From Acholeplasmataceae bacterium (GTDB taxonomy: Bacteria; Bacillota_I; Bacilli_A; Acholeplasmatales; Acholeplasmataceae): a stretch of DNA of 64,000 bases. Below the pieces are notes generated by a model. It saw only the letters and a program-made list of their open reading frames with translations. It did no database searches and was not told where the DNA came from. The stretch spans positions 352,001-416,000 of the forward strand of contig OY775910.1 in the NCBI GenBank assembly GCA_963675245.1, given 5' to 3'. Position numbers and translations under genes: made by a program. This document shows positions 1 to 64,000 of the stretch, piece after piece. Each line of letters opens with the position of its first letter. Position 1 is the first letter of the stretch.

Positions 1-455
1 GCCACTGGCCATCCAAAGATACTTGCGAGTAATATGACTGAAGCTAAGTCAACAAGTGGTGATGAAATCAAAAACGAAAACGTCACACCAACCGGTAATC
101 CTGCTCTCGTAAATCCAATAAAAATTGGGATAGATGAGCATGAACAAAATGGTGTAACCGTCCCTAACAATGCACCAATGATGTTGCCAGGAATCCCTTT
201 AAACTTTGTTAAGATCTGTTTTGTTCGTTCAGGTGTAAAGTATGTTTGAATATATGACGATATATAAATTAAAACTGATAGTAAGATAAAAATCTTAACA
301 ACATCATAAAAGAAAAATGATAGGCTCTTAAATAAATATGATGTTTCATCAATGTTAAATCCGTTAATAAGCAGCTTATTAACGAGCCACTCTAGCCATG
401 TCATCTTCAATAAGGCATCGTTTAACCATATGAAAATATCACTTATAATTTGCAT
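1..455 (-). CDS. Permease, ArsP/DUF318 family (3' end runs off the window)
   Basis: Not in the ORF track. My translation: MQIISDIFIWLNDALLKMTWLEW...GALLGTVTPFCSCSSIP...FLISSPLVD; TPFCSCS is typical of DUF318/ArsP permeases. Overlaps the arsR stop. Confidence 0.85.
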   Translation of the reverse strand, partial: MQIISDIFIWLNDALLKMTWLEWLVNKLLINGFNIDETSYLFKSLSFFFYDVVKIFILLSVLIYISSYIQTYFTPERTKQILTKFKGIPGNIIGALLGTVTPFCSCSSIPIFIGFTRAGLPVGVTFSFLISSPLVDLASVILLASIFGWPV

Positions 456-736
456 CCTCTATCCTCGGTTCTAAAATCTTTTAATGTTTGAAGAAATGCA
501 ATCATTTCATCTAGTTTATCTTTATCTATACGATATTTAATCCAATTGCCATCACGATGTGATGTTGCAATACCTGCTTTTTCAATTTGTTTTAAATGGT
601 ATGATAACGTTGGCTGAGAGATTGGCAATTTGTCAATCATCGTACAACTACATGATTCGCCTGCTATCAACAACTTAATAACATCTAATCTAACCGGATC
701 AGAAAAGACTTTAAAATATGCAGCAAACTTTTCCAT
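443..736 (-). CDS. ArsR/SmtB family metalloregulatory repressor
   Basis: FKVFSDPVRLDVI...ESCSC...ISQPTLSYHLKQI HTH; GGAGG RBS precedes ATG at 736. Confidence 0.9.
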   Translation of the reverse strand: MEKFAAYFKVFSDPVRLDVIKLLIAGESCSCTMIDKLPISQPTLSYHLKQIEKAGIATSHRDGNWIKYRIDKDKLDEMIAFLQTLKDFRTEDRGCKL

Positions 737-749
737 ATATCCTCCATCT

Positions 750-792
750 ATATAGATAAACATCTATATTTATATCTATCAATATTATAGCA
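750..792 (-). promoter_or_regulatory. arsR promoter (extended -10) and probable ArsR operator
   Basis: TGCTATAAT on the minus strand at 784-792; perfect inverted repeat ATATAGAT-AAAC-ATCTATAT at 750-769, between the -10 and the RBS. Confidence 0.6.
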
Positions 793-860
793 CGACGCAA
801 TACATAAAAAAAGATTTTTTGTCTATTATAATAAAAAAAACCTATAATCAACAGGTTTTT

Positions 861-2126
861 TTAAGATTTCCAAGTACTCTTTTGTAATTTTTCATAATTA
901 TCAATCGATTGAATAAGCTTCACCGCAGGATCAAACCCACGATTTGCAGCTTGTTGCCAAAGCTCTCTAGCCTTTTGTTCATCTTTTTCAACGAGTCTAC
1001 CTTCATAATAAATCATTCCTAGATTATAAAGTGCATTAGGCATACCATTATTAGCTGCTTTTTCATACCAATATATAGATTGCTCTACATTGATTTCAAC
1101 ACCATCACCCTTTTGATACATCACCGCTAAATTATATGCCGCATTCGGATGGTCTTGCTTTGCTGCTTTTGTTAATAATTCATGGATGGTGTTCCAATCT
1201 TTATCATCTAATTTAATCAAAATCATCGCTAAATGATAAAGTGCATCGCGATCATCTTTAACTGCTGCTTTCTCATACCATTTGATCGCTTCTGAAATAT
1301 TTTGTTCCACACCTTTTCCGTTTTGATAATATAAACCAACGTAATAAGCCGCTTCCGTGTGTCCTTGTTTCGCTGCTACCATAAACCATTCAAATGCTTT
1401 TGACGGGTGCTTAGGATCTTTCTCATCCAACACTTTAGCTAATGTATAAGCAGCTAGTGCATATTGTTGGCTTGCTGCACGTTCTAGATAGAATTCTGCT
1501 TGTTTATACTGCTCGAGTTCAATCGCCCAGATACCTAATGCGTAAAGTGCATATGGATGATCTTGTTTGGCAGCTTGTTCATAATAAATGCGTGCTTGCT
1601 CTTGCGAATTGCTTGTACCTTCTCCAATTGTTTCATAAATCATACCAAGCATATATTGTGAATCACTATATCCTAGTTCAGCAGCTTTTTTAAACCAATC
1701 TATGGCTGTAAAAATATACCGTTGAACATAAAAACCATAATAATAATATGTGCCAAGTATATGCGTTGAAACAGGATCTCCCATTTCAGCTTCTAATTTA
1801 ATAAATTGATAACTTTGATGGAATAGTTCTTTTGACTTTTCATCATTTCTAATGGCACCATGACCTGTGTGATAAGCAAGTCCCATCGCGTAACCACATT
1901 TATAAGAGCCTAGATTATGTCCTTTAATATAATATGACCAAGCTTTATCTTGATCAAGAGAAACGCCATCACCTAATCCATAAAAGCGACCTAAAAAATA
2001 ATAAGCGTCTGGGAAATCTTGTTCCGCAGCTTTTTCAAAATGTTGTATTGCTAATAAGGTGTTTTTTTTAGGTGTGTTTAACGTGTAATATGTTAATGCT
2101 GTTTCGTAATGTTTTTGTCCGTTCAT
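861..2126 (-). CDS. Sel1-like repeat (SLR/TPR) protein
   Basis: About 10 repeats of the type A.Y.LG..Y..G.GV..D...A..WY.KAA; no obvious signal peptide. Confidence 0.9.
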   Translation of the reverse strand: MNGQKHYETALTYYTLNTPKKNTLLAIQHFEKAAEQDFPDAYYFLGRFYGLGDGVSLDQDKAWSYYIKGHNLGSYKCGYAMGLAYHTGHGAIRNDEKSKELFHQSYQFIKLEAEMGDPVSTHILGTYYYYGFYVQRYIFTAIDWFKKAAELGYSDSQYMLGMIYETIGEGTSNSQEQARIYYEQAAKQDHPYALYALGIWAIELEQYKQAEFYLERAASQQYALAAYTLAKVLDEKDPKHPSKAFEWFMVAAKQGHTEAAYYVGLYYQNGKGVEQNISEAIKWYEKAAVKDDRDALYHLAMILIKLDDKDWNTIHELLTKAAKQDHPNAAYNLAVMYQKGDGVEINVEQSIYWYEKAANNGMPNALYNLGMIYYEGRLVEKDEQKARELWQQAANRGFDPAVKLIQSIDNYEKLQKSTWKS

Positions 2127-2194
2127 TCATTCATCAACTCCATATTTATGATAACATATTAGCACATTTTTTTCTCTTTGAGCGCATATAAAAC

Positions 2195-2216
2195 AAAAAG
2201 ACCCGAAGGTCTTTTT
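2195..2216. terminator. Intrinsic terminator
   Basis: AAAAAGACC-CGAA-GGTCTTTTT. Confidence 0.75.
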
Positions 2217-2220
2217 CATA

Positions 2221-2649
2221 TTAAATATCTGCAAATATACGATCAACTTGATGTTCATCACCAAATGAAAATTTATATTTATTATATGTCTTTTCATCAG
2301 GTGGAAATAATTGTAGTTCTATCAGCTTATGAATGATGTTAAACATCTCTGACATCACAATATCAATGTTTCTATTATTGATCGGAGATTGTATGCAAAT
2401 CGTGTCGTTTTTGACATCCAAACTTACAATCTTTAATATCATCTTTTTATAAAAAACTGAGTTGAAAATGCGTTGTTGCTCCAACAAACTAATCCCACGG
2501 TTCACCATAAAAATAATACACGGTTTCTTATGAAAACCTTGTTTATCTTTTTTGGAAATAAATTGCACGCGATAGCCGTCTATGGTTTTTTCATATAAGC
2601 CATCTCTAATATGCATGTTTAATAAGATTGCTTGATCTTTAAATCTCAT
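2221..2649 (-). CDS. Hypothetical protein
   Basis: ORF with GAGGTGGGGG RBS before MRFKDQ; own terminator downstream; no recognisable motif. Confidence 0.6.
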   Translation of the reverse strand: MRFKDQAILLNMHIRDGLYEKTIDGYRVQFISKKDKQGFHKKPCIIFMVNRGISLLEQQRIFNSVFYKKMILKIVSLDVKNDTICIQSPINNRNIDIVMSEMFNIIHKLIELQLFPPDEKTYNKYKFSFGDEHQVDRIFADI

Positions 2650-2721
2650 TGTCCCCCACCTCATAATGCCTTTACATATATTATACAATGAACATGTAAA
2701 AACGAGAAGAAAAACACCGTT

Positions 2722-3336
2722 TCATAAGATATCATGCAGTATATCAAGATAAATTGCATAACCTTTATCATTCAGATGAATGCCATCTGTCGTGAATTGT
2801 GGGTCAAGTTCATGATGATCATCGAGTAGTGGATGATATAAATCGATATAGTTAATGCCTTCAATTTTCTTTAATAGTTGATTTACATCAATCGAAAATT
2901 GTGGGTCTCGATCAATGACATATGTTCCATGTGGAAAATACGTCTGATTAATAGGTGTTAAACTGATCAAGTTGATGCTCACATGTCCTAAATTACGTTT
3001 CAAGGTAGACACAATTTCACTCATATGCTGCGCAGTTTTTTGAGCCGTATGCGTTAATAACACTTCATCGTTTAGTCCTACATGAAGTAAAACTTGTTTT
3101 GGTTTTAATCTCATTACTTGATCAAGTCGATCCATCACACCATTTGTCGTATCACCTGGGATGCCAAAATTGACAATTTTATCTTCTAGATCATATGTTT
3201 TTAAAGGAAAATACGCGACAAGTGAATCCCCAACAAATATGATATCTTTAGGTGATTCTAATGCTGAAAATCTTCTAACATGACGTTGATAATCCGCTTT
3301 AATAATCGCTTTCAGGGTGGTTAAATCCCTTTTCAT
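2722..3336 (-). CDS. SGNH/GDSL hydrolase (lipase/esterase)
   Basis: [19 protein letters not shown] and DGIH blocks; ATGA overlap with uvrB. Confidence 0.9.
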
Positions 3337-5291
3337 TTCATATCCGCCTTCAATTCAAAAATTAAGTCTCTAAGTTCGGCAGCACGTTCGAAATCAAGTC
3401 GTTTAGCTGCTTCACCCATCTCATGTTCAAATTCTTCAATGATTCTTTGACGATCTTTATTGTCAAGTTTCCTATATGTTGTTTCTTCTTCAATGACTTC
3501 AGATTTCATACTGATTTGATCTCTGATGTCTTTCGTCACAGTAACCGGTATAACGTTGTTTTCTTCATTGAATGTAAGCTGTTTTTGACGTCTTCGATTG
3601 GTTTCATCAATTGCGTATTGCATGGCTGATGAGATACTATCAGCATACATAATCACTTGACCATGCACGTTTCTCGCTGCGCGACCTATCGTTTGGACCA
3701 AACTTCTTTCGCTTCTTAAGAACCCTTGTTTATCGGCATCTAGAATCGCGACTAAAGAGACTTCTGGTAAATCTAAACCTTCTCTTAATAGATTAATCCC
3801 AATTAAACAATCATATTTACCTAGTCTTAAATCTCTTAAAATCGTAATACGCTCTAATGATTTAATTTCACTGTGAAGATAAGCTACTTTTAACCCTAAC
3901 TTCTTAAAATAACCCGTTAACTCTTCACTCATGCGAATCGTTAAGGTTGTGACTAAGACACGTTCGTTATTTTCTGCTCTTTTCTTGATTTCAAAGTATA
4001 AGTCATCCATTTGACCGTTTGATGGTCTGATTTCAATTTCCGGATCCAGTAAGAACGTTGGTCTAATAATCTGCTCAACGACAGGAATATGTTTATTCAT
4101 TTCATAATCGCCAGGAGTTGCAGATAAATAAATGACTTTATCTAATTTTTCTTCAAATTCGTCAAATTGTAATGGACGATTGTCTAAAGCTGAAGGCAAT
4201 CTAAAACCGTGATCAACTAATGTTTGTTTTCTTGATCTATCACCCCGATACATACCTCTAACTTGTGGTATCGTTACATGTGATTCATCAATGATCATTA
4301 AGAAATCTTTACCAAAAAAGTCAATAAGGGTTGCTGGTGTTTCTCCCGCTTCTCTTAATGATAAGTGTCTTGAATAGTTTTCAATACCTGATACAATGCC
4401 GATTTCTTCTAGCATTTCAATGTCGTATTTTGTACGTTGTTCAATACGCTGTGCTTCTAATAATAAATCATTAGACTTGAAATAAGCGATTTGTTCAGCT
4501 AATTCATTTTTAATACGTCTAATCGATTCATGAAGTTTATCCTTATCTGTAACGAAATGCGTCGCAGGAAATATGGATATATAATCTAAATCTTGCAGTG
4601 CTTTTCCACTGACAACATCAAATGTTCTAATTGTTTCAATCTCATCACCAAAAAAAGATACTCTCACACCATGGGCATGTTCATAAGAGGGAATAATTTC
4701 CACAGAATCACCACGCACTCTAAACGTCCCACGGTGAAAATCAATATCGTTTCTTTCAAATGTCAATTCAACGAGTTTATTGATGAGATTATCTCTACCA
4801 TAAGCTTCATCTCTTTTGATAAAAAGCATCGCGTCTTGATAAGTTTCAGGATCCCCTATCCCATAGATACACGAAACAGACGCGACAACAATCACGTCTT
4901 CTGCTCCCAGCAATGCTGCTGTCGCGCTATGTCTCATTTCATCAATTTCATCATTGATGGATGAATCTTTTTCTATATATGTATCAGACTTTACAACATA
5001 AGCTTCTGGCTGATAATAATCGTAATAAGAAATAAAATATTCAACGCGGTTATTCGGAAAGAATGACTTTAACTCACCATATAATTGACCCGCTAACGTC
5101 TTATTAGGTGCTAAAATTAATGTTTTCTTTTGAATACTTTGGATAATATTAGCAATCGTAAATGTTTTACCTGTACCTGTCGCACCTAATAACACTTGTT
5201 CACGTTTGCCCTCAATAAAATGATTCTTTAATGTCTCAATCGCTTTTATTTGGTCACCTTTAGGTGTATAGGGAGATTTTAAATCAAACAT
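3333..5291 (-). CDS. uvrB: Excinuclease ABC subunit B
   Basis: [21 protein letters not shown] beta-hairpin, DESH, C-terminal UVR motif FERAAELRD. Confidence 0.98.
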
Positions 5292-5300
5292 GTTGACCTC

Positions 5301-7007
5301 CTAGGTGTCGCGATCGGTCTCCTTAGACTTTGGCATCGCTTCTGTTTGTGGAATATAAAGTGGCTCAATCACTGATTGAGCAATATTCAACAAATGGTCT
5401 GCCATACGTTCGATATTCGATAAAATATCGACGAAGTTTTCAGCTAATGAGAACGTCACTTGTCCAGCTTTCAAGCGTTCAATATGACGATAACGATATA
5501 TTTCTTCATATTTATCAACAACGTCTTCATTGTGAACGACACGATAAGCTATTTCTGGATCATTCTTTTCAAAACTAAATAATGTATCATTAATCATTTC
5601 TTCGATCACATTAAATAAATTTTCTAGCTCTTCTTTTCCTTCGTCACTTAAAGATTGTCCCTCTTTATAACGATCTTGGAAGAAATCAAGAATATTTGTT
5701 AAGTGATCACCGACACGTTCAAAGTCTTTGATTGTGTCAAGGTCTCTTGAAAGTTTTTTAGAGTCATTCGCTTCTAAACCGCTTTGTGCAATTTTAATTA
5801 AATAGTCATGTAATCTGATATCATATTGATCAATCAATTCTTCATGTTCATAGCCTTCACGAACAAGATCTGCTTGGTCCTTAGTGGCATAACTTCTAAC
5901 AATATGGAAATAGTCTTTAACGACTGATCCCATATACAGTATACCTTTTTTAACAAATTCAAGGGCGAGATTTGGTGATTGATAGATGATTTTTTCATCG
6001 AAAATATCTTCCGGTATCGCATTTTTCTTTTTATCCTTAACAACAATTTTCGATAACCATATCATTTGCTTAATGAACCAATACATCACAAACGTCATAG
6101 CGATATTTTGGAAAGCATGTGCAAACGCAATCGTATACATCGAATATGGTGTTAAGAATCGATCTTCAAACCATTGAATCATCGCTTCATAAGGAATAAG
6201 AATAATTAAGAATACAACAGCACTTATAATATTGAATAATATATGAATAAACGATGCTCGTTTACTTTCTGTATTACCACCAATAGAGGCTAAGAATGCA
6301 GTAATCGTGGTCCCGATATTTGCACCAAGTAAAATAGGTACTGCGCCTTGTAATGTGATTGATGCAACCCCGCTTGCATTAATATTATATAGTGTTTCTA
6401 AAATACCAATCGCTGCTGAAGACGATTGGATGATCATCGTAAAGACAGTTCCGAATGTGGTACCTAAAAACCAATTTCTTGAGAACGTTTCAAACATGCC
6501 TTCTGCGACATTTGTTTGAGAAAATGTTTTTAATTCAGCTCCCATGATTTGTAATCCATAAAATAACATACCAAGGCCTAAAATGACACCACCGATTTGT
6601 TTAATTTTACGCTTACTAACAAATTGCATAACGACACCAACAGCAATAAAATATAATCCCCATTTAGCAATTGGTAATGCGATAATGAACGCCGTAACCG
6701 TCGTTCCAATATTCGCACCCATAATGACACCTACACTTTGAGGTAATGTCATTAATCCTGCTCGTAATAAGCCAATCATTAACGCCGTCGTTCCTGAAGA
6801 TGATTGTATTAGTGCAGTCATCAACACGCCCACTAAAATACCCTTTAATGGTGTGTTTGTTGTTTTTTCAATAACAAGTTTCAAGCGACTTCCTGCGACA
6901 GATTTTAAGGATTCACTCATAAGATTAATACCAAAAAGAAATAAAGCGAGACCCCCAAAAATGTACATTAGCTGATCAGCGAATGTTGAAGCGGCTAATA
7001 TGGTCAT
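5301..7007 (-). CDS. Na+/phosphate cotransporter with C-terminal PhoU-like domain
   Basis: Two QSSS...GANIGTT repeats; ERVGDH/ERMADH PhoU-type motifs. Confidence 0.93.
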   Translation of the reverse strand: MTILAASTFADQLMYIFGGLALFLFGINLMSESLKSVAGSRLKLVIEKTTNTPLKGILVGVLMTALIQSSSGTTALMIGLLRAGLMTLPQSVGVIMGANIGTTVTAFIIALPIAKWGLYFIAVGVVMQFVSKRKIKQIGGVILGLGMLFYGLQIMGAELKTFSQTNVAEGMFETFSRNWFLGTTFGTVFTMIIQSSSAAIGILETLYNINASGVASITLQGAVPILLGANIGTTITAFLASIGGNTESKRASFIHILFNIISAVVFLIILIPYEAMIQWFEDRFLTPYSMYTIAFAHAFQNIAMTFVMYWFIKQMIWLSKIVVKDKKKNAIPEDIFDEKIIYQSPNLALEFVKKGILYMGSVVKDYFHIVRSYATKDQADLVREGYEHEELIDQYDIRLHDYLIKIAQSGLEANDSKKLSRDLDTIKDFERVGDHLTNILDFFQDRYKEGQSLSDEGKEELENLFNVIEEMINDTLFSFEKNDPEIAYRVVHNEDVVDKYEEIYRYRHIERLKAGQVTFSLAENFVDILSNIERMADHLLNIAQSVIEPLYIPQTEAMPKSKETDRDT

Positions 7008-7107
7008 AACAATCCTCCTAAAAACGTACTAACTCAATTTTACCTTAAAAGACTCTCAATTTAAACCTTTTGTGTAAATATTTTTTGCATTGTTTGTTTT
7101 TATAAAA

Positions 7108-7142
7108 ACAAAAAAAGAGTTCCGCTTTGGACGGAACCCTTT
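7108..7142 (-). terminator. ppdK terminator
   Basis: RNA AGGGUUCCG-loop-CGGAACUCU followed by a U-tract. Confidence 0.7.
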
Positions 7143-7152
7143 ACTGTACGAT

Positions 7153-9777
7153 TTAGCGAGGATTTTTGATGTTTGCGTGAGCCGCAGCAAGTCTCGCAAT
7201 TGGTACTCTAAATGGTGAACATGAGACATATGTTAAACCGATATTGTGACAGAATTCAACTGATTCTGGGTCACCACCGTGTTCACCACAAATACCAAGT
7301 TTAATATTTGGTCTTGTTTCTTTACCTAACTTAGATGCCATCTTCATGAGTTTACCAACACCTGCTTGGTCAACATGTGCAAATGGATCATTGACGAAGA
7401 TTTTCTTTTCATAATAATCGCTTAAGAATTTACCAGCATCATCACGACTGAATCCAAATGTCATTTGTGTTAAATCGTTTGTACCAAAGCTGAAGAATTC
7501 AGCTTCTTTTGCAATTTCATCAGCGAGTAATGCAGCTCTTGGAATTTCAATCATTGTACCAACATGATATTCTAATGAAATGCCTGATTCTTTAATAATC
7601 GCATCTGCCACTTTAACAACGACATCTTTGACGAATTTAAGTTCTCTGACTTCACCAACAAGAGGAATCATGATTTCAGGTACAACTTTTAAGCCTTCTT
7701 TAGTAACAGCGATGGCTGCTTCAATCACGGCACGTGTTTGCATTTCTGCAATTTCAGGATAAGTGATGCTTAAGCGAACACCACGGTGTCCTAACATTGG
7801 ATTACTTTCATGTAATTCAATAATCGTATTTGTAAGTTCACTGACAGGGATTCCCATATCAACAGCTAAATGTTGGATATCTTTAGGATCAGTTGGCAGG
7901 AATTCATGTAGTGGTGGGTCTAAGTAACGAATGGTAACAGGGAAGCCTCTCATTGCCTTATAAAGACCAATAAAGTCTTCTCTTTGCATAGGTAGAATCT
8001 TCTCTAAAGCTTTTTTACGTTCGTCTTTATTCTTAGCAGCAATCATTTCTCTTACTGCAGAAATTCTGCCTTCTTCAAAGAACATATGTTCTGTACGGCA
8101 TAAACCAATACCATGTGCACCAAAGTCATAAGCTACTTTTGCATCATGTGGGTTATCAGCATTTGCTCTAACATCTAATGAACGATATTTATCAGCCCAA
8201 GCCATTAATGTTTCAAAATCACCAGAAACAGTTGCATCCATAGTTTCAACTTTTTGGCCATAAACCTTACCAGTTGAGCCATCTAATGAAATCCAGTCGC
8301 CTTCTTTAAAAGATTCGCCACCGACTTCAAATACTTTTTCTTCTTCATTAACATGGACTTGACCAGCACCAGCAACACAGCATGTACCCATACCACGCGC
8401 AACGACTGCTGCGTGTGATGTCATACCACCACGAGCTGTTAAAATACCAGAAGCAACTGCCATACCTTCTATATCTTCAGGTGATGTTTCTTCACGAACT
8501 AAGATAACAGGTAAGCCATCAGCTTCATGTAATTCTTTCGCACGATCAGCAGTGAAGACGACACGTCCAGTAGCAGCACCAGGAGATGCATTAAGACCTG
8601 TTGTAATGACTCTAGCTGATTTTAATGCTTTTGGTTCGAACTGTGGATGTAAAAGAGAATCCAATTGTTTTGGCTCTACTTTTAATACAGCTTCTTTTTC
8701 TGATAAAACGCCTTCTTTTACAAGATCAATCGCGATCTTTAAAGCAGCTTGTGCTGTACGTTTACCATTTCTTGTTTGTAACATGAAAAGTTTTCCACGT
8801 TCAATCGTGAATTCCATATCTTGCATGTCACGATAATGTTCTTCTAGTTTTTCAGCAACTTTAACGAAATCTTTGTAAAGTTGTGGATTATCTTTTTGTA
8901 ATTCTGCAATTGGTTTAGGTGTACGAATACCTGCAACAACATCTTCACCTTGTGCATTAAATAAGTATTCACCATATAATACTTTTTCGCCAGTAGATGG
9001 GTTACGTGTAAAGGCAACACCTGTACCAGAATCATCACCCATATTGCCGAAGACCATACTTTGTACGTTTACTGCTGTACCCCATTCATATGGAATACCT
9101 TGTAAACGACGATATGTATTCGCACGTGGGTTGTCCCATGAACGGAATACAGCTGTAATCGCTTCAATTAATTGCACACGTGGATCTTGTGGGAATGGTT
9201 CTCCTTTAAGTTCTAAATACTTTTCTTTGTATTCTGCAACTAATCTTCCCATATCGTCTGCGTCTAATTCTGTATCTTGTTCAACGCCTTTTGCTTGTTT
9301 CATGTTGTGTAAGAGTTTTTCATAATTATCTTTTGAAATTCCCATAACAACATCAGAAAACATTTGAATAAAACGACGATAAGAGTCATAAGCGAAACGT
9401 GGATTATTCGTGAGTTTTGCTAACCCTAAAACAGCTTCGTCATTCAAGCCTAAGTTTAAGATGGTATCCATCATACCTGGCATTGATGCACGTGCACCAG
9501 AGCGAACAGATACTAAGAATGGATCCGCAGGATCACCAAACGTTTTGCCAACCACCTTTTCAGTGACTTTTAACGCTTCATTAATTTGTTTAATGATGTC
9601 CTCTGAAATGACTTTACCTTTATCGTAGTAGTCATTACATGCTTCTGTTGTTACTGTGAAACCTTGTGGTACTGGTAAACCAAGCGATGTCATTTCAGCT
9701 AAGTTTGCACCTTTACCACCGAGAAGATTCCGCATACTTGCGTCGCCTTCTTTAAACAAGTAAACATACTTTTTCAT
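7153..9777 (-). CDS. ppdK: Pyruvate, phosphate dikinase
   Basis: LLGGKGANLAEM, RGGMTSHAAVVARG phospho-His motif, GICGEHGG; start placed at MKKYVYLF. Confidence 0.97.
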   Translation of the reverse strand: MKKYVYLFKEGDASMRNLLGGKGANLAEMTSLGLPVPQGFTVTTEACNDYYDKGKVISEDIIKQINEALKVTEKVVGKTFGDPADPFLVSVRSGARASMPGMMDTILNLGLNDEAVLGLAKLTNNPRFAYDSYRRFIQMFSDVVMGISKDNYEKLLHNMKQAKGVEQDTELDADDMGRLVAEYKEKYLELKGEPFPQDPRVQLIEAITAVFRSWDNPRANTYRRLQGIPYEWGTAVNVQSMVFGNMGDDSGTGVAFTRNPSTGEKVLYGEYLFNAQGEDVVAGIRTPKPIAELQKDNPQLYKDFVKVAEKLEEHYRDMQDMEFTIERGKLFMLQTRNGKRTAQAALKIAIDLVKEGVLSEKEAVLKVEPKQLDSLLHPQFEPKALKSARVITTGLNASPGAATGRVVFTADRAKELHEADGLPVILVREETSPEDIEGMAVASGILTARGGMTSHAAVVARGMGTCCVAGAGQVHVNEEEKVFEVGGESFKEGDWISLDGSTGKVYGQKVETMDATVSGDFETLMAWADKYRSLDVRANADNPHDAKVAYDFGAHGIGLCRTEHMFFEEGRISAVREMIAAKNKDERKKALEKILPMQREDFIGLYKAMRGFPVTIRYLDPPLHEFLPTDPKDIQHLAVDMGIPVSELTNTIIELHESNPMLGHRGVRLSITYPEIAEMQTRAVIEAAIAVTKEGLKVVPEIMIPLVGEVRELKFVKDVVVKVADAIIKESGISLEYHVGTMIEIPRAALLADEIAKEAEFFSFGTNDLTQMTFGFSRDDAGKFLSDYYEKKIFVNDPFAHVDQAGVGKLMKMASKLGKETRPNIKLGICGEHGGDPESVEFCHNIGLTYVSCSPFRVPIARLAAAHANIKNPR

Positions 9778-9817
9778 TTTGTATTTTCCTTCCCTTGAAA
9801 TGTTTATTTTATAAGTA

Positions 9818-10768
9818 TTATGATACCTTTTTAACCAAACCGTATAATTGACTCTTTGGGCGTAATTGATCGACAATGTTCGCAAACGGTAAGTAAACCA
9901 TGCGATTATCTCTCACACCGACACATACACCATAAATGCCATCATTTAAGAGTTCAATGGCATATTCACCCATTCTAGATGCTAGAATTCTATCATCTGG
10001 ACACGGTGAACCACCTCTTTGAATATAACCAAGAACCGTTGCTCTTGAACTAAAACCTGAAAGTGTAGAAATTTCTTTTGCTAATGCATGAACATCAAGT
10101 ATCTTTTCAGTGACAACGATAATTGCATGTCTTCTACCTTCATCTTTATAATGTTTAATGGTCTTAATCATTGTATCTTTATCAACAGGATTTTCAGGTG
10201 TGACGATAAATTCTGCACCACCGCATATACCAGCATGTACCGCTAAATCACCACAACGTCTTCCCATAACTTCAATAATTGAAACACGTTGATGAGAACT
10301 TGATGTGTCTCTTAATTTATCAATCGCGTCAACAATCGTTTCAACTGCTGTCGCGAAACCAATCGTATAATCAGTACCAGAAATATCGTTATCAATGGTT
10401 CCAGGTAAACCAATTGTTTTTACACCTAATTTAGAAAGTGCCATCGCACCACGATAAGTACCATCTCCACCGATTGTGATTAACGCTTCAATACCTCTGT
10501 CTTTTAGATTTTTAGCTGCTATTTTCCGTGTTGCCAATTCGTGAAATTCAGGTAATCTAGTTGTTCCTAAAAATGTACCACCTCTTGATAACATACCCGA
10601 TACACGCTTATGATCAAGAAGTTCCATGTCGTTTTCAACAAGTCCTCTATAGCCATCTCTAATGCCATATACTTCGTGTCCATAGAATTCACCAGCACGT
10701 ACAACCGCACGAACTGCAGCATTCATTCCAGGAGCATCTCCACCAGATGTCAAAACACCAATTTTCAT
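9818..10768 (-). CDS. pfkA: ATP-dependent 6-phosphofructokinase
   Basis: TSGGDAPGMN, GGDGT, PGTIDND (Gly/Gly ATP-type signature), EVMGR. Confidence 0.95.
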   Translation of the reverse strand: MKIGVLTSGGDAPGMNAAVRAVVRAGEFYGHEVYGIRDGYRGLVENDMELLDHKRVSGMLSRGGTFLGTTRLPEFHELATRKIAAKNLKDRGIEALITIGGDGTYRGAMALSKLGVKTIGLPGTIDNDISGTDYTIGFATAVETIVDAIDKLRDTSSSHQRVSIIEVMGRRCGDLAVHAGICGGAEFIVTPENPVDKDTMIKTIKHYKDEGRRHAIIVVTEKILDVHALAKEISTLSGFSSRATVLGYIQRGGSPCPDDRILASRMGEYAIELLNDGIYGVCVGVRDNRMVYLPFANIVDQLRPKSQLYGLVKKVS

Positions 10769-10941
10769 GTCTACAACCCCTTTCTAAACAAAAATCCATA
10801 CATCATGCTTATTATATCATATATATGATATATTTTGAATGTCAATTCAGCAAAAAATGAGTCGTTAAGAAACCGATTTCAACAAACATATCATCATTTT
10901 TATGTTACAATAAAAGAAAAACAGAAAATGGTGATTTAACA

Positions 10942-12186
10942 ATGAAAAATTTGAAAGGTGCAGCACTCCTAGGCCAATCTGGCGGACCTACATCGGTCAT
11001 TAATTCAAGTGCGGCTGGTGTTTTCCTAGAAGCACTTAAACAAGAACAAATTACAAATGTTTATGGCGCTGTCCACGGTATTAAAGGCATTTTAAACGAA
11101 GAGTTCTATGACATTGAACAAGAAGACGTTGAAGAACTCAAACGTTTAAAGAACACACCTTCTTCAGCAATCGGTAGTGTTCGTTACAAATTAAAGAATC
11201 CTAAAGTAGATGATTCTGAGTATCAAAGACTATTAGAAGTATTTAAGAAATATAATATTCGTTTCTTCTTCTACAACGGTGGAAATGATTCGATGGACAC
11301 ATGTAACAAAATTTCTAAATTCTTTAAAAAGAATGAATGGGATTGTAATGTCATGGGTGTACCAAAGACGATTGATAACGACTTAAATGTGACAGATCAC
11401 TCACCAGGTTATGGTAGTGCTGCTAAATATGTATCTACTTCACTTATGGAGCTGTATCATGACGCGACAGTTTATGATACAAAACAAGTCACTATCGTTG
11501 AAATTATGGGTCGTAATGCGGGTTGGTTAGTGGCTGCATCTGCACTTGCACAATATAAAGGACAAGGACCAGATCTTATTTATTTACCAGAATTACCATT
11601 CAATTTGGAAGAATTCCACACTGATTTAGCAAAAGTATTAGAAGAAAAAGGTAAAGCGATTGTTGCTGTTTCAGAAGGCATTAAAACAGCTGATGGTAAA
11701 TATATCCCTGAACTATTCCAAGAATTAAACAGAGATGCTTTCGGCCATGCACAACTTGGTGGTACTGCACAAGCATTAGCTGATGAAGTTAAACAAAAAT
11801 TTGGATGTAAAGTACGCGCAATTGAATTTTCACTCTTACAACGTTCTGCTGCTCACCTAGCGTCTAAAGTGGATGTTGAAGAAGCATTTAAAGCGGGTCA
11901 AAAAGCGGTTCAAGCAGCTGTACGTGGCACATCGGATAAAATGGTTGGATTCAAGCGTATTTCTTCAAACCCATATAAAATTAAGTATGCATTAATCCCA
12001 CTCGCGAAAGCGGCTAATACAGAACAAAAAGTACCACTTGAGTGGATCTTACCTCATGGTAAGGGTTTAACACAAGATTATGTGGATTATGCACTACCAC
12101 TTATTCAAGGTGAATCAAAAGCGAAACTCGAAGATGGTCTTCCAAGATTTGCTCAACTCAATAAAGTAAGAGTTACTAAAAAATAA
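10942..12186 (+). CDS. Phosphofructokinase, probably pyrophosphate-dependent
   Basis: GQSGGPT, GGNDSMD and PKTIDND (Asp/Lys PPi-type signature), EIMGR. Confidence 0.88.
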   Translation: MKNLKGAALLGQSGGPTSVINSSAAGVFLEALKQEQITNVYGAVHGIKGILNEEFYDIEQEDVEELKRLKNTPSSAIGSVRYKLKNPKVDDSEYQRLLEVFKKYNIRFFFYNGGNDSMDTCNKISKFFKKNEWDCNVMGVPKTIDNDLNVTDHSPGYGSAAKYVSTSLMELYHDATVYDTKQVTIVEIMGRNAGWLVAASALAQYKGQGPDLIYLPELPFNLEEFHTDLAKVLEEKGKAIVAVSEGIKTADGKYIPELFQELNRDAFGHAQLGGTAQALADEVKQKFGCKVRAIEFSLLQRSAAHLASKVDVEEAFKAGQKAVQAAVRGTSDKMVGFKRISSNPYKIKYALIPLAKAANTEQKVPLEWILPHGKGLTQDYVDYALPLIQGESKAKLEDGLPRFAQLNKVRVTKK

Positions 12187-12193
12187 CTGTCAT

Positions 12194-12260
12194 AAGATGT
12201 TAGCCTAGCTAGCATCTTTTTTTATGTAAAGAAAAAGGAGCGAATCAATATCGCTCCTTT
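12194..12260. terminator. Two back-to-back terminators for convergent genes
   Basis: AAGATGTTAGC-CTA-GCTAGCATCTT plus T-run (+ strand); AAAGGAGCGA-N7-TCGCTCCTTT (- strand). Confidence 0.7.
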
Positions 12261-12273
12261 AAGTTAATACATG

Positions 12274-15200
12274 TTATTCAGCATCTTTTAAGACTTGAAT
12301 TAATTCTGCACGATCGACGCGTTCACTTAGACTTTCATCTGTCCAACGTGGAACTAAGAATAATGGGTTTGAACTACCTGGATCAATTAAGTCATCAATG
12401 ATGAAGTAAAGTATTGTGTTATTGTTATTGAACAATGTATCAATTTCTCCATCTGTCTTACCTGTGACATCAGCAACCGTAATTCCAAGAACTTCAGTAA
12501 TATCATTAATATTCAGAATGACCATTGCATCGTAAACGCCAACGATTTCTTCTTCTTTCATATCTTTACCTGGATCTAGTGGATCATAAGTTGTTGATGG
12601 TTCTAATGCATCTGCATAAGATTCTAATGTCGCGATACCACTACTAATAAATCCAGTAGAGATGAGTCTATAAACTGTTAAGCTATCAAGGGCAATGAGA
12701 TCACCTAATACCGTTCTAGTAAATGATGAATCGTTAATGGTTCCAAATGATCCTAATTGAGCCGTATCATTGCCACCATTGATAATAATCATTGCTTCAA
12801 TCACATCAGTGACTTCAGTCGCTTCCATATAGTCAAGTGGGTCGTCATTCATATGAGCAGTACTTGGTTCATCAAGTGTCGCTGCAATATTATCAGACAA
12901 TAAATTATGAATGAGATATGAATCAAATGCTGAGAATAGATGTGTTGGATCTCCAAGACCAATGTAATCAAGCAACTTCAACTTGCCGACTGTAATCGTA
13001 CTTAATGCGAAACTGCCACTTAAATCATTGAATCCTAGGACTGTTGGTCCCATAGCGTCTAATAAAGCTTGGATTTCATCTGCTTCCATACGACTTGTTC
13101 CACTAGCAGATGTATATGCTTCTGGAACAGAAGTATCATCTACTGAAAGTGCCGTTTCAATTTGTTCTGTCATTAAATTATGAATGATATAGGACTCATA
13201 ATCAGTTGATAAACCTACTAAGATACCTGTACCTAATCCTAAGTAATGTAGGTCTTGTAGATCTGATAGACCTACGGTTGTAATTGAAACTGGTGAACCA
13301 AAGTCTAATATACCAATAACGTCCATTGATTGAATCAATGCTTCAACTTCTAATGGTTTCATCCAATAATTACCTTCAACACTTAAATCATATGCTTCAG
13401 GAATGGTCAATTGGTCAACTGTTAATGCTGATTCAATTTGACTGGATACCATCTTGTGGATGATGTATGATTCATAATCGGTTGTGTAGGTACCTACTAA
13501 TCCTGTACCTAAGCCTAAATAATGAATGTTAAGTAAATCCGCTTTGCTTGTTGAACTGACTGAGAAGCCAGAACTGAAATTAATATCTAAAACATCTGGA
13601 CTCATCGCGATAATAAGTGCTTCGACTTCTAATGGTTTCATCCATGTATTACCTAATGTCGCGTCAACATAATACGCTTCAGGTAAATTGCCTTGATTCA
13701 CATTAAGTGTTAAATCAGCTTCAATTTGATCGGTAATCATCTTATGAATGATATATGAATCTAATTCATCTAGAGCAACAACATCTGGATCATCACCTAA
13801 ACCTAAATAGTGAACATCCATCAATACGCTACTATTAATAGTGCTGATTGAGAAACCGGTATTGAAATCAATATTCAATACAGTTGGTCCCATTGCAGTA
13901 ATCAATGCCTCAACTTCTTTTGCTTTCATCCAGTAATTTAGAGTTGTAGGCTCTTGGAAGTATGCTTCTGGAATTGTTAATTGGCTGACATTGAGTGTTG
14001 GATCCGATTCTATTTGTTCTGTAATGAGTTTATGTATAATATAAGATTCATAATCGGTTGTATATGTACCAACAAGTCCTGTACCTAAACCAAGATAATG
14101 AACATCCATTAAGACATCACTACTAATTGTACTGACTGAGAAACCAGTATTGAAATCAATATTGAGTACATCAGTGCCCATCGCGATGATGAGTGCTTCA
14201 ACCTCTTCTGGTGCCATCCATGTGTTGCCCAATGTTGGATCAACGTAATATGCTTCAGGAACGGTCAATTGATCTACACCGAGGTTAACATCATTTTCAA
14301 TTTGTTCTGTAATGAGTTTATGTATAATATAAGATTCATAATCGGTTGTATAAGTACCTACTAATCCTGTACCTAAACCTAAATAATGAACTTGCATGAG
14401 TTGAGTGCTTGTGACTGTACTAATAGAGAAACCCGTACTAAAGTTGATATTTAAAGCATCGGTACCCATCGCGATGATGAGTGCTTCTACTTCAAGAGGT
14501 TTCATCCATGTGTTACCTAATTTAGCATCAACATAATACGCTTCTGGAACAGTCGTTTCATCAACATTAAGTGTTAAATCCGCTTCAATTTGCTCTGTGA
14601 TTAACTTATGAATGATATAAGAGTCATAATCTGTTGTATACGTACCTACGAGTCCTGTACCTAAACCTAAATAATGAACTTGCATAAGTTGATCGCTTGT
14701 GACTGTGCTGATCGAGAAACCTGTATTGAAATCAATATTTAACACGTCTGTTCCCATCGCGATGATGAGTGCTTCTACTTCAAGTGGGTCCATCCAAGTG
14801 TTGCCTAATTTAGCATCAACATAATACGCTTCTGGAACAGTAACTTGATCCACATTAAGCGTTAGGTCCGCTTCAATTTGCTCTGTGATTAACTTATGAA
14901 TGATATAAGACTTATAATCTGTTGTATACGTGCCCACTAAACCTGCACCTAAACCTAGATAATGAACTTGCATAAGTTGATCGCTTGTGACAGAACTAAT
15001 GGAGAAACCTGTACTAAAGTTGATATTTAAAACATCGGTTCCCATCGCGATGATGAGTGCTTCTACTTCAAGTGGGTCCATCCACGTGTTACCCAATTTA
15101 GCATCAACATAATACGCTTCTGGGACAGTCGTCTCATCAACATTTAGTGTTAAATCAGCTTCAATTTGTTCTGTAATTAATTTATGAATAATATAAGAGT

Positions 15201-18200
15201 CATAATCTGTCGTATAAGTACCAACTAAACCTGCACCCAAACCTAAATAATGAACCTTCATGAGTTGATCGCTTGTGACTGCATTAATAGTAAAACCGGT
15301 ATTGAAGTCAATATTAAGAACATCCGGACCCATCGCGATAATAAGTGCTTCTACTTCTAATGGTTCCATCCAATCATTTAATGTTATTGAATTTTCGAAA
15401 TACGCCTCAGGTACAGTTGTTTGATCGACATTTAATGTCGCGTCAGCTTCGATTTGTTCTGTAATTAATTTATGAATAATATAAGAGTCTAGTTCCTCTG
15501 TGCCGGAAGCATTAGGATCATCTCCCAAGCCGAGATAATGAACTTTCAATAAATCTGTGCTTGTGACGCTACTCATAGAAAAACCAAGATTAAAATCAAT
15601 ACCTAATTCATCCATGGTTTGTATTAACGCTTGGATTTCATCTGCATTTAATCTAGTATAACCAGAATCATCATTATATGCTTCAGGTAACGTTAATTGA
15701 TTGACATTAAGTGTCGCATCTTTTTCAATCTGATCGGTAATCAGGTAATGAATAATATATGAATCATAATCATAACCAGCAACACCAACCTGATCTTCAC
15801 CTAAACCTAAATCATGTAAATTTTGTAATTCATTAACCGTCACGCTTGTAATAGCAAACGATTCAGAAAGTGATGTAATATTCAACACTTCTGCGCTCAT
15901 CGTAACAACCAATGCACGCATTTCATCTGTCTTCAAGCGTACAACCGTTGGATATGAAGCGATTGTTTCATATGCTTCAGGTAATGATACATTATCAATT
16001 GGCACAGCAACTACATTATTAAGTGCAGTAACGACTTGATCTGAGATCATCTGATTGATAATCTTAGATTCTGCATTTATAACACTCATGATTTGATCAT
16101 TTGTTATGGTATCAATTTGAAGATCTGTTGGATCTGTTTCTGGAGGTAATGTATTGACCGCTACAAATAATTTATGAATTTCATCTTTTGTTATCATACC
16201 AGCATAATCACCAGTCAATGCGAACGCATCAGCAGGGATAGTTAATGACGCTTGACCACTAATGGCGAGATTAAGAACAGCATATAAATACTCGGATTTA
16301 AGTAGTGCTTCATCATCAATTGATTTAATTGTATTTAAACCTAAGTCAATGTCATCAAAATTATCTGAAATGCCTAATTCTTTTAACCCATTAAAGATAT
16401 AGAATATTTCATCTTTAGATAATCTTTCGCTACCACCAGCTGGTGTATATAATGCTGGTGCAGGTATATCGAAATCGGCAGAATTAAATAGTGGGGTTGC
16501 TGAATCTGTTCCAGCAATCGTATCAATAATAAAATCATCAAGAAGAAGTTGTGAAATCATTGACTGCAAGAATTTACTGTCTACAAATTGATAGAAATCA
16601 TTATCTCTATCCTCAAGTGGGTCAGCACTTTCAGGAATATAAGAGGTCACTTCAAATAACCCTAATAATGATCCAATACCCGGATTTTCAATATCGATCA
16701 TACTAAATGAAATCATGATACTTCTCAATTCATTTCTAGAAATACGATTGACTTCTAGTTGATCAATTAAGTCTGCATCTGCATCTGCTTGACTACCTTT
16801 AGCATCAATCGGAACTGTAACATCTAATGTCATATCACCGAATGAACCAGCGAGTTGTTCCCCAATATAGTTACTAAAACCATCAAAACCTATAAGAGAC
16901 GCTAATATAAAGTATATGAAGTCAGAATCAATAAAGGTTGTAAAATCATCTGGAGATTCTACAGGGCTTACTAAACTTGTAAATGTATTAATACCGATAT
17001 CTTCCATATCTACTAATGAGATAGAAGTGAAAACTTTTCTAAATTCTGCTTTTGGTAAACGACCAACTTCAATCTGATCAATATTACCTAAATCAGCATC
17101 TGATTGTTGGCCTAACATCTCTACTGGTAGTGTTAAATCAAGTGTCGACATATCAATACCAAGTGATGGTCCAAGTTGATCAGAGATCAGGTTTGTTACT
17201 GCAGGATCCTGTAAGATGCCATCAATCACTGAATAGATATATCCAGAGCTTAAGAAACGATCAAAATCATCATGACCTGTTGTTACATCAATGTTTCTAT
17301 CAAACATTTCTGTAAACATATCTAGCCCAATGTCTTCAAAATTACTTAATTGCATCGCTTTTAACATCAACAAAATATTGGTTGCCTCTTCTGTAACTAA
17401 GACATCCGTTGGTGCATAAGCAGCATCCAATAAAAGTGGGTCCATACCAAATATCGTCGCATCCACAGTAAATAAATCTTGTGCATCATTAATCGTGTCA
17501 GCTAATCCTTGTTGGAAAAGAGGATCAGTAATTAAGTCACTGATAATACCATGAATAAGTGATGAGCTCATGAGTGCATCAATAGACGCATCATCTGTTT
17601 GATTGAATGCTTGTAAGAAAACGCTGATATCGTTACCTCTTAATTCTCCAATCGTCGTAAAGCCCATCGTTTGATTCATATCATCAAGGAGTGTGGCCAC
17701 ACCATTGATTAAATCCGTAAATGCACCCGCTTCTAATACACCGTTCGCATTCACTAAATGCGCCGGTGTAGCAAGTACATGTCCAAAGAGTGAATCAGAT
17801 AAAGATGCACCTTGACTATCAATTAAGTTAGTGACAGATGCGCGTAAAATCAATGAATTATCTAAATTTCCAAATGCAGCGTTTGCTTCAGTAACATCTG
17901 CAAACTTCGTGATGACTTCAATTGGTAAACCTGATGCCACTGCCATATAAGACTGTACACCAGAAGCACTTAAGGTCACACCATCGACTTCACCTATTGA
18001 TGTAGCTATATCAAATACTGCACCAATTAATGCGCTAATTTCTGTATCCCATGCTGTATTTTCAATTTGATCAGAGCCGATAGGTAGAGAATCAGGAATG
18101 GTTAAATATTCCGATAATGAACCTTCATTAGCGAGTTTTTGTAGTTGATTAACAATGTTATAGAATATTAAATCCGAACGATCATCAGTACTTGTTAAGA

Positions 18201-20688
18201 AATCTTTGATCGTTGGTAAGAATCCTGTTAAATCAATATCTTCATATCCACCATCAACACCGACAGTGTGATTGGCAGATAAATAAGCAGCAGCATCATG
18301 AGCAAAATCAATAATCGTGCCTATATCATCGCTTAACAACATATCTGATGGTGTATAGACAGTATCGGTCATATCAAGATAACTGATGATATTTCCAAAT
18401 ACAGTTTCATCTACTTTTGTGAGTATTTGAAGACTTGTGAGCGCTGTTCTAAACGCTGTGTAGTCATCTGGTAACATATCACCAAATGCTGAAACAAGCG
18501 CAAGTTTATCATCAAGTGATGACTCACTAAAAGCACCTAAATCAGTAAACTTTATAACCTTGTTTAGTTCTTCTGCAACTGTAATGATGTTGTTAATTTC
18601 TTGACCAATATTGAAATCAAAATCTTCATTCGCATCGAGTAAAACACCTTGAACAATCGTTTTTAGTCCATCATCAGCAATCATGTTATCAATCGCGAAT
18701 GGTGCAACCATTTCTAATGCACTACCCACTAAGTCACTGCTTTCAAAGATAGCAGAGACAATCGCTTTAAGACTCGTAACATTATCTTCATCACCCATAA
18801 CCATATCTGCATATGCTAGCATATCTGGATCTTCTGCAAAGATTGTCTCAATACTCAGTTTCAATGCTTCATTATAGATATCACCGATATTTTCGATTTC
18901 ATGACCCCAGTCAATTTCAGCAAGGGAAATCGCGAGATCACCTGCTAATTCATCAGCAATCTGATCACCACCGACTAGGTATAAAGCAAAATCTACACCA
19001 ATTGGTAACCCATTAACAATAAGTTCCATATCTGCTAACTGGGTAAATAATGCCGTAACAAACGTTTCAGTTTGTGCAGCTATAATCTCTTCAATGTTAC
19101 CACCGCTATTTAAAATGCCTACTAAGTCAACGGTTGAATCTGTTAGAACTAATTCTAATAAATCAGCAATTTTGCTAATTTGTCCATCTTCACCAATGAA
19201 GAATGATGGACCATCATGATATAAATTATCTGGATCTTGGTCTTCATCATAACCAAGAATAAAAGCAAGTTTTTCTCTTAAATATGCTTCAGGATCATCT
19301 GCCCACGCAATGCTTTGTTGCATTTCAGGTAACATAATCGCATATTCAATACCTAAGTTTAATGCAGCAAGCAAGTGTAGATTACCAACCGCACGAATGA
19401 CATCAATTAAAGCTGTAATTTGATCAGCATCTAAATTTGCAAGTGCACTTGGATCATCCATAAGTGCGATTATTTCAGCAGGAGACATAAAATCACTTAA
19501 TGCGCCAACCAAAGCAGCAACGCGATTAAATTCTTCTTGCCAATTAGTATCCACTAAATATTGAAGTGTCGCTTGTAGTGTATCGCTTGTCCAATCAATA
19601 TCTGCTAACGGTCCTGTAGTGACCAGTGTTGGAATAAGTTCTGGTGCTTTTTCAAGTCCAGAAGTGAGTAAATAACTAAGTAAATCGGATTTACCGATTG
19701 TTTGAATAATGAGTTGCGCATTGGCAATATCATTATCGTCAATGGTTGATAAGTCCGACCAATCGCGATCTAAATAACCATTGTTTAAAATAATAGATGC
19801 AACATCTATAATATTTTCTAGTTCTTGAATAAAATTGACGCTTGCATTTTGAATAGTAGGATCGTTGATGATTGGTGTAAACATAGAATCAAACACATAA
19901 CGATCAAAAGAGACACCGTTCACGGTAATCGCATTTGTTATTTGACCAAAGCCACCTGCATTCATCTCATCAATTTCTTGTAAGTATTTATCAATTTCAT
20001 CATATGGACTAGCTGTTTGACTACCATTTGATAACGTTGTCGCATCAGCAGGATCGCTTAATGTCGGAATTGATCCCGGGTCAAGTTTTCCAATAAAACT
20101 ACTAAAAACTAAAAGGGGAAGTAAAGCAACAAACGCGACTAAAACGCCACGTACACCACCAATTAACCCTCCTGAAAAGCGACTTAATAGACTAAGCTTA
20201 AGTTTTTTCTTTTTCTTGAACTTCTTATTGTTTCCCATTTCTTCATGTTCAAGTTCTAATGCCTCATTTTGTTTGGCAAGCATTCTTTTAAGAAAGATGT
20301 GTTTCCAAATAGGGCGGAAAATGATTAACGTTAGTAACCAACGAACAATAGGAAATAGTATCGCATATAAAATGATTTTAAACACTAAATCTAAAATCAT
20401 AAAAATAACTGGTGTAATAGCGGGATCTGCATAGTAGTTTCTAAAATCACTTAAGATGCCTCCAGCAAGACCGTTAGCCCAATCAATAATACCAACCATG
20501 CTTTCTTGCGTCGTGAAAAACCATGTGAGTGTAAATTGAGCAATCATCACAATCGTTAAGGTTGCTGTTACGACATAAGCAAGTAAAAACCAGGCAGATT
20601 TTGCGGTCCCCCTTTTCATTCCTAACAGGAAATGTATTAGTACAAAGAAACCCACAAGCATCCATTGCATTTGCAGCAAAGTTGGCAT
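12274..20688 (-). CDS. Giant (2804 aa) acidic membrane-anchored repeat protein with N-terminal CvpA-like TM region
   Basis: About 4 N-terminal TM segments (GMKRG..KS; LLSRFSGGLIGGVRG, CvpA-like), then a D/E/L/I-rich ectodomain with 96-aa tandem repeats; AAAGGTGG RBS. Confidence 0.85.
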   Translation of the reverse strand: MPTLLQMQWMLVGFFVLIHFLLGMKRGTAKSAWFLLAYVVTATLTIVMIAQFTLTWFFTTQESMVGIIDWANGLAGGILSDFRNYYADPAITPVIFMILDLVFKIILYAILFPIVRWLLTLIIFRPIWKHIFLKRMLAKQNEALELEHEEMGNNKKFKKKKKLKLSLLSRFSGGLIGGVRGVLVAFVALLPLLVFSSFIGKLDPGSIPTLSDPADATTLSNGSQTASPYDEIDKYLQEIDEMNAGGFGQITNAITVNGVSFDRYVFDSMFTPIINDPTIQNASVNFIQELENIIDVASIILNNGYLDRDWSDLSTIDDNDIANAQLIIQTIGKSDLLSYLLTSGLEKAPELIPTLVTTGPLADIDWTSDTLQATLQYLVDTNWQEEFNRVAALVGALSDFMSPAEIIALMDDPSALANLDADQITALIDVIRAVGNLHLLAALNLGIEYAIMLPEMQQSIAWADDPEAYLREKLAFILGYDEDQDPDNLYHDGPSFFIGEDGQISKIADLLELVLTDSTVDLVGILNSGGNIEEIIAAQTETFVTALFTQLADMELIVNGLPIGVDFALYLVGGDQIADELAGDLAISLAEIDWGHEIENIGDIYNEALKLSIETIFAEDPDMLAYADMVMGDEDNVTSLKAIVSAIFESSDLVGSALEMVAPFAIDNMIADDGLKTIVQGVLLDANEDFDFNIGQEINNIITVAEELNKVIKFTDLGAFSESSLDDKLALVSAFGDMLPDDYTAFRTALTSLQILTKVDETVFGNIISYLDMTDTVYTPSDMLLSDDIGTIIDFAHDAAAYLSANHTVGVDGGYEDIDLTGFLPTIKDFLTSTDDRSDLIFYNIVNQLQKLANEGSLSEYLTIPDSLPIGSDQIENTAWDTEISALIGAVFDIATSIGEVDGVTLSASGVQSYMAVASGLPIEVITKFADVTEANAAFGNLDNSLILRASVTNLIDSQGASLSDSLFGHVLATPAHLVNANGVLEAGAFTDLINGVATLLDDMNQTMGFTTIGELRGNDISVFLQAFNQTDDASIDALMSSSLIHGIISDLITDPLFQQGLADTINDAQDLFTVDATIFGMDPLLLDAAYAPTDVLVTEEATNILLMLKAMQLSNFEDIGLDMFTEMFDRNIDVTTGHDDFDRFLSSGYIYSVIDGILQDPAVTNLISDQLGPSLGIDMSTLDLTLPVEMLGQQSDADLGNIDQIEVGRLPKAEFRKVFTSISLVDMEDIGINTFTSLVSPVESPDDFTTFIDSDFIYFILASLIGFDGFSNYIGEQLAGSFGDMTLDVTVPIDAKGSQADADADLIDQLEVNRISRNELRSIMISFSMIDIENPGIGSLLGLFEVTSYIPESADPLEDRDNDFYQFVDSKFLQSMISQLLLDDFIIDTIAGTDSATPLFNSADFDIPAPALYTPAGGSERLSKDEIFYIFNGLKELGISDNFDDIDLGLNTIKSIDDEALLKSEYLYAVLNLAISGQASLTIPADAFALTGDYAGMITKDEIHKLFVAVNTLPPETDPTDLQIDTITNDQIMSVINAESKIINQMISDQVVTALNNVVAVPIDNVSLPEAYETIASYPTVVRLKTDEMRALVVTMSAEVLNITSLSESFAITSVTVNELQNLHDLGLGEDQVGVAGYDYDSYIIHYLITDQIEKDATLNVNQLTLPEAYNDDSGYTRLNADEIQALIQTMDELGIDFNLGFSMSSVTSTDLLKVHYLGLGDDPNASGTEELDSYIIHKLITEQIEADATLNVDQTTVPEAYFENSITLNDWMEPLEVEALIIAMGPDVLNIDFNTGFTINAVTSDQLMKVHYLGLGAGLVGTYTTDYDSYIIHKLITEQIEADLTLNVDETTVPEAYYVDAKLGNTWMDPLEVEALIIAMGTDVLNINFSTGFSISSVTSDQLMQVHYLGLGAGLVGTYTTDYKSYIIHKLITEQIEADLTLNVDQVTVPEAYYVDAKLGNTWMDPLEVEALIIAMGTDVLNIDFNTGFSISTVTSDQLMQVHYLGLGTGLVGTYTTDYDSYIIHKLITEQIEADLTLNVDETTVPEAYYVDAKLGNTWMKPLEVEALIIAMGTDALNINFSTGFSISTVTSTQLMQVHYLGLGTGLVGTYTTDYESYIIHKLITEQIENDVNLGVDQLTVPEAYYVDPTLGNTWMAPEEVEALIIAMGTDVLNIDFNTGFSVSTISSDVLMDVHYLGLGTGLVGTYTTDYESYIIHKLITEQIESDPTLNVSQLTIPEAYFQEPTTLNYWMKAKEVEALITAMGPTVLNIDFNTGFSISTINSSVLMDVHYLGLGDDPDVVALDELDSYIIHKMITDQIEADLTLNVNQGNLPEAYYVDATLGNTWMKPLEVEALIIAMSPDVLDINFSSGFSVSSTSKADLLNIHYLGLGTGLVGTYTTDYESYIIHKMVSSQIESALTVDQLTIPEAYDLSVEGNYWMKPLEVEALIQSMDVIGILDFGSPVSITTVGLSDLQDLHYLGLGTGILVGLSTDYESYIIHNLMTEQIETALSVDDTSVPEAYTSASGTSRMEADEIQALLDAMGPTVLGFNDLSGSFALSTITVGKLKLLDYIGLGDPTHLFSAFDSYLIHNLLSDNIAATLDEPSTAHMNDDPLDYMEATEVTDVIEAMIIINGGNDTAQLGSFGTINDSSFTRTVLGDLIALDSLTVYRLISTGFISSGIATLESYADALEPSTTYDPLDPGKDMKEEEIVGVYDAMVILNINDITEVLGITVADVTGKTDGEIDTLFNNNNTILYFIIDDLIDPGSSNPLFLVPRWTDESLSERVDRAELIQVLKDAE
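12880..16080 (-). repeat. Intragenic tandem repeat, 288-nt / 96-aa unit, about 11 copies plus degenerate flanks (boundaries approximate)
   Basis: SY[IL]IH occurs 11 times; DNA period is 288 nt (e.g. aagattcataatcggttg at 14043 and 14331). Confidence 0.92.
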
Positions 20689-20768
20689 AGTAGTCCCACC
20701 TTTCCACTACTTTTGTAAAACTAGTTTAATTTTATCAAATCTGATTATAAATCACAAACGATTGATTT

Positions 20769-21665
20769 CTATTTATTATCGTTTTTACGCGCAATAAACG
20801 GATTAACATGTACCATGCAGTGTATGACGTCTGGAAATTGTTTTTCAACACCAATGTGAACTGTTTCTGCGATCTGATGTGCTTTAACCAACGATAAATT
20901 TTGATCCACACCAATTTCAACATCCACATAATATTCTGTCATGTGTCTTCTGACTTTTAAATCATCGATGCTAAGTACACCATAAATATCTAAAATAGCA
21001 ACTCTAATATCATCAAGCAAATCCTTTACAGGTGCTTCATCTACTAAATAAGAAACAGCTTCAATCAAAATTTGAATCGCGAGTCTTAAGATGAATAATG
21101 CAACAATCAAGGCTGCAATCGCATCAAATATTACAAATCCAAATTGAGTGAGTATTAAACCGATTAATGTCGCACCCGTAGACCAACCATCAATAAAGTG
21201 GTTTTTAGCTTCTGCTTTTAAAGTTGGATTATGAAATGTTTTATTTAATTTGAAATAAAAATACGCTAAGAAAATCTTAATGGCAAGGGCGACTGCTGAA
21301 ATATAGACAGTAATCCGTAAAGGTGCACTAACAGACATATCATTTTTAATAATCGATGAAACAGCTTGATAACCTAGTAATATAGCAGTTATAAGAAAGA
21401 CAATCCCTAATGTGAAATAAAGAATACCTTCAAATTTTTGATGACCATAAGGGTGATTTTCATCTGGTTTTTTCGTAGCGATTCTAATCACGAAGAAAAT
21501 AATAATACTCATAAAGACATCAGAAAATGAATTATATCCATCACTGATTAGTGCTTGTGAACCACCATAATAACCAAAACCCAATTTAATACCAGCAAGC
21601 AAAATATTTAATGCTAAACCAATAAAAACGGCATTCATGATTTGTTTTCTGCTATCTTTTGTCAT
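20769..21665 (-). CDS. Cation diffusion facilitator family transporter
   Basis: ALISDGYNSFSD, KPDENHPYGHQKFE, C-terminal AHQIAE...VHVNP dimerisation domain. Confidence 0.93.
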   Translation of the reverse strand: MTKDSRKQIMNAVFIGLALNILLAGIKLGFGYYGGSQALISDGYNSFSDVFMSIIIFFVIRIATKKPDENHPYGHQKFEGILYFTLGIVFLITAILLGYQAVSSIIKNDMSVSAPLRITVYISAVALAIKIFLAYFYFKLNKTFHNPTLKAEAKNHFIDGWSTGATLIGLILTQFGFVIFDAIAALIVALFILRLAIQILIEAVSYLVDEAPVKDLLDDIRVAILDIYGVLSIDDLKVRRHMTEYYVDVEIGVDQNLSLVKAHQIAETVHIGVEKQFPDVIHCMVHVNPFIARKNDNK

Positions 21666-21678
21666 AATCGAAATCCTT

Positions 21679-24642
21679 TTACTTAACCAATCTTGTAATT
21701 TTCTCTAAAATATATGATTTTTTATCTTTGTAATTATTTTCTTTAATCGAAAAAATCTTCATTTCTTGATCATGCAATTCGTCTTCATAACGAGCATATG
21801 TTCTGGTGAATAACGTCGCTTCCACACGCGTTTCACCATCTTCTATGGTTACAAATCCCATTTTATCATCATTTTTAGTTTTTATCTCTTTTATATCTGA
21901 AATAAATCCAAGTGCTTTAACCATCGGTTTCGTCGATAAATCAATCAATTTGTCCAAATTGTTTTTTTCAATAAAATCTTGATGAACAATAAGGGGATGA
22001 TAAGTTAAGTTAAATCCAAGTGCTTGTTTTTCTCTTTCAGCAAGTTCAGAAAAAGGAAATTCTTCATATGATTTCATCTTGAAATCATCCATGTAAAGTT
22101 CATAATCAGCAAACGACACCTCTTGCTGTTCAAAAAGTGTCCGGTGATTTAAATTAAAACGGTCTAGTGCACCCGCATCAATTAACATCTCAATATTACG
22201 TTGATTTAATACTGATTTTAACCGTAATTTAAAATCCTGATAGTCTTTAAACGTTGCTTCATGTCTTTCTTCTAGAATTTTTGAGACGAGTACTTTTCCT
22301 AAATTCTTAATTTGTGTAAGTGGTAATCGAATTCCTTCTTTTGATAGTTCATAGCGATCAGTACTTAAGTTAATGTCTGGTGGTAAAACTCTGATTTGAT
22401 GACGTTTGACATCTTGAATATAATCAAAAGTTGTTTGACTATTACCGATAACATTTGACATCAATACGGTCATAAACATATCATAATAATTTACTTTTAA
22501 ATAAGTCATTTGATAGGCAACCAAACCATAAGCGACACTATGACTTCGGTTAAACCCATAATCTGCAAACTTAACGATATAATCATATATTTCTTCAGCA
22601 ACCGTTGCACTATAGCCTTTTTGTCTGCATTTTTCGTTAAATCTGATGCGTTCCTTCTCTAATATGTCATGATTCTTTTTAGAGATACCTCTTCGAAGTA
22701 AATCTGCTTCAGATAGCGTGTAACCTGCAAATTCGTGAGCAATCTTCATGATTTGCTCTTGATAAACAATAATGCCATAGGTTGACGCTAGAATAGGTTC
22801 TAAATCTTTATGTAGATAATGAAATGACTCACCATTTCTCCGTTTCACATATGTATCTATATGGTCCATTGGACCTGGTCTGTAAAGAGCGAGTATCGCG
22901 ACGATGTCTTCAAATTCACGTGGTTTTAATTTACGTAATGCAGCACGCATACCTGATGATTCTAGTTGGAAAATACCAAACGTGTCTGCCTCACTTAATG
23001 TCCTGTAAACTTTTGGATCATCCAAAGGAATCTCCATCAAATTAAACTTAGCGTCTTTGTCTTTAATTAAGTCAACCACATCATTGATAATGGCAAGGTT
23101 TCTAATGCCTAAAAAATCTATCTTTAATAGACCCAATTTTTCTAAATCAGATGCTTCCCATTGTGATTGATAATAACCGTTATTATCTAACTGTAAAGGT
23201 AGGTATTTTGTTAAATCTTGTTTCGCTAAAATCATACCTGCAGCATGTGTACCAGTATGTCTAGGTAACCCTTCGATACGTTTTGATACATCTCTTAATT
23301 TCATCATTTCACGATCAGTTTCGTCTAATTTATCACTCGTAATACGCTTGATAATACCTGTGACGCGATTATGATCAATGTCCATGACTCTTGCAATATC
23401 TCTTATGGATGATTTAACGGCGAAGGTCCCGAATGTTACAATCGAAATCATGTGTTCTTTTCCGTACTTTTCACTGACATAACGGATCACATCATCTCTT
23501 CTGTTATCTGGAAAATCCAGATCAATGTCAGGCATTGTAATTCTTGCCGGATTTAAGAATCTTTCAAATAATAAGTCATATTTAATTGGATCAACATCTG
23601 TAATCCCTAAACAATATGAAACAAGTGAACCAGCTGCTGATCCTCTACCAGGACCAACCAAAATACCGTTTTGTTTTGCATATCTAACAAAATCAAAAAC
23701 AATTAAGAAATAATTATCGTAACCCATATCATGAATCACATTCAGTTCATAAATGAGTCTTTCTTGATAAATATCATGATTAACTTTCAATCCTGTTAAT
23801 CGTTTTTTTAATCCCATGATTGCTAACGATTTTAAATACTCAGAAGTCACCGCACCTCTCGTATCATAAACTGGCATATCAAAGACGGGTGAAACCCATT
23901 TAAATGTGATTGTACGCACCAGTTCATCCGCATTATCAAATACAAAAGGATAATCAATAAACATGGCTTGAAGTTCTTTTTGAGTTAAAAATTTATAATT
24001 CGCTGTTTCAGGTATAACAACATCGCTCCTACCTATTTTAAGTAGTGCTTGATATGTTTCTTTATCACCTTCATCAAAATACGATGTTTGATGTAATGGT
24101 AATAATTTGAGTTTGTTTTCTTCAGCAATTTGAGTAAGATAGGGTGCTACTTTAATTTCTAAATCAATGGTATCTAAACATAGTCCAATATAGAGGTTTT
24201 TTATTTCTTTTTTTAATCTTTTAACAAATGAATGCGCATCCGTTAAGTTTTCATTGATGATGTATTTTGTTAGTAATGAATCTTCACCAGAAGTAATGAT
24301 AATTAACCCTTCTTGATGATTGACTAAATCTGCATAATCAAGTTTATGGGTTGATTTTTTAAGTGCTAGTTTTAAAAGATTTTCATAACCCCTTTGGGTT
24401 TTAACATAAGCAAAAAAAGACGTGTCATATATATCAAATATAACGTCTAATTTAAGCCCTATAATCGGCTTAAGACCAGCCTTTTCACTCATTTGAATAA
24501 AGCGATATAATGCATGCAAATTATCATCTGCAAGTCCAATCCATTGAAATCCGTTTTTCTTAGTCACTTCAACGAGATCTTTTAATGGTATGGTGTTTTT
24601 TAAAAGGCTGTATTCACTTTGCATATAAAATGTGGAAAACAT
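21679..24642 (-). CDS. dnaE: DNA polymerase III subunit alpha
   Basis: GPGRGSAAGSLV, FERFLNP, MPDIDLDF, KIDFLG, YGFNRSH. Confidence 0.96.
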   Translation of the reverse strand: MFSTFYMQSEYSLLKNTIPLKDLVEVTKKNGFQWIGLADDNLHALYRFIQMSEKAGLKPIIGLKLDVIFDIYDTSFFAYVKTQRGYENLLKLALKKSTHKLDYADLVNHQEGLIIITSGEDSLLTKYIINENLTDAHSFVKRLKKEIKNLYIGLCLDTIDLEIKVAPYLTQIAEENKLKLLPLHQTSYFDEGDKETYQALLKIGRSDVVIPETANYKFLTQKELQAMFIDYPFVFDNADELVRTITFKWVSPVFDMPVYDTRGAVTSEYLKSLAIMGLKKRLTGLKVNHDIYQERLIYELNVIHDMGYDNYFLIVFDFVRYAKQNGILVGPGRGSAAGSLVSYCLGITDVDPIKYDLLFERFLNPARITMPDIDLDFPDNRRDDVIRYVSEKYGKEHMISIVTFGTFAVKSSIRDIARVMDIDHNRVTGIIKRITSDKLDETDREMMKLRDVSKRIEGLPRHTGTHAAGMILAKQDLTKYLPLQLDNNGYYQSQWEASDLEKLGLLKIDFLGIRNLAIINDVVDLIKDKDAKFNLMEIPLDDPKVYRTLSEADTFGIFQLESSGMRAALRKLKPREFEDIVAILALYRPGPMDHIDTYVKRRNGESFHYLHKDLEPILASTYGIIVYQEQIMKIAHEFAGYTLSEADLLRRGISKKNHDILEKERIRFNEKCRQKGYSATVAEEIYDYIVKFADYGFNRSHSVAYGLVAYQMTYLKVNYYDMFMTVLMSNVIGNSQTTFDYIQDVKRHQIRVLPPDINLSTDRYELSKEGIRLPLTQIKNLGKVLVSKILEERHEATFKDYQDFKLRLKSVLNQRNIEMLIDAGALDRFNLNHRTLFEQQEVSFADYELYMDDFKMKSYEEFPFSELAEREKQALGFNLTYHPLIVHQDFIEKNNLDKLIDLSTKPMVKALGFISDIKEIKTKNDDKMGFVTIEDGETRVEATLFTRTYARYEDELHDQEMKIFSIKENNYKDKKSYILEKITRLVK

Positions 24643-24725
24643 CTAATCACCCTTTATGTCCATTATATCAATTTAGCTAGTGAAACACTAAAAAAAAATG
24701 CTTTGCAGCATTTTTAATTGGTTAC

Positions 24726-25154
24726 TCAAAAACTTGCAAAACCTTTACCGAATTCAAAGCACTCCTCTTCTTCATCTGAAGATGGTGTTGAATTGATTTT
24801 TAATCCTTGTGCATAAAGGTTAGCACCAGCTTCTTTCACACGTGGTTCCCAAGCATCCATCCATTCACCATCACCCCAGCCATATGAACCAAAGATCGCG
24901 ACTTTTTTACCCGCTAAATCACCTTCAATGTCTTGGAAGAAAGGTTCAAATTCTTCTTCTTCTAATTCCTCAACACCCATCGACGGGCAACCAAACGCAA
25001 TTTTATCAAATGATTGAATGTCTTCAAGTGATACAGCATCCACTGTTCGATAATCTACTTCTAAACCACCAGCTTCAAGACCTTCTTTAATTTTTTCAGC
25101 CATTATTTCTGTATTTCCTGTACCCGTCCAATAGACGAGTAGTACGTCAGCCAT
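24726..25154 (-). CDS. Short-chain flavodoxin
   Basis: YWTGTGNTE FMN loop, GCPSMG, FGSYGWG. Confidence 0.95.
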   Translation of the reverse strand: MADVLLVYWTGTGNTEIMAEKIKEGLEAGGLEVDYRTVDAVSLEDIQSFDKIAFGCPSMGVEELEEEEFEPFFQDIEGDLAGKKVAIFGSYGWGDGEWMDAWEPRVKEAGANLYAQGLKINSTPSSDEEEECFEFGKGFASF

Positions 25155-25222
25155 AATTTGTCATCTCCTCTTTATACGTCCATATTATAGGTGATACAAC
25201 ACACGATGTCAAAGGATTTAAT

Positions 25223-27280
25223 CTAACCCCTCTTCTTAATCGCGACCATGATAATACCTCCAGTTAAGAGAATCACAGTCATCGGTATAAAATTTTCAAA
25301 TGTGTATGGTTGATTGTGTGCTATAATCACTATCGATCTTTGTGCCATACTATAATTTCCTCTTGCATCTTGACAAATATAAGTGATGATTTGTTCACCA
25401 GGGATATGTGTATCAATATGGGATGGAAAAACCATGATATCATATGAAGACGTTTCTTCATAAATCGTTACGCCATCTAATAAATTTATATCATCATATT
25501 GGTTAATCGTTAGATTACTAAACGTAATAGTCGGTGCGATAAAGTCATCGACATATACCGTTAGCACCTTCATCGCATCATTACCTGAACTATCCATGAT
25601 CTCATAAGTGATTTGATAGACACCTACCGTTTGAACATCCACTTCACCATGAATAATAACATCATCAATTGTTAAATCATCATAATTGTCGTCAACAGAT
25701 TGAATATATGCATATAAATGTAGGGCTTCGCTATGGACTGATATTGTTAAACTTTCTTTAGTCAATTCAATGATTGGTGAGGTAACATCGATAATAAATA
25801 ACTCTGTATCATAAGATGTTATTTGACCAGATGTATCACTCACATGAACTGTAAGTGGATAAATGCCCAATGTCTCATAGTCAACATCATGATCATCGAT
25901 GGTTATCATTAAAGATGCTTTATCGTCATAATTATCAAAAACATCAAAATAGCTATCTAGAACATGTGGTAAAAAATCAGTAATGACGATATCATTAATT
26001 TGTGTCATGCCAGGTGGAGTTATATCTATAATCTCAATGTAGTCGTAATATGTTGATACATTACCACTGGTATCCTCAGCCGTAACAATAATTGGATATA
26101 AACCTATCTTGTCATAATCAATATCCGTTTCAATTTGAATATCTAACACATCTTCATCATAATTATCGGTTACTAAAAAATAAGAAGCTATAAATAGTTC
26201 AGGACTAAAGACAGGGAAGACGAGGTCTTCTTTTTTTGTAATGATAGGCTTAACATTATCAATAACCTCAATCTCTAATGTCTCATTGACTTCATGACCT
26301 TGATCATCTGTTAGGTGATAAAAAATGTGATAACTGCCTATACGATCAATTTGAATATCATGAGAGATTGCAACATCCAAACTATTTAATATGTCATCAC
26401 CGTCACCAACAGATATAATGAACTTCCTTAAGTCATCTAAAGCATCTTCATCATACACGGTCATTGGTGCGGGATTAGTTTGTAATAAGATAAATGGTTC
26501 ACTAACATCAATAATTGTTAAAATCGTCTTCAATTCTGATTGATTACCGCTTTGATCAATCGCTTTAATCGTGACTTCAAAGCTACCTTCTAAATCATAA
26601 TTAATGGTTGATTCATCCATGCTAGGGTGAATAAATTGATCGTAATTATCTTCTACACTAAAATAATCACGCATCAAATAAGTCTCACCTAGTTCAATCA
26701 CAAAATCTTTTTTCTGAATAATCTGCGGTTTTGTTGTGTCAACAATATGGACATAGCTTGATAACGTCGTTTCATTTAAGGAAGTATCCATGACCGTATA
26801 CGTTATATCATATATGCCTACAACGTCATATAGCACGCTATTTGTATGATATGAGATCATCAAGTTTTCGATGTCATCATAGTTATCACTATAATAAAAA
26901 CCCTCCTCATAATCTGGTGGATCAGATCCAACTTCTAATGTGAAGACAGGTAATCGGTCAATTGAGGGACGAATATCATCAATGACATTAAATGTAATGG
27001 TGTATTCTTTTCTGTAATCATACTGTTCAAAGTATGCTTCAAAATCAACATAATACGTTCTAACGATGTTTGTGTTCACGACAGATAAAAACGTTCTATT
27101 CACACCATCGGTTTGCATATATGGTATATCGCTTTGAGCCACACCATCAACGATGATAACCGCTTCAACCATATCTGCATAATCATTGATGTCTGCACCT
27201 AAAGGCACATCAAGAATAGCGTTAAACCAAGAGACAGTGATGGTAGTTAAAATTGTCATAAATTGCGTCAAAAAAGCCAT
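25223..27280 (-). CDS. Surface protein with about 7-8 bacterial Ig-like (DUF5011/HYR-type) repeats and C-terminal membrane anchor
   Basis: Repeats D..P.I...DNYD...D....G.Y.I.Y...D.SGN; C-terminal hydrophobic helix followed by KKRG. Confidence 0.85.
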   Translation of the reverse strand: MAFLTQFMTILTTITVSWFNAILDVPLGADINDYADMVEAVIIVDGVAQSDIPYMQTDGVNRTFLSVVNTNIVRTYYVDFEAYFEQYDYRKEYTITFNVIDDIRPSIDRLPVFTLEVGSDPPDYEEGFYYSDNYDDIENLMISYHTNSVLYDVVGIYDITYTVMDTSLNETTLSSYVHIVDTTKPQIIQKKDFVIELGETYLMRDYFSVEDNYDQFIHPSMDESTINYDLEGSFEVTIKAIDQSGNQSELKTILTIIDVSEPFILLQTNPAPMTVYDEDALDDLRKFIISVGDGDDILNSLDVAISHDIQIDRIGSYHIFYHLTDDQGHEVNETLEIEVIDNVKPIITKKEDLVFPVFSPELFIASYFLVTDNYDEDVLDIQIETDIDYDKIGLYPIIVTAEDTSGNVSTYYDYIEIIDITPPGMTQINDIVITDFLPHVLDSYFDVFDNYDDKASLMITIDDHDVDYETLGIYPLTVHVSDTSGQITSYDTELFIIDVTSPIIELTKESLTISVHSEALHLYAYIQSVDDNYDDLTIDDVIIHGEVDVQTVGVYQITYEIMDSSGNDAMKVLTVYVDDFIAPTITFSNLTINQYDDINLLDGVTIYEETSSYDIMVFPSHIDTHIPGEQIITYICQDARGNYSMAQRSIVIIAHNQPYTFENFIPMTVILLTGGIIMVAIKKRG

Positions 27281-27325
27281 ATGATCACCTCTATTAAATA
27301 ATAGTGTTTCACATGGCTTTTTACT

Positions 27326-29149
27326 TTATTCTATGATGCCCTGTAATCTTTCTTGTAAAAATTGATTCTTATACAGATTAAAATACTTTCCTCGTTTTTC
27401 AATGAGTTCATCATGTGTACCCATTTCAATGATTTTACCCATTTCAAGCATGACGATTAAATCCGCATTGACAATCGTTGATAATCTGTGAGCAACGATA
27501 AAACTCGTACGATCTTTCAATAGCTTTTCAGTCGCGTCTTGGATGACGAGTTCTGATTCTGAGTCAATGGATGACGTCGCTTCGTCTAAGATGAGAATTC
27601 GTGGATCGGCAAGTACAGCTCTAGCAAAACTGATAAGCTGCTTTTGACCAACTGACAAGAGATTACCACCTTCACCAACAAATGTCTCATACCCTTTTTC
27701 TAATTTATCTACAAAAGCTGCGACACCGACGGATTTTGCTGCACTGATGACTTCTTCATCTGTCGCACTTAATTTACCATAACGAATATTTTCCATAATG
27801 GTAGTAGAGAATAAATGTGGCGATTGTAATACATAACCAAGTCTCTTATGAAGCCAATGAATACTTCTTTCACGATAATCAATACCGTCAATTAGCAATT
27901 GTCCCTTTTTAGGTTCATAAAAACGTGATAAGAGATTAACCATCGTTGTTTTACCAGATCCAGTATGTCCAACTAAAGCGACGGATTGTCCAGCTTTAAT
28001 CTTAAAATTAAAGTTTTCCAATATCGTTTCGTTTTCATTATAGTTAAATGTAATGTCTCTAAACTCAACGTCACCTTTTAAATCTTCCCAATTGTCTCTA
28101 TGATCATTAAATAAATCACCATATTTTTCAATGACGTCAGGACGATCAACAATTTCAGGTTCAGTTTCAATAAGACCCGTTAAACGTTCTGCGGATGCTT
28201 GCGCATTTTGAAAGTCTGATAATATTTGGGTAATGACCATAACTGGTTCAAAGAAATTGATAGTGTATGCAATAAACATTTGTAGTGTACCAATCGTGAT
28301 AAATATCCCTAAGACATAAACACTACCTTGATACATCGTGACAGCAACCCCAACATACGCTAAGATCAAAATAATACTTGAGAAAATGGCTGACATAATA
28401 ACCGCTCTCACACTCGCTTTTTTTAGCTTACGTGCAGTGACTTCAAACTCATCGTAATTGTCTTGTTCAATCGATAACGATTTTGTTGTTTTAGCACCTG
28501 AGAATCCTTCATTGTATTGCGCTGTAAGTTGTGAGTTATGTTTCTTAGCAATACGATGACGATGAAGAATCGCTTTCTGGAAAAAATACGCGATGACAAG
28601 CATGATTGGTAAAAGTATGGTAATAATTAACGCGAGTTTAACATAGGTAAAATATAACACGATGAGAATGCCAATCATCTGTAAACCAGCCCATAGGAAG
28701 TCGACAATACCCCATGAGACGATCAATGCTAATTTTCTCGTATCTGAGGTCATTCTTGCCATAATCCAACCTTGTGGTGTTTTATCAAAATATGAGTAAG
28801 GTAACCTTTGAATATTTCTAAACGCTTGTTTTCTAAACGTATACGACGTATTCGCTTCGATAATACCAGCTTGCTTAATGAATCCCCAAACACATAGGCC
28901 AAATCCTAATGCTACCAAAATATTGATAACAACAAATATCGGCCATGTTGCATAGTCGTTCCCTAAAAAGAATACATCAATTGCGTAACGGTTAATCAGT
29001 GGCCATGCCACATCTAAAGACGCAACGACAATGACGAAAAACATTAATAATATGATATTTTTACGTGAACTGAAAACGATTCTGATAATCTTTTTCCACG
29101 TATTAAGACTTACCTTCTGCTGGATGTCTTGATCATCTTCATGATGCAT
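27326..29149 (-). CDS. ABC exporter, fused permease/ATPase subunit
   Basis: N-terminal TMD, GHTGSGKT, LSVGQKQ, ILDEATS, AHRL. Confidence 0.93.
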   Translation of the reverse strand: MHHEDDQDIQQKVSLNTWKKIIRIVFSSRKNIILLMFFVIVVASLDVAWPLINRYAIDVFFLGNDYATWPIFVVINILVALGFGLCVWGFIKQAGIIEANTSYTFRKQAFRNIQRLPYSYFDKTPQGWIMARMTSDTRKLALIVSWGIVDFLWAGLQMIGILIVLYFTYVKLALIITILLPIMLVIAYFFQKAILHRHRIAKKHNSQLTAQYNEGFSGAKTTKSLSIEQDNYDEFEVTARKLKKASVRAVIMSAIFSSIILILAYVGVAVTMYQGSVYVLGIFITIGTLQMFIAYTINFFEPVMVITQILSDFQNAQASAERLTGLIETEPEIVDRPDVIEKYGDLFNDHRDNWEDLKGDVEFRDITFNYNENETILENFNFKIKAGQSVALVGHTGSGKTTMVNLLSRFYEPKKGQLLIDGIDYRERSIHWLHKRLGYVLQSPHLFSTTIMENIRYGKLSATDEEVISAAKSVGVAAFVDKLEKGYETFVGEGGNLLSVGQKQLISFARAVLADPRILILDEATSSIDSESELVIQDATEKLLKDRTSFIVAHRLSTIVNADLIVMLEMGKIIEMGTHDELIEKRGKYFNLYKNQFLQERLQGIIE

Positions 29150-30983
29150 CAGAATCACCTGCCTTAATCATGTCAAGGAATTCTTTTTCAAGGCGTCCTT
29201 GGATATCCCAAATCTTCTTATAAAGACCTGGTTTATGACTTAATTCGTCATGGGTGCCAATCGCTTCAATCATACCGTTTTCTAGAACGATAATCATATC
29301 GGCTTCCTTGGCAGTTGTAATACGGTGGGTAATGATGATTGATGTATGGTCTGTATCTTTTTTAGATAATGCTTCTCGAATCATCATATCTGTTTGGGTG
29401 TCAACAGCACTTAAAGCATCATCAAAAATGAGGATTGGTTTATCGCTAACAAGTATACGTGCAATCGCTACTCTTTGTTTTTGACCACCTGAAAGGGTTG
29501 TTCCTTTTTCACCTACAACAGTGTCATAACCTTGTTGGAAGGTATTAATATCTTTTTCTAGTGCTGCGATACGAGCTGCTTCAACAACTCTTTCTCTTGT
29601 GGCTTTTTTATGTGCAATCGCAATATTCTCAAACACTGTTTTAGAATATAGGAATGGGTCTTGTAAAACAACACCAATTTCTTTTCTGATGTATGTCTTT
29701 TTAATATCAGTTAATTTGACGCCATCCATATAAATATCGCCACTCTGATAGTCATACATTCTAAGTAAGAGATTAATGATTGTCGATTTACCTGAACCGG
29801 TACGACCAATAATCGCAACCGTTTGTCCTGCTTTAATATCAAATGAAACGTCTTTTAATAAATGTTCGTTACTATCATCGAATTTGAATGAGACATGATC
29901 AAATCGAATATTGCCTTTAATGTCTGGTGTTTCTTTACCATCAATATCAAATTCACTCGGTTTATCCAAAATTTCATTTAAGCGATCTGATGATACTAAT
30001 GCTTTAGAGAAGTCACTAATTAAACGTCCAAGACCACGTATTGGCCAAATGAGCATACCCACTAGTTGGAGTGCTGCAGCAACAGCAGCAGCATCCATAA
30101 TACCATTTGTGATACCATATGCACCAACAGCAATGATAATTAAATATTGATTGATGCTGATAAAATCCATGGAACCCCAATAGATCGCGATAATCTTAGT
30201 CGCATGAATTTGCATATTACGATAACTACTATTTTTCTCTTCCATTTTTTCAAGTTCAAATGATTCATTCGCAAATGCTCTAACAACACGCGAACCTGAA
30301 ACACTTTCTTGAACAACGGTGATCATTTTTGATTCGCGTTCTTCTACTTCTTTAAACACTTTATCAATCTTAGTGAAATAAATAATTGATGAGGTAGCCA
30401 TAATCGGTGCAATCGATAATGTTATCCAAACCATTGTTGGATTGATGATAGCGAGTTGATAAGCCCCAAAGATTAATGTGAAGATGAGATGTGCGAAATC
30501 TAATAAACGATTCGTTAAAAATAAAGAAGTTGTTTCAATATCTGTTGTCACACGCTGAATTAAGTCACCCGTATCAACATTATTATGGAATTTATAGTCA
30601 AGTTGTTGGATGTGATGATACATTCTAAGACGCATATCTCTCGCAGTACCTTCCATCATATGACCTCTTAACCATAAATCAAAGAATCTTAAAGAAAATC
30701 TAAACACTTGCAGTACCACAAGGCTTAATGCAATTCTAAAAATAATATTTAATACATCTGAGTCCATGGATAAAAACTGTATGACAAAAGACGGTAAGTT
30801 AGCTTCATTTACCGAGACATCTCCCAAAGTCACACCTGGTTGTTCCATCAGTGTTTGGATTAAATATTGTGTAAATAGTGGTACGTTTGAATATGTATAT
30901 TGAAGAATCGCTGTAAATAATACAGCGACAAAAAATAACACCCAGTACCCTTTGCCTAATTTCAATAGCCTCATAACGCGCAT
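29139..30983 (-). CDS. ABC exporter, fused permease/ATPase subunit (degenerate Walker B)
   Basis: GRTGSGKS, LSGGQKQR, IFDDALSAVD; heterodimer partner of the downstream gene. Confidence 0.92.
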   Translation of the reverse strand: MRVMRLLKLGKGYWVLFFVAVLFTAILQYTYSNVPLFTQYLIQTLMEQPGVTLGDVSVNEANLPSFVIQFLSMDSDVLNIIFRIALSLVVLQVFRFSLRFFDLWLRGHMMEGTARDMRLRMYHHIQQLDYKFHNNVDTGDLIQRVTTDIETTSLFLTNRLLDFAHLIFTLIFGAYQLAIINPTMVWITLSIAPIMATSSIIYFTKIDKVFKEVEERESKMITVVQESVSGSRVVRAFANESFELEKMEEKNSSYRNMQIHATKIIAIYWGSMDFISINQYLIIIAVGAYGITNGIMDAAAVAAALQLVGMLIWPIRGLGRLISDFSKALVSSDRLNEILDKPSEFDIDGKETPDIKGNIRFDHVSFKFDDSNEHLLKDVSFDIKAGQTVAIIGRTGSGKSTIINLLLRMYDYQSGDIYMDGVKLTDIKKTYIRKEIGVVLQDPFLYSKTVFENIAIAHKKATRERVVEAARIAALEKDINTFQQGYDTVVGEKGTTLSGGQKQRVAIARILVSDKPILIFDDALSAVDTQTDMMIREALSKKDTDHTSIIITHRITTAKEADMIIVLENGMIEAIGTHDELSHKPGLYKKIWDIQGRLEKEFLDMIKAGDSDAS

Positions 30984-31057
30984 ACAAATCATTCCTCCAT
31001 GCCACAAATAAGTATACAATACTTATTATGAAATAGCAATCTACAAACGCTTTCATT

Positions 31058-32332
31058 TTACACAAAAAAAGAGCCTGTCGGCTCTTCGCTTGAAAATGAT
31101 AATGATTTTTTCAATAATTCTATTTTATGATTGAATTTATGGAATACCTCAGTCGCTTCTTTGTAGTAAAAATATTTGCTAAATAGTCGATGTGAACTTT
31201 TCTGGAGATACTTAAGAACTTGTACATTATCTGTTAAAAAGTTATTTCCTAAAATAACATGTCTTAGATAAATCAGCAAATTTTCTTTAGAACTCATATG
31301 TTTTGTCTTTATAAACGAAACGATTAATTTTTGATCATTGGAAAGTTTGACGTTTGGTTGCATCTTGAGTAAATGCTTAATCTCATCTTTGTGATGCAAC
31401 CCATCTAATGTTTTCAATTTTATAATGAACCATTTGCTATCCATTGTTTTAACTTGTTCATTTATAAGATTTAATACTGCTTTGTACTGTTGATTAGCAA
31501 ATAGATTTAATGCTTTGGCATAAACATAATTCTTTTTAGGTATACCTTGATGATGACTTAATAATTTTTTATATGATGAAATGCTCATTCTTTGTGAAAA
31601 ATAAGTCATTCTTTGAATTTGTAAATCATTAATTTGCTTATAATATCCTAGCTTTATGAGTTTTTCTTGATACGATGGATATAACAAATGAAAGAGAGAA
31701 GAATTTTCCATTTGTATCGCATTTATTAACAACCATTTATCCCTATATAATAACAATATATCCGAGATACCATCATAAGTCATTTCAGTTAATAATTCGC
31801 TAGCTTCTTGATATCTTGATTCATCAAACAACATTTGACTTACAAGACAAATTAAAATAGCAAACTCTTCATCAGGCATACTACTAATCATTGGTATGAT
31901 TTGTTGATATGTTTGATGAATTTCAGCATTCTTTTTATTAAGAATATACAGTCCTAATTTCAATAAGCTTGTTTGATAATTCATTTGTGTCCCTATATGA
32001 TGCTCATATGTTTCAGGAAGTTTTCGATCGTTTAGTAATGATATTATGAGTTTATATTTTAAACCTTGATAAACATTATTATCAATATCCAAATGATCTT
32101 CATCTATACAAAAACGTTGTTTCAATTTGATAACATACTTTTCACTAGGAACAATGATATTATTTTCTAACTTTGATAAATAAGAAACACTGCATATATT
32201 CTCAGATGCTTCTTCTAACGTCATTTTTAGTGCATGACGTTTAAATTTGATGGCAGAGCCAATCGGTAAATTTTCTTTCCTGTGATGTCTCTTTTTTGCT
32301 GCAACCTTAAAACGTATCATATTTAATCGCAT
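31058..32332 (-). CDS. XRE-family HTH regulator with long helical (TPR-like) C-terminus, NprR/PlcR-like
   Basis: IGSAIKFKR...MTLEEASENICSVSYLSKLEN HTH followed by about 350 aa of likely helical sequence. Confidence 0.75.
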   Translation of the reverse strand: MRLNMIRFKVAAKKRHHRKENLPIGSAIKFKRHALKMTLEEASENICSVSYLSKLENNIIVPSEKYVIKLKQRFCIDEDHLDIDNNVYQGLKYKLIISLLNDRKLPETYEHHIGTQMNYQTSLLKLGLYILNKKNAEIHQTYQQIIPMISSMPDEEFAILICLVSQMLFDESRYQEASELLTEMTYDGISDILLLYRDKWLLINAIQMENSSLFHLLYPSYQEKLIKLGYYKQINDLQIQRMTYFSQRMSISSYKKLLSHHQGIPKKNYVYAKALNLFANQQYKAVLNLINEQVKTMDSKWFIIKLKTLDGLHHKDEIKHLLKMQPNVKLSNDQKLIVSFIKTKHMSSKENLLIYLRHVILGNNFLTDNVQVLKYLQKSSHRLFSKYFYYKEATEVFHKFNHKIELLKKSLSFSSEEPTGSFFV

Positions 32333-32424
32333 TTATAATTCCCCCCTGTTCAATAAAACATACGATTATTATTATAAAAATCAAATCATTAAAATCCACA
32401 AATTTTTTGAAAAAAAAGACATCA

Positions 32425-33069
32425 TTAAGATGTCCTAAAATTTTTTTTGATTGGATCAGTGCACAAATCATATAGTGGACAATCTTGACATTTCGGATTC
32501 CTGGCTAAGCAATGATATCTTCCAAAGAAAATCAATTGATGATGAACTTGTTGCCATTTCTCTTTTGGTATTTTTTTATTAAGTTTTTGTTCAATGACCC
32601 ATACAGAGTCATTTTTTTTAGCAAGACCTAATCTTACAGCCACTCTTGCTACATGGGTATCCACAGCTAAGGCAGGAATACCAAAAGCATTACTTAAGAC
32701 GACGTTAGCTGTTTTTCTACCAACACCTGATAATGCCTCAATGTCGCTTCTATTTGAAGGCACTTCACCTTGATGTCTTTCGACTAATTGTATACTTAAA
32801 TTTTTGATGTGTTTTGCTTTATTCCTAAACAAACCAATAAATCTTAATTTGTTTTCTAAATCTTTTATATCCGCTTTAGCTAGCGCATAAGCATCAGGAT
32901 ATGCATTAAACAAATCGGGTGTGACTTTATTGACACTTTTATCGGTTGTTTGTGCAGAAAGGACAACCGCAATCAACAATTCGAAAGGATTTTTATGGTT
33001 TAACTCAACAGTAGCGTTAGGATACATCTCATCTAATACAGTTAATATATGTACTACTTTTTGTGTCAT
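32425..33069 (-). CDS. nth: Endonuclease III
   Basis: LSAQTTD, LSGVGRKTANV HhH, VDTH, C-x6-C-x2-C-x5-C. Confidence 0.97.
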   Translation of the reverse strand: MTQKVVHILTVLDEMYPNATVELNHKNPFELLIAVVLSAQTTDKSVNKVTPDLFNAYPDAYALAKADIKDLENKLRFIGLFRNKAKHIKNLSIQLVERHQGEVPSNRSDIEALSGVGRKTANVVLSNAFGIPALAVDTHVARVAVRLGLAKKNDSVWVIEQKLNKKIPKEKWQQVHHQLIFFGRYHCLARNPKCQDCPLYDLCTDPIKKNFRTS

Positions 33070-33677
33070 TTTATTTTCTTGAAAATAGCATCAAGTATTT
33101 TTTCGGTGTCATCATCAAGTTCAACCTTTGGCATAATTTGCTGTGTCAAGAGTCTTTCAACTTGTTTGACCGAAACTCTTGCACCAGCTGCATCGATTGC
33201 TTTCATGATTGCGTCATGTTGATATGTCTCATTTTCGTACCATGAGCGAATCATTTCTAGTTCGTATGCTTTTAAAACGCGTCCTAACCCTTGTTCAAAT
33301 AAGCGAATAGCCTCAGTAATATCTTTCTCTGATTTTTCAATAATTTCAGCTTTTTTATCTGCTGCATAAAGTTCTTCAATCCGTTTAAACGTTAATTCAA
33401 TATCGAAAATTTCACGCTCTTTACCATCTTTCTCCTCTAAATCAAGTGAAATAAAATGTTTTTTGAGAAGTGATTCAACATAATTTCCAATTTCTGGTTT
33501 TGTAAAATCTACGCGTTTGGAAATAGCGTTGATTGAAAAAGTTTTTCTTTTTTTGAAGATGGAAAAAAGTGCGACAAGCACTGTTACTTCAGGCATCGTT
33601 AATGAAAGTCTACGATATTCTTTTAACAAAATACGCTCAACTGAGAAGTCATATTCAGTAAATAATCTTTTAAGCAT
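33066..33677 (-). CDS. dnaD: DnaD/DnaB domain primosomal protein
   Basis: LLKEYRRLSLT N-terminus, FEQGLGRVL..YELEMIRSW DnaB_2-like motif; dnaD-nth order as in Bacillus. Confidence 0.75.
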   Translation of the reverse strand: MLKRLFTEYDFSVERILLKEYRRLSLTMPEVTVLVALFSIFKKRKTFSINAISKRVDFTKPEIGNYVESLLKKHFISLDLEEKDGKEREIFDIELTFKRIEELYAADKKAEIIEKSEKDITEAIRLFEQGLGRVLKAYELEMIRSWYENETYQHDAIMKAIDAAGARVSVKQVERLLTQQIMPKVELDDDTEKILDAIFKKIK

Positions 33678-34332
33678 AGATATTTCCTTTCTCTAACGCA
33701 TCCTTCGCAGCATTTTGTTCTGCCTCTTTTTTTGTTCTTCCACTGCCAGTACCTAAAACTATTTGATGATCTAATTTAACAGCAGCTTCAAAAAAACGAT
33801 GATGTGATGGACCTTTTTGACTAATAATATGATAGGATATGTTACGTTTATCGCCACCTTGAATAAATTCTTGAAGCGTTGATTTATAATCCTTAATCAC
33901 CCACACTTTATTTAAATAAGGAATAACGATACGTCTAAATAAGCTCTCTGCCTTTTTAAATCCAAGATCTAAGAAGGTCGCGCCAAAAAGTGCCTCAAAT
34001 GCATCGGCAATCATAGAATCATTGGCACCTTTAACGGTTTCACCTTTACCAAGTCTCATATAATCTTTGAGATTGATTTTAGCCGCGTAAATAACGAGCG
34101 CTTCTTCACAAACGGCTTGCGCTCTTCTTTTTGTGAGTTCACCTTCGTCTGCTAAATTTAAGCTGTAAAGATAATCACTCATCAAAAGTTCAATGACAGC
34201 GTCTCCTAGAAACTCAAGTTTTTCGTTTTTCTCTGTTTGATGTTCATTGGCATATGATGAATGCGTGAGTGCATCGACATAAAGCGATTCATCATTTACT
34301 TGTATTTTAAGTTGCTTTAAAAGCTCCTTCAT
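33670..34332 (-). CDS. rnc: Ribonuclease III
   Basis: ALTHSSY, NEKLEFLGDAV, ADAFEAL, dsRBD with KKEAEQNAA. Confidence 0.96.
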   Translation of the reverse strand: MKELLKQLKIQVNDESLYVDALTHSSYANEHQTEKNEKLEFLGDAVIELLMSDYLYSLNLADEGELTKRRAQAVCEEALVIYAAKINLKDYMRLGKGETVKGANDSMIADAFEALFGATFLDLGFKKAESLFRRIVIPYLNKVWVIKDYKSTLQEFIQGGDKRNISYHIISQKGPSHHRFFEAAVKLDHQIVLGTGSGRTKKEAEQNAAKDALEKGNIYA

Positions 34333-34333
34333 G

Positions 34334-35332
34334 TTATTCAGCCTTCTTACTTAATGTTTCGGTAACGATGTTAATCACATCAGCTTCCACCATTTCTTTT
34401 GCTTGTCTAATACCATTATAAAAACCATATGCATCTGATGAACCATGCGCTTTAATAACCACACCATTTAATCCCATGAGTAGTGCTCCACCAATTTCTG
34501 ATGCATCTAATGACTTCTTGAAACGATCCAGTGCTTTCCTCATAAAGAGTGCACCAATCATGCCCCCTAAAGATGCTTTAATCTCTCGTTTTAATATTGT
34601 ACCAAGTCCTTTTGCTGTACCTTCCATGGTCTTCATGACCATGTTGGCTGTGAAACCATCACTTAAGAATATATCCGCGTTTGATGACAATATCTCTTTG
34701 GTTTCTAAATTACCATAAAAATTAATATCCGGATTTTCTTTTAAGAGTTTAAATGCTTCTTTATCTAACTCTCTACCCTTTCCATCTTCAGTACCGATAT
34801 TCAATAAAGCGACTTGAGGATTTTCTCTTTTTAAAATCTTGTTGGCAACAACTGATGCATAAATCGCAAAGTCTACTAAATGTTCAGGTTTTGTATCTGT
34901 ATTTGCACCTGAATCTAATAAGATACGACCTCTACCATCAATGGATGGAACAATTGGTGCGATCGCTACACGTTGCATTTGTTTCATTCTTCTTAAAATA
35001 AAATGACCGGCAACAACTAAAGCCTGTGTTGGTCCAGAACTAACTATCGCGTCAGCTTTACCATCTTTAACTGCTTGCATCGCCATAAACATCGACATTT
35101 CTTTATTTGTTCTATATTGTTTAATTGGATCTTTTTCACCCATTTCTAAAAAATAAGGTGTATGAATCACAGATAAGCGATCATGTTGTTTTAAATATGG
35201 TGCCATCTTATTTTCATCACCAAACAAAATGATTTCAATATCTTTAAATTTATTGAGTGCTAATAATGCACCATTTACGATTTCTTTAGGTGCATAATCG
35301 CCACCCATTCCGTCAACTGCAATTCGTATCAT
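34334..35332 (-). CDS. plsX: Phosphate acyltransferase
   Basis: IAVDGMGGDYAP, LLNIGTEDGKG, IKAHGSSD. Confidence 0.96.
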   Translation of the reverse strand: MIRIAVDGMGGDYAPKEIVNGALLALNKFKDIEIILFGDENKMAPYLKQHDRLSVIHTPYFLEMGEKDPIKQYRTNKEMSMFMAMQAVKDGKADAIVSSGPTQALVVAGHFILRRMKQMQRVAIAPIVPSIDGRGRILLDSGANTDTKPEHLVDFAIYASVVANKILKRENPQVALLNIGTEDGKGRELDKEAFKLLKENPDINFYGNLETKEILSSNADIFLSDGFTANMVMKTMEGTAKGLGTILKREIKASLGGMIGALFMRKALDRFKKSLDASEIGGALLMGLNGVVIKAHGSSDAYGFYNGIRQAKEMVEADVINIVTETLSKKAE

Positions 35333-35371
35333 AATGGTTACCCTTCGCTTTCTTAAACTGTTTTTAGTATA

Positions 35372-37333
35372 TCATATCTTAAGAGATTCATTCACGTGCT
35401 TTCTTAAATATTGATAGCGTTCATTCGTGTAAAAATCTGGTCTTTCAAATAGATCAACCACATTTTTATGGGCTTCATGGAGAATGTTGTAGTCATTTGA
35501 TAACTCTAAAAAATTAAATTTAAGATATCCGGATTGTTCGACACCAATAAAATCTCCTGGACCTCTCTGAGCAAGATCAAATTCAGATAATTTAAATCCA
35601 TCATTGGTTTTAGTCATCAATTCTAAGCGTTCTAAATCCTGTTTTTCACTCACTAGATAACACGTACTTGGTAAGTCACCTCGACCGATTCTTCCACGTA
35701 ATTGGTGAAGTTGTGATAACCCAAAGTGTTCTGCTGATAAGATGATCATTTGGGTGGCTGTAGGAATATCAATGCCTACTTCTACCATCGTTGTTGATAA
35801 TAGCACACTACCTGGGGTTTCTCTGAATTTTTCCATGACATCACCTTGTTCATCTTTTGATAGTTGACCATGTAAAACAAATAATGGATGATGCATGTAT
35901 TTTAATTTTTCTTTCGTCACAATAATATTATCTTTCACTTGTTCACTTGAAATAGCAGGCACAACAATAAATGCGTGTTCACCTCTAGTTAATGCTTTTT
36001 CAATATCCATAAATACTTTTTGTTCGTTTTTTTGATCAACTAATTTGGTTATCACCGGAGTCCTTTTAGCTGGTTTTTCACGAATCACCGATACATTGGA
36101 TTCACCAAAAGAAACCATTGCTAGCGTTCTAGGAATAGGCGTCGCAGTTAAATACAACACATCTTTTGCATGACCTTTATCAATTAATGTTTGTCTTGCA
36201 TCAACACCAAATTTATGTTGCTCATCGATAATGACAAACCCTAGTTTTTTAAATTGAACATCTGTTTCAATCAGTGCTTGTGTGCCAATAACGATATCAA
36301 ATTCTTGATTTAATATCGCTTTTTTAACTTGTTCCTTGTTTTTTGTCTTTTGGGTTAATAATGCGATATTCAAGTCTTTGAGCAACGACGAAAATAATGT
36401 ATAGTGTTGATTTGCCAGTAAGGTTGTTGGTGCCATTAATGCTACTTGTTCACCTGCTGTAGCTACCGCGTATGCCGCGATTAACGAGACAATTGTTTTG
36501 CCTGAACCTACATCACCTTGAACAAGTCTTATATGAGAGTACTCACTTTTAAAATCCTTAAATATATCGTTTGTTGCCTGTTTCTGATCACTGGTTAATT
36601 CATATGGTAATTGCCGAATAAGTGTTTTCACTTTTTCGATATCATAGACTTTTGGTAGACGCTTGCTACTAGCTAATTGATTCGCAACCAATTTAAGTTG
36701 TAAGAAGAATGCTTCTTCATATTTAAAACGTCGTTCTGCGTGTTGAATATCTTCAAATGATTTAGGTATATGAAGCATTTGATATGCTTTAAGGCGTTGA
36801 GGTAAATGGTATGTTTTTAGAAACTCATGAGGAATAGTCTCAAATATTTGAACCTGTTTTGTATCAAATATTTCTTTCATCAAATTTTGAATTTGTCTGT
36901 CATACACCCCTTCTATTTTATAAATAGGTTTAATCGGTGAATGACCTGTCACTTTAGAAATGTAACTCGCGACAATCTTTTTATGATATAGATGATACGT
37001 TCCTTTAACTAAAACAAGTGATTGTTCAGTTAATTGTTTCATGAGATAAGCACGATTAAAAATAACCACATCAATCACTTGATCAACCACTTTTATTTGA
37101 CATGTAATCACATGAACTTTACCATAAGGATTCTCTTTTAAAGGAGAGACAACTGTCCCTTGAACAGTGATTTTTTCTAGATGCTTAGCTTGTGATAATG
37201 ATCGAACAGTGAAGTCTTCATAACTCCTTGGATAATGCAAAACAAGATCGTATGTCGACCATATGTTTTGATTTCGAAAATGTTTTAATAATGAAGGCCC
37301 AATGCCTTTTATGTGCTCTAGTTTGACTTCCAT
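35372..37333 (-). CDS. recG: ATP-dependent DNA helicase RecG
   Basis: QGDVGSGKT, DEQHKFG, TATPIPRTL, QLHQLRGRIGRG, RGPGDFIG. Confidence 0.96.
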   Translation of the reverse strand: MEVKLEHIKGIGPSLLKHFRNQNIWSTYDLVLHYPRSYEDFTVRSLSQAKHLEKITVQGTVVSPLKENPYGKVHVITCQIKVVDQVIDVVIFNRAYLMKQLTEQSLVLVKGTYHLYHKKIVASYISKVTGHSPIKPIYKIEGVYDRQIQNLMKEIFDTKQVQIFETIPHEFLKTYHLPQRLKAYQMLHIPKSFEDIQHAERRFKYEEAFFLQLKLVANQLASSKRLPKVYDIEKVKTLIRQLPYELTSDQKQATNDIFKDFKSEYSHIRLVQGDVGSGKTIVSLIAAYAVATAGEQVALMAPTTLLANQHYTLFSSLLKDLNIALLTQKTKNKEQVKKAILNQEFDIVIGTQALIETDVQFKKLGFVIIDEQHKFGVDARQTLIDKGHAKDVLYLTATPIPRTLAMVSFGESNVSVIREKPAKRTPVITKLVDQKNEQKVFMDIEKALTRGEHAFIVVPAISSEQVKDNIIVTKEKLKYMHHPLFVLHGQLSKDEQGDVMEKFRETPGSVLLSTTMVEVGIDIPTATQMIILSAEHFGLSQLHQLRGRIGRGDLPSTCYLVSEKQDLERLELMTKTNDGFKLSEFDLAQRGPGDFIGVEQSGYLKFNFLELSNDYNILHEAHKNVVDLFERPDFYTNERYQYLRKHVNESLKI

Positions 37334-38310
37334 GCTTTAGATTGTAACATCATATCAGCTAAAACAATCGCGATGACGTTTTCTAAAACGACACCAATGC
37401 GTCTGATAATCGCGACATCGTGTCTTCCCCCGATTTCAAGATCACTGACTTCATTTTTACTAAAATCAAAGGTATGTTGTTTCTTTTGAATGGATGATGT
37501 TGGTTTGACGAGTACTTTGATAATGAGATCATTACCGTTTGAAATACCACCACTTACACCACCACTATGATTAGTTTTAGTGATACCACGATCATTGATA
37601 AACGCATCATTCCATGCTGATCCGAGCTTATCTGCCGCTTCAAACCCTGCCCCAAATGAAACACCTCGTACAGCAGGAACACTCATCACCATTTTAGCTA
37701 TTTCGGCATCAAGTTTATGAAAGAAAGGTTCTCCTAAACCAATAGGTACATCTTTGACAACAACCTTGACGATACCTCCTACTGAATCGCCTGCTTTAGC
37801 GACTTCTAGAAGATATTCATCTAAATGTGATAAATCTGTTAGCGTACCAACACGTACCATTTCACTAGAAAATTGGAAAGGTAGTATCATTTTTGCTAGA
37901 CTTCCAGCAGCAACTAGTGGTGCTGTAAGTCGACCTGAAAAACGACCACCACCACGATAATCATGAAAACCATTATATTTAACATTCGCAACAAAATCAG
38001 CATGTCCCGGTCTTGGCTGATGAACTAGTTTTTCATAATCTTTTGATTTCATATTATGATTTTCAATCATTAAATGAATCGGTGAACCGGTTGCTTTTCC
38101 ATTGAAAACACCAGAAGTGATTCTAAATTCATCTGCTTCTTTTCTTGGAGTGGTTCCAACAGCACCTGGTTTTCTTCTATCTAAATCTTGTTTGATAAGA
38201 TCTAAATCAATTTCAGTGCCTGGTATCATACCATCCACAACAACACCAATCGCATCTTGATGAGATTCACCATATAATGTGACTTTAAATAAGTTCCCAT
38301 AACTATTCAT
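37318..38310 (-). CDS. aroC: Chorismate synthase
   Basis: GESH, RPGHAD, RGGGRFSGR, KPTSSI, GRHD. Confidence 0.96.
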   Translation of the reverse strand: MNSYGNLFKVTLYGESHQDAIGVVVDGMIPGTEIDLDLIKQDLDRRKPGAVGTTPRKEADEFRITSGVFNGKATGSPIHLMIENHNMKSKDYEKLVHQPRPGHADFVANVKYNGFHDYRGGGRFSGRLTAPLVAAGSLAKMILPFQFSSEMVRVGTLTDLSHLDEYLLEVAKAGDSVGGIVKVVVKDVPIGLGEPFFHKLDAEIAKMVMSVPAVRGVSFGAGFEAADKLGSAWNDAFINDRGITKTNHSGGVSGGISNGNDLIIKVLVKPTSSIQKKQHTFDFSKNEVSDLEIGGRHDVAIIRRIGVVLENVIAIVLADMMLQSKAWKSN

Positions 38311-39085
38311 GGATGATAGCCTCCTTTATTTCTTTCATTAATTTTGGTTTAATCTTGATTTGTTTTTCTAACCAATCCATTTCACTATATAAGGCCTGAA
38401 TAATAAGCATGTCTAGTCCACTTATACCCCGTTTAGCACTTTTAATGAATGTCGTTTCCATTGGATTATAGATCAAATCAATCACGGTTTTGTCTTTAAT
38501 CAATTCCCGGTTGATTGGACTGTCATCGACGTTTGGATAGGTCCCCACTGGCGTAGCATTAACAACGATATCAACCTCATCTGGATTAAAAGATTGATAG
38601 CCAATCACTCGTTTAAAAGTCTCTGATAAGTGTGGCTTTCTAGAAACAACCGTCACGATCGCACCCAAGTCCATTAATACGGTATAAACCGCTTTGGCTG
38701 CGCCACCTGTTCCCAATATATAAACGTGTTTCTTTTTAACTTTTATTTTATTATACTTAAGTAACCCTTTAAATCCTTCATAGTCTGTGTTGTCGCCACA
38801 TACACGACCATTTTGATAATAAAGGGTGTTTACTGCGCCAATTCGTTTCGCGTTATCCGTTAGTAGTTCAACATATTTCATGACATCTTCTTTATAAGGA
38901 ATCGTCACATTAAACCCATGATACTCGCCATTTTTTAAAGCCGTAATCATACCCGATAATTCATCAGGCTTAATATCTAATATCTCATACTTAAAAGGCA
39001 CATTTAAAAATGGTGCCATATATTGATGAATGAGTGGTGATTTTGAATAACCGATATGTTGACCGATTAGTCCAAATGTCATCAT
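38303..39085 (-). CDS. aroE: Shikimate dehydrogenase
   Basis: SKSPLIH, NVTIPYK, GAVNT, NTDY, GTGGAA. Confidence 0.95.
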   Translation of the reverse strand: MMTFGLIGQHIGYSKSPLIHQYMAPFLNVPFKYEILDIKPDELSGMITALKNGEYHGFNVTIPYKEDVMKYVELLTDNAKRIGAVNTLYYQNGRVCGDNTDYEGFKGLLKYNKIKVKKKHVYILGTGGAAKAVYTVLMDLGAIVTVVSRKPHLSETFKRVIGYQSFNPDEVDIVVNATPVGTYPNVDDSPINRELIKDKTVIDLIYNPMETTFIKSAKRGISGLDMLIIQALYSEMDWLEKQIKIKPKLMKEIKEAIIHE

Positions 39086-39336
39086 TTTTGAATCTCCTTG
39101 GATAACCGCATGATTTCTTTAATGAACGCTTTGTAGTATGGCCAAAAAGATTCATCGTTTAACCGTTTACGTAGTCTATCATAGACTGCCTTTTCTCTTG
39201 ATTCATCAAAAACGGGTAAACCCGCTTCTTTTTTTGCATCACCAATCTGTTTTGAAACAGCCATACGTGATTTAAAAAGTTCTAGTAGTTCTTCATCAAT
39301 TTGATTTATTTGTATTCTTAATTCATCAATAGTCAT
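39082..39336 (-). CDS. Chorismate mutase (AroQ class, monofunctional)
   Basis: IDELRIQINQIDEELLELFKSR...IGDAK...VFDESRE; GGAG RBS before MTIDEL. Confidence 0.9.
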   Translation of the reverse strand: MTIDELRIQINQIDEELLELFKSRMAVSKQIGDAKKEAGLPVFDESREKAVYDRLRKRLNDESFWPYYKAFIKEIMRLSKEIQK

Positions 39337-40582
39337 CGACTTCTCCTCCGAGTGACATATAATCTTTAAAAAAGGTAGGATAAGATTTATTAATACATGA
39401 TGCGCCTTCAATCGTAATTGGACCGTCAGCCAAAATGGTTGCTACTGCGATTGACATCGCGATACGGTGATCATTAAAAGCACTTAATGTTTGATGACCT
39501 TTAAATGTTGATTGACCTGCAATTGTGACTGTATCACCATCAACAATGACATCAACCCCTAGTTTAGTCAATATTTGAATCATTGCACTTAAACGATCAC
39601 TTTCTTTTATGCGTAATCTTTCACAATTAAGAAAAACAGATTGTCCTTTAGATCTCGCAGCTAATACCATTAAAATAGGTCCCAAATCAGGGATATCTTT
39701 TAAATCAATTGTCATTCCAAAAGTGTCAGATGGATGAATAATATAACCTTGTTCTGTCGATTCAATTTTTCCACCCATTTCTTTTATCACATCAACGATT
39801 GCCTTATCACCTTGAAGACTTTTGTGTGAAAGATGGTTTAAATGAATCGGTTTTTTACCTAAAAGACCAGCAACCATCCAAAAAGCGGCTTGTGAATAAT
39901 CACCTTCTACAACTGCTTGTTGCGGTTTATAATGTTGACTTCCTTTAATGTAATAATAATGATCCACACTTAAAATATGAATACCAAATTTTTTTAAAAC
40001 TGAAAGCGTTAAATCCACATATCCCTTTGATTCCAAAGGTGTGGTTAATTCAATCACTGAATCTTCTCTTCTTAAAGGAAGCGCAAATAGTAAACCAGAA
40101 ATAAACTGACTACTCACATTACCACGAATTGGATAATGTCCCCCTTTAAGTTTACCTTTAAGTGTTAAAGGTAGTTCATCTTGACTTTCTTTTTCAAATG
40201 TTACATGCTTCGATTTAAAAAGCTCTTCATATTGGTCCAAAGGTCTCTTAACTAATCGACCCTCACCGTGAATGGTAATCCGTTCATTATCAAGTAAATA
40301 AATAGGAATCATGAAGCGTAATGTTGAACCAGATTCTTTGATGTTTACACGTGTTTTTATAATCTTATTTTTTCCACCATGAACGTGATCACCATCAAAT
40401 GTTACACCAAACGCTTCGAGTGCTTCTTTAGTCGCATCGATATCATTCGCATGTAAGACATTAGAAATATGACTGATACCATCTGCCAAACCGGCAGCAA
40501 TCAAATATCTGTGCGATAAAGATTTAGATGAAACAACATTTAATTGACCACTGAGTGGTTTTGGTGTAATTGTGACGTTCAT
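39326..40582 (-). CDS. aroA: EPSP synthase
   Basis: SKSLSHR, ESGSTLRF, SSQFISGLL, LRIKESDRL, DHRIAM. Confidence 0.96.
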   Translation of the reverse strand: MNVTITPKPLSGQLNVVSSKSLSHRYLIAAGLADGISHISNVLHANDIDATKEALEAFGVTFDGDHVHGGKNKIIKTRVNIKESGSTLRFMIPIYLLDNERITIHGEGRLVKRPLDQYEELFKSKHVTFEKESQDELPLTLKGKLKGGHYPIRGNVSSQFISGLLFALPLRREDSVIELTTPLESKGYVDLTLSVLKKFGIHILSVDHYYYIKGSQHYKPQQAVVEGDYSQAAFWMVAGLLGKKPIHLNHLSHKSLQGDKAIVDVIKEMGGKIESTEQGYIIHPSDTFGMTIDLKDIPDLGPILMVLAARSKGQSVFLNCERLRIKESDRLSAMIQILTKLGVDVIVDGDTVTIAGQSTFKGHQTLSAFNDHRIAMSIAVATILADGPITIEGASCINKSYPTFFKDYMSLGGEVDDY

Positions 40583-41583
40583 GATAAATCCTCGATACCC
40601 ACTTTTTGAATCACAGGTTTACCAATCGCTTCTAATAAAATGAAATGAAAGCCATCTGCTGTATTCTTTTTATCTGTGGAAAGTCCCTCTATAAAGCGAT
40701 CTTTAGTCAGTAGTGGTTCATGAACTAACTGCCATGATAGAAGTGTTCCTTTGACTTCATCATAAAGTTCATCAGGTGTAATATTAAGTTGATTACCAAT
40801 TTCTATCGCCATCAACATACCATAGCTAATTGCTTCTCCATGTTTAAACATATTATAGTTAAAATACTTTTCAATGGCATGTCCGAATGTGTGACCAAAG
40901 TTTAAATACATGCGTTCTTTTTTATCGAAAGGATCGATATCAACAACGCTTTTTTTCACGTGAATGGCATTCACTAATTGGGCTTCTGTGAGCACAATTG
41001 GACGTCTAACTTGAGCATATAAATGCGCATTCCCAATGAGGCCAGCTTTAATCACTTCAGCCATACCATTTCGATATTCTTCTTTGCTTAATGTTGATAA
41101 AAAAGCCATATCAATCAATACCATTTTCGGTTGATAAAATACACCTAATAAATTCTTACCTTCCGGTAAATCAATGCCTGTTTTACCACCAATAGATGAA
41201 TCCACCATGGCGAGTAAAGTAGTTGGAATTTGAATAAATGGTACACCTCTATATAGGGTTGCAGCAACAAACCCAGAAAGATCTCCCACAACTCCACCAC
41301 CGAGTGCTAGAATCATGTGTTCTCTTTTTAGTCCTTTATCAATAAGATCTGAAATCACATTTAAATACGTACCGTAAACTTTTGATGTTTCTCCAGGTGG
41401 AATCACAGTGAAAGAAAGATCAAAATCAGATAATGCTTTTCTTACTTTTTCTTCATAAAGTGAAAAGACTGTTTCATCGGTGATGATAAACAGTTTACGG
41501 TATGTATATAACGATTTGATATGTGTCTGAAAATGATTTAACTTTTCAAACACAATCTCATAATTATTCATTGGAATCTTCAT
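40579..41583 (-). CDS. aroB: 3-dehydroquinate synthase
   Basis: GGGVVGD, PTTLLAMVDSSIGGK, LNFGHTFGHAIE, HGEA. Confidence 0.96.
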   Translation of the reverse strand: MKIPMNNYEIVFEKLNHFQTHIKSLYTYRKLFIITDETVFSLYEEKVRKALSDFDLSFTVIPPGETSKVYGTYLNVISDLIDKGLKREHMILALGGGVVGDLSGFVAATLYRGVPFIQIPTTLLAMVDSSIGGKTGIDLPEGKNLLGVFYQPKMVLIDMAFLSTLSKEEYRNGMAEVIKAGLIGNAHLYAQVRRPIVLTEAQLVNAIHVKKSVVDIDPFDKKERMYLNFGHTFGHAIEKYFNYNMFKHGEAISYGMLMAIEIGNQLNITPDELYDEVKGTLLSWQLVHEPLLTKDRFIEGLSTDKKNTADGFHFILLEAIGKPVIQKVGIEDLS

Positions 41584-42400
41584 CGAACGATTTCCTCTTT
41601 TCGGTTGCTTTTTCCATATATGATATCAAATTTTCTTTCTCATCTTTTTTAATCATATCTTTGACTAAATCAAGTTGATATTCGAAGTTTTTAATTTGTT
41701 CTAATAATGCTTCTTTATTTTCGCTAAACAATTCAGTCCACATATTCGCGTTGATTTTAGCAATTCTTGTTAAATCTCTATAAGAATCACCAGTCGCTTC
41801 TTTTGTTTGACTAAATGAATCTGAGTTCACTAAACTTATGGCTAATACATGTGTAAGCTGACTAGTAAAAGCGATGAGTTGATCATGTGTTTTCGCATCA
41901 ACGACCATCACACGACCAAATTTTAATTCAGATGCAATCTCTCTTAATACCGTTTCATCCTGATTAGTACTTCTTTCGCTTTTAACGATGATGAAATTCG
42001 CACCTATAAAAATATCTTTATCTTTGACATCATAACCACTCGTCTCCTTACCCGCCATAGGATGATGTGATGTATAACTTATACCCTCAGGTAAAATCTT
42101 TTCGATTTCTGGTATCATCCACACTTTTGTACCACTTACATCAGTGACGAATTGTCCAGGTTTAAATAATGATTGATGCTCTTTGATAAATGCGATGTTG
42201 TGTTTAGGATATAACCCTAAAATAACAACATCTGCCTCACTCAATTTAGAGAGTGAATTATCAGCAGACACAATCCCTTCTTTAATGGCTTGTTCGATCC
42301 TACTTGTGGTTCTATTCCAAGCATATATCGTATGATGTTGTGATAGACCTTCAGCGTATGACGCACCAATAAGTCCTAAGCCTACGATAAAAATTTTCAT
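41564..42400 (-). CDS. tyrA: Prephenate/arogenate dehydrogenase
   Basis: GLGLIGAS, HPMAGKE, HDQLIAFTSQLTH, SYRDLTRIA. Confidence 0.93.
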   Translation of the reverse strand: MKIFIVGLGLIGASYAEGLSQHHTIYAWNRTTSRIEQAIKEGIVSADNSLSKLSEADVVILGLYPKHNIAFIKEHQSLFKPGQFVTDVSGTKVWMIPEIEKILPEGISYTSHHPMAGKETSGYDVKDKDIFIGANFIIVKSERSTNQDETVLREIASELKFGRVMVVDAKTHDQLIAFTSQLTHVLAISLVNSDSFSQTKEATGDSYRDLTRIAKINANMWTELFSENKEALLEQIKNFEYQLDLVKDMIKKDEKENLISYMEKATEKRKSFDEDSNE

Positions 42401-43416
42401 TGAATATCCTTACCTGTCACTTTCGCGATATTGTGTAATTGTTTAACCATATGATCATACTTTTGAGGTTTAAGCGATTGTGCACCATCAGAGAATGCAT
42501 GTTCTGGATCATGATGAACTTCAACGATTAAGCCATGTGCACCGACCGCTAAACTTGCTAACGATAACTCTTCAATCATTTCCCAGCGACCTGCAGCATG
42601 AGATGGATCAATAATGACTGGTAAATGAGATAATTGTTTAACCGCTAAAACAGCACTGATATCCAATGTGTTTCTAGTGTATTTTTCAAATGTACGAATA
42701 CCTCTTTCACAAAGAATGACATTGTCATTGCCTGAAGCCATGATATATTCAGCTGACATAAGCCATTCTTCAATGGTGGATGCGAGACCACGCTTTAATA
42801 AAATGGGTTTGTCTGTCTTCCCGAGTGTTTTTAATAATTCGAAGTTTTGCATGTTTCTCGCACCAATTTGAATGATATCTACGTATGCATTAAATTCATC
42901 TAATAAATTAGGATCCATTATTTCACTAACGACAAGCATACCAAATTCATCTGCAACTTTACGTAATAATTTTAACCCTTCCACACCCATTCCTTGGAAT
43001 GAATATGGTGACGTTCTTGGTTTATATGCACCACCACGTAAGATTCTTGTGCCTGTTTTAAAAACTTCTTTCGCGATTGTTCTGAGTTGATCTTCTGATT
43101 CCACAGAACATGGACCTGCCATTAATGTAAAATGATCTCCACCCACTTTAATACCCATTGGTAATTCAAGAATCGTATCTTCTGGATGAAAAGATCTGCT
43201 CGCTTTTTTAAATGGTGTGGATACACGGGTGACATCACCAACACCTTCAAACGCATAAAGATCAAATGGTTCGATTTGTGTCGTATCACCGATGATACCA
43301 AAAATCGTGACCTGATCACTGCTTACATCTTTTATTTCTAATCCTTTTTCTTGCAAAAATTCAACAAGTTTTAAGTATTGATTTCTAGTTGATTCTTTTT
43401 TCATTTTAATAATCAT
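42397..43416 (-). CDS. aroF: DAHP synthase, type I-beta, with N-terminal regulatory domain
   Basis: AGPCSVES, KPRTSPYSFQG, IGARNMQN, DPSH. Confidence 0.95.
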   Translation of the reverse strand: MIIKMKKESTRNQYLKLVEFLQEKGLEIKDVSSDQVTIFGIIGDTTQIEPFDLYAFEGVGDVTRVSTPFKKASRSFHPEDTILELPMGIKVGGDHFTLMAGPCSVESEDQLRTIAKEVFKTGTRILRGGAYKPRTSPYSFQGMGVEGLKLLRKVADEFGMLVVSEIMDPNLLDEFNAYVDIIQIGARNMQNFELLKTLGKTDKPILLKRGLASTIEEWLMSAEYIMASGNDNVILCERGIRTFEKYTRNTLDISAVLAVKQLSHLPVIIDPSHAAGRWEMIEELSLASLAVGAHGLIVEVHHDPEHAFSDGAQSLKPQKYDHMVKQLHNIAKVTGKDIQ

Positions 43417-43440
43417 ATTGTTGCGCTCCTTGGCTTCTTA

Positions 43441-43473
43441 AATATAAAAATCCCCGAGGACAACCTCAAGGAT
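43441..43473 (-). terminator. Leader (attenuator) terminator upstream of aroF
   Basis: RNA AUCCUUGAGG-UUGU-CCUCGGGGAU followed by UUUUAUAUU, ending about 10 nt before the aroF RBS. Confidence 0.8.
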
Positions 43474-43538
43474 ATTTGTTCATCGCTTTGGCTGTTCCCT
43501 TCATTTCATTACGAAAAGGAATGCCTCACATTCCTTAT

Positions 43539-43586
43539 TTATCTATAGTAATAATATGCGTAAGAAACAGTCTTATAATTTAACAT
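43539..43586 (-). CDS. Tyr-rich leader peptide MLNYKTVSYAYYYYR (putative attenuator peptide)
   Basis: AAAGGTGA RBS 7 nt before ATG; 6 of 15 codons are Tyr, four in tandem; lies between the promoter and leader terminator of the aroF-tyrA operon. Confidence 0.85.
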   Translation of the reverse strand: MLNYKTVSYAYYYYR

Positions 43587-43614
43587 GGAAAAATCACCTT
43601 TCCTGTTTGATATA

Positions 43615-43643
43615 ATCGTATCACAATCCCAATAAAAACACAA
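43615..43643 (-). promoter_or_regulatory. Putative sigmaA promoter of the aro operon leader
   Basis: TTGTGT-17 nt-TACGAT with an extended TGn before the -10. Confidence 0.55.
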
Positions 43644-43665
43644 TACAAAAAAAGTTGCAATTAGG

Positions 43666-43717
43666 TATTGTGTTTTACACAGTAATGTGATAATCTAGTA
43701 GTGTGCAATGCACAATA
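43666..43717 (+). promoter_or_regulatory. Two palindromic boxes TAnTGTG-N5-CACAnTA, probable PadR operators
   Basis: TATTGTG-TTTTA-CACAGTA (43666-43684) and TAGTGTG-CAATG-CACAATA (43699-43717) flank a GATAAT -10-like element just before the padR RBS. Confidence 0.6.
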
Positions 43718-43729
43718 AGGAGGCTTTAT

Positions 43730-44047
43730 ATGAATACACAGTTTAAAAAAGGGATTGTAGAAATGTGTGTATTGAGTCTCATGGAACATAAGGATTTATA
43801 TGGATTTGAAGTAATTGAAGCGCTAGCTACAGCGATTGAAGTCAATGAAAACACCGTATATCCGATTCTAAGAAGGCTTACTGCACAAGGATTATTTTCA
43901 ACTTATGTTGAACAAACATCACTAGGTGCACCTAGAAAATATTATCATTTAACTGATCTCGGTCAAGAACGTTTAGGAGAGTACAGATATGAATGGCAAT
44001 CATTTCTAAAAGGTGTAAACAGAATATTGGGAGGTAATGAAGTATGA
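43730..44047 (+). CDS. PadR family transcriptional regulator
   Basis: QFKKGIVEMCVL, YGFE, TVYPILRRL, PRKYYHLT; AAGGAGG RBS. Confidence 0.93.
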   Translation: MNTQFKKGIVEMCVLSLMEHKDLYGFEVIEALATAIEVNENTVYPILRRLTAQGLFSTYVEQTSLGAPRKYYHLTDLGQERLGEYRYEWQSFLKGVNRILGGNEV

Positions 44048-45183
44048 AACAAGATTTTCTTGATCAATTAGAATCAAGCTTAAAAAAACGTCAAGTCGTT
44101 GATTCTGATATTGAAGATGTATTAAATGATTATAATGGCATGTATGATGATGCAATTGATCGTGGTTTATCTGATGAAGAAACACTGAATTTATTGGGTA
44201 ATCCTGATGATGTTGTCAAAGAATTATTAGATACACTCCGCGTTAGAGATTTTAGAGAAGTTAGAAGAAAGAATAATAAACTTGTCGCGTTAGCACCTTT
44301 TCTATCTATAATCGCGTTTATGTTATTAGGTTTTATTGGTGGTATGTGGCATCCTGGTTGGTTAGTATTCTTATTTATTCCAATCGCGGGAGTATTAGGT
44401 AACGTCAATAAAAAAGAAAAGTTTGTTGCTATTTCCCCATTTATATCACTGATTGTCTTTATCTTTTTAGGGGTAGCTTATCAAGCGTGGCATCCAGGTT
44501 GGTTGATGTTTATGCTAGTGCCTATAGCTGGCGTGTTATTTGGTGCTAAGAAAAAAGATCGTTTGTTAGGTGTATTACCATTTCTTGCACTAATTGCTTG
44601 TATATTATTTGGAACATATATGGTTAATGCGTGGGCATGGTCTTGGTTGTTCTTTATGTTAATTCCATTTTTCGGTGCTCTTTATCGTGGCACAGCCTTA
44701 GATCGTTTTTTACTCGCACCATCCATTTTGATCGCAGTTGGATTTTATTTATTCATGTATTTACAATATGATATGCTAACATATGGATTAATCGGATTTG
44801 CATTACCACTAATCATTGCGGTAATCTTAGGTAGAGTAAATATCGTCGTTAAGTTTAATAAATCATTTAAGAATGTTGCAAACTTAATGATATTAATAGT
44901 TTGTCTTGCTGCTTTTCTCATCGTTGGATTTACCGTTCCAAATGCTTGGGGTTGGGCATGGATGATCTTATTACTCATTCCGATTACGTCTGTTCTTATT
45001 CAAAAGCGTCGCGTGAGACTAACCGCTATTATGCCATTTGTTTCAGTCATCATTTTCTTTTCACTCGGCTATTTCTTAGATCTTTGGTATATTTCATGGT
45101 TAGCATTCTTACTCATTCCAATGATGGGTATTTTAGAAAATGACCCTCCTGTTAAAATCAAACACAAAAAAAATAAAGATTAA
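44044..45183 (+). CDS. DUF1700/HAAS-type membrane protein with repeated TM hairpins
   Basis: N-terminal FL..LE..L...DVLNDY...GLSDEE...LGNP motif; six W..W....IP hydrophobic repeats. Confidence 0.8.
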   Translation: MKQDFLDQLESSLKKRQVVDSDIEDVLNDYNGMYDDAIDRGLSDEETLNLLGNPDDVVKELLDTLRVRDFREVRRKNNKLVALAPFLSIIAFMLLGFIGGMWHPGWLVFLFIPIAGVLGNVNKKEKFVAISPFISLIVFIFLGVAYQAWHPGWLMFMLVPIAGVLFGAKKKDRLLGVLPFLALIACILFGTYMVNAWAWSWLFFMLIPFFGALYRGTALDRFLLAPSILIAVGFYLFMYLQYDMLTYGLIGFALPLIIAVILGRVNIVVKFNKSFKNVANLMILIVCLAAFLIVGFTVPNAWGWAWMILLLIPITSVLIQKRRVRLTAIMPFVSVIIFFSLGYFLDLWYISWLAFLLIPMMGILENDPPVKIKHKKNKD

Positions 45184-45186
45184 GTA

Positions 45187-45218
45187 AAAAAAACAGCGAC
45201 ATCTAAGTCGCTGTTTTT
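45187..45218. terminator. Bidirectional terminator
   Basis: AAAAACAGCGAC-ATCTAA-GTCGCTGTTTTT between convergent genes. Confidence 0.8.
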
Positions 45219-45224
45219 ATGATA

Positions 45225-46070
45225 TTAAATTTCTATGTAACCTAAACCTAATGCTTTAGGTCCTGTATGTGCACCAACTACTGGTGTTAAATACGTGACG
45301 ATGACCTCACGATTAGGGAATACTTTTTGAACTTCTTCTTTAAACCACTTCGCATAACCATCCGCGTGCGCATGTGATATAAAGGTAATGACGTTTTTAT
45401 CTTTTGTTTCTTCAATATATTTTTCTAAGACGCGATGATGTGCTTTTTTGGTTGTTCTAATCTTTTCAACAGTGTCTACTTTACCTTCAGCATCAATGGT
45501 TAACATTGGTTTTAATTGAAGCATCGTGCCAAGTGTACCTTGAAGTTTTGATAGGCGACCATTCTTCACTAAGTAAAGAAGTGTGTCCACAGCAAAATAC
45601 ATGTGGTGATGATCTCTAATATGTTCTAACGTTGGTAAGATTTCTTTAACAGATTTACCTTCGGCTGCTAAACGATGTGCTTCTAAAGCCATAAATGTTT
45701 CTGGATAGGCAAGTGTCTTAGAATCAAATGATGTTACTTTAATATTAACTTCTTTAGCCGCTTGTTTAACAGCTTCATTAAGACCAGAAAGTTTCGCTGA
45801 TATTGTAATAACTAGCGCTTCTTCATACCCTTCTTTTTCTAACTTTTCAAAATACTCAATCATTTTTCCAATTGACACATAACTTGTCTTTGGAATATCA
45901 TCAGGATCTTCTGAAATTCTCTTGTAGAATGTTTTTGCATCCATACCAACATAATCATCATATTCTTCATCTCCAAAATGAATGACAGATCTTAAGATGA
46001 TAATATCTTTTGGATAATCGAGATAATCTAATCCCGCATTACTGCAAACAAGTATAGCAACCTTTGGCAT
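45225..46070 (-). CDS. DegV/FakB family fatty-acid-binding protein
   Basis: PKTS, ISAKLSG, YLVKNGRL, GAHTGP. Confidence 0.93.
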   Translation of the reverse strand: MPKVAILVCSNAGLDYLDYPKDIIILRSVIHFGDEEYDDYVGMDAKTFYKRISEDPDDIPKTSYVSIGKMIEYFEKLEKEGYEEALVITISAKLSGLNEAVKQAAKEVNIKVTSFDSKTLAYPETFMALEAHRLAAEGKSVKEILPTLEHIRDHHHMYFAVDTLLYLVKNGRLSKLQGTLGTMLQLKPMLTIDAEGKVDTVEKIRTTKKAHHRVLEKYIEETKDKNVITFISHAHADGYAKWFKEEVQKVFPNREVIVTYLTPVVGAHTGPKALGLGYIEI

Positions 46071-46080
46071 GTGAAGCCTC

Positions 46081-46506
46081 CTATTTATTTTTATTAAGCT
46101 TTTTTAGCTCTTCTTTAATCTCTGTTAGTAGTTTAATATCTTCAGGAACAACAACTTCCTTTGGTGCTTCTGGTTCTTCTATTTTTTTAATTTTTTCTTT
46201 AAATTGTTTTCTACGAATAACCAGTGTTATAACAACATAAATTGAGAAGGCAATAATTAAAAAATTAACAATGGTTTGAATGAATGCACCGTATCTGATT
46301 TCTGATCCATTTAAGACCCAAATCAAATTGGTGAAATCTGATTCACCAGCGATACTTGCGAAAAGTGGCATAATGATATCATTAACAAGTGAGGTTACGA
46401 TTTCTTTAAATGAGAGACCAAGAATAAAAGCAATCGCTAAATCAATGATGTTTCCTTTCGCAATAAACGCTTTAAACCCTTCAAAAAAGACTTTTACGCG
46501 TTTCAT
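46081..46506 (-). CDS. mscL: Large-conductance mechanosensitive channel
   Basis: FKAFIAKGNIIDLAIAFILG, SLVNDIIMP, YGAFI, LLTEIKEEL. Confidence 0.95.
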   Translation of the reverse strand: MKRVKVFFEGFKAFIAKGNIIDLAIAFILGLSFKEIVTSLVNDIIMPLFASIAGESDFTNLIWVLNGSEIRYGAFIQTIVNFLIIAFSIYVVITLVIRRKQFKEKIKKIEEPEAPKEVVVPEDIKLLTEIKEELKKLNKNK

Positions 46507-46588
46507 AATTTTTTCTCCTATTATCGTTTTTTCAATACAATAATATGATATCACAAAATGAAAAGGAAAGAAAAAGGGGGTACCCCCA

Positions 46589-47212
46589 TTAAATTAATTT
46601 TTTTAACGCTCTAAAATCATCAATCGTGACAAAATCAGTTAATCTTGAAGGATGTTGATGTCCTTTTGTATAGCAAATAAAATCAACACCTAAACTTTTC
46701 GCAACATCTCCATCGTGAATTGTATCTCCAATCATGACGGCGTCTTTAGGGTTAATATTCATCTTTTTCATATAGTCATTTCCCACGCCAATTTTACCGT
46801 TTGCATGAACGTTATCTGTGCCTAAAACTTCATCAAATAAATCCTCGATTTGATAGTGTTTTAATTGCGACATTAAATTATTTTTTTCAGATGCTGAAAG
46901 GACAACATTTCTATATCCTTGTGATTTGAAATATGTAATTGTTTCTACCACATAATCATGCAATTTTGCATGTAATGCACGTGTCATATAAAGAGATATA
47001 AATCGCTTTGCCAGTTCATCAAAAGGTGTTTTTTCTAAATCATAAACCTTTGCGTAATAATCACTGACTGGAAACGTGAAAATATGTAAATACTCTTCGA
47101 ATGTTACCGTTGGTCTACCAACTTCTTCTAGCATATCCACTAAGATTTCATAGACTAAATACGCATCGTCTAAAATGGTACCATTAAAGTCCCAAAAAAT
47201 TGTTTTTTTCAT
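46589..47212 (-). CDS. HAD-superfamily hydrolase
   Basis: WDFNGTILDD motif I; MIGDTIHD motif IV. Confidence 0.9.
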   Translation of the reverse strand: MKKTIFWDFNGTILDDAYLVYEILVDMLEEVGRPTVTFEEYLHIFTFPVSDYYAKVYDLEKTPFDELAKRFISLYMTRALHAKLHDYVVETITYFKSQGYRNVVLSASEKNNLMSQLKHYQIEDLFDEVLGTDNVHANGKIGVGNDYMKKMNINPKDAVMIGDTIHDGDVAKSLGVDFICYTKGHQHPSRLTDFVTIDDFRALKKLI

Positions 47213-47221
47213 GGTCTTCAC

Positions 47222-47665
47222 CTACTTGTGATAAGGATGGTTTTTGAGTATCATAAACCCTCTATAAATTTGTTCGATTAACATTAATCGCATAAGTTGA
47301 TGAGGAAATGTCATGTCTGAAAATGAAATGCGTTTATTAGCACGTTCATCTACTTTACGATCAAGTCCATATGATCCGCCAATGATAAACACTAAATCTC
47401 CTTGTGCGTATGTCTGTGCGTGTTCAATCAATTCAGCAAACCCTTCACTTGTTAATTTTTGGCCTTTAATAGCCAGAGCCACCACATAATCTGAAGCTTT
47501 TATTTTAGCAAGGATACGTTCGCCTTCAATCGTCATTCCTTGAGCGGTTGATTCGTCTTTGATTTCTATAAAAGTGATTGTGGTAGGTAATTGTTTTTGA
47601 TAATAGGTAATGCCTGTTTTCAAATATGTTTGATTGAGTTTTCCAACAGCGATAATTTTAATCAT
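47222..47665 (-). CDS. rlmH: 23S rRNA pseudouridine-1915 N3-methyltransferase
   Basis: IIAVGK, FIIGGSYG, MTFPHQLMR..LIEQIYR, HPYHK. Confidence 0.96.
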   Translation of the reverse strand: MIKIIAVGKLNQTYLKTGITYYQKQLPTTITFIEIKDESTAQGMTIEGERILAKIKASDYVVALAIKGQKLTSEGFAELIEHAQTYAQGDLVFIIGGSYGLDRKVDERANKRISFSDMTFPHQLMRLMLIEQIYRGFMILKNHPYHK

Positions 47666-48429
47666 AATGAGATCACCGGTAAACCATCTTTTGATGCATA
47701 GAAAATCTCTACTTTCGTAGGATCATCAAATGCATTCACAATGGCTTCTTCAATCGCTAAAACCGAGTTGCAATCTTCAGAAATATGAGATACAACCCAA
47801 GTTGATTTTTTAGTTTTAATAAATGTGTTCATCAGCCATGCAGCATCTTCGTTTGATAAATGACCACGTTCAGATAAAATACGTTTTTTAAGCAGAAATG
47901 GACGTGGTGAATTCATCAACATCGCTGGATGATGATTCGCCTCTAAAATATATAAATCAGCATCTGTTAGTAATGGGTAATATGATTGATCAACATAACC
48001 TGTATCATTTAATACGACAATTTTCTTTTCTCTTTCAATGACGTAAGCGACTGGTTCATTTGCATCGTGAGACACCATAAACGGCATCACTTGAATGTCT
48101 TCAATGAGAAATGGTTGATCAGCTTTAACAATTTCATAATGTTTAATTAATTGCTTTACATCATCTTTAAGACCATCATATGTACCTTGAGTGACATAAA
48201 TTTGTTTAATTGGGTGGTGTTTGAGTAACATTTTGAGTCCCATTGTGTGATCTTGGTGTTCATGTGTGATTAAAAGTGCATCAATATCATCGAGGGATTC
48301 GTGATATGATGCCATTTTTGTATTCATTCGCTTATAACTAATCCCACAATCTACCATGAGTTTAATATGTCCTACTTTTAAGTAGGTCATATTGCCTTTA
48401 GATCCACTTGCCAAAATGTAGACTTTCAA
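47662..48429 (-). CDS. Metallo-beta-lactamase fold nuclease, YycJ/WalJ-like
   Basis: LASGSKGN, THEHQDH, SHDANEP, EANH, GHLSN; TTG start after AGGTGA. Confidence 0.88.
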   Translation of the reverse strand: MKVYILASGSKGNMTYLKVGHIKLMVDCGISYKRMNTKMASYHESLDDIDALLITHEHQDHTMGLKMLLKHHPIKQIYVTQGTYDGLKDDVKQLIKHYEIVKADQPFLIEDIQVMPFMVSHDANEPVAYVIEREKKIVVLNDTGYVDQSYYPLLTDADLYILEANHHPAMLMNSPRPFLLKKRILSERGHLSNEDAAWLMNTFIKTKKSTWVVSHISEDCNSVLAIEEAIVNAFDDPTKVEIFYASKDGLPVISL

Positions 48430-48560
48430 TGCAATCACCTCTATTTATATTATCATAAAAATGTGTGATATTAACAAATCAACTGAAAGAGGTTGCATTA
48501 CATTCTTAAACATGCTATATTATAAATGCTTGTATGAAATACAAATAAGGAGTGAACACA

Positions 48561-51536
48561 ATGAATTTTAACAAGACAATAAGGAGATTTGCGGTTCTTT
48601 TTTTAAGTCTCGCGAGTATTCTTACATTGGCAGCCTGTGCACAAACCGATACTTTCCCAATTGGAGATCTCGGAGATACCGTCTACGCATCAGTCGGTGA
48701 TTACAGTGTAACAGAAGCCGAATTATACACCCAATTACGTTTACAAGGCTCATCAGCACTCGTAGACATTATTGACAAAATCTTATTTGAATCAGAAATT
48801 ACTGAAGCAAAAAACTTACTCGCTTCTGGTGATGCAGATACAGTTGAATTTCTAACCAATGAAGTGAATGCTGCCATCTATGGAACTGCTTCTACCATTG
48901 GTTATACAGTGGCTGATACAGAAGAACTTGAAGACCTTCAAGATTTCCAAAGTGACCGTTATGAACTATACGTTCGTGCTCTTGAAATCTTCGCTGACTC
49001 TTTATACTTAACTGATAATGCAGTTGATGTTGATGCACTCATTGATGACTTACTCGCATTAGGAGATACGTTTACTGGTTATGAAGATATTCCAGTATTA
49101 GTTGATGTTTATGCGGTTAGAGTTGCTGAATGGTTATATGCTAAAGATTTATTAGCTGATGAAGTTAACGATGAAGAAAGTAGTCAATACATTGAAGAAG
49201 CTGATGTTGTTAGTTACTATAAATCACAAGAAGAGGACAAATATGATGTTAATGCACTCGTTGTTCGTTTCTTGAATTTAAATGAAGCTAACGCTGCTTT
49301 ATTCGAAGTTGGTATTAAAGCTGATTCGAAAGGTAATTGGTATCAAATCCCTGATATTAGAGTCATTGATTTAACTGATCCTGACAACGGCTATATCGTT
49401 GATATTCTTGATGAACTTGAAATTGATTATTCTAATCAAGCAAACATTTCAATTGATGATTATGAAGCTTACTACAGAGCATATGTCATTAACACAGCAC
49501 GTCAAGATGGCACAACAGATATCAACTACTTACTTACTACTGCTGACGTAAAAGTTAAGTTCGTAGAATTATACAACTTATTAAATCCAACCGCTACTGT
49601 ACAAATTGATGCTGAAGGTAATGTTGTTGGTGATAGTGATACAGAATACACATCATTATTCACATATGATGAACTTACAAAATTAGATACAACATTAAGA
49701 AGTCACATTTATAATACGTTGACTGCTGAAGCGTTGATGGAAGACCCAGAAGATACATCTTCAGATACACCTTATTCATCACGTGTACAAACTGGTAGTA
49801 CATATCGTTTCTTAGTCTTTAAGTTAGATGATGACTCTGCTTCTCAAGAAAACATCTTAGTTGAAGATCCTGAAGATGCAGATGTTGAAATCTTTGGTGA
49901 TTCACAAGCAGCTCAAGATAAATATGATGAAATGCTTGCAGAACTCATTGATTCAAAATTAACGGACACATATATTTCAAACAAAATTTCTGATGTCTAT
50001 GATGAAACTACACTTGATATCTATGATCCAGTAATTCGTATTATTTACTCACAAGGTTATGACTACTCCGGTACAGATAAAACACAATCAGGTGATGTCG
50101 TAGCTAAAGTGAATGATACAGAGATCACAGTGCAGCAATTATATGATCGTTTAGAAAAAGCATACGGTATTAACTTAGCATACGATATCCTCGTGAATGA
50201 ATATTTAGATGCATCTGAATTATATACAGTTGATAGTGATAAACTTTCAGATTATCAAGATCAATTTGAAACAATCATTACATCATTCACATCTGATAGT
50301 TATGCACCTACATATCCTGCTTCTATGGGTAGACAAGCATTCTTATTAATTGCATTCGGCGCACAAACAAACGCAGAAGCTATCAACCAATTATATGTTT
50401 ATCCAGACTTAAGACAACAATACATTGATGATATTGAAAATCATTTTGATAACACTAATTCATCAATTTATGAAAAATTTGCAGACCTTGCTGGTCAACA
50501 ATATGATTACGATAAAGGTATTAGAGTAAGTCATTTACTTGTTTATGTTGACCAAGATGCAAACGGTACACCAGATGACCCTCAAGAATATTTAGATGGT
50601 TTATCAGCTGCTGCTAGAGCAGATGTTGAAGCTGGTGTTATCGATCTCGTTGATTATGTTTATGATCAAGTTGGTGATTACACAAGCATCTCTTCAGCAC
50701 TTTCAACACTAGCTGCTAGTTACGATTCTGCTATCCGTCTTGAAAGAGGTCGTTACCAAACAACACCTTATGAAGTCATCGATGAAGACCAATGGGTCCA
50801 ATTCCGTCTCTTGGGATTAAACCTCAAATTCGAATCACTCTCGATGGAAATCACTAACGCATCAAATTTATTGAGTAGTTCTTCTATTCTCGATCCAGCT
50901 TTCTATGAAAGAGCAATGACATTATATGACGATCTATATGAGTTAAGAGATGAAGATGGTGTTCTTCCATACTTAGACTTATATGAAGATTTCACATTTG
51001 ATGACAGTCTTTCATTCGCTGATATCACTGATTCAGAAAATGGTGTTGCAAATATTCAATCAACATTCGGTTGGCACTTCATCCTTGTTACATCTATTTC
51101 AGATAAATCAAGTGCAATGTTAGAAGCTGCTGATGATACTGATGGCGATTATGTAGCAACACTTGAAGATGATTCTACAATCAACTTATACAACGAAACA
51201 AGTGATGCATTAACAGCAAATCAAATTGAGTACTACTTAAAGAGCCAAGATGCTGATGAAGCATTCAACTTCGATAGTGATGTTCAAACGGCTTTAAATA
51301 CATACTTCTCACCAGTCTTATCAATCTATCAAGGCACTTACATGCAACGTGAATTAATCTTTAGATTATTAGATGATATGACATTCGGTAATAGTGCTAA
51401 TTCAGATAGAGTTGCGATGATTAGAGCAATCAACCGTCGTCAATTAGCAACATATCAACTTTCTGTAAATGGTGGCGTATATGATGAAAACTACGCTAAC
51501 CTATATGGTAACCTGTTCACAATCCTTGAAGGTTAA
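48561..51536 (+). CDS. Large acidic lipoprotein, PrsA/SurA-like foldase with duplicated architecture
   Basis: Lipobox LAAC; two SurA/PrsA-like N-terminal motifs; parvulin-like VSHLLV and QSTFGWHFILV. Confidence 0.7.
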   Translation: MNFNKTIRRFAVLFLSLASILTLAACAQTDTFPIGDLGDTVYASVGDYSVTEAELYTQLRLQGSSALVDIIDKILFESEITEAKNLLASGDADTVEFLTNEVNAAIYGTASTIGYTVADTEELEDLQDFQSDRYELYVRALEIFADSLYLTDNAVDVDALIDDLLALGDTFTGYEDIPVLVDVYAVRVAEWLYAKDLLADEVNDEESSQYIEEADVVSYYKSQEEDKYDVNALVVRFLNLNEANAALFEVGIKADSKGNWYQIPDIRVIDLTDPDNGYIVDILDELEIDYSNQANISIDDYEAYYRAYVINTARQDGTTDINYLLTTADVKVKFVELYNLLNPTATVQIDAEGNVVGDSDTEYTSLFTYDELTKLDTTLRSHIYNTLTAEALMEDPEDTSSDTPYSSRVQTGSTYRFLVFKLDDDSASQENILVEDPEDADVEIFGDSQAAQDKYDEMLAELIDSKLTDTYISNKISDVYDETTLDIYDPVIRIIYSQGYDYSGTDKTQSGDVVAKVNDTEITVQQLYDRLEKAYGINLAYDILVNEYLDASELYTVDSDKLSDYQDQFETIITSFTSDSYAPTYPASMGRQAFLLIAFGAQTNAEAINQLYVYPDLRQQYIDDIENHFDNTNSSIYEKFADLAGQQYDYDKGIRVSHLLVYVDQDANGTPDDPQEYLDGLSAAARADVEAGVIDLVDYVYDQVGDYTSISSALSTLAASYDSAIRLERGRYQTTPYEVIDEDQWVQFRLLGLNLKFESLSMEITNASNLLSSSSILDPAFYERAMTLYDDLYELRDEDGVLPYLDLYEDFTFDDSLSFADITDSENGVANIQSTFGWHFILVTSISDKSSAMLEAADDTDGDYVATLEDDSTINLYNETSDALTANQIEYYLKSQDADEAFNFDSDVQTALNTYFSPVLSIYQGTYMQRELIFRLLDDMTFGNSANSDRVAMIRAINRRQLATYQLSVNGGVYDENYANLYGNLFTILEG

Positions 51537-51557
51537 TCAAAACCACATATAAATAAA

Positions 51558-53021
51558 GGTTCTCTGTCAAGGATAGGGGTACCGAATAAGTAAATCAATG
51601 AAAAGCGTATTTTTAGGTGATTCATCTAAATGCGTTTTTTCATTATGCACTTAATGTGTAATCTTTGTTGTAAAGAAAGAGAATTCTAGATCTGAACCTG
51701 TTGAAATCAGTAAATCCATAAGCTGTTCTTTTAATGACTTTAATAAAGTTATTAATACCTTCGACAATGCCATTCGTCATCTTTTTACGTGTTTCAGGAT
51801 GAAGGTCAAATGATTGAACGATTTCTTGACGCCAATTGATAAATGTTTTCTTAATATCTCTAAATTCTTTGGTGGTTGCGTGTCTGAGTAGATCAATGAA
51901 TTGATTGATAAAAGCCGGTGCCTCTTCATAAGATAATGTTTCTATGCTGGTTTGAAAGAGATCTTTAAGATGAAAAGCTTCTTTTAAATCCGGGTGAAGA
52001 TTCGCTGCGATATCATGTATGACATAATCATTGACGTTTTGTTCTAAGAGATGATGGTAGTAATAAGTGTCATTCAAGTCGCTCGGTGACTTCATCAAGA
52101 GCTTCCAATGCTTCTTTAATATCTTATAGTTGATAGAATCCTCATCAAATGTTTTCATAATGCGTATTCTTACGGCGTTGAATGACCAATAGATATATCT
52201 TAAGAAGTGGAATGTGTCTGCGATAATGCGCGCATGAGGTAAATAAGCTTTCACGATATTCCGGTACGGTGCCCATAGGTCCATAATGACGTTTTTAACG
52301 TTGCTGCGCTCTTCATAAGGTATTTGACTGAAGTAATTCTTTAACCAGTCTGTCCGTCTGTTTCTCATCACGTCTATCACTTTCTTGTTGATGGGATCAC
52401 AGATGACAAAGGCGTATTTGCCATAGCCGAGGTTGCGCTTTTTAAATTCATCAATACTGATCGTTTCAGATAGTTTTAACCTGCTCGGTTGGATGTGTTT
52501 ATCGATATGTCTCATCGCTGTTGGCACAGAGACATTCAAACGTTTCGCGATGGCTGTATAGCTTTGGACATATTCAGCTTCCCTTAAGATGTGATGCTTC
52601 GTGACATTGGATATCTTATTGAAACGCTCAACGAACTGATTAGGTTCTGGGAACCGCTTGTGGCAGTGTTTACAGACATACCGTCTTCGTCTGTATTTTA
52701 AATACACATGGTAGCCATTGATGACACCATGCTTAATGACTCTATCTCTATAGTCGTGAACTTTAGAAGTGTAACTCCCACAATGTGGACATAATTGATA
52801 GCCTTGTGTGAATCTCAAATGGACATGCATATCATTCTCAATGGTCTCTATTTGCTTAATCTTTAAGTGCTCGTCTTCAATTCTTAGTACTTTCTTGATA
52901 TAATTGTCTTGCATAAGTAAACTCCTTATCTAAAGTGTGTGGTTACCTTTATTATAAGATTTACTTATGCTTTTTTATATCCCTTTATAAAATCATCCAC
53001 CCCTAACATAATTATAGAGCC
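51558..53021 (-). mobile_element. ISL3 family insertion sequence, 1464 bp, 8-bp target duplication TAAATAAA
   Basis: Ends GGTTCT...TAGGGGT and (reverse complement) GGCTCT...TAGGGGT; TAAATAAA at 51550-51557 and 53022-53029. Confidence 0.92.
51643..52914 (-). CDS. ISL3 family transposase
   Basis: CPHCG...CKHC zinc finger, SIDEF, MDLWAPY, ADTFH, TNGIVEGINNFIKVIKR.YGF. Confidence 0.96.
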   Translation of the reverse strand: MQDNYIKKVLRIEDEHLKIKQIETIENDMHVHLRFTQGYQLCPHCGSYTSKVHDYRDRVIKHGVINGYHVYLKYRRRRYVCKHCHKRFPEPNQFVERFNKISNVTKHHILREAEYVQSYTAIAKRLNVSVPTAMRHIDKHIQPSRLKLSETISIDEFKKRNLGYGKYAFVICDPINKKVIDVMRNRRTDWLKNYFSQIPYEERSNVKNVIMDLWAPYRNIVKAYLPHARIIADTFHFLRYIYWSFNAVRIRIMKTFDEDSINYKILKKHWKLLMKSPSDLNDTYYYHHLLEQNVNDYVIHDIAANLHPDLKEAFHLKDLFQTSIETLSYEEAPAFINQFIDLLRHATTKEFRDIKKTFINWRQEIVQSFDLHPETRKKMTNGIVEGINNFIKVIKRTAYGFTDFNRFRSRILFLYNKDYTLSA

Positions 53022-53025
53022 TAAA

Positions 53026-53059
53026 TAAAAAGGTAGAAACTTCGGTTTCTACCTTTTTT
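53026..53059. terminator. Bidirectional terminator next to the IS
   Basis: AAAAGGTAGAAAC-TTCG-GTTTCTACCTTTT. Confidence 0.85.
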
Positions 53060-53066
53060 CTTTTTA

Positions 53067-53687
53067 TTATTTTTCAATGACTTCAACTTGATACTCTTCT
53101 AATTCACAAAAGGATAATAGTTTTTGATTGACTTCTTTAAATCCATAGATACGATGCTTTTTACCGTTGATCTCTAAATCAATTTTTTTATTGATAATCA
53201 TTTCGCTTTGTTTATGCTTGATATAAAACTTGAATACTGTATGCGCTTTATCTGATGATATAAACGGCTTTATTCCTTTTCTTCTTAAATCTAGTAATTA
53301 AATAGATGTTTCATATAATATCATCATCGTATAAATAGACTCTGAGTTCTTGCCTCTTTGAACAATACGATATAATGGTACTTTCGTTCCCTCAGATTCA
53401 TACTCATCATATAAGGTAAATGAAAAGTGAGCTACTTCTTTTCTATCTATTCGTTTCGCTGCTATATATAGAAAGAGCGAAATGATGAGAAACACTACCG
53501 GGAGTAGTAAGATAAACCAGCGATCGATGCCTTCTGATAAATCATCAGTGAATGTCAACACCAACCATATAACGATAAATTCTAAAAGCGCAATCAAAAT
53601 CAAGGCTAAGCTACTACTATATAAATTTCTTTTTAAATGTTTACGAAGTAATGCGTCGTACTCATATTTGGAAATGATTGTATTCAT
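53067..53687 (-). pseudogene. Membrane protein gene interrupted by one in-frame TAA
   Basis: The 129-aa ORF stops at 53298-53300, but the same frame stays open for 76 more codons to TAA TAA next to the terminator. Confidence 0.7.
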
Positions 53688-53692
53688 CAGCT

Positions 53693-54613
53693 TTATTTTT
53701 TAGGTTTATAAAATCTCATACGATCAAGCACAGAAACCATATTTGTAAATGAACCTTCAGGTGTTTCTTCTAGTACTTCACCTAAAACAGTGAATTTAGA
53801 ATCAATCGTATCGATAAACCATAGAAGTAATGCTTCACCTGTTTGCGGTTTCTTAGGAGATCCAAAGTGGAATTGACCATGATGTGATAAGATCATATGT
53901 TTCAGCATTAACACATCTTCATGATCTGTATAACCGAGCTTATCAGCCATCTTATCAATAATGATCGTTTGCATGACTAAGTGTCCGATTAATAATCCTT
54001 CTTTCGTATACTCACCATCTACACCACTAATTTCATCTAGTTTAGACATATCATGCAAAATCGTTCCTGCATATAATAAATCTCTATTTAAGTATGGATA
54101 AACTTCAATGAAATTATCAATTAAAGATAACATTGTCAATGTATGATAAGCAAGTCCACCAACATAAGCATGATGGAATTTGGTTGCTGCCGGATGAAGA
54201 TAGAATTTCTTTTCTCTACTTTCATATATCGCTTTTGTGATATCTTTTAATACATTGTTTTTAATGTGAGATAAATAACCTTCAATCCCTTTTTTAATTT
54301 CAAATAAAGATTTAGGTGCGTACACATAAAAATGATCAAGCACATGCGATAACGCTTCTGGGCTTAAAACATCTTCAGCGGGAATCATATCAACACACTT
54401 TAAAACAAGTTCATCTTCTACTTTAAGTACTGCTTTTGTTGTAAACTGATATATCTTACCTTGGATGATGACATCTAGGTGATCCATCTCGAGCTTGATA
54501 TTCACGTGTTCTCCATCTTCAGTAAGAATGGTTGTGTTTGCGAAATGTATCCCTTGATTGATATTTTCTACTTTTCCTAAATACGTATAGGTTTGATTTT
54601 CTGTTAAATCCAT
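53693..54613 (-). CDS. yhaM: HD-domain 3'-5' exoribonuclease, YhaM/Cbf1-like
   Basis: PAATKFHHAYVGGLAYHT, LHDMSK, LIGH, ILSHHG..FGSP. Confidence 0.85.
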   Translation of the reverse strand: MDLTENQTYTYLGKVENINQGIHFANTTILTEDGEHVNIKLEMDHLDVIIQGKIYQFTTKAVLKVEDELVLKCVDMIPAEDVLSPEALSHVLDHFYVYAPKSLFEIKKGIEGYLSHIKNNVLKDITKAIYESREKKFYLHPAATKFHHAYVGGLAYHTLTMLSLIDNFIEVYPYLNRDLLYAGTILHDMSKLDEISGVDGEYTKEGLLIGHLVMQTIIIDKMADKLGYTDHEDVLMLKHMILSHHGQFHFGSPKKPQTGEALLLWFIDTIDSKFTVLGEVLEETPEGSFTNMVSVLDRMRFYKPKK

Positions 54614-54623
54614 TGTGATTCTC

Positions 54624-55769
54624 CTATTCTAAATGGCTGAGCATATACGTCTTTAAAACTTCGTAATCATTTTTTAGATTGTGCTCAAGAATCTCTATGA
54701 CCATTTTCTTTTGTAGTTGCTTAACCCATGCACCAGCTTTTTTACCTGCAATGTCGATCATATCTGTCGGTCTTAATTTTAAATCCACTTCGCTTGTAAT
54801 TGGTAATTCGTGATAAGCTCTTTGGATATCAGCTGATTGCAGCTTTGCTCTGCCTAAAACAAAGTTTACTTTATTAGATAATAAGCAAAGTTCCAAGCCA
54901 TATTGATATAAATCCATCGCAGAAATTGCTGATTTTTGATTCGCTAGTTGACTCGCTACTTGATAGCGATGTTTATGTTTATTTGAGAATTTCCATACGT
55001 TTGGAATATTGCCATCGTTTAACGCGAAAGATGCTGTAAAGAATACTTCTACAAACAATTTTTCTGCATGTTCACTAAAGAATTCAATCCCTTCTTTTAA
55101 ACCAGGAAGAACTTCATGAACTCCTGTGGTGACCATTGATTTAAACGCACGTCTTAAATATTTTGATTTCACTGTTTTAACGAGTTCATCAATCACACGT
55201 TCATTCGCGATGTCACTAATGTTATCTTTTAATTCAAAAATTGCTTCTCTTGTATCTCGATCAATTTGAAAACCTAATTTCGCTTGGAAATAAAAAGCTC
55301 TTAACATACGAAGGGCGTCTTCATCAAAGCGTGTTTTTGGATCACCAATCGCTCTGATCATCTTCGCTTCGATATCTGCTTTTCCACCCACATGATCGAT
55401 GATGTTCATCTCCCCATCCATCAAGAGACCGTTCATCGTGAAATCACGACGTTTAACATCTTCAATCACTTGATCACTATACGTAACTTCCTCAGGATGT
55501 CTGTTATCTTGATAGTCACCATCTACACGGAAAGTTGTCACTTCATATTTATCGTCTTGAAACAAGACTGTAACTGTACCATATTTTAATCCAGTAGGCT
55601 TCGTTTCAAATAGCTTAGCCACTTGATAAGGCTTCGCATTTGTCGTGATATCGACATCATTCGATGGTATATGCAAAATATAGTCGCGCACTGCACCACC
55701 AACGACATAAGCTTCATAGCCTTCTCTTTTTAATATTTTAATTATTTTCATAGCCCCTTGAAGACTCAT
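54624..55769 (-). CDS. cca: CCA tRNA nucleotidyltransferase
   Basis: VGGAVRD, DVDITT, EVTTFR, RRDFTMN, EDALRMLR. Confidence 0.92.
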   Translation of the reverse strand: MSLQGAMKIIKILKREGYEAYVVGGAVRDYILHIPSNDVDITTNAKPYQVAKLFETKPTGLKYGTVTVLFQDDKYEVTTFRVDGDYQDNRHPEEVTYSDQVIEDVKRRDFTMNGLLMDGEMNIIDHVGGKADIEAKMIRAIGDPKTRFDEDALRMLRAFYFQAKLGFQIDRDTREAIFELKDNISDIANERVIDELVKTVKSKYLRRAFKSMVTTGVHEVLPGLKEGIEFFSEHAEKLFVEVFFTASFALNDGNIPNVWKFSNKHKHRYQVASQLANQKSAISAMDLYQYGLELCLLSNKVNFVLGRAKLQSADIQRAYHELPITSEVDLKLRPTDMIDIAGKKAGAWVKQLQKKMVIEILEHNLKNDYEVLKTYMLSHLE

Positions 55770-55830
55770 ATTTATCACCGTTTCTATTATACCAAAATTT
55801 TGCAAAGAAAAGGGCTAGACTCTAGCCCTA

Positions 55831-56685
55831 TTATTTAAGAAATATACCAATACCGACAACATCTGGTCCGATATGTGCACCAACAACTGGTGTGTTTGGT
55901 GACTCAAATAAATTTTCTAAACCTAGTTCTTCTTTAAGGATATGTTCAAAATGTGCTTTTAAAGTTGGGTTTCCTGTATATAAGATATAAGCATCAAATG
56001 CTTGATCTCCAACAAATTCTTTCACTTTTGAAGCAATCGTTGATAATGCTGTTTTAATGTTTCTGATTTTTTCAATTGAGACAATATGTCCCGTTTCTTG
56101 AACTTGCAATATGGGTTTAATTTTTAGAAGTTTTCCGACAAAAGCAGCAGCACCTGATAAACGTCCATTCATCACTAAATACCTGAGTGAATCAACTGCG
56201 AAGAATATCGTGTTTTTCTTTCTCATATCAGCAAGCTTTTCATCAATTTCTGTAAATGATTTTCCTGCTTGAATCATCTTATCTGCTTCTAATGCAAATA
56301 GTCCTTCTGCAAAACAAACGGTTAGTGTATCAAATACATGTACCTTAATATCGGGTTCTAATTCTTTAGCAGCAAGCGACACTGAATTATATGTCCCGCT
56401 TAATTTCGAAGAAAGAGTTGTCACATAAAATTCATCATAACCTTTTTCGTTATGTAGTTTTTTGAAATAGTCTACGACTTCACCAACTGATGGTTGACTT
56501 GTTTTAGGAACAAGTTCAGGTTGTGATCTTAAGATTTCATAAAATCTATCCGCTGTTAAATCTTGACCATCGGCATATCCGACTTCATCTAAAAATATCT
56601 TGATTCTAAGTATTTCAACTTGATGTGGTTGTTGATAATAATCTAGTCCCCCAGTTGAAGTATCAATGACGACACGTTTACCCAT
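55831..56685 (-). CDS. DegV/FakB family protein (second paralog)
   Basis: PKTSQPS, LSSKLSGTY, YLVMNGRL, GAHIGP. Confidence 0.93.
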   Translation of the reverse strand: MGKRVVIDTSTGGLDYYQQPHQVEILRIKIFLDEVGYADGQDLTADRFYEILRSQPELVPKTSQPSVGEVVDYFKKLHNEKGYDEFYVTTLSSKLSGTYNSVSLAAKELEPDIKVHVFDTLTVCFAEGLFALEADKMIQAGKSFTEIDEKLADMRKKNTIFFAVDSLRYLVMNGRLSGAAAFVGKLLKIKPILQVQETGHIVSIEKIRNIKTALSTIASKVKEFVGDQAFDAYILYTGNPTLKAHFEHILKEELGLENLFESPNTPVVGAHIGPDVVGIGIFLK

Positions 56686-56773
56686 AACAGTCCTCCAAAA
56701 AAATCGTTCGTAACCATTATATCAAAGTTTACTTGATATTGATATCCTGTGTTATACTAATTTCGGTGATCAT

Positions 56774-57376
56774 ATGTTTTATATCAAAGACATTACAGAA
56801 AATGAAATCGTCATCAATCGTTCACGTTTTATCGCGATTGCTTATCCATTAACTACGGAACAAGATTATCATACGTGTATAGCAGATGCTAAAATCAGGT
56901 ATCCTAAAGCGACACACTATACCCATGCCTATGTATTTGGTACACAAGGAGAGCATGCACATTTGGATGATGATGGTGAACCATCAAGAACGGCGGGCAT
57001 GCCTATCTATGATGTATTAAGACATCACGACATCACGAATATTATGATGATTGTTGTTCGCTATTTTGGTGGTGTTAAACTTGGTGCAGGTGGACTTATA
57101 CGTGCTTATACATCAGCAGCTGCAGATGTCTTGAAGATCGTTCAACGTTATGAAATCAAACGTGTATATCGCTATGTCATAACTTTCCCATATGCGTTAG
57201 CCGGAAAAATAGATCAGTTATTTGAAGGTCATGGCATCATAAAGCATCGTACATTTACAGATACGTTAACTTATGACTGTTTATTAAATGATGACAATCT
57301 TTTGTTCTTAGATCAGTTTACACATCTCATCAAATATAAACGACTCAACTCCGTCGATGAATTGGTTCCTGTTTAG
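56774..57376 (+). CDS. YigZ/IMPACT family protein
   Basis: SRFIA, ATH, DDGEPSRTAG, VRYFGGVKLGAGGLIRAY. Confidence 0.94.
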   Translation: MFYIKDITENEIVINRSRFIAIAYPLTTEQDYHTCIADAKIRYPKATHYTHAYVFGTQGEHAHLDDDGEPSRTAGMPIYDVLRHHDITNIMMIVVRYFGGVKLGAGGLIRAYTSAAADVLKIVQRYEIKRVYRYVITFPYALAGKIDQLFEGHGIIKHRTFTDTLTYDCLLNDDNLLFLDQFTHLIKYKRLNSVDELVPV

Positions 57377-57991
57377 GGACCTTTTTTGTTTACAGAAAGT
57401 GTTTCATAAATGTATGGTGTGATAAAATTAATTTAATTTCTATTTATATCATCATTAATCAATACTTTATCAGATGAAAAAACAACACTATTACAATATG
57501 GAAATTAATGATTTTTGATCTCTATTTTTTGATGTGTTTTCACATTTCAAAAATTTTCTATTTACACTTTTTAAACAGGAAAAATGAAAGGACATTTTTT
57601 TGAAATTGTTTTAGTTAACCTTTCAAGACGTCTTGAAAGTGATATTAAAGTGATATCATATGAAACACCGTATAAACTCTTTATAAAGCCACTTTCAAGC
57701 CATCTAATTTAGACTCAAACATGCATAGTGTATGTTGATTAAAAACGAAACACGACAAAAAGTCATCCATAAAAGTCTGAAAGACTAAACAGAAGATTCT
57801 AAAAAAAATTCTAATCAAAAAGTGAATATGGACGTTTTTTTAGACTAAATGTTACGAAAAACGAGGTTATTGTTTTAGTGACGCGATTATCAAGTGTTTT
57901 TTAAGTGATTAAGAAGAGTCGATCATCATGTCACTCCTTTTGATATAAATCCAATTTTTTAAACATATGATCTCTGATTCTCATCATTAAA

Positions 57992-58035
57992 TAAAAAGAC
58001 CAAACCACATATCACACTTGAGATGTTGTTTGGTC
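57992..58035 (-). terminator. Probable terminator of the cotH-like gene
   Basis: GACCAAAC...GTTTGGTC stem with a T-run on the minus strand. Confidence 0.55.
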
Positions 58036-58055
58036 AATTTCATTAATCATGAAAA

Positions 58056-59624
58056 CTATATCACGAATTCACCGTTTTCAAAAGCAGTACTTGAGACTGT
58101 TTCAAGTAGCCAATCAATCCGTGAATCTACATAATTTTTTAAATATTCAATTTGTTTGATATAGGTGTTCGCTGCAACCACTTCAGTTGGATTTGGCCAA
58201 ATATATATATCCAAAGTTGGCCATAATATGAAGTTTTCATTCACTCTATTTAACATTGATTGTGAAACATCCGTCATTATTTTATCAGCTACCGTCTTAA
58301 GGGTTGGTAATATTTCTAGTGCGCGTTCTTGATATCTCAAACGCACTTCTGGTATTTCCATGATGAGATGATACCAATAGTTTTTATCTGACCTTAATCC
58401 ATAAAATCCTTCAGGCGAATAATCAATGTAATCAGCATTGCCATAAGCGAAATCAAAATCCCATAACGGTCCGAATTTTAATTGTTCACTATCTTTCTTC
58501 TTATATAAATAAACACTTGAATAACCTACATCAACATTCTTGGTTATTTCTTGTAAGAGGAAATAATCGATCCAATTATCAATATCAACATAGACACTAA
58601 TATCATCAATATTATCTGCGTTTTTAATGCTATCTGAGACATCTTTTAAATAGCTTGCTATTGCTTCATTAAATGTCGGTGTAAATGCTTCATCTTCATA
58701 ATCTGGTTCTTTTATGTTGTAAGCAATCCCATTATAAAATGTCCATTGTCTAGGATCAGTATCTGGGTTATCATCTGCATAATATCGATTGTCATATTCG
58801 ATAAAAAACGATAAATTATTGGTATTAAAATCAATATCAAAATCCAATTTATTCTCTTTAATTTCAACTTGTTCTGTTAAAACATATAATCCACGATATT
58901 CTAAATTGATATATAAATCAACGTATCTTGTTTCTAGTGCATGTTCAATACCAGATAGCTGTTTTGATAATTCATGCGTTAAGACATTTCTTAATAATGA
59001 TTTATCTGCGTATTCAGCAAGCAATACATATTCTTTTGCTTTAGGTAATCCTAATAAACTAATCTTTTCATCAAATTTTAGTTTGTATGGTTTCTTAGGG
59101 TAAGTGTACCATGTTGAATGACCTCTTCCTCTTATACGACCAACAACGTTTGATTCTATGAGATCCATCTGACCATTGACATTCGTCATTAAGGATGTTT
59201 CCATCGCGATATAGTCATCACGATTAATATCCTCAACATCACCATCAATATGAATATAAAGTGATGATTGGTGTTCAGCGGTTGTACCTGATAAAACACG
59301 TACATGATGATCAAATGTCAATGTCGTATTTTCTCTTGAAATAGTATATTGCATAATTACTTCTTCATCTTGATAAGATGGGTGATATGTATAACGATCG
59401 CCTTCCTCATATGTCATATCATTTAGCATATACGTTACATTAAAAGGATCATATGATGGAAACTCATAATCGGATGATAGGATTTCAGGAAGGGTTTCGT
59501 TGATGGTCGTTGATATCGCTCTGATCTCATCACTATAATCGTTTTCTTCTGGTAAAACAACTTGACATGCAATAAGACCTATAAGCAACATCGCGTATAT
59601 GAATAAACCAGTTATTTTTTTCAT
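58056..59624 (-). CDS. CotH kinase family lipoprotein
   Basis: Lipobox LIAC; RGRGHSTW..PKKPYKLK, DKSLLRN, Y.GLYVLTEQ, GPLWDFDFAYGN. Confidence 0.9.
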   Translation of the reverse strand: MKKITGLFIYAMLLIGLIACQVVLPEENDYSDEIRAISTTINETLPEILSSDYEFPSYDPFNVTYMLNDMTYEEGDRYTYHPSYQDEEVIMQYTISRENTTLTFDHHVRVLSGTTAEHQSSLYIHIDGDVEDINRDDYIAMETSLMTNVNGQMDLIESNVVGRIRGRGHSTWYTYPKKPYKLKFDEKISLLGLPKAKEYVLLAEYADKSLLRNVLTHELSKQLSGIEHALETRYVDLYINLEYRGLYVLTEQVEIKENKLDFDIDFNTNNLSFFIEYDNRYYADDNPDTDPRQWTFYNGIAYNIKEPDYEDEAFTPTFNEAIASYLKDVSDSIKNADNIDDISVYVDIDNWIDYFLLQEITKNVDVGYSSVYLYKKKDSEQLKFGPLWDFDFAYGNADYIDYSPEGFYGLRSDKNYWYHLIMEIPEVRLRYQERALEILPTLKTVADKIMTDVSQSMLNRVNENFILWPTLDIYIWPNPTEVVAANTYIKQIEYLKNYVDSRIDWLLETVSSTAFENGEFVI

Positions 59625-59656
59625 ATCTTTCTCCCTTTAAAGTAAAAGGCGTATTT

Positions 59657-59872
59657 CTACGCCTGTAAAAAACCTTGAAATAATGTTGAAAGGCGAACCA
59701 TGACTTCAGCTAATGTGTGAGCTGCGATTAATGCAATTAAAAAGTAAGCTGCCTTTATCTCCCAAACTTTAAACTTTTCAAATTTATTTTCAAAGTGTAT
59801 CGCTTGTAAAATACGAACGACAATTGCGAAAAAGATAATTAGTGATGTGAAATAAACAATGGATTCCATCAT
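59657..59872 (-). CDS. DUF1146 (YwzB-like) small membrane protein
   Basis: Two TM helices around LQAIHFENKFEK; lies directly after atpC as in Bacilli. Confidence 0.7.
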   Translation of the reverse strand: MMESIVYFTSLIIFFAIVVRILQAIHFENKFEKFKVWEIKAAYFLIALIAAHTLAEVMVRLSTLFQGFLQA

Positions 59873-59887
59873 ATAGATTCACTCCTT

Positions 59888-62505
<2,618 letters not shown>

Positions 62506-62506
<1 letters not shown>

Positions 62507-64000
62507 TATACGACCTTCTTCACATCGTGCACGAATTTGTGCATATCCTTTTCATCAGGAAGTGATTTTGTTTCAATTAAATGTTTATAAATCTTTTGGC
62601 CTAAATCGTTGTGGTGTAATCCTTGATGAATTTCACCTTGTAATTTAACGACTTGTTCCAAGTTAAGATCATCCATCATCCCACTTGATAATGCATAAAT
62701 CGTAACGATTTGTGTCGGCATTTCAATCAGTTCATGCACGTCTTGTTTCAAGATTTCAACAGTCTTTCTACCACGTTCTAAACGACGTTTTGCTTGTTGG
62801 TCTAAATCTGATCCAAATTGAGCAAATGATTCAAGTTCACGGTAGTTTGCTAAATTAATACGAAGCGTACCAGCCACTTTCTTCATCGCTTTCCATTGAG
62901 CAGCACCACCAACACGTGATACGGATAAACCGGCGTTAATCGCTGGACGGATACCACTGTAGAACAATTCAGTTTCTAAGAAGATTTGTCCATCTGTAAT
63001 CGAAATAACGTTGGTTGGAATATAGGCTGAAATATCGCCTGCTTTCGTTTCAATGATTGGAAGAGCGGTAATCGATCCACCACCAAGTTCCTCATTTAAT
63101 TTCGCAGAACGTTCAAGTAATCTTGAATGAAGATAGAAAACATCCCCAGGATATGCTTCACGTCCTGGTGGGCGTCTTAAGAGTAATGATAATTCACGAT
63201 ACGCAATCGCGTGTTTCGATAAATCATCATACACGATTAACACATCTTTACCTTGAGCCATGAAGTACTCACCCATCGTTACACCTGCAAATGGTGCAAG
63301 ATATAGTAGTGTCCCTTCTCTTGACGCACCGGCTGATACGATAATGGTGTAATCCATTGCATGTTGTTGTTGCAGTAATTGTGCTAATGCAGTGACAGAA
63401 GATTCTTTTTGTCCAATCGCCACATAAATACAAATAACGTCTTTACCTTTTTGATTGATAATGGTATCAATGGCTAACGTTGTTTTACCTGTTTGTCTAT
63501 CCCCAATAATAAGTTCACGTTGACCGCGCCCAATAGGTACAAGCGCATCAATGACTTTAATCCCTGTTTCCATAGATTCATTAACTGGTCCACGAGACAT
63601 AACGCCTTTCGCTTTACGCTCAACAGGTAACGTTTCTTTGGTTTCGATTAATCCAAGACCATCTAAAGGTTCTCCTAATGGATTAACAACACGTCCAAGC
63701 ATCGCTTTGCCAACAGGTACTTCAAAGATCTTTTTGGTTGTTTTAACCAAATCGCCTTCTTTAATCAAATCGCCTTGACCTAAAAGAATCACCCCAACGT
63801 GGCTTTCCTCCAAGTTAAAGACTAGGCCTTTAACATGATGTGGGAATTCTAATAATTCACCCATCATCGCTTGATGAAGACCGTATACAATGGCAATCCC
63901 ATCCCCTACGGACAAGACTTTACCAATATTTTCTAATTTAACATCCGATTCAAAAGATTCAATTTGCTGTTTAATGACCTCAGTCATTTCAGTTACTTTA
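62506..64000 (-). CDS. atpA: F1 ATP synthase alpha subunit (true start may lie just outside the window)
   Basis: [30 protein letters not shown]; frame is open to the window edge. Confidence 0.97.

Follow-up and report, generated by a model that had tools for sequence, protein, structure and literature searches.

A candidate tyrosine-sensing leader-peptide attenuator upstream of the aroF operon of an Acholeplasmataceae bacterium

In the enterobacterial leader-peptide attenuators (trpL-trpEDCBA, pheL-pheA and hisL) a mini-ORF in which codons for the end product stand in tandem is combined with a protector helix (1:2), an antiterminator (2:3) and a terminator (3:4); segment 2 is liberated when the ribosome stalls at the hungry codons. 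In Bacillota, amino-acid genes that respond to tRNA are usually controlled by the T-box riboswitch (RF00230), which binds uncharged tRNA directly and independently of translation, and the tyrosine genes of this phylum are usually assigned to it. To our knowledge, no leader-peptide attenuator for tyrosine has entered the textbooks. Tyrosine is placed under T-boxes by Seliverstov et al. 2005, aro or Tyr leaders are absent both from that paper and from Naville & Gautheret 2010, and no description of a leader-peptide attenuator with tyrosine specificity was found in the literature searched. In Corynebacterium glutamicum the aroR leader before aroF specifies Phe-Tyr-Phe and reportedly responds to Phe, not Tyr (Neshat et al. 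2014, as summarised in PMC11802643). For Acholeplasma and environmental DNA, 24 representatives of a motif named uORFC-13-1, located upstream of aroF only, were catalogued in 2021 (Brewer et al. 2021, RNA Biol 18:2417, PMC8632094); the description presents it as a candidate uORF, proposed to sense phenylalanine and to control termination. The motif is absent from Rfam 15.

The window analysed is a stretch of 64,000 nucleotides from an Acholeplasmataceae bacterium (contig OY775910.1, positions 352,001 to 416,000), and all features described below lie on its minus strand. The aroF gene with its Shine-Dalgarno sequence (AGGAG, 43430-43426) occupies 42397..43430, with the ATG at 43416, and encodes a DAHP synthase with an N-terminal ferredoxin-like domain (Pfam DAHP_synth_1 3.3e-81, DAHP_snth_FXD 1.1e-12); among titled records the nearest AroF, at 87% identity, is from an Acholeplasmataceae bacterium. 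Beyond aroF the operon extends over 37318..42400 in the order tyrA (41564-42400), aroB (40579-41583), aroA (39326-40582), chorismate mutase (within 39082-39411), aroE (38303-39085) and aroC (37318-38310), all assigned by Pfam, and the next gene downstream of aroC is recG, a non-aro gene. The original prediction had taken the presence of tyrA and the lack of prephenate dehydratase and trp genes as a match between the run of Tyr codons and the end product of the operon. The operon indeed has no prephenate dehydratase gene, but the genome encodes this enzyme elsewhere, and the operon therefore feeds phenylalanine too; a sensor of Tyr only would govern the Phe supply as well, so that the fit is less neat than had been assumed. 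On reading the region upstream of pheA in this genome, no leader and no terminator were seen. Of the 14 T-box matches in the same genome, all outside this locus, 11 exceed the Rfam cut-off. The leader would share with the T-box the reading of tRNA charging and the choice between terminator and antiterminator; it differs in having no match to RF00230, a scan of 42000-45000 against Rfam 15 at E up to 10 having returned four chance-level matches, with no leader family and no T-box.

The features of the original prediction are all present at their minus-strand coordinates, as seen by direct reading and a terminator scan. The predicted promoter (43615..43643, from the sequence and its relatives) consists of a -35 TTGTGT (43643-43638, read directly), a spacer of 17 nt and a -10 TACGAT (43620-43615) inside TGATACGAT (43623-43615), which is an extended -10 because TG sits one base upstream of the -10. 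Promoter-like hexamers alone show no excess over chance (5 sites versus 5.8 ± 2.8 in shuffles). In 44/44 related leaders, however, an extended -10 is combined with TTG at the -35 position, at a distance of 23-39 nt before the start codon of the mini-ORF. Two promoter-like sites with 9/12 matches, a chance frequency, lie between the terminator and aroF (43469-43441 and 43441-43412), and on these a second start site downstream of the terminator may be present. The leader ORF (43586-43539, ATG at 43586) comprises 15 codons and TAA and encodes MLNYKTVSYAYYYYR; its Shine-Dalgarno sequence, AAAGGTGA (43601-43594), lies 7 nt ahead of the ATG. An SD-like 4-mer occurs in 39/44 related leaders, and the leader ATG and AAGG are almost unchanged across alignment A1. 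The peptide of the window has 6 Tyr in 15 codons, at codons 4, 9 and 11-14, and is free of Phe and Trp codons. The run of four, read directly as TAT TAT TAC TAT at 43556-43545, is the proposed stalling site. At least three consecutive Tyr codons were found in 36 of the 31,177 ATG mini-ORFs (8-30 codons) of the genome; an SD-like motif accompanies four of the 36, at three places, and of these four the leader of the window alone has four consecutive Tyr. The arrangement of the leader exceeds chance expectation because the Tyr-run ORF is rare, the fold of the leader is low in energy and the arrangement recurs in relatives.

The full leader of 194 nt folds at -47.8 kcal/mol (z -3.1), and 1 of 200 shuffles was equally good. 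Its MFE structure contains a protector helix between 43570-43548 (segment 1), which lies within the leader ORF and extends into the Tyr run, and 43513-43492. The sub-fold 43570-43492 (-22.3 kcal/mol, z -4.0) is the strongest structure present. This helix was missing from the model of the original prediction. Hairpin 1 (43536-43516), with 9 pairs and a 3-nt loop, begins 2 nt past the stop codon, and its 3' arm continues into a U stretch; it has an energy of -8.9 kcal/mol (z -3.5) and is also predicted by RNAalifold. The purine-rich switch segment (segment 2, 43513-43481) includes GAAGGGAA (43502-43495) and has two partners, the leader ORF for 43513-43492 (protector) and the terminator region for 43499-43481 (antiterminator). 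The intrinsic terminator (43473-43441) is a 10-pair stem with 5 G-C pairs and a 4-nt loop at 43473-43450, followed by a U tract, and has an energy of -14.1 kcal/mol (z -4.09); the terminator scan gave 3 terminator-like sites versus 0.4 ± 0.6 in shuffles. The candidate antiterminator, seen in the ribosome-masked fold of truncated transcripts, is a 16-pair hairpin at 43499-43457 (-13.7 kcal/mol, z -2.84; 2/200 shuffles equally good), in which 8 bases of the terminator's 10-base 5' arm are tied up, as are the loop and 3 bases of the 3' arm. The short contact between GAAGGGAA and AUCCUU that had first been suggested is superseded by this longer helix, formed by the purine segment plus the spacer that follows it on one side and by the terminator's 5' arm, loop and beginning of the 3' arm on the other. 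The 3' arm of hairpin 1 can also pair with GAAGGGAA, as the first model had it, and this pairing is conserved; at -6.5 kcal/mol (z -1.95), however, it is weak, and it shows no compensatory changes and is retained as a possible auxiliary at most.

A Tyr-rich ATG mini-ORF is present at 19 of the 24 full-length aroF upstream regions of relatives. The covariance model R1, which spans hairpin 1 to the terminator and does not include the ORF, matched 42 of the 151 genomes of the order, distributed over four families, with a single match in 41 of the 42; the genome of the window has one match, the runner-up having an E of 0.6. Among the 28 matches outside the seed, 24 carry a Tyr-rich ORF with its stop -1 to +6 nt from the match start, and 25 are followed by an aroF-like ORF. 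Tyr-rich sORFs upstream of aroF in relatives, which the original prediction had named as a check, are thus present. Two weak R1 matches within the order (L073 and L076) have neither a Tyr ORF nor a downstream aroF-like ORF and were set aside as false positives. The Tyr content is weak in three members (L010, L011 and L057), with two or three scattered Tyr. The R1 search at the level of the class gave nothing credible beyond the order, and in one genome of another family two weak matches were found (E 1.7e-4 and 7.3e-4), which are doubtful. The element is real and conserved.

Pairs were counted on 44 of the 48 rows of alignment A3, four reverse-strand matches over the palindromic hairpin 1 having been removed beforehand. 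The terminator, found in 19/19 seed leaders, has 98% paired cells and many compensatory changes, and hairpin 1 has 87% (40 distinct rows). The antiterminator has 70% paired cells versus 38-56% with a slid partner, and two-sided changes at 5 pairs. When partners were swapped between leaders, the antiterminator was worth -13.90 with its own partner versus -11.06 with a swapped one, and the protector, formed by the ORF and the purine segment, -17.13 versus -12.34; 0/5000 permutations were equally good in either case, in a test that ignores base-composition differences between genomes. The covarying stems that had been asked for in the original prediction are accordingly seen as compensatory changes in terminator and antiterminator and as partner-specific pairing. 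Hairpin 1 adjoins the stop codon, as the first model needs, starting at -6 to +2 nt in 42/43 leaders, where a value of -6 reflects the limit of the folded stretch and not a measured start. At least half of the protector 5' strand would lie under the footprint of a ribosome that stalls on the opening codon of the Tyr run, again in 42/43 leaders; in both counts the automatic choice of ORF took the wrong frame for L010. Judged from the sequences and their comparison, the parts are conserved and three helices co-vary.

The leader is very probably a classical ribosome-mediated transcription attenuator that senses the supply of charged tRNA-Tyr before the aroF operon, and the reading of the original prediction, a ribosome-mediated, tyrosine-sensing attenuator of aroF-tyrA, is supported by the Tyr-rich ORFs, the covarying stems and the position of the stop codon. 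It has the parts of a classical attenuator: a short SD-led ORF with tandem end-product codons, an intrinsic terminator before aroF and, from computation, an antiterminator that excludes the terminator and a protector that overlaps the regulatory codons. On this evidence it most likely turns the aromatic amino-acid operon on under tyrosine scarcity. Transcription would begin at the conserved extended -10 promoter, and a ribosome would translate the leader of 15 codons. With plentiful Tyr-tRNA the ribosome would reach the stop codon, adjoining hairpin 1, and depart; the leader-ORF strand 43570-43548 would then capture the purine segment 43513-43492 as the protector, the terminator 43473-43450 would form, and transcription would stop ahead of aroF. 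While the ribosome is on the stop codon, the purine segment may additionally be held by the 3' arm released from hairpin 1. With scarce Tyr-tRNA the ribosome would stall at the Tyr run 43556-43545 and mask the protector 5' strand, hairpin 1 remaining closed. The freed purine segment would pair with the terminator 5' arm, loop and early 3' arm as the antiterminator 43499-43457, and RNA polymerase would read through into aroF-tyrA-aroB-aroA-CM-aroE-aroC. Hairpin 1 is a possible fifth part, melted under a ribosome that has finished, when its 3' arm would help to hold the purine segment, and intact under a stalled one. Together with the U stretch it may also pause RNA polymerase and so keep transcription and translation in step.

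This logic and the list of parts are common to the enterobacterial leader-peptide attenuators. The differences lie in the tyrosine specificity proposed here, in the extra conserved hairpin, which sits nested in the protector tip directly against the stop codon, and in the antiterminator, which extends into the loop and 3' arm of the terminator. The aroR leader of C. glutamicum is likewise described (PMC11802643) as a leader peptide with aromatic codons that attenuates a DAHP synthase gene, but in the present leaders runs of Tyr dominate, and the phylum is different.

Folding with ribosome masks, another check named in the original prediction, did not reproduce a switch at equilibrium in most leaders, that of the window included. 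The terminator of the window was kept in all states (probability 0.91-0.97), and the terminator was retained in 15/19 leaders. In 4/19 leaders its probability fell to 0.5 or less under the Tyr-stall mask, and in 19/19 it was at least 0.81 under the stop-codon mask; wherever any effect appears, its direction fits tyrosine attenuation. Since the terminator is the equilibrium structure under the masks, the timing of the proposed switch would have to be kinetic rather than equilibrium, and masked folding at equilibrium is indecisive because the usual model of attenuation is a kinetic one. In folds of truncated transcripts the terminator 5' arm was mostly paired in all three ribosome states, which were not separated, and at one truncation point the antiterminator was the MFE structure even without a ribosome. 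The folds on their own discriminate the ribosome states poorly.

That ribosome masking alone does not switch the equilibrium folds would also be expected if hairpin 1 and the purine segment formed a riboregulator whose binding partner was a protein, a small ligand or a tRNA, the mini-ORF being incidental or serving for ribosome loading only. Across the 44 leaders hairpin 1 has an almost invariant 3' arm and U stretch, beyond the need of a plain stem, and the description of Brewer et al. (PMC8632094) has an extra base-paired substructure to which no role is assigned. Conservation of this strength is, however, equally expected of a strand that pairs with two or three alternative partners, and the element has zero matches to Rfam families at E up to 10. 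The ORF, its SD, start, Tyr run and stop position are all kept across the leaders while the remaining codons vary, and a riboregulator is considered unlikely.

An attenuator coupled to translation could also respond to the overall capacity for translation, or to how tRNA-Tyr is modified, which alters TAT/TAC decoding, instead of to tyrosine supply. Slowing of any kind at the Tyr codons would act on the switch identically, and both codons are in use, with synonymous variation across the leader peptides (TAT 118, TAC 54). The operon carries tyrA and the common pathway, however, which makes tyrosine the simplest signal, and a signal other than tyrosine is regarded as quite unlikely; a response to tyrosine itself is what we infer.

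The uORFC-13-1 motif fits the present leader point by point, the text description being what was compared. The two share -35 and -10 boxes, an RBS, a start codon, a U run, an extra stem, a terminator directly after it and a position directly upstream of aroF (PMC8632094). The statement that no Tyr-codon attenuator is characterised in Mollicutes thus holds for characterised systems, but as a candidate the motif was already in print. The entry differs in naming Phe, the Tyr run being unmentioned in the description, which also gives neither the antiterminator nor the protector pairing found here, and in its distribution, one genus and environmental DNA there versus four families of the order here. 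In the reading of Brewer et al. 2021 (PMC8632094) the U run stands for Phe codons, and terminator formation depends on how fast Phe is incorporated. Some members do encode Phe within the U-rich stretch, 26 of the 39 distinct leader peptides having at least one Phe; prephenate dehydratase is encoded elsewhere in this genome, so that the same pathway supplies Phe; and a response to Phe and not Tyr is reported for the aroR leader that precedes aroF in Corynebacterium (PMC11802643). The leader of the window, in contrast, has no Phe codon, and 13 of the 39 peptides are likewise devoid of Phe. Tyr makes up 172 of their 544 residues (31.6%) and Phe 42 (7.7%), at least three consecutive Tyr occur in 33/39 versus two consecutive Phe in 3/39, and Trp occurs in none. 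The U-rich stretch is accounted for without Phe because it is the protector 5' strand, which pairs with the purine segment. Phenylalanine sensing is thus very unlikely, and the 2021 catalogue entry for uORFC-13-1 probably names the wrong amino acid. An unregulated, constitutive partial terminator beside a chance mini-ORF is extremely improbable, with the whole arrangement kept in 42/151 genomes of the order, alternative helices that co-vary and Tyr-run mini-ORFs as rare as 36/31,177 genome-wide.

In other named lineages, 36 of 79 aroF loci have a Tyr/Phe-rich mini-ORF upstream (at least 5 Tyr/Phe in 8 residues, sense ATG), versus 0 on the antisense strand and 0.9 in shuffles. These mini-ORFs, in Clostridia and others, were not found in the literature searched; they have the relative position and the gene family of the present leader; they differ in that Phe and Tyr are mixed, the peptides are longer, and R1 is unmatched outside the order save for the one doubtful genome. 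A scan of 20 such loci against Rfam gave no family match. Mixed Tyr/Phe mini-ORFs before aroF in many lineages suggest that the first reaction of aromatic amino-acid synthesis is under a common control that has gone unannotated. It is tentatively proposed, as a real possibility rather than a probability, that the tyrosine-specific attenuator, undescribed in the literature searched, belongs, as one specialised branch, to a large and so far uncatalogued group of Tyr/Phe leaders before this type of aroF, in Bacillota and beyond, with hairpin 1 as a fifth working part.

The kind of mechanism is not new and the motif was already known; its amino-acid assignment and its switch are refined here, as far as sequence comparison and predicted folds allow. 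The results may be of use for annotating a missing small ORF and regulatory RNA, for metabolic regulation in metagenome-assembled genomes and for the design of tyrosine-responsive switches. A wall-less lineage with a small genome rich in T-boxes would, on the preferred reading of tyrosine attenuation, run a whole shikimate/tyrosine operon by classical ribosome stalling.

The leader of the aroF operon occupies 43643-43416 on the minus strand, and direct reading located there every feature listed in the original prediction. The upstream end carries a -35-like TTGTGT and, after 17 nt, a TACGAT whose preceding TG makes it an extended -10. The Shine-Dalgarno sequence AAAGGTGA lies 7 nt before the leader ATG at 43586, which opens an ORF of 15 codons (peptide MLNYKTVSYAYYYYR) with its TAA ending at 43539. 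Hairpin 1 (43536-43516; 9 pairs) begins 2 nt past this stop and is followed by a purine stretch (43502-43495), a terminator with a 10-pair stem and a U tract (43473-43450), and the aroF Shine-Dalgarno sequence before the aroF ATG at 43416. The region 43000-44200 contains three terminator-like sites, against 0.4 ± 0.6 in shuffles. Promoter-like sites are at chance level in the promoter scan (5 against 5.8 ± 2.8 in shuffles), and two weak ones lie 3' of the terminator; an extended -10 with TTG at the -35 position is nevertheless found in all 44 leaders compared, 23-39 nt 5' of the mini-ORF ATG, and an SD-like motif in 39 of the 44. The 194-nt leader folds at -47.8 kcal/mol (z -3.1), and the locus region gives no credible match in Rfam at E up to 10. 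T-boxes are in use in the host genome (14 matches, 11 of them above Rfam's cut-off), but not at the aroF locus. In this genome (1.63 Mb, 33.9% G+C) at least three consecutive Tyr occur in only 36 of 31,177 ATG mini-ORFs of 8-30 codons, four of which (at three places) have an SD-like motif; the aroF leader ORF is the sole one of these four with four Tyr in a row. A small hairpin in the MFE structure at 43603-43583 (minus strand) is able to sequester the leader's own Shine-Dalgarno sequence, GGAAAG pairing with the U-rich stretch before the ATG; its two sides appear to co-change in the alignment of related leaders, and it may tune leader translation.

The reading of this element as a tyrosine-sensing leader-peptide attenuator of the aroF-tyrA operon is supported by comparative evidence. 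AroF was detected in 32 of 41 related genomes, and its nearest titled public record is from an Acholeplasmataceae bacterium (87% identity). Tyr-rich short ORFs, expected upstream of aroF in relatives, are present: an ATG mini-ORF of this kind lies 154-190 nt 5' of aroF in 19 of the 24 examined loci with a full-length AroF match (absent from L016, L019, L022, L023 and L026), and all 19 leaders possess a terminator. The covarying stems likewise expected were recovered by RNAalifold as hairpin 1 and the terminator, with two-sided changes at 8 of 16 pairs. A covariance model (R1) that spans hairpin 1 to the terminator and excludes the ORF matches 42 of the 151 genomes that were sampled in the order (f1 28/60, f2 2/61, f3 2/5, f4 9/22 and f5 0/2 by family). 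It has one match in the window's own genome, the next best being at E 0.6; in a class-wide sample it matches 10 of 151 genomes, nine from the window's own family and the tenth a doubtful genome of another family. Among the 28 R1 matches outside the seed genomes, 24 have a Tyr-rich ATG ORF, with its stop -1 to +6 nt from the match start, and 25 have an aroF-like ORF downstream. L057, one of the four without a Tyr-rich ORF, contains just two scattered Tyr, and L073 and L076, also lacking such an ORF, are probable false positives. L072 (G030:C32:16523-16615) is a weak match (E 2.3e-4) without a Tyr run, located just 5' of an aroF that survives as two short fragments within G030:C32:16639-17201; leader and gene both seem to be in decay. 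At L016 (genome G013) the 200 nt 5' of aroF contain no Tyr mini-ORF and no R1 match, although 8 of 9 genomes of its genus show the motif. There aroF is still preceded by another hairpin and by a stem that resembles a terminator and carries a U run, and the leader may have been replaced.

The element is a member of uORFC-13-1, matched by its published description only. All 24 of its reported representatives precede aroF, and they come only from environmental DNA or from Acholeplasma, genome 13 of the study being that of Acholeplasma laidlawii PG-8A; its terminator was proposed to be governed by how fast Phe is incorporated, and the relevant passages of the text make no mention of tyrosine codons (Brewer et al. 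2021, PMC8632094). A literature search found the name in no other paper. Sensing of phenylalanine has a parallel in the Corynebacterium aroR leader, also upstream of aroF, whose codons are Phe-Tyr-Phe and which according to a review responds to Phe, not Tyr (PMC11802643). The codons of the present leaders point to tyrosine. Among 39 distinct peptides of 11-19 residues (from 44 leaders), Tyr makes up 172 of the 544 residues after Met1 (31.6%), Phe 42 (7.7%) and Trp none. At least three consecutive Tyr occur in 33 of the 39 and two consecutive Phe in 3; Phe is absent from 13, including the window's peptide, and the last Tyr sits 0-3 codons before the stop. Across the leaders TAT (118) and TAC (54) alternate, so that the amino acid rather than the nucleotides is conserved. 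The sensed residue is therefore predicted to be tyrosine rather than phenylalanine, and the motif's U run, taken in the 2021 study to encode Phe, can be read as the 5' strand of the protector helix, happening to encode Phe in some members.

This protector was overlooked in the original prediction. In the leader MFE structure the segment 43513-43492, purine stretch included, is paired with the ORF strand 43570-43548, which extends into the Tyr run, and the helix carries hairpin 1 nested at its tip. The antiterminator (43499-43457) emerges in transcripts that end just within the terminator 3' arm when the Tyr run is masked by a ribosome footprint. Its 16 pairs join GGGAACAGCC and the spacer behind it to the terminator 5' arm (8 of 10 bases), the loop and three 3'-arm bases, the partner on the terminator side being GGTTGTCCTC and the bases before it. 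Folded in isolation, the protector (43570-43492) reaches -22.3 kcal/mol (z -4.0; 1/200 shuffles as good), the terminator -14.1 (z -4.09; 0/200), the antiterminator -13.7 (z -2.84; 2/200) and hairpin 1 -8.9 (z -3.49; 0/200). The pairing originally proposed, of the hairpin-1 3' arm with GAAGGGAA, reaches -6.5 kcal/mol (z -1.95; 9/200). A model-based alignment kept 44 of 48 rows (40 distinct) after removal of four reverse-strand matches over the palindromic hairpin. Paired cells amount to 98% in the terminator (35-65% with the partner slid; many two-sided changes), 87% in hairpin 1 (46-63%; mostly invariant, with essentially no two-sided changes) and 70% in the antiterminator (38-56%; two-sided changes at 5 pairs). 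The hairpin-1 3' arm with the purine stretch is paired in 88% of cells (52-81% when slid) and has no two-sided changes. Partners were also swapped between lineages (40 distinct leaders, 5000 permutations): the antiterminator's own pairs average -13.90 kcal/mol against -11.06 ± 0.37 when swapped, and the protector's -17.13 against -12.34 ± 0.50, with 0/5000 permutations as good in either case. The trend is the same in a smaller matrix of nine lineage representatives.

A switch at equilibrium was not borne out by ribosome-masked folding of the complete leader, in which the window's terminator persists in every ribosome state (probability 0.91-0.97). Terminator probability is at least 0.81 under the stop mask in 19/19 leaders, and falls to 0.5 or below under the Tyr-stall mask in only four of the 19 (L002, L003, L007 and L020). 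In truncated transcripts the extent of terminator 5'-arm pairing fails to separate the three ribosome states, and one truncation point has the antiterminator as its best fold even with no ribosome present. The decision would therefore have to be kinetic, as it is in the trp paradigm, with the first available partner of the purine segment winning. With ample Tyr-tRNA the ribosome would reach the stop and transiently melt hairpin 1; the protector would capture the purine segment, because the 5' part of its strand is already outside the footprint, and the terminator would form. With scarce Tyr-tRNA a ribosome stalled on the Tyr run would hide the protector strand while hairpin 1 remains closed, the purine segment would pair with the terminator region, and the operon would be read. 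With the first run codon in the A site, at least half of the protector ORF strand lies within the footprint in 42/43 leaders, and hairpin 1 starts within -6 to +2 nt of the leader stop in 42/43. As in the trp leader, hairpin 1 with its U stretch may pause RNA polymerase, keeping polymerase and ribosome in step.

The genes 3' of the leader are aroF (its product carrying an N-terminal ferredoxin-like domain), tyrA, aroB, aroA, a type II chorismate mutase, aroE and aroC, and are followed by the unrelated recG. The chorismate mutase ORF (39082-39411, minus strand), listed from its first TTG, overlaps the aroA end by 86 nt; its Pfam match begins at residue 31, and the true start is therefore probably near the aroA stop. 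The Tyr run was said to match the end product of the operon, which is only partly right: a prephenate dehydratase gene lies elsewhere in the genome (G000:C1:42944-43459, locus L161), outside the window and ~350 kb from the aro operon, and the operon therefore also feeds Phe synthesis. On reading, neither a leader ORF nor a terminator is obvious in the ~130-nt region upstream of that gene. The genome (99.96% complete) yielded no tryptophan synthase alpha chain. A divergent PadR-family regulator gene (43730-44047, plus strand; likely start ATG 43730, with GGAGG upstream) lies upstream of the leader, followed by a HAAS-domain protein (44044-45183). Palindromic boxes at ~43655-43715, between the PadR gene and the aro promoter, are probably PadR operators; they recur 5' of aroF in many of the relatives in which the PadR gene is likewise a neighbour, and the leader is kept in relatives without that neighbour.

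In Bacillota, several lineages have predicted His leader peptides (PMC9413887). Literature searches yielded nothing further on tyrosine-codon leaders, and two comparative attenuation papers contain none. Of 79 aroF loci from further titled lineages, among them Clostridia and some spirochaetes (L082-L160), 36 have, no more than 300 nt 5' of the gene, a sense-strand ATG mini-ORF with a stretch of 8 residues containing 5 or more Tyr/Phe, against 0 on the antisense strand and 0.9 in mononucleotide shuffles. These mixed Tyr/Phe mini-ORFs lie 140-275 nt 5' of aroF, and 0/20 such loci match an Rfam family at the gathering score; they appear to be a widespread set of aromatic leader peptides missing from catalogues. 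The present element belongs to a motif published in 2021 and to a textbook mechanism, and every functional statement on it is a prediction. Added here are tyrosine as the residue sensed, an explicit protector and antiterminator with co-variation, and a wider spread within the order.
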